In this document: in pieces, positions 1 through 64,000 of the stretch
Numbering within the stretch: position 1 is the stretch's first letter
Layout: every line of letters starts with the position of its first letter
Assembly: GCA_963924565.1 (NCBI GenBank)
Contig: OZ004611.1
Coordinates: forward strand, 23,436,001 to 23,500,000
Origin: Ascidiella aspersa
Lineage: Eukaryota
Length of the DNA: 64,000 nt
Direction: 5' to 3'
Notes under the pieces: model-generated
Seen by the model: only the letters and a program-made list of their open reading frames with translations
Databases searched by the model: none
What the model was told of the DNA's origin: nothing
Program-made: the position numbers and the translations under genes

Positions 1-2
1 AC

Positions 3-2275
<2,273 letters not shown>

Positions 2276-2419
2276 TTTGTAATTTATTGAATTTGGCCTA
2301 TATCGTTATACTAAAACGAAATTTTGCTAATTGTAGCTGTGCAACAAACAAAACACTAAAGTTTAAAGACTTTCCTTGGTGAAAGACAACTATAACACTA
2401 ATATTTTAAGATCGAAAGG

Positions 2420-2890
2420 ACTGAGCGCTGAAGACTGCACGTTTCTGTTCTGCTTAAAAACTCTTGTGTCTTGCTGGCACCGCATGGCGATGCCTTTTTT
2501 CGCGCCATTCGAGAACATTCGCAAGTGACATCAGGCCCCTTTTTCTAGCACCACGCGCTCGGTCAATGAATAACGAACCACGTGATTGCGGGCTTTTCAC
2601 GAGGCGTGCCCACTACTTGCTTTATTACGAAGCCAACCGCCGACATTTCGAGTTCGAGAACGTTCACCCGCGTGCCGCGATGACGTTTTACAAAGCTACG
2701 CTTCCTCTTTCAGCAGCTATCACGTGGTAACCTTTTTGCTGTGAGCCGTTTTACATACTAATTCGAATTGCCCTCCGTACGCCCGGTTATATAACTGCAA
2801 GCGTTTCCAGAACTATCCGCAAGTATGACGATCGTATTTTGTGTGTGCTGGAAACTTCTGCCTCATCATATGTGCTCTGGAATTTTCTAG
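2420..2890 (-). promoter_or_regulatory. Hsc70 promoter with clustered heat-shock elements
   Basis: Perfect three-unit HSEs TTCgaGAAcaTTC (2508-2520) and TTCgaGAAcgTTC (2653-2665); two-unit HSEs near 2805, 2851, 2880; palindromic TTATATAA 2787-2794; TTTTTAAG about 2453-2460 with Inr-like TCAGT at 2424-2420. Confidence 0.8.
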
Positions 2891-3786
2891 CCACACATCT
2901 GTAATATGTTTGTCTGGGTTATGATGCATAACGGCAACAGATAAAAGCTGCCAAAAAATGTATCAATAACAGCTGCCTTACTTTTAGCCCATCTTGACCA
3001 GCAATTTGTCGCCCCAAATAGCTATTGATTAACTGAACAATGGCCATATGTCGTTAACATATGTGGGGACGGTAGCAAACGAGCCGATTACCGTTTCGTG
3101 ACTTAGTACTTAGTGTTTAGGTATTATGTCCTGGTGTGATGCTTTTATATCAGCTGTTAAAATAGCATCGATAAATCCAAGGGAGGTTAGAGTTAAAGTT
3201 TATTTATGCCGGCGTATGTGGCAAAACCTCTGTGGAACGTCCAACCTTTACCGCTTGCCAGTAAGCCTAGGGTCTGCGCTTAACAAAATTGCGTATTTAA
3301 CACTGATAGACTTGTTTTTAAATGAAAAAATGCAAAATGCTTCCGTGAAAAACTAGTCCTCAACCAACATTTGATCAAATTCCCTAGAAAATTTGTTTGG
3401 ACAAACTCTGCTCCCCAGCCACCTTAAAAGCATAAGAAAAAACAACCGGTTGACTACATGATATCACACAAACTTGATGACGTCACAATCAGTTCAATCA
3501 AGTGACCTAGACTTTCACAATAATTCGTAAACAAGAAAGCTTTGTCTTTTTGTCCTTTTTTGAAATTTCTCGTACATCCACTTTCTGCATTGCTGCCTTA
3601 AAGTGATTATACCATAATAACTTTCTCTTTCTCAGCTCATATCTGACAAATGCAGCAATAACACATACCACAGACAGCCAGTAGGCCTGAAAGATTAATA
3701 TTATGACACAAATCTCCCCTTACAAATTACAAAATCCCCCCCCCCTGTGGGGAATTGCCCCCTCGTTGGGAACCACTGAAGGGGGA

Positions 3787-4275
3787 ACACACAATAAAAC
3801 CTTAAAAGCAACAATACCTAAAGCATAAAAATCTATAAAATCATAGTAATAAGACCAACGACATAATTAAGTCAAATAGTAATATTCACGACAGAATAAC
3901 AACTTAATCGTTTAAATAATACATAAACCTATAGGAATAAGTCCTAGTTTGACCGGAATAATGCCTTAAAGGCCCAAATAACGCCTAGAACTGAAGGAAG
4001 AGGGTATTTTTTGGCCCTGTTTTAGGTTATTGATAAGTAAAGGGTGGGGTTAGAAAATGGGTTAGGGTTGAAATTATTAGAGAAGCTAGTGATGTAAAAT
4101 GTTGTATAGGCCTGATTCTGGCCATTTAGGTCTCATTCCGACCGGTGTAGGATTTATTCCGATTTAGACGGTGTTACGACTATTAAATATTAGTCCTATT
4201 TTGGTCTTAATTCGAACTGTTTTATTTCAACGTTGATGTTGTTCTTATTTCGATCTTATGGTTGTCCTCTGTGTC
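3787..4275. repeat. Degenerate foldback (inverted-repeat) element with GGGTTAG-rich centre
   Basis: Left arm ggaataagtccta...ccggaat...gcctag pairs imperfectly with right arm taggcc...attccg...taggatttattcc; centre gggtggggttag...gggttagggttg. Confidence 0.55.
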
Positions 4276-5339
4276 TAGTTGTATGCTACAATGGCATTTA
4301 AATGAAACTAGATAAGACAGTTAGCTAAACAATGCCCTCGCTTGCTCGCTTTGTCATTCCTTCCTGAGAACTATCGAAGTGCCATATCCATTTCCTCCAG
4401 CGACCAGACTTAAACAACAAAAGTAATGGATTATCCTGCTGCTATTGCGGCCACATCCTTCTTGATGGTAAGTTGTTCGACATAAGAGACGGCTGCACAA
4501 TTAATTATCCCAAGGAGCACAGCGGAAATGATTTCGAGCCAACCCACTGTAAAGAAATTGGAACGATAAAAAATAACGTGGACTCTTTTTCAAGGATGAC
4601 ATGCGAAATCATTAAGCGTTTCTTAGATAAAAATATTTCTTAAACAATATTTTGTTGTTTTGCTTTTTTGCATATTCAATGTGCGTCAAGCAGCGGAGGA
4701 ACTAGGAAAAGGCCCCAGGCCATTTGGTACCTTGAACGCTAATTCTGTTAAGTTTTACTCTCTAAATAGAAGTTTTGTAGCTTGGCGGGTAGGCTACTTT
4801 GCTATGTCTTTGTCCGTTTTAAAGAATCATATTCAGTGCCAGACAAAGCGCCATGTATACTATGACACATCGTGCCCTGTGACACATAAACTGTCCTAAG
4901 TGCAATTTCTGGCAAATTAGACTATAAATGACGTTATTTCGCAGTATGCGAAACTCTTTTATGTGCACAATGCATCGCGTGTCGTTATATATTGATGGTT
5001 TAGCAAATTAAAGCAAATAAGCCTTATTTTCAGCGCTTTATGGTTTTCGGTTTCGTATTTACGCACATATTCGCTCGAGAACAACCGGTGTTTATAAGCA
5101 TATTTGTTTTATGATGTCACGTTATGATGTAACTTGTGACATCATTCCCGAAAATGTTCATGCCTCCTGAAAGATCTAGATCCGCGCCTGGTGTCTATAA
5201 TAGGTATGGAGTCGCAAAAATTACCATATGCCCTAATTATAACTCAATAGGCGTATAGATTACCTATGCCTTTCAATTTTACCAACTAATTACCCAATGA
5301 GAAATTAAAACACAACGTCATTCATGTGTTGACTAAATA

Positions 5340-6600
5340 ATAATAATTATATTATATTATTATTATTATTTTGTTAATATCGGGATCTAAACCTGCTCCG
5401 CCATTTCCGCCATTTCTAGTTGTTGATCTTTTTTCAATATATCGTAAGATCCAAGCAAAACCACAAAGGTTGTAAAAAAGACGCAAAACAACTTTATTCA
5501 ACAAGAGCAGAAAACTATATAGTTACGCAGATAGCATCGTCAGTCCTGCCCATATTTTATAAACACAACGAAACACAAAAAAAATATATAAATAAAACTA
5601 TTACCAAGTATAAAATGCCAAGACCAGGATGACTATACAGTACAGTCAATGTGTAAACTAATTTCAGAGGTGTTGTGTTAACATTTTTTTATTCTATGTC
5701 TGATTGTAAGCGTTTACTTAATGTCTACCAAGTTTTATCGGATAATTGCTTTGTGAGCTTGATAGCCACTAGCATAATCCAAAGCAGTGGTTTTCAACCA
5801 GGGTTCCGCGGAACCTAAGGCTTTCGCTAGTACAGGCCAGGGGTTCCGCAATTTATAAATTGTGTAGCTAATTGAGGTGTGTTTATTACACTGGGGTTCT
5901 TCGAGTCACTGGAATTGTTGCACTGGGGTTCCTCGAGCCAGTGAAATGTTTTCATAGGGTTCCACTTCAGCAAAAAGGTTGAAAAGCACTGATCCAAAGC
6001 AACGCTATGTGTTTGTCTCCGCTTTCACCAAGTGGTAGTTACCGTTAACATTAACTCTCCGCCAGGTGCCGCTACAGATCGACCTTTGACTATTTTAGGT
6101 AAAAACTCATGACACTTTAACGTATTTGAAGGTATTTGGAGAAAATTAAACATATTGAAAGCTATTTGGAGAAAATTAAATCTTGGATCACTTCAAGATT
6201 ACTGTACAAAACAATCTGTTACTCTTCAGTTTGGAACTGAAGTCGATTAAAATTTGTTGAATTACTTGCTGTTATATGAGCATGGTTCGTCAAATATCGC
6301 TGTAAGTATGCAAAAACAGCCTGATTTGCTAGGTTTAGTTTTATGATCAAGTCAATAAAAAACAGAATATTCTGTACTTCTAGACTTGCAACTCATAAAG
6401 TTAAGCCCGATGATTTTAAACCTTTCTTTTGCTACTTCATCGGTGTGTTTATTCGTGTTCGTAGTTTTCTGATTTGTTGTAATTTGCGTAATAAATAGAC
6501 AAATAGTAATAAAAACGGTGACGCCCTGAAAAATTTATTTCGGATAAAAGACTTAAAATACAGACTTCATAGCCGTTCAGGTTTATTTCAGTTCAATTAC
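5340..6600 (-). mobile_element. Degenerate LINE 3' remnant, interrupted by a hAT MITE
   Basis: (TAA)n-type tail at about 5340-5370; 5381-5550 is homologous to 21621-21807, which has the same tail; only weak, stop-riddled RT-like translation upstream, so the 5' boundary is approximate. Confidence 0.4.
5785..5991. mobile_element. hAT-family MITE
   Basis: TIRs CAGTGGTTTTCAACC / GGTTGAAAAGCACTG; perfect 8-bp TSD ATCCAAAG (5777-5784, 5992-5999). Confidence 0.9.
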
Positions 6601-9600
6601 ACAAAAGTTTTCTATGACATTGTTCGAAACCGCATTTTGTATGCAAATGTCTTGTATGCTGCCAGGAGTTTCGGTTCCTCCGTTTACTCGCTCTGTTTCA
6701 GTTTGTGATGAAAATAAACACAAGGTTAGTTTTTTTTAATATATTTTAATCGCACCTCGCCTTAATTGACGCGAAGTAATTAAGAAACACTCTGAGGCAA
6801 CGCTTTGAATCTCAATGCTGACTATGCGGCTGTAATAAGGATCCACATATTCTCTTTTACGAGGTTCAATTTTCTGAACAAAATGTCCCCCCAGGACACT
6901 GGAAAACGCCTAATTGCCCAACTTTTTGTATTTTGCGTTATGTTGCTGATATATTTATGTGACTTTTCAAGATGAGGATCAAGTTAAGTGAAATGACTTT
7001 TGGCGACAGAATCAGGACTAATTATATATTACCATTTATTTAAAAAAAGCGAAGAAACCCACCAAAAAATAAAATATGATAGGCTGAACTTATAACATGC
7101 TAAAATAAAAAATAATACATAATTCTAAATTTATTCATATTAAGCACCTAATTAGGCCTACAGTATGAGTATGCTTGTGTTTGCCTTTAGCAGTACACGT
7201 TTTACACTTATATAATATCTTTATAGCTATACTCTCTACGGAAATCAAAAGGGTTTCAAACCCGAAAACATAATTTATGTACATAAAACTACAAGATTTG
7301 CGCGTTGTGTGGTATTAGTTTGTTCTCACAGATGTAAGATTATGTTTGCAAGGTAGTCGTAGCCAGCATATGGTTGGAAAAACAAGGCTATTTGTTAAAC
7401 ACACTGGATTACACCAGGGCGTCAAATCGTGACAACGTTAAACACAGGAGTCATTAAAAAGCATTAGAATTTAACATTTTTTGTCTTTGCCAAGCCACTG
7501 GAATCTGATTTACGACAATGCTTTTAAATTAGTCAACTGCTGACAATTGAAACATGGTTCGTTTGACATACAAGCTCTTGAAAACGCGGAATGGTCTAAG
7601 AACGTATAGCAGAATTGAGAGCTGGGCGCTGTCAACACTTGTCGTATGACCTGGGTGGCCTAAACTCAATTGCTGTCTTTACGTTTGAGTATAGGCAGCT
7701 AAACGAACGACATCAAAAAATAAATTGATTGGTTCTAATTGTGCAATTAAATACTTTGAAAAGGTGTGTGGATCGTAAATTTTTGGCTGCTTGACTTTAC
7801 ACGATGAATCTCGCGACCGAAAAATTCAAAACACGAGTGAAATATGTTCGTTAAGGTGTTTGCGAGGTTTAGGATTCTTTATAATAAATAGAGTTGTCAA
7901 GATTTTTTATCATACCAAGTTTAGCACGACGTTGTATTTCACGCAGACGCCACTGCGCATGTCTGTCGCGCTGAAATGGGCTGAACCGTACGTCTAGTAA
8001 AAGATTGTTCTTAACAAAAAAAAACTTTTCCTGTAAGTTCTGTATTTATTCTGCCTTAGAAAATCGCTTTTAATGTCACGCTATATAGCCGACTAATTGG
8101 CACGTAACTGAATTGGTCAACCAGCAGTGGAAGTTACAGGCGGTACTCAGTTAACAGTTAAACAACACTGGAAGATGTAGATTTTTCTTGTGTTTAAAAA
8201 GGCCGTTTGATATACAAATACATGAGAGAAAATAGTCGCAAAAGTAAGTTTTGGTTTATAAAATAAAATCGAGTTTGTCGCAGCGGTAGTTACTTTACAT
8301 CACCGGAAAAAATCCAGTAGGCCAATAATAATTACTTTACTGCCTGTTATCAATATTCTTTCACGTGCATTTTGTCAGTAAAATAACTAACCTGCTGTTA
8401 AGCCTGGGCAAAGTTGGGGATTTCGTTTGGTTTCTATGTATTTAAATCAATGCGTGAGCTTTTTTTATTAAACCGCGGAGTAGTCATTTCTCTACATAGC
8501 ACAGCGATCTTTTTCATACACGATATTTACCAAAATATTACACTGATACTTTATGGAACAATTTGAATATTATTTAAATGTCACCAGCTTGAAACATATT
8601 TCTTTGGAAAATAAATAGCTGCAGGGGAAAAGGTTGCTTTGCAATAAGGAGAACTTTTTGTCGTGCGCAGTGTTCCCAATCTTGAGCTATTATAGGCGAT
8701 TGCTTGCACCACGAAACGGGGCGTTCACTGAAATACTAATGAGAAAGTTGTAACTTTTCTGTTGGGACAACATGCGCCAAAACGAAAGATTCGAACTACA
8801 TGATTTGCGCCATTATAGGAAATAGAGCGCGTTTATCCTAATCAGGTGTTATTAATAGAAACAATTAAGTTTGAAATATTGTAAAGCTTCTAAAAATTTT
8901 CTCTTTTCTGTTGTAAGAAAATAAAACATGAACATAACAACAGATATGGAAAGCGGGTGGAGAATAAAGTGCTTTTCCACTTATAACGTCACAACGCTTT
9001 AAGCTGAGTTAGTGTGTTGTGCGACCCATACTGATTTAGAAGGAACTTCACGCAGTCCTTGCAGCAGATATGTCAACAACATAAATAGAAATAAACGCTT
9101 ATTTTTTTTAGTATACGAGATGAAAAGAAACTTAGTCGTTTTCGCTTTTTGGACCAATTGCGTTTTCTTAACTGTAGACATGAACTGATGCGGACCTGCT
9201 GTCTGTTGAATATTTGTGTTTAATTCGCACCTGTGTACGCCGACCGTCGATTTTCGGACACTATAAAGAGAGCAAGTAGGTCTAATCATTTTACAGAAAC
9301 GACACATTCCGGAACTTTTTGGTGTACATTTGTTGATTCTCGTTAAGCATTCCGTGATAAAAAAAATTCTTATATGCACCTGCAATTAGAAGCCAAGTTT
9401 AAGGCTACGGTTTTATCTCAACCCGCCCAGCTGTGTTTGTAAGCAATTCGCGCCACGGCCCTTCTTTAAGAAAGAGGTAGTAAGTTTTACGACGGCGACG
9501 ATCGGATCTCCCCCCCCCACTAACTCTCCCCTGCTGGCTAGTACGCGCATACCGATCGGTACGGCCATTAATCTTTCCCCCGCCGGACGAGGGGAAAGGG

Positions 9601-12600
9601 CAAAGTTTTAGTCACGTACGTAACACCAGTAGCGCGGCGCCTGCGCCAACTAGGTTCAAGCACGTATATCTCCCCGTATTCGCGCGGCGCGTCTAAAATG
9701 CACCGGTTTGAAATATGGACGGCCTCTTTTACGCGCGTGTTTTAATATATGTGTCGCTGGGAGGCCGTGTATTGTGTTCCACCGATGTTTCGGTGCCGCG
9801 CGATGCTTAATTTCCATGAAAAGCCACGGAGGGGAGTTATAAGGGTTCGATCGACCAGCGGTTGATGACACTTGGTCTATTCGCTGCTGACAGATTAAAG
9901 TTAGGCGCAATATTCTGAAGTCTTATCAAACACTCGGGTAAATTCAATTGTTGGCGTAATTTAAGGTGTTAGGGAGCGCAGCAAGTCTGGCTTTTAACTG
10001 TTTAACTTTAATTTGATGTTTTGGGAGACGTATCAATAAAGCAGAGTTATGTTTTTTTGCGGAACGTATAAAAAGAATACGCGGGTCATATGAACTGATA
10101 AACTGAACGGCCATTTGGCAAAAAAACAGTAAAAGGGGCCTTTGTAGTAAGCTACATACGAGCGCATGCAGTTTAGATGCGCTGTCAATCAAATAAACCT
10201 TTGTAGTTTTTAGACAATATTCGACAAACAATAATCCCAACTGTCGATTTCAAAGAAAAGCGCACCGACCTACGCTGACGTCGAAAAATTGCCCCACGGC
10301 CAAGCTAAGTCCTGTACGGCGAAACGTCCATGTTAAACAGTGCTGTGGTGCGCGGCGGCCACCCTAATTGCTCGTTGCACGGTCATGGTCAAACCCGACC
10401 CGCTTGTAATCTCTAAGCACCGGATTCGGTAGCTGCATTTAACCGGCAGCGGACCGTCCGGCGCCGTAGGCGCTCAGGGCAACGTTCCCTCGATGGGAAT
10501 GGCGTGCTTTCGACGGTCAAATTCGGTTTTACCTTTGCAGTGGCGGCGTGTTTTTATACAGAACAATGACTGCAAAATTACAGAAAGCCCATACGCCGCA
10601 TTGAGTATATCAAACAGAGTAACAAGTTTCTCAAAAGGTTAGAACGCAACTTAAAAACTGGATTTAAACGTATTTTTAGGTTTTCATGTAGTTTAGCTGA
10701 TGGCAGCCATTATAAGCCAGCTTGGGAATGCGAGGCCTGTAGAAAACTCTACATTTAGAATTTGAACAATTGTAAGCAGCTTGGCATATCACTACAGAGT
10801 GATACATGTCGGAATGTTGCTTTATCTTCATTTCACACATAGTTCCATCGTAAACCGCGCCTTACTTTTTAAGTCGGTATTTTAGCCGCAAAAAGTCTTC
10901 GACGATCACGTTTCAGCTTTCATTTCGCGGAAATTTACAGGTGCGGTCCGACTTCGGCAAACTAATAAAAAGTTAATTTTTATCGTTTAACTACGCCACT
11001 TCCCTTGGTCGCGTTAATCGAATAATCACGCTTCCCCGCCGCCCTTAACCAGGGTTTAAGTGTCGTCATCGGCGAGTTAATTGCCAATACGGCCAGTCCG
11101 TTTCGTTATTAGGATTCTGCGTGCGCAATTCGGGCTGAATTGATTACGCGACCCGCATAGTTTGAGGACTATAGCGTCAACCACCGGTTATCCGCTTATT
11201 TCCTTCATTTGACCAATAAGAGTTTTTTTGTTTTTTGCACGAATTCTGGAAATCGACTCGTCGGCTCGGCTCAGCAGGTCAAACACTTAATGCGTTACGG
11301 CTCCATGTGAAGAACAGCCTTATATAAGACGGCGCATGAACTAGTTTGGCTCCGGGGACTACTGTGACAGGAGATTCAATTTTTCAGATATACTGTTCGT
11401 TGGTTTTGTTTTCGAAACGTTACAATAAGTTATGGTCTGATGAAGAATGTTTTGGTATAACCTTGAAGCTTTATGAAAGGGTTAGAACAAGGTTTTACTT
11501 GCATTTAAACATTATTTCGACTTCATTATGTCACATTCAACTGCGATATAGGTTTAGTAATTTATTTCGGTGTATCAACAAAAGTTACAGAAGTGATAAT
11601 CAGAAAGACGTAAGTCGCCAATCGAGACTTAACACGATAAAATTTGAACGGTCATTAATTTATTTTGTTATCCTAATTGCTCGATAAATCTTTAATTTGT
11701 GTAGTTCTAAAAAGACGGTTATCTATACCAACTAAAAATAGAAGTTCTAACCGAAACGACTTAAAAAAATAGTTTTTATCATGATATCATAATTTATTGC
11801 CGTTATTTTTGATACCGTTATATTATAGTTTGCTGAATGTGTTCTCATTTGAATATTTTATATTCAAATGTTATCCTATAACCCATCAAGGGGCAGCCAA
11901 CACGTCGATCGCCACATTTCACCTGGACGATCGTGTGGAATATGTGTTACGTCATTACAGTAGCCATCGCACACAAACGGTAAATTCAAATAACCAATTG
12001 TTGTTTGGACAATCCTAATAAAGAGTGTTTTGACGTAAAAAATTACCTCCATCGCTGGCTTGGAATACAATTAACGCGCAAAATGTATAGTAAGTGTACT
12101 TGTGACTTTTTTGTCGATCGGAAATCACTACAAAAGATTTTAATCGACCGCAATCAAACATAAGTTGGATAGCCTGACCTATACTGCCTAATGATGTGTG
12201 ATGCTTTAATTTTACCATTGGTTTTACCAATCCTAATTAATGGCGATTAGTTTATCTTCGTCATAACTGTTGTTCGATATAATGTTCTATTAAAGGCGTT
12301 TAGCCAGGAGGTCAACCTTTTTTATCAGATATATCAGGCGCGCACGCGAAGCTCGTGATTTATTGCGTCACATGAAAAACTCAGGATAGCGACTGTAACA
12401 CAGTTTTCGGCAGCGAGAGTTGATAAGGACAAGCGATTTCACGCCGTTTTGTTTCGATCGCGCCCGTTTCGCCGAGTCGGCGCGATTTCGTTATGTGTTG
12501 TGATTACAGGAAATTTGTCTTTAAAGCGCTCGGCGTGCAAAATGCAGGTTGTTGGCCCGCGGGCGTCGCAGATTGCGCGCTGATATTTTCACGCGTTTTC

Positions 12601-13863
12601 GACGGAATTCGAGCGCAAATGTGCTTGTCTCCGCCGCGTGTAAGGTTCTGCGGTATCTGGGAAGCTATTTGGAGTTTAAAACGTCATGTTTTCTTGGTTT
12701 TTCGTCGTTACATAAAGATTGAGCCAATGTGTTCGGGCATTACGTGGGCATGCAGCTTTCTGAAACATTCAGCTGCTTATAACTTAATACAGTCAGCTAT
12801 AGCTGATATTAAGTTGTTTTGTTTTAGATTTTAGAGCAGTGATTCTCAAAATGTGTGCCGCGGCACATTCGTGTGCATTAAAAGGTTATCAAGTGCGCCG
12901 CGTAAGTTTTCGTTATCTCGGAAAAAAGGTATTTTGCGAATATTTTTTTTTGTGCCTAAAAAAAGAGTGAGTATAAGGTTCAGGTTGCTTTATACGAGGG
13001 TGTGGACTGGCATTTTCCTGATGGTTTGTTTTACCGTGTAGTGTTTGTAAACCAGAAATAAAGTTAAAACTCGAATCAAGGTAATTTTTTAACTTGTTTT
13101 TATCTTGCTAAACACGAACAAACATGGACACGTGAATGAGGTGCAAAGTCTCACGTAGAGTAAGCCAAGTTTATTGATCTTGCATATTGTTGGTGGCCGT
13201 ACATTCGTACAAATACTGCTGTATACGCGTTTTGACAGTTTGTTGTAGAAATATATATTCTTAGGACAGAAAAAAGTTTATATACAATGGCAGTTTATTT
13301 TTTTGTAAATTGTGTTTTTATTGGTGGTTTTCGGTGTAGATTAGGGTGACGTTTTTATTGGCCAAACTAATATCGTAATTGCACACAGTTGGTGCGAAGC
13401 TTTAGGAACCAGAACATTTAAAAACTTTTTTTCGACAAACAATTAATAACACTTTTTTTGGGCAGAATAAAAGACGCACAACTAGCTGTTATTATTAAAC
13501 AGAACTTGATAAAATCAGCTAAACATTTCTGAATAATTGGTGTGCGGTTCGGTTCTTTAATGTCTCATGTCATTATTTTTTAATTAATTTCTATGTTTTA
13601 GTTTTTTATATTGAATTGTAAAGCGATCTGGTTTTGTTAAGATTTTTGTATTAATTCAATTGTAAATAACAAAAATGAAATGAAGACCTAATTAAAACGC
13701 ATCTCTGATTGGGTGAAAACGGCCTCAGCGACCACAGGCAGAACCACAACAGATTTAAACGTCGACACCACAAATTGTGCGAAACCCATGATCTTTGCCC
13801 CATAATCGCGATATCGCCGATTTTTCGTCGATTCTAGTCTTATTTTTTATTACGCTGAAATAG

Positions 13864-16742
13864 TGTTACGCCAAACTATCCAGAACTCTACTTAACGGCC
13901 CGTCGGGTGCCCGAGCACTACACGAGGCGTATATTAGTGGTGTAATATAAGACGAAACAAGCGAACTTACATAAAGAATCATAAAACAATAAAATGACTT
14001 AATATATAAGCGGTCAATGACTAAAATCGGGCGTAAACAATGACGATCTTAAAAGCTCCTAATCCAAGCCTTGCCCAAACCTGACTATCCTTCTATCAAG
14101 TGTTCCCCAAACCACAAGTGTAACAAAAAGGTGTGATGGAAACGCATAGAAACAATAAGGCAAAAACAACATACAACAAACGTTAACTCATTTTGTGCAA
14201 CATCCCCCCTTCCTAATTTCGTTGCCCGCCTGGGAAACATTGCTAGCGGAAGGTTTCTATATCGAGGTAAAACGTGGTTAATTTTTAAACGCCTCGGTCT
14301 GATGGCAGGTATGGATGTGCCACGAGGAATCAGACCGGGGCTTGTGCTCCGCGTGGTTTGTGGGTTAGTGGGTGTTGAGGCGATCGTAAGGCGAAGTCCG
14401 ACGTCAGGTGCTGGCTCCATCATTGGGTCGTCGGTTTGCTTGGCCATGTTTTCATAAGAGTGCTTTAGGCCGCTTCTGGGTACTTTCTGGGGCCAACCGT
14501 TAATCGCTGGCCGGTCGTTAAAGATGCCACTTGTGCTGCTAGATCCCGTCCGCACTTCGCATGATTCCGTTCGTCGGCGTTCCTTGGGGCGTGTGTTACC
14601 CGTCACCTCTATCGTCGGATCAAGTCGATCATGGCTTCAAAAGTTATCCGTGAACACTTGGTACTTCGATACTCTTGTTCCAAGAGCGTTATTTGACAGC
14701 AATGGACGACGATCTCCAAATATCTTGCAACTTGGATTGCTTCGTCGAAAAGGACGTCTCGACTCCGCAGTCTTAAATGTACTGGGTCGAGAAGAGAAAC
14801 GATGCTGATGCCGAACGGCACTGCCTTTTTGCGATGAGAATCGCCGTGACGCTAGGCCTTCAGGGAGGTCATTTGAAACCTGGGCAAACATTCGGCATTG
14901 ATCAAGCCGAATATCAGCCACCTCCCGCCGTAACTCATCAATAATATTTGCCAAGAGCTTCATCTGGTTCTGCATTTCGAGGCAGACATTTGGAAGGCCT
15001 GGAGGGTCCATTAACTTGTTGTGCAAGGCGTTATTGCTTGCGTTGGCTTTGTTCGGTAGAGGCTGGCACGCAACGTTCGGGTGTACGACCATCTTTGCTG
15101 CTTTGATATAGTCGCGCTTTATAGTGACGTCTTTACCAATAGTTGCGCTGAGCGTCCTGTCGCTCAAGCCGCGCAACAAAACCATTCATTCTTTATTGCC
15201 TTATCTTTGCCGGCTGGGTAGGCTATATTTCCGAGGTTTTGTAAACTATAAACAAATTCCCTTGTACTTTCGTTTTTCATTTGGACCCTCTCTAACAATG
15301 CGTCACGTTTGTCGAAACAACTGTTTACGTCGTTGGCCGCTAAAGCACGTTCGATTATTGTAGTAGACGATAACTGATAAAGGCTAGATTCGCCATCGCT
15401 AATATCAAATAGGAAATCTTTGTCAAGACATGCTAATAACAAATGTTTTTTTACATGCTCGTTCGCTGTGATGCATTTGCAATAAGACTCAAAAACGGTT
15501 AAAAACGATTTAAAATCAGCCACCACCGATAAAAAGTTGGTGGCAACGTAAACGAAATCATGCCTGCGTGTAGCGCTCCTCCCCTCAACTGTAGGGCCCT
15601 GACGTGCTCGCCAATTTGTTACGCCAAACTATCCAGAACTCTACTTAACGGCCTGTTGGCTGCCCGAGTACTACACGAGACGTATATTAGTGTTGTAATA
15701 TAAGACGAAACAAGCGAACTTACACAAAGAATCATTAAACAATAAAATGACTTAATATATAAGCGGCCAATGACTAAATTCGGGCGTAAACAATGACGAT
15801 CTTAAAAGCTCCTAATCCCAGCCTTGCCCCAACCTGACTATCCTTTAAACAAGTGTTCCCAAAACCACAAGTGTAACGAAAAAGGTGTGATGGCTTCCAT
15901 AACGAAAGATAAAAAGGTGTTCACAGCAAACGTGATTAGTCTGTCCACGAAACAAAGAAATAAAGTTGTTTTCAGCACCTAGGGGACTGTTACTAAGAAG
16001 TTTATAGGTTAAAATAAAGTTAAAATTTACAACAAAGTTAAAATTTATTGATAAAGTCAAAATTTGTCAAATTATGGCTTTTGACAAAGTTTTTGTGTTT
16101 CTTGAGAGTAGTTTATGTAAATATCGTCGTGGAAGCATTGTAAATCAGGAACTGCGACACAATTAAACCATATTAACCCGTAAAAGCAGGAAAAATGTCA
16201 AAATGCCCACTTGGATCTGCAGTAACTTTTATCGCAAATTGTCTATTTTTTTTATTGGTTGTTACAAAACACTTCCTCTTCATAAACGTGGTCTTTTCGA
16301 AGATCAACAGTTTGAATTTTAGGAATAGCCTACTGAAATTCTGGAATACAAAAATGCCTAAGCAAGCTTAATCTATCGCCAAAAAAACGATGCACTTTTT
16401 AAAATCCATAATACACCTTGACTTTGCAACAAAATATCACGTTTGGGTCTGAAATCGACAAAATATTATGTTTGGGTAACTGGCATCAATTCAAGGAAGA
16501 ACTGTGGCCTCTACAAACAAGCAATTTCGTTAGGTTAAAATAAAGTTAAAATTTGATAAAAATAAAGTTAAAATTTTTTTTTTTAGGTTAAAATAAAAAT
16601 GGCCCTAGTGATTAGATAAAGTATATACATGTGAACGGTGAGATAGAGCGTGAAGAGGCAAGAAAAGTTAAGTGAGTGAAAACGCATAGAAACAATAAGG
16701 CAAAAACAACATACAACAAACGTTAACTCATTTTGTGCAACA
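13864..16742 (-). mobile_element. Non-autonomous Ty3/gypsy-type LTR retroelement (gag relic, pol missing)
   Basis: LTRs 13864-14202 and 15617-16742, both TG...CA; 4-bp TSD ATAG (13860-13863, 16743-16746); minus-strand PBS TGGCGAGCACGTCAGG next to the 5' LTR; PPT GGAAGGGGGA next to the 3' LTR; internal region only about 1.4 kb. Confidence 0.92.
14637..15562 (-). pseudogene. Frameshifted retrotransposon gag
   Basis: LPPTF..GGADFKSFLTVFESYC, QMKNESTREFVYSLQNL, coiled coil LANIIDELRREVADIRL and degenerate Zn knuckle CKIFGDRR, spread over frameshifted ORFs 15164-15526 and 14637-15185. Confidence 0.8.
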
Positions 16743-17350
16743 ATAGCACCTATCAAGAAGCGATAGGTTGGGAAGACCAGCCCATGAACTTTGTGAATTG
16801 CATCAGATATACTCGGAGTGTTTTATGGACCTGATTGAAAAACAAACATAGAAAGCGTCGGTAATGTATTTGCATAATTAAAACGGCCATTTCTAAACAG
16901 CATAGTTACAGGGCTGTTTTTGTAAGAAAGTTAAAAGTTTTGAAGAGATCCAACATATAATTTCTTCCCAATCGCTTTCAAATTGTTGACAACAAATATA
17001 TGCGATATAGTTTCAGTATTAAAAAATTGGACCCTAAGGACTATTAGTCCGGGAGCTAGCAGAGATTTAAATAGCATGTGGTAGTACAAAAGGTTTGACT
17101 ATTTAGAGCATAAAGGGCCCCACATGGACCCCAAAAGGCCGTTCCTAAGTTATGAATTTGGTGCGTATCAAAGTAACTCGCGACAAAATGTTGTTTGTTC
17201 GGGCCGATGTTCCGTCGATTCTAATCTTTCTTATCTTTCAGAATGTTTAGCACGGTGCCGCTGGCGGTTAGCAACCTAGAGTGACAAATAGGCCCCAAGG
17301 CGTTACTGAAATCTCGATTGCCCGCCTTCGAAAATCAAAACCGCTGAATC

Positions 17351-20300
17351 ATGCCGACGTCATCGCCGCCTTACGCCGCCTGGGCAGCAGTCCTCGTTCT
17401 CGTGACGTCACGATGCTGTCTCGGCATCAACGTCACGGAAAAGTTCGTCGCTGCCTCGTATCCCCGTTCCAGCGAGAACCGTTCGCCGAATCTCGGCATT
17501 GCGGGACTTTACATTTTTCCGAGGAGTAACTCTCAGAAGGTAAACCTTTCACGTGTGGATAACAAAGCGTAAAACACTTATACTCAATAATTTTGTGTTT
17601 TTTTATCTTTATGGAGAATAATGTGCACAAAAGACTGAAAACGAAAATCATTAAAACTGTTGGTTTCGTAGTGGAATATAGTTATCACCAAACGATAAAA
17701 AACAGAAGATAATTGGAAACTTTTGAGTAGTTTGCATCTGTAAGCTTTTGTAGGCTCCTACTTTTGCTTTTGTTATATAGTAATTACAGCAACAGCAAAA
17801 CACGTAGTCAACGTTTCGAGAGCTAAATTGAAAGCGATTTAGGAAAGATTTAAAACGAACAAACATTATTTATCTAACTTCACAAAGTTGTCATTCAATG
17901 GAAAATAATAACCCAGGGCCATTTGTCTGAACAATATACGTCCTCGACATAATTTTCACCAGAAAACATTTTGAGCGCTTTCATATTGGTGCCACATTTA
18001 GACAAGTTCAGAGAGGACATTACAATAACGACTTTGCGTAAATACTCCAGTGGTTCGCAACCGTTTTTTTTGTTCAATTGGTAAGCTTCTTGATAAAACT
18101 ATTTGTGAGCGATTAGAGACCATTATATCAAATGACATTTTTCCAAATGTTTTAAGTTAATTGTGTTGATCCAGTTCCATTTATAGTAATATTTCAGTAA
18201 AATGCTCAACGAAATTTCCAATTGGGGTGCCGAAATCTATTTATTTTTTTAGGGCTGCCCTAAGCCATAAAAGATTGAGAATCATTGATATACTACATCG
18301 TTCATTTAAAAACTCTTGTTTTCGAGTGAGTTGGCTAAACGAAACTTTGTTGCTCAGGTGAAGGATTTCTTTCAAAACAGCGGAGGCCTGTTTTTGTACA
18401 ACCAAGACAACTTCGAAGAGGTGGAAATCCAAGTGCCGTCGCGCGAAATTGAGTCGGGACGGAAAATAATCGAAATAGAGCGTCCCATTGAAGTGGTCGG
18501 CATTCCGCAGATGCAAGAAAGGTTGGGTGCTCGATTAATTAAGAGTTTTTGCTATTTGTAATGGCCGCTATGGGGTTGCTCAATAATAACTGATCGCGGC
18601 CGATACCCGATACCAAGGGATATAGTTTAGGTACTCAACTAAAACTAGGATGATACTGGTCACGCTACCAAATTGGTCTGTGCATTTTAGCCTTTTATGC
18701 GATCCAAATTCGAAAGATTAAACCTGAAAACGCTTTACATACACAACAAAAAACAAATAGACTTTCTAATTCAAATAGAATTTTCGGGTTATTATCTATA
18801 AAATTATAACCTTTGCACATATTATTTTGAACAATTTTGCTTATTTGGCCATGGTTAACGACTACGCTCGACACAAATATGCACCTGCATGCCCAAGGTC
18901 ATGTGTTCAAACCTCACGCGGATCATCCAAGTCTTAGGTAACAAAATGGATACTTATTTGCGTTAAAAGCAAATTGGCGTTTTATTTACCGCGCCTATAG
19001 CTGACGCAACTTTTTGCGTGGATCCATTGGTTCAATAAAATTTACTTAGCGGACAATTTTTTAAAGATAAACGTCCTTGCAATGAAAATAGCTTAAAGAA
19101 GTATCACAACAAAACACAATAAAACATACACAGAGTGGTGAAACCAAAGGCAAGTTTTGAGATGTTTTCATTGTTGCACTAAATTCCATTTACCTATTCT
19201 GGGTTGGATTCAAAACCTATATCGCTCGCGGACTCCCTAAAGTTGTTACATGCACCCTTATTGGCCCGCGAACCCCTCTTTGGTGACTCTATACTGTTTT
19301 TGCTGTTACTTTATACTGGTTTTGCCGTTTCTCGTGTCTACTTATTTAAGGCGTAGGGTCCTAGGTTTGCATATGGACGTAAGCAGGTAGATAAAAGATG
19401 GCGCACTGCTATATATTCGCGTTTTAGTTGATATTCGTTTGTTTCGCTTACTAACATATTTGTATAAATTGTATTTGCTTTAACTCCAATTGCTTGTTTT
19501 CTAGTCTAAAATACCTGTCTGAAGAAGTAGCCATGTATGAAAACGGCCACGACGTTGAATTGGTAACACCTTACACTTTTAAACTTAAAGCCTGCATTTG
19601 TGTTTGGCTCTCAGTGAGATTGTGGGCAAACGTACGAACCACACCTGCCAAGTGAGGAAGCCCTACACCTGCAAGAAAATCCTCCGCACGGCCTATCAAG
19701 GATACTGCCGGATGGGATTTTACAACAGGCCGTGCACGAGGTAAGGTCGACCGTTATTACTTTGATATTAGAATTTAGGCCAGGGCTATATGGAGTTGGA
19801 GTCAGGCTTGGGACTCGACAGGGTGGGTTTATTAGTATGGCGTCCGATGTGCGCTTACGCACTAGCAAGTTACGGAAAAGATGAGGCTGTAAGTTGTAAA
19901 GGTGGAACAGCATAAGGTGAAATATTTTCGACCAACGCATGGGGGGCAAAAAGTTTGAACTTTTTTGTTCAGCTTTTGCCATTGTATTAACTGTCTTAAA
20001 TATTTTTTTTTAAATTAACTGCTGAATACAAATAACAATGCTATAGCAAACCGTTTCGAGGAGCAACTGAATGACTGTTAACGCAATACTTAAAAAAACA
20101 TTTCAAAGAGCAACTGTCTAAAATTAGTAAAACTACATTAACGTATAGTAAATCTAATATTAACTATACAATACTACATCGTTTGTGATTTAACAGTGAC
20201 CTTCAATGACAAGTTGAAGGTGTGGCATGCCTGTGATCGACTGTTGTGGTACTACTCATAAATGCTTAAAACAAAACAAATTATTAGAAGTAAAAAAATT

Positions 20301-23300
20301 ATAAATGTTTGGGGGGCGATGGCCCCCCAGGCGCCCCTTGGCTACGCCCATGTTTTGTTTGTATTTCCGTGGAAAACCTAAGGCGTAATACAGTCGATAA
20401 ACTTTCGGTGCAACATTGCGCTTTCAGATTTCGAAATCAGTTGGTAGACGATACTTGCCACGCAACGTTCAACGAATGCTGCGAAAACTATGTGCTTGGC
20501 GCCAGTGGATTTTGTGAGCTCGAAGGATCAGGTGAGGCAAAAGAAAACGACGACTGAAATGCTCTTTCCTGGCTACCATACGCTGCAAAAATAAAAATAA
20601 ATAATGACAATTTAATAAACATTTTTTAACATAGGAGTAACGTCATTTGGCATCGGATCCAATCACGACATATTTTGTCCAACACATTTGGTTTAAGTAT
20701 CAGACATCCCTAAATGAATATTTTTTACCGTATGGAATACTTTTGGCAGAGGAAATAATAGAAGGAAATAATAGAAGGGTCAAAAATAGAGAAGAGTAAT
20801 TTTCAGTCTATAATTGACGAAAAATTAATAGAAGACGATTTGTGTAAGGGGTAAATAGGACTACCAATTTATCAAAATTTTATACGCCTAATATTTATTC
20901 CAAGGGGTTAAGTGTACAGCACAGCCTCAAGTCAAGAATAGTTTTAATCTCCTCACGTAAAATGATATGTTTCATATGCTGACGCTACCAGGCATCATAG
21001 TACCCTATAAACATAAGCTCTTTGGGTACTTATTTAATGTGAGGATATTTGTTCTTAGGTAGCGTATGCGGTCCTAGGGTGATCACGAACAGTTCCGGCG
21101 TCCTGACTTCGCCAGGCTACCCGAAAGAATACGGGGAGGACCTAGACTGTAGCTGGGTGATCCGAGGACCTCCGAGATCGCGAGTGATCATGCAATACGT
21201 GGACGTGAAAATTGAAGACGGATTGTGAGTTTTTACCACTTATGTTTGTTGTACATTCGCGCCTATGCGACAAACCTTCATCGGAGCTTTTGGACGCCCT
21301 GATGAACACGATTTAGATTTAGAGCAGAGTGGCCCTGGTATTGCTTTTCAGTAGTGGCCGGAGCAGTTAGTAAAATCACACCACAACCGTTGTTTTTATT
21401 CTTGACCACCATCTGCACAAGTAAAAATGTTCGAAGTATTTTAAATTAATGCGCTTAACAACAACTTATAACGAAAACAGTGCATTTGAATATTAGCTAT
21501 TACTCTGCAGGATTATAGTTCAGGAAAATATTATTTAAAAAAATATTAAAGCGTTGAGTCGCAAACCTTGAATAAAAAGTACTTCTAGTTGATAAAATTA
21601 TTTATTATTATTATTTACATTGGGATCTAAGCCTGTTCCAACACTTCTATTTGTCGATCTTATTATAAGATCGACAATTATCTTAGTAGCTGAACTAAGT
21701 TACAATTTCCAAATAAAACTACAAAGGTTATAAAGTGATCTAAAACAACTTTTTTTCCATCGAAGCAGAATATTATAGTTACGCAAATTTGCATCATTAG
21801 TTTTGCTTGGAATCGTAATTCGAATTGTTTAGTATTCTGCATTTGTTGAATAAAGTTGTTTTAGATCTTTTTTGCAACCTTTGTGGTTTTGTTTGAAAGT
21901 ACTAACTTAGTTAGACTAAGCTGAACCACTTTTGAAAGTAAGGAATCTCCCACAGACAATGAAGTTGGACTACTGAGATAATTTTTTAACTTAAATAAAA
22001 AAGAGATTTGGGCACGAGGACAGATGTCCCCGCTAAGGTAAGGTGACCGTCCGTTAAATATTAGGAAATTCCAAAACCAATTACACTTGTCGAAACCACG
22101 TTTCCAAGTGGCAGCAGCGATGTTGTCAACTTTTAATTGAATCCTAAATGTTTTGTCGCGGGTGTGTTGCGGCTTAATTACTGCTCTAGACATACGTTTG
22201 GACATTCAATGAGGAAAATTAAACAAAAAGAGGATTAGCCTGGTTTATTTTGGGATGCGGTGTCTCGTTAAGGGATGTTTACTTCGTAAACGTGACCATG
22301 TTTACCCACGGTTTACGAAATCGGTTTACGAATTTAAGCGTTCCAAAACATATAATTTATTTAGTGCAGCACATTATCGTGCATGCAGTAAAAGTTAATA
22401 TTGTGTAAAAAATAAGAAACGTATGTAAAAAATATAACGAAATTCGTCATAAACGTAAGAAATTGTATTTTGCCACCCTTGAAACTATAGTAATGGTTCT
22501 TAACCTTTATAGGGTCCTTTGTTCGTGGGTGGTAGTACATTTAAGTTAGGCTACTGTTTCTCTTTTGGTAAATTATGTCTGACCTATCTAACATATCAAT
22601 AAATATCTGTAGAATATCTAATAATAATTCGATTTTAAATAAACACAAAAAATATAGTACCTAATTTCAATCCCACCATAAAATTTACAACAAACTACCC
22701 CAGATAACCACAGGATAATAAGCGCTGCCAAGGCCCATCCTTTAACAAAAAACACCGCATGTACTTCAAGTCGACACATTTTAAACGTTAACACAATGCT
22801 ATTTACCCTCTGTTCGGCTTTGACGTTCTTACCACGTCTGACTACAACCTCCAGCCTTTATAATTTATTTAATGCACCTTAAGATTTATTCGAAACGTTT
22901 AAAATCCTATACCTACTTCTGCATGGGCTTTTATATTTATTCTACGTCCAACTGCAATCTTCACTCGTTATGCTCAAAAATGGAATGTATATACTTTTTC
23001 AAATAATTTATCGACTGTTTTATCGGATTTTAATCGCATCACTACGACGAAAGGCGAAGAAAAAAACAAATGATCCTTTAATTTTCGCTTCAGCGGAGTT
23101 TGCAACTATGGCGAGGGGCACTGTTACGACAACTGCCAGTTCGACTGGGTGCGCATATCCGGAGTGTCGGGAGCCTCAAAGCCGCGGACTCTATGTGGAA
23201 GCATCGTGCCAATGACTTGGTTTCGAAGCGTCTCGAACGAAGCGACCGTCTCGTTTCATTCTGACGACTCCAACGGCGGAAGGGGATTTAAGCTGGTTTT

Positions 23301-26300
23301 TAACATCGTCGCAGGTATAGATCGGCGTTTTGAGATGCATAATTTCAATGGTATGAGCTCGGGATGTCCGATAATATCAGATTGGAATCGATACCCGATG
23401 CTTTGTAGTAGTGATACTCGTCCGATACTAGGGTGGTATCGGGCCCGATCCGATATCAAATTAATACACGCATTTAAACATGATTTAACTTCCAACGCAA
23501 CGATTCAAATTTGAAAGGTAAATTTCTCACAAAAGTATATTAGGTATCGGGCATTCCTAGTATGAAGGTATAGTGAACTGCAATACCTACTGAAATCTTC
23601 GTTCATGGAGAACTCGCTTTGAATGCATAAATATTGTAAACTGTAATATGGGTTCGCCTAAAAACACAAGTTTTTTTGTTCAATTTTTATATTTTACCAG
23701 TCAATTTAAATGTCTTAAACGACACAATTGGGACTTGATATTGTTTAGTACACATTAATATTGTTTGTTTAACATTGACCATATTATTTTGTATAAAAAT
23801 TCGAATACCACATTTGAGGCAAGATACTACATAAAACAGTTGACTTATTAGAGCTCAAATTCACACGTTAAGAGATCTGTTTCCCCTTTCTCTCGCTACA
23901 ACACCAGTGAGCCATACGTTACTGTTTGTGTCGCTGACAAGAGATGCTTATTTTCACCAGAAAACGACATCATTCCTCTGAGGAGCTGCACACTCGGCCG
24001 GGTCTGGAGGCTGTGCCATCGCGAGTGCGCCCTGACCTGCGATTCCTTGGCGCCGAGCCGATTCGGAACCTGGAACATTTGCACTAAAAGTGCGGTAGGC
24101 TCCGTGGCACCGCTGGTCTTCTCGCATTTATCTGTCTGTCTGTATATGCTTGCAGCTAGTGCACGCTTAAATTCCGAGAGGCAATAATGATCGTTTTTTT
24201 TTCGAGATCGGTTTTCTTGTAAGGGGTAAAAAGGTAGCCTGCCTAATTCGTTTGACGATGGATAAAACAGGACAAATGAGACAATATTCACGGCGTAATG
24301 CATAACAAGGCATTTTCGACATTATAATTGTCTAGAGCGATAAAAGGATACTGCTTTTTGAGTGAACATTTGATCGACTTAACTGCAGGGCCTTTCTGTT
24401 TATCAGTGTGCTTTATTTTAGCTAGCATTCCTAAAATCATGGCTTCACTGCCTTTTACGAACTAAAAGCGCAGAAACGCATAGAAAAATTAAAAAATTGC
24501 AGATTTTTGTTTCTTCGGGTTAAATATGCTACTTAACCTTAAGCTGGCTGATTTAAACTCTTAAGCTTTCGCGCCTACAGCTTTTGTATAGCTTTTTACG
24601 CAAACGTTGCGCTGTATTGGTAACTCGACACTTAGTTCGGGATGTTATGACGTAATAGGTGACGGCACGAACCATCTTGTAGATGCCTCGCAGATGTCTG
24701 ACGTCACGTGCGTGCCGGGATGCGTCTGTCCCGACGAACGACCCATTTGGCATCAAAACAAGTGCATCAAAATGGAGGACTGTCAACGTAAGTGGTGGTT
24801 ACGTACTGTGGCATGAATTGGCGTACGGTTATTTCTCGACTCGCTCCTCTCTGAGCCTGCATAGCTCAGTTGGTAGAGCGACGGTCACGGTAAGGCCGGA
24901 GGTCGTGAGTTCGAGGATCACTAATGGTTGTTTTTCTGGCATGCCTTACGTGCATTTATCGACAGATTTGGTGAGTCTGACATGGCTTTTCGGTGTACTA
25001 AGATACGCAAGCCGTAATCGTTGGCTAACTAGCAACTTCAGGAGGGCTAGTTGACAGTTGCTGAACACATATGTGTATTAAGTGTAAGTTTTCAGATATC
25101 CGTTCAGCGGCGTAATCGGTGTTCTTTCCAAAAAAAAAAATGAATTCAAAATTCGAAACACTGCGAATAACTATAGAAATGTAGGAAAATCAAAATATAC
25201 GAAAAACTACATATTGTGGCCACATAGTATCTCCTTGTTTTGTGTATTTGTATGAGTTTGTGCATTTTGTCCTGTTTTGGAGAAAATTTTGCTGCGCACG
25301 TCGGTTGCGGAACAGTTGCGGATGCTTTAGTGTGCATAAACGATTGTGCCAACGGATAAATGAACAAAAATATGAATCTATAAGAACAAAAGCTTTTCAG
25401 GCACCCTTGAGCATTAGAAGCGTTGATAAATTACCTAACAAAATCTATATAAAGCAAACTATAAAAGTAAAACTTTTATTGCAGGTTCGAGATTTAAGTG
25501 CGGGATACCGTTGGATCAACCGTCACCAAAGATTATCGGTAGGTTTTTGTAATCTGAGTAAAATTAGGGATATCTTATTATCCAACGCGAAATATTGCGG
25601 TCTGATGTGCCAAGGAACTATAATGCGCTGTTTGGCAAAAAAAATACTGTACCCACTGTTTGTGTCAATTGTCTTCCAAGAACCTTACCATCATACTAAC
25701 GTTTGTTGAGCCTTATTCGTCCGATATTATCCCTCAAAAAAGTTGTTTTAATGTAAATAAACTGCAATCGGCGACCCTACTTGGTTATGCCCTTAACGCA
25801 TATAGCTAGGGCTCTATAGCTCATTTTGTGAAACAATAGCTACGAATCTTGCTGAAGATTGTATTTTCGGTCATTGTTTTGTTTTAAAAATCGTAGTTGA
25901 ATGATTAAAGGTCAAAAAGATAAGATTAGCTTGATTATGCATTGAAATGTGTAAAAGGTCGAGTAGACCGACGTCATCATAAATTAGATGTTTCGATACG
26001 AACCTGTATCATCTTCATTTAATGTGACTGAGCAGTAAATCAACGCCTTACTGAAGATGACACAACTTCGTGTCGAAACGTCTTAATTAAGATGATGTCG
26101 ATCTATACTAGACATTTTTGGCTTTGCAATTCATTTTATCAAGCTACATTACAGATCCGTGCACATAGTGTAACCAAAGTAAGATTATTATATTTAGGCA
26201 AATGTGCAAGGATGCTCAGTAAACCTCCGATGTTTATCTCCGATATCCAGTACAGTTATTACCGTCTTCCCAATGCGCCGCTGTACACTCATCAGACGCT

Positions 26301-29300
26301 TTTGTATACGCAGGAGGCAAAACGGCAAGGGACGGAGCCTGGCCGTGGATGGTACAAATCACAACAAACAACCAGTATTCGGACTGCGGCGCCACTCTGG
26401 TGTGCTCTGATTGGGTGATAACGGCCGCGCACTGCTTCCTGGATAAAGAGACGTGGTCTATGTAAGTTCAAAGTACAGATGCGTGGCCTCCGGTATAACT
26501 ACTATGTGTTCAGTCGATTTGGATGGCGAGGTTTAGATGCCAGAGCCCTTATTATGAGAGAAAACGACTTGAATTTTTATGACGTTATGTGGCTGTTTTC
26601 TGTGATAAAAGTTTAATAATCGTCGATTTAATTTGGTTTAGGTACGTAACATAGGCGTGATGTTATCTAGAGCAGGGGTCCGCAAATACGGGGTCGCGAC
26701 CCAATTTGGGTCGCGGGACCATTCAGCTTGGGTCGCGAAAGCCTTATTAATAGAGTCCTATATTTTGTTCTTGTTAATAGAGGCCTATATTTTAAGTTTT
26801 CTAATGTTTCCATTAGTACACTGAATTGTATACAAGATAGCCGTCTTACTTTGAGCGCGACTAAAATTGTCACGCGAAATATATACACTAAGCCCCGTAA
26901 AACGTCGTGAGTGTTCGTTCGATCCAGGTGATGGCAAAGAGCGCTTGCATTCCAACACTATTTTGGCCATTACCACCCCAAACTGATCTGCTTACCGCAA
27001 TCTGGCTTTATTTCTTGGTATATGATTTTTAAAAAAACTCTCTTTCATTTTTTTATCCCGTTTCTGTAATCAAAGCGTCGTAAGCACGTTGTTCTCTTCG
27101 TTACATCGTGTCCCAAATCCTTAGATGCGAGCCTTATAATGTTGAGTTTCCTAAATCGATTGCGATGAGACGTCGGGCATTTTTAGTGATTCGCGCAAAA
27201 AAATCATTACACACCTTGCCAGTAATTATTGCACTAAGAAAGCGCAATAGCGGACGTGTGTTGAAGGGGTTATGGCGGGGAATTGGTGGGGCTGCAAGCC
27301 TGCAACCCATATTGGTTGCCAAATCATATTTGTCATCCGAATGAGATATCAAAAGTAGTAAAATTCAAGGCTTCTTTTCAGTTGTGTTACAGAACCCTTT
27401 CTCTTAAAAAACGCATTTTCTCTTTAAAAACGCAACATATAGATCAGTCTTAATGAATAGAAACACAATAAATTACTGTGTTTTTTTAGCAAAGCTATTG
27501 CATTAAAAACAACTCGAAGTAGTTGGGTCGCGAGACCTCGGTACTAGCAATTTTGGGTCCCGCCAAAAAGTATTTGCGGACCCCTGATCTAGAGGAGGCA
27601 GAATATTTTAGAGAAATCAGCATTCAAATACACAAAGGCACAAACGGCAATACACTTATTTCTTGTTTTGCACAGAGCTAAAAAATGGACTGTATATAGT
27701 GTACAAGACTGAGTGAGCACGGCTTATTAGTTAACTGATAGTATTATGACATTTCCCTACTCCCTTGCTGTGTATATAGGCAGGGCACTTTTTCTAAGCT
27801 ACGATGCCATTATTTTTTATTGACGTGTGTCGCGTTTTTTTTAGTTTCTTGATGCAACGAAACCAAACTCATGTACCTTTGCCCCGCAGGCCGGAAAAGG
27901 TGGACAGACTGCTCTATTGGTTCCACCTTGGCAAGTACTGGAAGCACGAACAAGAGGACGGGCGCAGGTCGGAGGTAAGAAACGCAAGCTATCGAGGCAC
28001 GAAAGCAAGGGTGGCCAACCAGTCAGTGCCCAAGAGCACCACTTCTGCTGTGTTAACCGCAAAGTGCCACACCTTACAAATGTACAGAAATAGCTCTAAA
28101 AAGCCGTTTTTTGCTCAGCCTAATTTATTATGAATGTTACTCACCAAAATGATAGTGAAAAAGTTACGAGACATTACTGTCATGTCTATTCTAGTACTTG
28201 GCGGGTCGACTTAACTACAATCTAAAAAAAAAAATTAAAGAGCCGCATAAAACCGATCGAAAAGCCGCGTGTGGCTCGCAAGTCGCGTGTTGGCTACCCC
28301 TGCACTAAAGGGTTTGTTTACGTCGGCATTCGCTGCCATATAACACAACGTGGCGCGTCAAAACAGATCGACGTCGGCGTATATTTACGTTGGCGGCGAA
28401 TGCGTTGCTTGACGCGCAACAGCTGGACCTCGCATCCGCGGCTCGACCCTTGGGTCTTGGCCACGTATAGCTGGCATTTCGCTACCACTATGCTCACGGT
28501 GCTGTGTGAAGGATTTCGTCGCTATCTTTATTGTTACAATCACGGGGGGACCGTTCAGTAACTTTGCGAACCACAGAAAACGATTTTGCAGTTAATGCGA
28601 CTGTTAACCTTCTTTGTAAAGGGTATTTTTCAAGATTTTTCAAAAGTGACTGTCGACTGCTAGTTCGTCCGCCTGTTTTTTTTAGCGTGTAACACAATTT
28701 GGGTGTTTCCATCGTAGTTTAAATATTAATTTTTGTCTGACAACTCAAGACCAATCGGATAGTGTGCAAAAGTATAATGTTTTCTCAATATTCTTTAGCG
28801 TTGAATATTTTCTGTAAAATTACTTTTAAGATCAAAGTCACACCATGGCTAAAATCGGATCAGAACAATACCAACCTAGTATCGAACGGGTCTAGATACG
28901 ACCACTTGGCACCTGGTATCGTACCTCATACTATCGGACACTCCTACATTATAAACCTTGAAAAGTTGTGCAAAAAAAAAAATAATAATACCGCATACCA
29001 CAACGCATATTGTTTGGGTTAGGGTGCGGGTTAGCGTTTGGGTGAGGGTGGGTCAAGTAATATTATGTTTGTTATTAATAATAACTTGACCCACCCTCAA
29101 CCAAACGCTAACCCGCACCCTAACCCAAACAATATGTGTTGTGGTATGCGGCATTTGAAGAAAATTTTTTTTTTATTAATTTTTACGTACAATAGTGAAA
29201 GAGCGCCAAACCTTTTTCTAAAGGCCTATAGAGCAAAGCAGATCATCCTCCACCCCAACTATGATTTCGACACCGACACCAACGACATAGCCCTAGTCAA

Positions 29301-31682
29301 ATTGGACGGCTACGTGAAGAACATCGACAGCATTCGGCCGATCTGCCTTCCCGACTTACTTGACCTAAACGTGAACACCGAGCGCCAAATGAACGCGACC
29401 GAATTCCGACCCAACTTCAATGACACGTGCATCGTGACCGGCTGGGGAGCCACCCGAAGTAAGATCGAATGTTAGGCGGAAAAAAATAAATGTAAAAGGG
29501 GTTCTGAAGCGATTTAAGATTGTTGGCGTTAGTATCGCCGCGCCTTAAAACGTTAGGTTAATTGAATGGTAGAAATTAGCGTTCGTCAGAAACATCGCGC
29601 TACCAGTTTTTAATAAGCTACACGCTGACGTATTATAGTCAGTCATATTTATCTTTTATCACGCAACCTGAATCCATATCATTTTGCCTTATTTTACCAA
29701 AAACAACCGTCTTGCCAATTGGAAGTTAAAAAGACTATGTCAGGCGTAAATTTTTAAACGACAATTTGTCCGGATTAACCAAAATATGGCAACTCATCTC
29801 TCAATTAGATGTCTTGTTTTTTTTTTGTGTTTTTTACCCATATTTTAACAAAACACTTGGTTTACCTGTATAAGAGTGTCATTTTAACGCGTGCATCCTT
29901 AAATATGATTAGGACATTACATGAAACACATTTAAATGACAATCATTGCCTTTAGGAAACGCAGTGAAATACAACGACCATGACCTTTAGATGGACACCT
30001 CAACAGATAGTTGTGACATAATTATGATAAATAAACTTAAACATCGTTAACTTGCAGACGTTGGGCCAACGGCATCGAAACTGAAGGAATTGCGAATGCC
30101 AATGAAACCCGACAAGCAATGCAGCAGCTACAACTCGTACGTTTGGCGGAAGATGATTTGCGCCGGTGGAATTGTCGACAACGATACGTGCAAGGTTTGA
30201 CAACGATACGTAAAAAGAGCGCCATTTTCCAATGTTGTAAACAATTTATTTTAAAATGATGTCCCAGTCAAGTCGTTAGTGAAAAATCTTAAGTCCAAGT
30301 CAAGTCATTTTTGAAAAATAACAAGTCAAGTCCAAGGCATAATTAGAACAAGTTAAAGTCCATTCCTTCTTATAATATTAAACGTTAAACTATTAAAATT
30401 GGTAAATTAGCCCGATTATGAACAATACCCTGTACTAAAAAATCCAAAAATCCAACGTATTGAAAAATGTTTGACGTGCAAATCTTAAGATGGATAACTC
30501 AATTTTATAATGAAAAATGCTTAGCGAAAACACAATATTTCAACCCAAGTCCTTTTTCCAAAAGACTCAAGTCAAGTTGAGTTTGTCCAAAAACTTAGGT
30601 CAAGTCATTTGAAACCAGTGACTTTAAGTGTACTCAAGCCAAGTCATTGACATAAGTCATTACAACACTGCCATTTTGCGTCAGTATTTAAGAAATGTCT
30701 AACAGCATTACTGATTATAATGCTTGGTTCGAATCTTCAACTTTGTTGCATCATCGATTTGGCAAACCTGAGAACTCACAGTTTTTAGTTTCGGGACAAA
30801 ATTACAAGCATTTATTTAATGTCCTTTTTTAGTTCATAAACATCGCGTGATTTGTGCATCCTATATATATGTTGCAAACAACACAACAAACAAGTAAAGT
30901 ATTTAAAAATCTCCAAATATTAGCAGCACCCACTTTAAAGAAATATATCTGGCACAATATATTCTGTATTTATGACTCGGAACGAATTTTTAAATACTTA
31001 TTGACTAAATAAATCAGCATAAGCACAACATACCATTTTACAAAGTCACCATGTATAATAATTAATGAAATGTCTGTCTTAAAAATCCATCTAGCAACTC
31101 ACCGTAGGAATACGATTAAGCGCAGCTTCCATACGTGTTAGTTACAATCAGGGCTGCGGAGGCGGTTAAAAATAACTCGAGTCCGACTCCGGCCAAATGT
31201 GCGATTTTAATGAGTCAAATTAACAGCCTTACCCATTTATGTTTGAACAAACAGCAATATAATTTATCCACCCGCAATACATGCTTGAAAAATTTTCCAC
31301 TATATATTCTATTTCCACTATTTACAGTGTGTGGCATTATCAGTGTTTAAATTCAGTACTGCGCATGCGCACGTCGGACTCGGTACTCGGGTAGTCTTAC
31401 ATGGTCTTCCTCGAGACCCGAGTCGGACCCCTGCAAAACAAACCGACTCCGTCGAGTCCCGAGTCCGACTCCGTAGCTCTCGTTACAATCGTCAAAATTT
31501 CGTTTCAGGGAGACAGCGGCGGCCCCTTTATGTGCAGAAGGAATCGACGTTGGTTCCTAGACGGCGTTACCAGTTTTGGCGACGACTGCGGAACTAAAAA
31601 GCCGGGAGGCTACACGAGAGTCAGTAACTACATCCCGTGGATCCGTCGCTATATTGGATTTAACTGTGGCAAGCCTACGTAA
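17351..31682 (+). CDS. Secreted mosaic trypsin-like (S1A) serine protease: signal peptide-EMI-CUB-TIL-trypsin, about 710 aa
   Basis: Exons 17351-17539, 18358-18521, 19615-19740, 20428-20531, 21059-21224, 23094-23314, 23961-24094, 24592-24787, 25485-25538, 26314-26461, 27890-27974, 29224-29458, 30058-30194, 31509-31682; all GT-AG, phases match, 2133 nt total. Activation site CG...PK-IIGG; triad motifs TAAHC, NDIAL, GDSGGP; D189 (NDTCK). CUB motifs [15 protein letters not shown] and FHSD.S...GF. Confidence 0.9.
23359..23560. mobile_element. MITE of the TAGGGATGTCCGAT family
   Basis: Ends cgggatgtccgata / tatcgggcattccta with internal ccgata/tatcgg units; related copies near 18570, 20650-20712, 28750-28945, 48775-49182, 51123-51390 and 53156-53220. 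Confidence 0.65.
24855..25090 (+). mobile_element. tRNA-derived SINE (tRNA-like head 24855-24930)
   Basis: A box TAGCTCAGTTGG, D arm, anticodon-like arm CGGTC/GGCCG, B box GTTCGAG; acceptor stem does not pair, so not a functional tRNA; followed by about 160 nt of body. Confidence 0.65.
25953..26119. mobile_element. Penelope-type inverted repeat carrying two minimal hammerhead-like motifs
   Basis: Plus arm CTGAAGA-T-GACAC(aacttc)GTGTC-GAAA-CG-TC (26051-26082); mirrored minus arm aTGAAGA-T-GATAC(aggttc)GTATC-GAAA-CA-TC; the two arms are about 70-bp imperfect inverted repeats. Confidence 0.6.
26673..27586. mobile_element. Non-autonomous hAT (Charlie/Buster-type) element, 914 bp
   Basis: Perfect 17-bp TIR CAGGGGTCCGCAAATAC; perfect TSD ATCTAGAG (26665-26672, 27587-27594); subterminal GGGTCGCG repeats. 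Confidence 0.93.
28006..28302. mobile_element. hAT MITE
   Basis: TIRs CAAGGGTGGCCAAC / GTTGGCTACCCCTG; TSD CACGAAAG / CACTAAAG. Confidence 0.8.
28991..29151. repeat. Near-perfect hairpin with telomere-like G-rich arm
   Basis: 67-bp arms (28991-29057 and 29085-29151) with about 2 mismatches and an AT-rich 27-nt spacer. Confidence 0.9.
30230..30670. mobile_element. hAT MITE with (CAAGT)n subterminal repeats
   Basis: TIRs CAATGTTGTAA / TTACAACACTG; TSD CCATTTTC / CCATTTTG. Confidence 0.8.
31149..31481 (+). mobile_element. hAT MITE with GACTC/GAGTC repeats
   Basis: TIRs CAGGGCTGCGGAG / CTCCGTAGCTCTC; perfect TSD GTTACAAT (31141-31148, 31482-31489). Confidence 0.85.
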
Positions 31683-32534
31683 ACTGACCTAGTCTGTTCA
31701 AATGCGCTTAAGCATCGCTTTCCGGATCCAGGCCATTTCCGCGTCCAAAAAAACGCTAAATTTTAACCTGCCAATATTTTTAGAAGCAGATTAAAGAAAG
31801 GCTACTAAATCCTGAGATTTGACTTGTTTTCTTATGTTATGAGATATACTTAATTAAAGTTACTTGTAACAGCCAACTTAACTGCCTAACTAGGCTGAGT
31901 TTTTTCTGCATACCAGCTATACCCGACAAAACAGTTGCAAGTGCTCTTGCCATTTGAAGTTTGTCTTTACCTTATTTTCGCAGCATTTATGTTCCACAGC
32001 GCCACTTTTCGCACTTCCTGGATCTTTTGGTTTTCTGTACATTTTATTTTTTTATAATTATGTGGAGTGCTTGACTTTACTGCTGACAAAATTAAACCAG
32101 TTGTTGAGACTGGAAATATTGTTAAACTACATTACGTTTCAGTATACCTTACAATTTTCACTTCTATCCCAAAATCACAAATACGCTTGATAAATGACTT
32201 AAATTTCTATATTTCCACATTTTAAAGCATTAACTGTAGATGCGTTATGTTTACCCTGTGCATGGCGATTTTTTCTTGTGCCTTTCTTTTCTGCTTTTGT
32301 TAAATACGCCTGGCCATTTTATTGCCAAATAAACGTTGCTATTGCGGCTTAAAATCCAAATAAAAGCTCTTTCTTTAAAGAATGCGCAAGTATTGAAAAT
32401 ATTGTCTTAGTGCATCGTTTTTAAACAACAAAGGTGAGACTAAATCATGCAGTAGTAGGCCTACAATATTATTCGTAAGCCGATAACCAACATTTTGCGA
32501 ATATTTGCGCATTTTTTTGTGGAAACGATACATT

Positions 32535-32785
32535 TTCGAGTCTGACTCGGGACTCGAAGTAAGACTACACGTAAAACTACCAGAATCCCCAGTCCGACGT
32601 GCATATGCGGAGTAGCAGGTTTTTAATCGATAAGGCCGCAAACTGTAAAACGTAAAGGTTGCATGTATTGTGGGTGAATGAATTATTTGACACCCCTATG
32701 AGTGGATCGAACATTTGACCGGGGTCTGACTCTGGTCCATTTATGTGGCCGGAGTAGGGTTATTTTTAACCGACTCCGACATCCA
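32535..32785 (-). mobile_element. Inverted, diverged copy of the 31149-31481 MITE
   Basis: ggccggagt...gttatttttaaccgactccg and gtccgacgtgcatatgcg are reverse complements of segments of 31149-31400. Confidence 0.7.
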
Positions 32786-34489
32786 CTCTTTTAAGCAAGC
32801 GAGCTGTTGACAAAAATGCAACTTTCTTCTCCAATTTAAAAAGAAAATTGGCAAGATACCGTGTTCGCTCTTGTACGTGTAAAGCACAACCCTTTAATAT
32901 ACAAGTGTATTATAAGATGGCACTTAATCGTGACGCAACGACTACGTCACAGTCACTCAGACGGTGACGTCACACAGGCACGCGCGACGAGAAGGTGCGA
33001 GAGAGAGAGAAGAGACCTATGTACAAAACGAGGGGGCGAAAATGTTATGTTTGGAATACCAATCAGGTAGTTTTGCGATTCCAGGTTTGGAACTGCCATC
33101 TGGAAAAATGTGTGACGCTTTTTTGAATTGCCGTTGTTTCAAAAATTTCAACAAAACAATTAAATGAAGGATATACCCCTTACTTAATGTTATTAATTGA
33201 CAATCATTGGTCAGCTGACTAAAGTGAGAAGTTTGTGTAGGAGTACTGATGGCATATTAAGGGCGGGGACCTGCTATATTTCACGCAAACAAAATGGGGG
33301 CCTCAGAGTCATAAATTTTAAGAACCACCACTTTAGAGGCGACGGTCATCAGATGTGTGTGCTTTAGAATAGCTGATTTTTTGCTGCGCCAAATATTAAT
33401 TCCACAATGTCGGATGAGTTTCAGCGAAGTAGAAACTGCCGAGAGTCGATAAAAAGGGGACATTTCTGCGAAGGCAAAAAATCTGATTGCAAAAAATGTA
33501 TCTCAGGTTTGCATGTTGGAAACGCGTTTGTGTGTAACGTTGTGTGCCGCGTCTCTGGACACGGATATGGTAATTTCGCAATAAAAGTGAGACTTCTTTT
33601 TGTTAAAGATTGGTGGCTGGCGTGCTTTAGAGCGCGCTAAGAGGTCTAGTTGTATGGTGCCACGAAATATAGAAAAACAACAAAAACAACTTACATTACA
33701 AAAAACGGGTATACAGCTAAATTTCGCATATAGATGTAGAGAGGGTAAATGACGCAAGACCACGCGGGTCTGCTTTCTAACACGACAAAGAGACAAACGT
33801 ATAAAACGCGAGAAACGCAAAGTGTAAAAAGGCGTAATGGTCAAAAATCGAAAAAGGAAACGGGGTTAAGGCACGTGGTTACGATAAAAAGTGTGGCAAG
33901 GCCTCTACGAATCGGTCATGAAACTTCGATCGGGCAAACGGATAGAACGGCGAAAGCTTGAAAAAAAAGCACAACGCTTGCTTACTGACACACGCACTCA
34001 CACTCACACAGTTCGAAAACAAAAAAAAAACGATTAAAAACTGAATTTCAAACGCTCGATGTTGGTTTCTGTTAAAATCTGATTTGCGCGCAAAATACAT
34101 GCAGGTGTTTTCCACACGATTCGATTGAAATTACATGCGGTACTGGGTTTGTCTTGAAACTGCAAACACAGCGTAAAATCGGTAAGATGTAAAATGAAAG
34201 TCGAGTTTTTATATTGGACAGATAAAAACATGGTAAAACGACGACCGTACCAGTAGAAAATATGTATTGGATATATGATTTGGTAAGCAATTTTGCTATA
34301 TCGTAGCGGTTACACAATCGAAACAATCACCTTAAGGTCACGCGTAATAAAACATCTGCGATCCAAAAAGTTCAGGCAATTGTCACAAAACACAAAAAGC
34401 TAAAATAATGCGCTATGAAAAAAAAACCCAGAAAACAACTGGTTCAACAGACAGCAGAAATCCGGCCGAAACCGGTTCAGAGAAACCGG

Positions 34490-60219
<25,730 letters not shown>

Positions 60220-61624
60220 TGTTCTCGTTTTTGATTGACCTTTTTTTCGAACACAAGCACACAGAAACTATAAGGCCTTAGAAAAGGCACATCCCTAAAA
60301 TATGTACCAAAGGTAAATTAGAGGAACAGTCGCGCTAATTGAATTTGTGCCAAGTGCTGACACTTTGCTTGTGAAAATAGCTTATCAAAGTGCAACCAGA
60401 TACATATCAATAGGTTTACCAATATCTGTCTTCCTATAAAACTTTTCAGACCCCGATTGCATTCCAGTACAATCCCGCACAAATACCTTTGGGGTGAAAT
60501 GTATGCCAGTGATGTCGAAAAATACTGCAGGACTGATAAATTTACAATAAAAAATAGGCTTTTCCAGCATTTATATCGCCAAAATTTGGCGTATGATTTT
60601 ATCAAAAAAAAATTATTCGTGCGAATCTTTGGCAGCCAGACCATAGAATTCAAACTTGCTTCAGACAAGCAACCAAACTAAATACACCAAAGAATTTAAT
60701 ACTCAGCTTAGCTGTACAAGAACCTTCGCTTTACTGACTGAGTTCAGCAGGCTTTTGGCAAGGAAATAAATCCAGAAACAATGCCTTAAATTTTATATGT
60801 GTGATTTTGTAATCATGGTGCAAAATCAAGAAAAAAAAAAAAAGATGGATAGACTAGCATATGTTGTCTAGGTCATAAAATGACAGTCCTACCAAGATAA
60901 ACACAGATAAATTTGTGCTTTTTGTTTTTATAATAATTTCCCGAAAACTATCAAACTCTGGGAAATCAAATTTAATTATATTTGTTTGGGGTTGTACAGG
61001 TCAGACGTCAGAATCTCACTCTTGCACTGAAACTTCTTACGATATTAATCCCCAAACAAACTTCAAAAATGTCAATTTTTTGTAAAATATTATTTTGAAT
61101 TTGTATACCCATTGTTGATTTATAATACCAAACTACAAAACAAGTCGCTCTTTTTTAATGTATTTTCATGTCAGTTTCACGATCATATTCATAGCAAACT
61201 GTACTTCCTATTTGACTAATAAGCTGAGTCAATTACTTTCAATCATGAATAAATGTATGTACCGCAATCTATCAACATTCTGGGTATACGCGTACGAGCT
61301 CATTAAACTACAATTCGTTGACTCTTGACTAGAAACTGCTAACATACCCTGCAGAATATTTTTAAACTTGAAAAAATACGTGTTGTGAAACATCGTACTG
61401 TACACTGATGCAAACTGCTGACTTTTCATTTTCTAACCACCTTTTATGTTCACTAGTTGTAGTTATAAACGCAACACTTGTCACCTAAAATCCCCACTTG
61501 ATGGTTGTTGTGAAATGACGCAAATTTCGAGAAACGATGTACTTCTGAAGCTAGGGTCATAGGTCAAATTGATTTCTATGTCGCAACTACTGTAATAAAG
61601 CAGCTCATTTGAAATGTTACATTT

Positions 61625-61671
61625 GTTTTCGATATTCTGCTATATTTCAAATATAGCAGAATATCGAAAAC
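61625..61671. repeat. Perfect palindrome with 23-bp arms
   Basis: GTTTTCGATATTCTGCTATATTT-C-AAATATAGCAGAATATCGAAAAC. Confidence 0.95.
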
Positions 61672-62316
61672 TGTTAAAACTGACTAATAATAACAAATAT
61701 GCTAATACTTACCGACGTTTATGCACTTGAACGATTACTTTGTTAATATATATGTTCAAAATATTGCCAGTTGCAATCAAGTTCGTGACATTTCTTATAA
61801 ATAAAAGATTTCCTTTGTGGGATGATTTAAACATTATCAAAAATGTATTACCTGACGACCATTGAAAATTGAAAGCGGTCAATCACAAAAGGGGACATTA
61901 TCATTTTGTATTTCTTTTTTTAAAAACGATATAGGCTAATCAAGACTCCCAAACTAGTTAAAAGAGTAAACATTGTTTTCATTAATTAAACGACATTCAT
62001 TATGTGAGCAATTTTCTTCAAAAATAAGGTTGGCGTTAGGGCTAATGCATTACCAATGTACTATATATAGTTCCGAACGAAGCGTATACGCAATTAAAGC
62101 AAAATCCCCCTATACCTAACTAGTTTGAATGTCTGACGTGTTGACGTGTTCTGAACTTGGCGATGTTACAAGTTTGCATGGGTACAGCAGCTCAGCTTGA
62201 GTCTGTCTTAAAAGAAAAAGAAAGTAGCCTACAGCTTCAGAGTTCAACACGTCGTGACTATGTATGATGTCACATCTTGTTTGCGATTTTGTAACGGAAG
62301 CGACGAATAATTACAA

Positions 62317-62590
62317 CAGTGGTGCTTAACCTTTGTAGTAATGGTCTTGATAAGAATCGAACATATTTCACAATACTTTCTTTCAAAAATGGTAAACTTA
62401 TGCCCTGCAATTAATAAAACACTACTAAAATAACCTAATTAGGTAAATATTAAAAAAGTTTTTATCTTTTAAAAGCTTGATACAACATTTACTTTTCAGT
62501 ATTTTAAAAGTATTTCATGTTATCAAAAGTGCCCCGGGAAAAATGTGAATTACCTCTTTGGGTTAATTGCACACAGTTTCAGAACCAGTG
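62317..62590. mobile_element. Degenerate hAT MITE
   Basis: Ends CAGTGGTGCTTAA / TTCAGAACCAGTG; TSD AATTACAA / ATTTACAA. Confidence 0.65.
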
Positions 62591-62636
62591 ATTTACAACA
62601 TTCACAAAAATAAAACAGGAAGCAAAATTGACAGTG

Positions 62637-63708
62637 CTAAGTGACGTAAACGCGTTTGGTGAGGTGCGAGGAGAAGGTCACAGATCGCGGGTTCGAATCC
62701 GGGCGAGGAACGGCGCTGTGGGTCGCGATCCCGCGGCTGTTGATGTCGTCAAAGTCCAGCTCCCGCGACCACTCGTACAGCGCCTTCGCCTCGCCTTCTT
62801 CCGGGTCCGCCGCTTCCGGGTCGGCTTTCCCACTCCTGGACTCGCCAGCGCCACCGGACGGAAGCGGGAAGAGCGTCGATTGGCCAGTTTGAATGCGCGA
62901 TGCGGTGGCGGGATGGGAGAACTTGTCGGCGATCGAGCTCGGCTGGCGAGAAACGGAACTGGTCGGTCGCACGGTGAAGTCATTCGCCTGCGCAGCAAAC
63001 GAGGAAAATTGAGTTTTTGGAAAACAGGGAGTCTTTTGGGTACACTATACATACACGGATCTGTAATGTAGCTTAATAATGAATTGTAAAGCCAAAAAAT
63101 TGACATTAACTGAATATAATACAAGCTCGTATCGCAACGTCTTAATCGACATGATGTCGATCTAATCGACCTTTTTGGTTTTGCAATTCATTACAAGGGA
63201 GTCTCTTTATTCTGAATAACCGCTCAATTTTCTGTCTGGGACATATTAAGGCTGTGGTTTTTAAAATGCCTGAAACAGTCAATTTGTATTACACATAGTT
63301 ATGTAGAAAAGCGGTGGTGTTTGCAATGAGAAAACCGCATCCTTCTTGTTTAAAAAAAACAGGGACACCAATCTCAATTGCAGAAAAATTCTTATAGCAA
63401 CCCAATTAATGTGAAAAACGCGCTGATTTTTTAAATACGGTGCGCCGCAAGCTAAAAAAGTTCAACAACCACTGCGACTGCGTTAAGGCAATAGTCCGGT
63501 AAACCGTCAAAAAAAAAAAATACGAACGTCGGTGGTGGCGGGGCGGTGCTGTTCTTCAGCTGTGTCGGGAAGGCCAAAGACCTTCTTCATTCTGGCTACA
63601 CGTCGGCGCGACTGCACGGAGCGACGTTGTGTTCCGGCCTTGGTGCTAGGGAGACGAGGCGAACGAAACAGTTCCTTCATCTGTGGAAAAGCGCTGCTTG
63701 GCGGCGAC
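62637..63708 (-). CDS. Last two coding exons of an uncharacterised protein, probably CXorf58/C11orf65(MFI) family
   Basis: Exons 63528-63708 and 62637-62987, GT-AG, in frame, GC-rich. Motifs RRSVQSRRRVARMKKVFG and EEGEAKALYEWSRELDFDDI resemble the C-terminus of that family as recalled; not searched. Confidence 0.65.
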
Positions 63709-64000
63709 CTGTGAATTAAAGGTTTATTATGCAGAGGTGGACAAACTGTCTGCACGACACGGTTTTTATTTGCAACTCGTACAGTCGTACGTGTATTTAA
63801 TTCATCACAAAGAATCATCGGTTGAAAGAACTTCATCATAGCAGGGTAATTGCTTGAAGTTGACGATGTTACTGCAAAACTTAAAGCTTGATGAGTTCAC
63901 CAAAAACGCAGTATCGCAAATCGTGTCTTATTTAAAATTAAAAATAATATTATTTCACTTATTCATTCGGCCATTTCACTTGTGTTTTTTAGGTCCCAAC

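Follow-up and report, generated by a model that had tools for sequence, protein, structure and literature searches.

A predicted ascidian trypsin-like protease that combines an EMI-like eight-cysteine module, a CUB domain, and a TIL domain

Enteropeptidase (TMPRSS15) has a membrane anchor and a SEA-LDLa-CUB-MAM-CUB-LDLa-SRCR heavy chain. Together with TMPRSS6 and matriptase, it resembles the gene that we describe here from the ascidian Ascidiella aspersa in having a CUB domain in the noncatalytic chain and, after a linker cysteine, a zymogen activation bond (predicted in the ascidian protein) at which I-(V/I)-G-G follows a basic residue. However, unlike enteropeptidase and the type II proteases, the A. 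aspersa gene has a predicted signal peptide, an 8-cysteine module, and a TIL domain, and searches of its orthologs revealed neither an anchor nor SEA, LDLa, MAM, or SRCR. The vertebrate egg-coat proteases ovochymase-2 and ovochymase-1 are secreted mosaics of CUB and trypsin, and they gave the next-best full-length matches in a search with a profile of the new family (356 bits for fish ovochymase-2, then 339 and 276 bits). However, precomputed Pfam annotation assigns them only CUB and trypsin-type families, with no TIL, and the ascidian orthologs (1178 to 1252 bits) outscored them by about 820 bits or more. MASP, C1r, and C1s (CUB-EGF-CUB-CCP-CCP-protease) are also S1 proteases built of modules, CUB among them, and linked to recognition, but the ascidian protein is without EGF or CCP, has one CUB, and adds the TIL domain and the N-terminal module.

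The individual modules can be compared in the same way. TIL domains, found in Ascaris-type inhibitors and in the D-assemblies of VWF and mucins, share their ten-Cys order with the ascidian domain. However, the ascidian domain has 16 residues inserted right after Cys5, where the template TIL domains have three, and a fused protease domain lies downstream of it, an arrangement seen in none of the other 152 proteins compared. EMI domains (PF07546; EMILINs, multimerins, MEGF10/Draper, and TGFBI/periostin) are like the N-terminal module in their single copy, Cys richness, CC-x-G-Y/W ... C end, and antiparallel strands, which in the module are predicted. However, the module has eight cysteines in another spacing and ~125 residues before it, and profile, PDB, and fold searches returned nothing significant for it.

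The locus lies in a window of 64,000 nucleotides (contig OZ004611.1, positions 23,436,001 to 23,500,000 of the forward strand), in which a sequence-only reading had proposed a single gene encoding a secreted protease with EMI, CUB, TIL, and trypsin domains. A 14-exon model on the plus strand fills the interval proposed for that gene exactly, from the start codon at 17351 to the end of the stop codon at 31682 (2061 nt, or 687 codons with the stop; Table 1). All 13 introns are GT-AG, the phases are consistent throughout, and there are no internal stops. The 687 codons compare with ortholog lengths of 685, 685, and 735 amino acids. The consistency of this model and its collinearity with the orthologs, described below, bear out the proposal of one gene. 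The peptide that had been quoted from exons 3 and 4 was present on translation, with 33 residues given on one side of the joint, 30 on the other, and the split codon AGA encoding R. It had also been noticed that some exons are missing from the open reading frame list, and this is true of exons 7 and 9, which carry the first half of the TIL domain and the activation site: both lie in stop-to-stop open stretches, outside the start-to-stop list. Pfam was searched exon by exon with 10 pieces, 7 of which had matches (two CUB, two TIL, and three Trypsin), while full-length comparisons were made on the database orthologs in place of the joined A. aspersa exons. Scans of 17000 to 32000 for tRNA and Rfam families found nothing.

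Table 1. Exons of the A. aspersa gene model, in window coordinates. A slash within a peptide marks the predicted activation bond.
Exon	Coordinates	Strand	Content and matches
1	17351..17539	+	Start codon; signal-peptide-like N-terminus (25 residues, not shown, and onward); ends in phase 0
2	18358..18521	+	Poorly conserved candidate pro-region; phase 0 in, 2 out
3	19615..19740	+	8-cysteine module, first half (N-H-T-C ... four Cys)
4	20428..20531	+	8-cysteine module, second half (C ... CC-E-N-Y ... G-F-C-E)
5	21059..21224	+	CUB, first half; Pfam CUB 1-49, E 5.3e-10
6	23094..23314	+	CUB, second half; Pfam CUB 52-110, E 6.7e-05; conserved insertion with two extra Cys
7	23961..24089	+	TIL Cys1-Cys5; Pfam TIL 1-26, E 0.012
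8	24659..24787	+	Inserted loop and TIL Cys6-Cys10; Pfam TIL 26-55, E 6.9e-04
9	25485..25538	+	54 nt; linker Cys and predicted activation site (12 residues, not shown, then /IIG)
10	26314..26461	+	Trypsin start, catalytic His (TAAHC); Pfam Trypsin 4-46, E 1.2e-11; tblastn match
11	27890..27974	+	Trypsin; tblastn E 1e-07 to P0011 residues 480-505; phases agree
12	29224..29458	+	Catalytic Asp (NDIAL), PICLP Cys, family-specific insertion; Pfam Trypsin 71-130, E 1.8e-10
13	30058..30194	+	Trypsin; Asp six residues before catalytic Ser; tblastn E 2e-12
14	31509..31682	+	Catalytic Ser (GDSGGP), tail with extra conserved Cys; Pfam Trypsin 178-220, E 4.1e-12; tblastn E 5e-21; stop codon 31680-31682

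Several boundaries were chosen among alternatives. Exon 7 is collinear with residues 325 to 368 of the ortholog P0011 (phase 1/1), and the TIL exon junction 24089/24659, likewise phase 1/1, fits the orthologs. Pairing 23961-24094 with 24592-24787 (phase 0/0) was rejected, as was the acceptor 24636, since the orthologs show a continuous ...NIC-x-K-S-D-G.... An acceptor for exon 3 at 19591 has the same phase, but its pyrimidine tract is poorer and its use would bring in an odd Cys; it was not adopted, and 19615 is preferred. Exon 9 was selected from four open phase-1/phase-1 candidates ending in a basic residue and I/V, as the only one with C-G...K-I-I apart from a longer version with the same donor. 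It aligns weakly with the activation peptides of all three orthologs. A further candidate for the activation exon, with SSRITN (24870-24926), was discarded because it is part of a dispersed repeat and the linker Cys is missing from it.

Orthologs were retrieved with exon 12, the catalytic Asp exon, as the query, and came from Ciona intestinalis (XP_002130348), Styela clava (XP_039268389), and Clavelina lepadiformis (CAK8671722/XP_076820999), which represent three ascidian orders. The three proteins carry the working labels P0011, P0018, and P0104. By tblastn, P0011 and P0018 were collinear with exons 3 to 14 (12 of 12) and P0104 with exons 4 to 14 (11 of 12). Exon 3 matched P0011 residues 123-158 (E 2e-04) and exon 4 residues 160-189 (E 6e-04); exon 5 aligned with all three orthologs, exon 6 matched the Ciona protein at E 7e-15, and exon 8 matched P0011 at E 1e-14. 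All three orthologs conserve the N-terminal module, an N-x-T sequon preceding its first Cys, the activation site, and the extra Cys. When a profile of the ortholog modules was run on the 308-Mb genome, the best match was exon 4 (positions 34-71, E 0.017) and the second was exon 3 (3-40, E 0.079), and each of these exons is single copy in the genome. Given this collinearity with three proteins from the database, and with exons 4 and 3 as the two best genome matches of the module profile, we regard the gene as beyond chance. We think it probable that this is a single-copy, 14-exon ascidian gene for a secreted S1A zymogen of ~686 residues, with the module order and activation scheme proposed below.

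Among 158 compared proteins, a set made up chiefly of the 150 best relatives found with the Asp exon, the TIL domain or the N-terminal module was confined to this family. In a word-index protein search, residues 1-420 of P0011 retrieved only P0011 itself (1 of 1319 candidates), and residues 118-190 of P0018 retrieved only P0018 (1 of 3). A literature search found no publication on this protease family. Thus, the earlier statement that no described protease has such an architecture holds for the papers that we found, in which the module combination is undescribed, but RefSeq already lists such proteins from three ascidians, with names assigned automatically.

The catalytic domain belongs to S1A (Pfam PF00089), which matched all three of its exons that were scanned and matched the orthologs over positions 1-220 (E 5e-46 to 4e-56). 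All three catalytic motifs are present, and they are invariant in the orthologs. The predicted activation bond spans exons 9 and 10, with the split codon GGA encoding G of IIG(G), and it aligns with K/ILGG, K/IIGG, and K/IVGG in the orthologs. The two halves of the CUB domain (PF00431) scored 40 and 23.6 bits, both above the 21.4-bit cut-off, and include the four canonical Cys; the orthologs scored 49.7 to 60.6 bits. The Tyr/Glu/Asp/Asp set of the CUB domain, which we take to be the Ca2+-binding signature, is invariant in the orthologs, as is the extra Cys pair of exon 6.

For the TIL domain, no single sequence reached the Pfam cut-off of 24.5 bits (PF01826). The exon halves scored 16.1 and 20.2 bits, P0104 scored 21.3 bits, and P0011 and P0018 had no row for TIL at E<=1. 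The genome has 116 TIL matches at E<=0.01, and the window contains none of them. We compared the region of the three orthologs by hhalign with 29 TIL domains taken from this genome, all of which match Pfam TIL at 38.5 to 56.6 bits. This comparison gave 98.2% (E 4.6e-14) over 54 columns (template 1-54) with 10 of 10 Cys aligned, while a control comparison of the N-terminal module with the TIL domains gave 0.9%. An HMM of the 29 domains also matched all three orthologs (E 5e-06 to 1e-05). At the level of profile comparison, the module is confirmed as a TIL domain by fold family. The Cys5-Cys6 loop is the reactive-site loop of canonical, Ascaris-type TIL inhibitors. In the alignment, 16 residues are inserted directly after Cys5, which gives ~19 residues between Cys5 and Cys6 in A. 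aspersa compared with 3 in most of the 29 reference domains; across the ascidian family, the inserted length is 16 to 20 residues. The suggestion that the protease carries its own inhibitor-like module stands as regards the fold family and is qualified by this insertion in the loop. More generally, the CUB domain, a TIL-type module, and an intact trypsin domain were all recovered as the sequence-only reading had described them, by exon-wise Pfam matches, by hhalign for TIL, and by the three catalytic motifs. Pfam alone placed CUB and trypsin above the cut-off but left TIL below it and returned no EMI on exons 3 and 4.

That the N-terminal module is an EMI domain, as had been claimed, did not hold up on these searches. 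Exons 3 and 4 matched no Pfam family at E<=10, EMI included, and Pfam EMI was absent at E<=1 from the three full-length orthologs. The genome has five Pfam EMI matches, none in the window, and none of the 8 nonself matches of the module profile falls at one of these EMI loci. A PDB profile search with the module had 0 matches at E<=10, exon 4 alone retrieved only spider-toxin noise (E 0.43), and fold searches with the predicted module model found no match. In the PDB, bona fide EMI exons of the same genome gave only weak TGFBI rows (E 0.7 to 1.1) or noise, which makes this database of little use as an EMI reference. The stretch before CC is presumably shorter in the module than in the EMI pattern. 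The module has eight Cys, whereas EMI has three disulfides according to PMC11949838; that paper also places EMI at the N-terminus of proteins, whereas the module, one copy N-terminal to the other modules, lies ~100 residues after the leader (~125 from the N-terminus). Against this, EMI was the best of three weak Pfam families when the ortholog modules were searched in isolation (E 1.4, in one of the three). An hhalign comparison of the module with the C-terminal halves of two EMI domains of the same genome gave 21.2% (E 0.001) over 20 columns around R...CC-x-G-Y, above the controls at 0.6% and 1.2%. One bona fide EMI exon weakly matched the TGFBI N-terminal domain (E 0.7), which in that alignment also has an extra Cys before CC. 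The module ends in CC-E-N-Y...G-F-C in A. aspersa and in an invariant CC-x-G-Y-x(5)-G-Y-C in the orthologs (pattern CC-x-G-Y-x(5)-G-x-C), and CC is called the EMI hallmark in bioRxiv 10.64898/2026.05.13.724420. The module is predicted to consist mostly of long antiparallel beta-hairpins (five models at 57.6 to 83.8, from 3 sequences), which parallels the two EMI O-fucose sites on two antiparallel strands described in PMC11949838. The nearest ESM Atlas cluster was a STAB2 fragment (0.78), a lead only, with no named cluster otherwise, and the full-length AlphaFold model was uninformative (mean pLDDT 35.2). It is possible, although we lean against it, that the module is a true, strongly diverged EMI of the kind in EMILIN, multimerin, or MEGF10 or at the N-terminus of TGFBI/periostin, and that EMI-CUB-TIL-trypsin is literally right. 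The module is best named an 8-cysteine, EMI-like module of the ascidian family, and it is EMI-like at most.

The 5' end and the name of the gene also have to be weighed. Neither exon 1 nor exon 2 has a Pfam family; exon 1 has no similarity, and exon 2 no significant similarity, to P0011, and none of the three orthologs aligned with either exon by tblastn. RNA reads were drawn from 19580-25579, outside the joints of exons 1, 2, and 3. There were 42 of them from ~6% of one RNA run, mostly on an intronic repeat. The few reads of unique sequence fell in bins holding exons 4, 5, 6, 8, and 9, with the highest unique-sequence depth in this run (1.42) at exon 4. Their first mate was on the minus strand in all cases, the pattern of most stranded libraries for plus-strand RNA. 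In the same region, this run and two runs of unrecorded kind, in which most of the stretch is present, gave too few reads for splice joints, and none reached a 3-read threshold. Exons 1 and 2, and perhaps 3 and 4, could belong to another transcript, or the true 5' end could lie elsewhere, and secretion and the full architecture would then be unestablished in A. aspersa. However, exon 1 runs from the first ATG in its open stretch to a GT donor, and AG/GT sites and phases (0/0 and 2/2) link exon 1 through exon 2 to exon 3. In the model, ~128 residues separate Met from the first Cys of the module, against 128 in P0011. All three orthologs begin with a hydrophobic leader, which, with a variable region, precedes the module in one protein, and their N-terminal ~120 residues are weakly conserved; exons 3 and 4 are collinear with these proteins. 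We consider a separate origin unlikely. Exon 1 probably belongs to the gene on its phase, the summed length relative to the orthologs, and their three leaders, and exon 2 would be the pro-region. The name enteropeptidase raises a different question. The Ciona and Styela proteins are automatically named "enteropeptidase(-like)," and among solved relatives, enteropeptidase comes closest to the catalytic domain (E 6.9e-42). According to PMC7914634, the propeptide of a Ciona trypsinogen contains Asp-Asp-Asp-Lys, and Ciona also has a putative homologue of enteropeptidase, AK116731, which may or may not be this gene. However, plasma kallikrein, TMPRSS6, and MASP-1 (E 9.5e-30) score nearly as high, and the Clavelina copy is named "plasma kallikrein-like"; the enteropeptidase name reflects generic similarity. 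In the orthologs, CUB and Trypsin alone exceed the Pfam cut-off, with SEA, LDLa, MAM, and SRCR absent at E<=1, where the other rows are weak TIL or noise, and the N-termini have a cleavable-looking leader and no membrane anchor, whereas the enzyme in PMC7914634 is transmembrane. That the gene is the ascidian enteropeptidase, activating trypsinogen in the gut, strikes us as very unlikely. A bolder reading takes both modules together: the N-terminal module as an ascidian-restricted, disulfide-rich beta-hairpin domain, unrelated to EMI or its most diverged member, and the TIL domain as carrying a flexible latch or bait loop, expanded to ~20 residues, just upstream of the activation bond. We think this joint reading improbable. 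If it is true, the TIL loop would occupy or shield the active site of its own protease until cut, which would make a self-inhibited protease released by a second protease or a bound ligand, and both features would be new among described proteases.

For the secreted S1A zymogen that we favor, the proposed order of parts is a signal peptide, a variable stretch of ~100 residues, the 8-cysteine module of ~65 residues, CUB, TIL, a linker with one Cys, the activation bond, and the catalytic domain. Cleavage after Lys (Lys/Ile-Ile-Gly-Gly) would create a new N-terminus and turn the enzyme on. By analogy with other mosaic S1 proteases, the linker Cys and the PICLP Cys would keep the heavy chain attached by a disulfide that we assume from the family rule. 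An Asp lies six residues ahead of the catalytic Ser; we take it to be the S1 pocket residue, which would confer specificity for Arg/Lys, and an enzyme of this specificity could activate itself or be activated by a similar protease. The three noncatalytic modules may anchor the enzyme to an extracellular partner or matrix, which would make it a local, regulated protease of the cascade type and not a bulk digestive one.

Mosaic trypsin-like proteases drive the complement, clotting, fertilization, and gut cascades of vertebrates. Tunicates are the animals most closely related to vertebrates and have assembled their own protease sets by exon shuffling. Here, a family in which a TIL domain and an unclassified Cys module are joined to a CUB-protease is mislabeled as enteropeptidase or kallikrein in public databases. 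The practical weight of this is modest. A correct description guards against false inference on how the digestive and contact-activation cascades of vertebrates arose, and Ciona offers a tractable case for the role of an inhibitor-type fold inside a protease.

The region was eukaryotic in layout, with short coding pieces and introns of 0.5-2.7 kb. Using open stretches, GT/AG splice sites and reading phases, we assembled a 14-exon plus-strand model in which the span 17351-31682, assigned in the sequence-only reading to a secreted EMI-CUB-TIL-trypsin protease, ran exactly from start codon to stop codon. All introns were GT-AG, the carried-over phases all agreed, and the 14 exons had no internal stops and summed to 2061 nt (687 codons including the stop). 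The peptide quoted in that reading was recovered: exons 3 and 4 encode it, and the codon that their intron splits is for Arg. Because exons 3 and 4 matched only themselves across the 308-Mb assembly, the gene is single copy in Ascidiella aspersa.

Exons of the 14-exon model (the module is the eight-cysteine N-terminal unit)
Exon	Position	Strand	Content
1	17351-17539	+	start codon, signal-type leader
2	18358-18521	+	
3	19615-19740	+	module, first part
4	20428-20531	+	module, second part
5	21059-21224	+	CUB, first half
6	23094-23314	+	CUB, second half
7	23961-24089	+	TIL, first half
8	24659-24787	+	TIL, second half
9	25485-25538	+	54 nt, linker Cys and activation bond
10	26314-26461	+	continues activation site; catalytic His (TAAHC)
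11	27890-27974	+	trypsin
12	29224-29458	+	catalytic Asp (NDIAL)
13	30058-30194	+	trypsin
14	31509-31682	+	catalytic Ser (GDSGGP), stop codon

Exons were searched singly, with full-length orthologs from the databases standing in for the joined protein. A full-library search with exon 12 (the Asp exon) returned 367 proteins at E ≤ 0.001. Among the 150 listed of these were three full-length matches at the right place (685, 685 and 735 residues), all automatically named: CAK8671722/XP_076820999 of Clavelina lepadiformis ("plasma kallikrein-like"), XP_002130348 of Ciona intestinalis ("enteropeptidase") and XP_039268389 of Styela clava ("enteropeptidase-like"), which we take to represent three ascidian orders. 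In tblastn against the window, the Clavelina and Ciona proteins aligned to exons 3-14 in order and the Styela protein to exons 4-14; exons 1-2 were aligned by none of the three. Because a profile search scored these orthologs at 1178-1252 bits versus 356 bits for the next protein, a fish ovochymase-2, they form a distinct protease family, with one copy per proteome in three ascidians among the matches listed. Two short proteins from unnamed ENA contigs, P0007 (143 aa; contig of 1485 bases) and P0013 (123 aa; 846 bases), were 49-50 % identical to the Asp exon, family-specific insertion included; they probably represent this gene in further ascidians without a species label, or in environmental samples. 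Very long proteins that repeat the trypsin domain many times in tandem, such as P0001 (4066 aa, 14 matched stretches), headed the Asp-exon list, because the scores of many matched stretches add up.

We ran Pfam on ten exon translations, each separately. The CUB exons matched Pfam CUB at positions 1-49 (E 5.3e-10) and 52-110 (E 6.7e-05), three trypsin exons matched Pfam Trypsin at E 1e-10 to 4e-12, and exons 1, 3 and 4 matched no family at E ≤ 10. All three catalytic motifs were found, and the CUB domain and intact trypsin domain of the sequence-only reading were borne out. Exon 9 carries the activation bond and the IIG that follows it, and exon 10 continues the sequence; together they have the layout of a standard zymogen activation site, linker Cys included. 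An Asp lies six residues ahead of the catalytic Ser, a position that in the S1 family confers Arg/Lys specificity; by this rule, the same specificity is predicted here. The ortholog alignment showed a conserved CUB insertion with two extra Cys, and invariant CUB Tyr/Glu/Asp/Asp positions, which we take to be the Ca2+-binding CUB signature. Two further invariant Cys, one in LVCS(D/N)W and one in the C-terminal tail, may pair with each other. An N-x-T sequon directly ahead of the first module Cys is invariant as well.

The TIL exons matched Pfam TIL at positions 1-26 (E 0.012, 16.1 bits) and 26-55 (E 6.9e-04, 20.2 bits). The Styela ortholog reached 21.3 bits, under Pfam's 24.5-bit cut-off, and the Clavelina and Ciona orthologs gave no Pfam TIL row at E ≤ 1. 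Because a single sequence stays under the cut-off, we compared profiles with the genome's own TILs, taking 30 of its 116 TIL matches and keeping 29, whose translations held eight Cys or more (L017 was dropped). With hhalign, the orthologs' TIL region matched these 29 with a probability of 98.2 % (E 4.6e-14); the match covered template positions 1-54 and aligned all ten Cys. The N-terminal module, as a control, reached a probability of 0.9 % against the same set. Because of this difference, the TIL assignment stands as profile-profile homology, although single sequences miss the Pfam cut-off. A 16-residue insertion immediately follows Cys5; most of the reference TILs have just three residues at this place. 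The reactive bond of Ascaris-type inhibitors sits in this short loop. Because the insertion falls there, the domain is best read as having the TIL fold but a remodelled loop, and not as a canonical inhibitor. An HMM of the 29 TILs matched 6 of 158 proteins (mostly the best 150 relatives of the Asp exon): three are the orthologs and three are cluster mates of theirs. None of the other trypsin relatives in this set has a TIL by this search. Elsewhere in the genome, contig 3 carries dense TIL-exon runs at G000:C3:30405414-30424748 and G000:C3:21809327-21820063.

The EMI label was left unproven. Pfam EMI matched nothing on exons 3 and 4 (E ≤ 10) or in the three full-length orthologs (E ≤ 1), and none of its five matches in the A. 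aspersa genome lay in the window. When ortholog modules were isolated, EMI was the top weak family for one of the three (E 1.4). The module profile found no PDB sequence at E ≤ 10; its best two genome matches were exon 4 (E 0.017) and exon 3 (E 0.079), and none of eight other weak matches lay at the five EMI loci. Fold searches with a model of the module were also negative, but they weigh little, because a genuine EMI exon of the genome reached only TGFBI in the PDB (E 0.7), making the PDB a poor yardstick for EMI. AlphaFold, given a three-sequence alignment, predicted two hairpin arms of ~24 residues and a small C-terminal hairpin (mean pLDDT 83.8; range over five models, 57.6-83.8). In favour of a distant link to EMI, hhalign matched the module to two EMI C-terminal halves of the genome with a probability of 21.2 % (E 0.001) over 20 columns centred on R...CC-x-G-Y, versus 0.6 % and 1.2 % for controls. 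The end motif CC-x-G-Y-x5-G-x-C is invariant in the orthologs. One source gives "CC" as an EMI hallmark (bioRxiv 10.64898/2026.05.13.724420), and another describes EMI as a singular, N-terminal domain with three disulfides, in which a pair of antiparallel strands carries the two O-fucose sites (PMC11949838). We regard true homology to EMI as possible, with the balance somewhat against it, and the module is best named "EMI-like, unclassified." Of the four domains named in the sequence-only reading, CUB, TIL and trypsin are therefore retained, but EMI is not.

One RNA run, sampled at ~6 % and mapped to 19580-25579, gave 42 reads, the majority of which landed on a repeat within an intron, at about 24780-24979. 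The remainder fell in bins of exons 4, 5, 6, 8 and 9, with the first mate always on the minus strand, as low plus-strand expression could produce; low read depths also occurred in bins 20180-20379 and 24980-25179. No splice joint had three reads, and no proposed exon junction was confirmed. The repeat that draws most of the RNA reads, at 24820-24960 in the exon 8-9 intron, is a dispersed, SINE-like element whose head resembles a tRNA (GCATAGCTCAGTTGGTAGAGC...GGTTCGAG-type letters). The genome holds 1634 first-look candidates for it, and of 40 other copies that were scored, 39 had 84-87 % identity. Its depth was huge in two other read runs of unrecorded kind, and neither ARAGORN nor Rfam called it. 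Intronic stretches at 19780-20379, 21780-21979, 22780-22979 and 23380-23579 had word depths of 25 to 700x single-copy in these two runs and are presumably other repeat families. Contigs of runs X1 and X2 differed from the window at 23262-23283 (CUB exon 6), 24692 (TIL exon 8) and 24636; these differences look like ordinary polymorphism between individuals.

The nearest solved catalytic-domain relatives were enteropeptidase, plasma kallikrein, TMPRSS6, MASP-1 and plasminogen, which are regulatory, not bulk digestive, enzymes. Orthology to enteropeptidase is not supported, because Pfam found only CUB, among enteropeptidase's heavy-chain modules, in the ortholog heavy chains. The RefSeq names are automatic, and the gene is misnamed. 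No paper was found with the accession XP_002130348. The only one found with AK116731 was PMC7914634, which mentions a putative transmembrane Ciona enteropeptidase under that accession.

The sequence itself shows a leader of signal type, followed by three non-catalytic modules, an activation bond that comes after a Lys, and a catalytic triad that is intact. The protein would be secreted as a zymogen, cut after Lys by itself or another trypsin-like enzyme, and held as two chains by the linker Cys. It would then cleave after Arg/Lys, while the EMI-like module, CUB and TIL may tether it to a partner or matrix. Literature listings for EMI/CUB/serine protease/ascidian or TIL/CUB/trypsin-like protease yielded no such architecture. 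The view that no protease of this kind had been described thus held for papers, but its sequences were already in databases. The gene is best read as a mosaic S1 protease with an architecture conserved in ascidians, and it would represent an ascidian protease family already deposited in sequence databases, yet undescribed.
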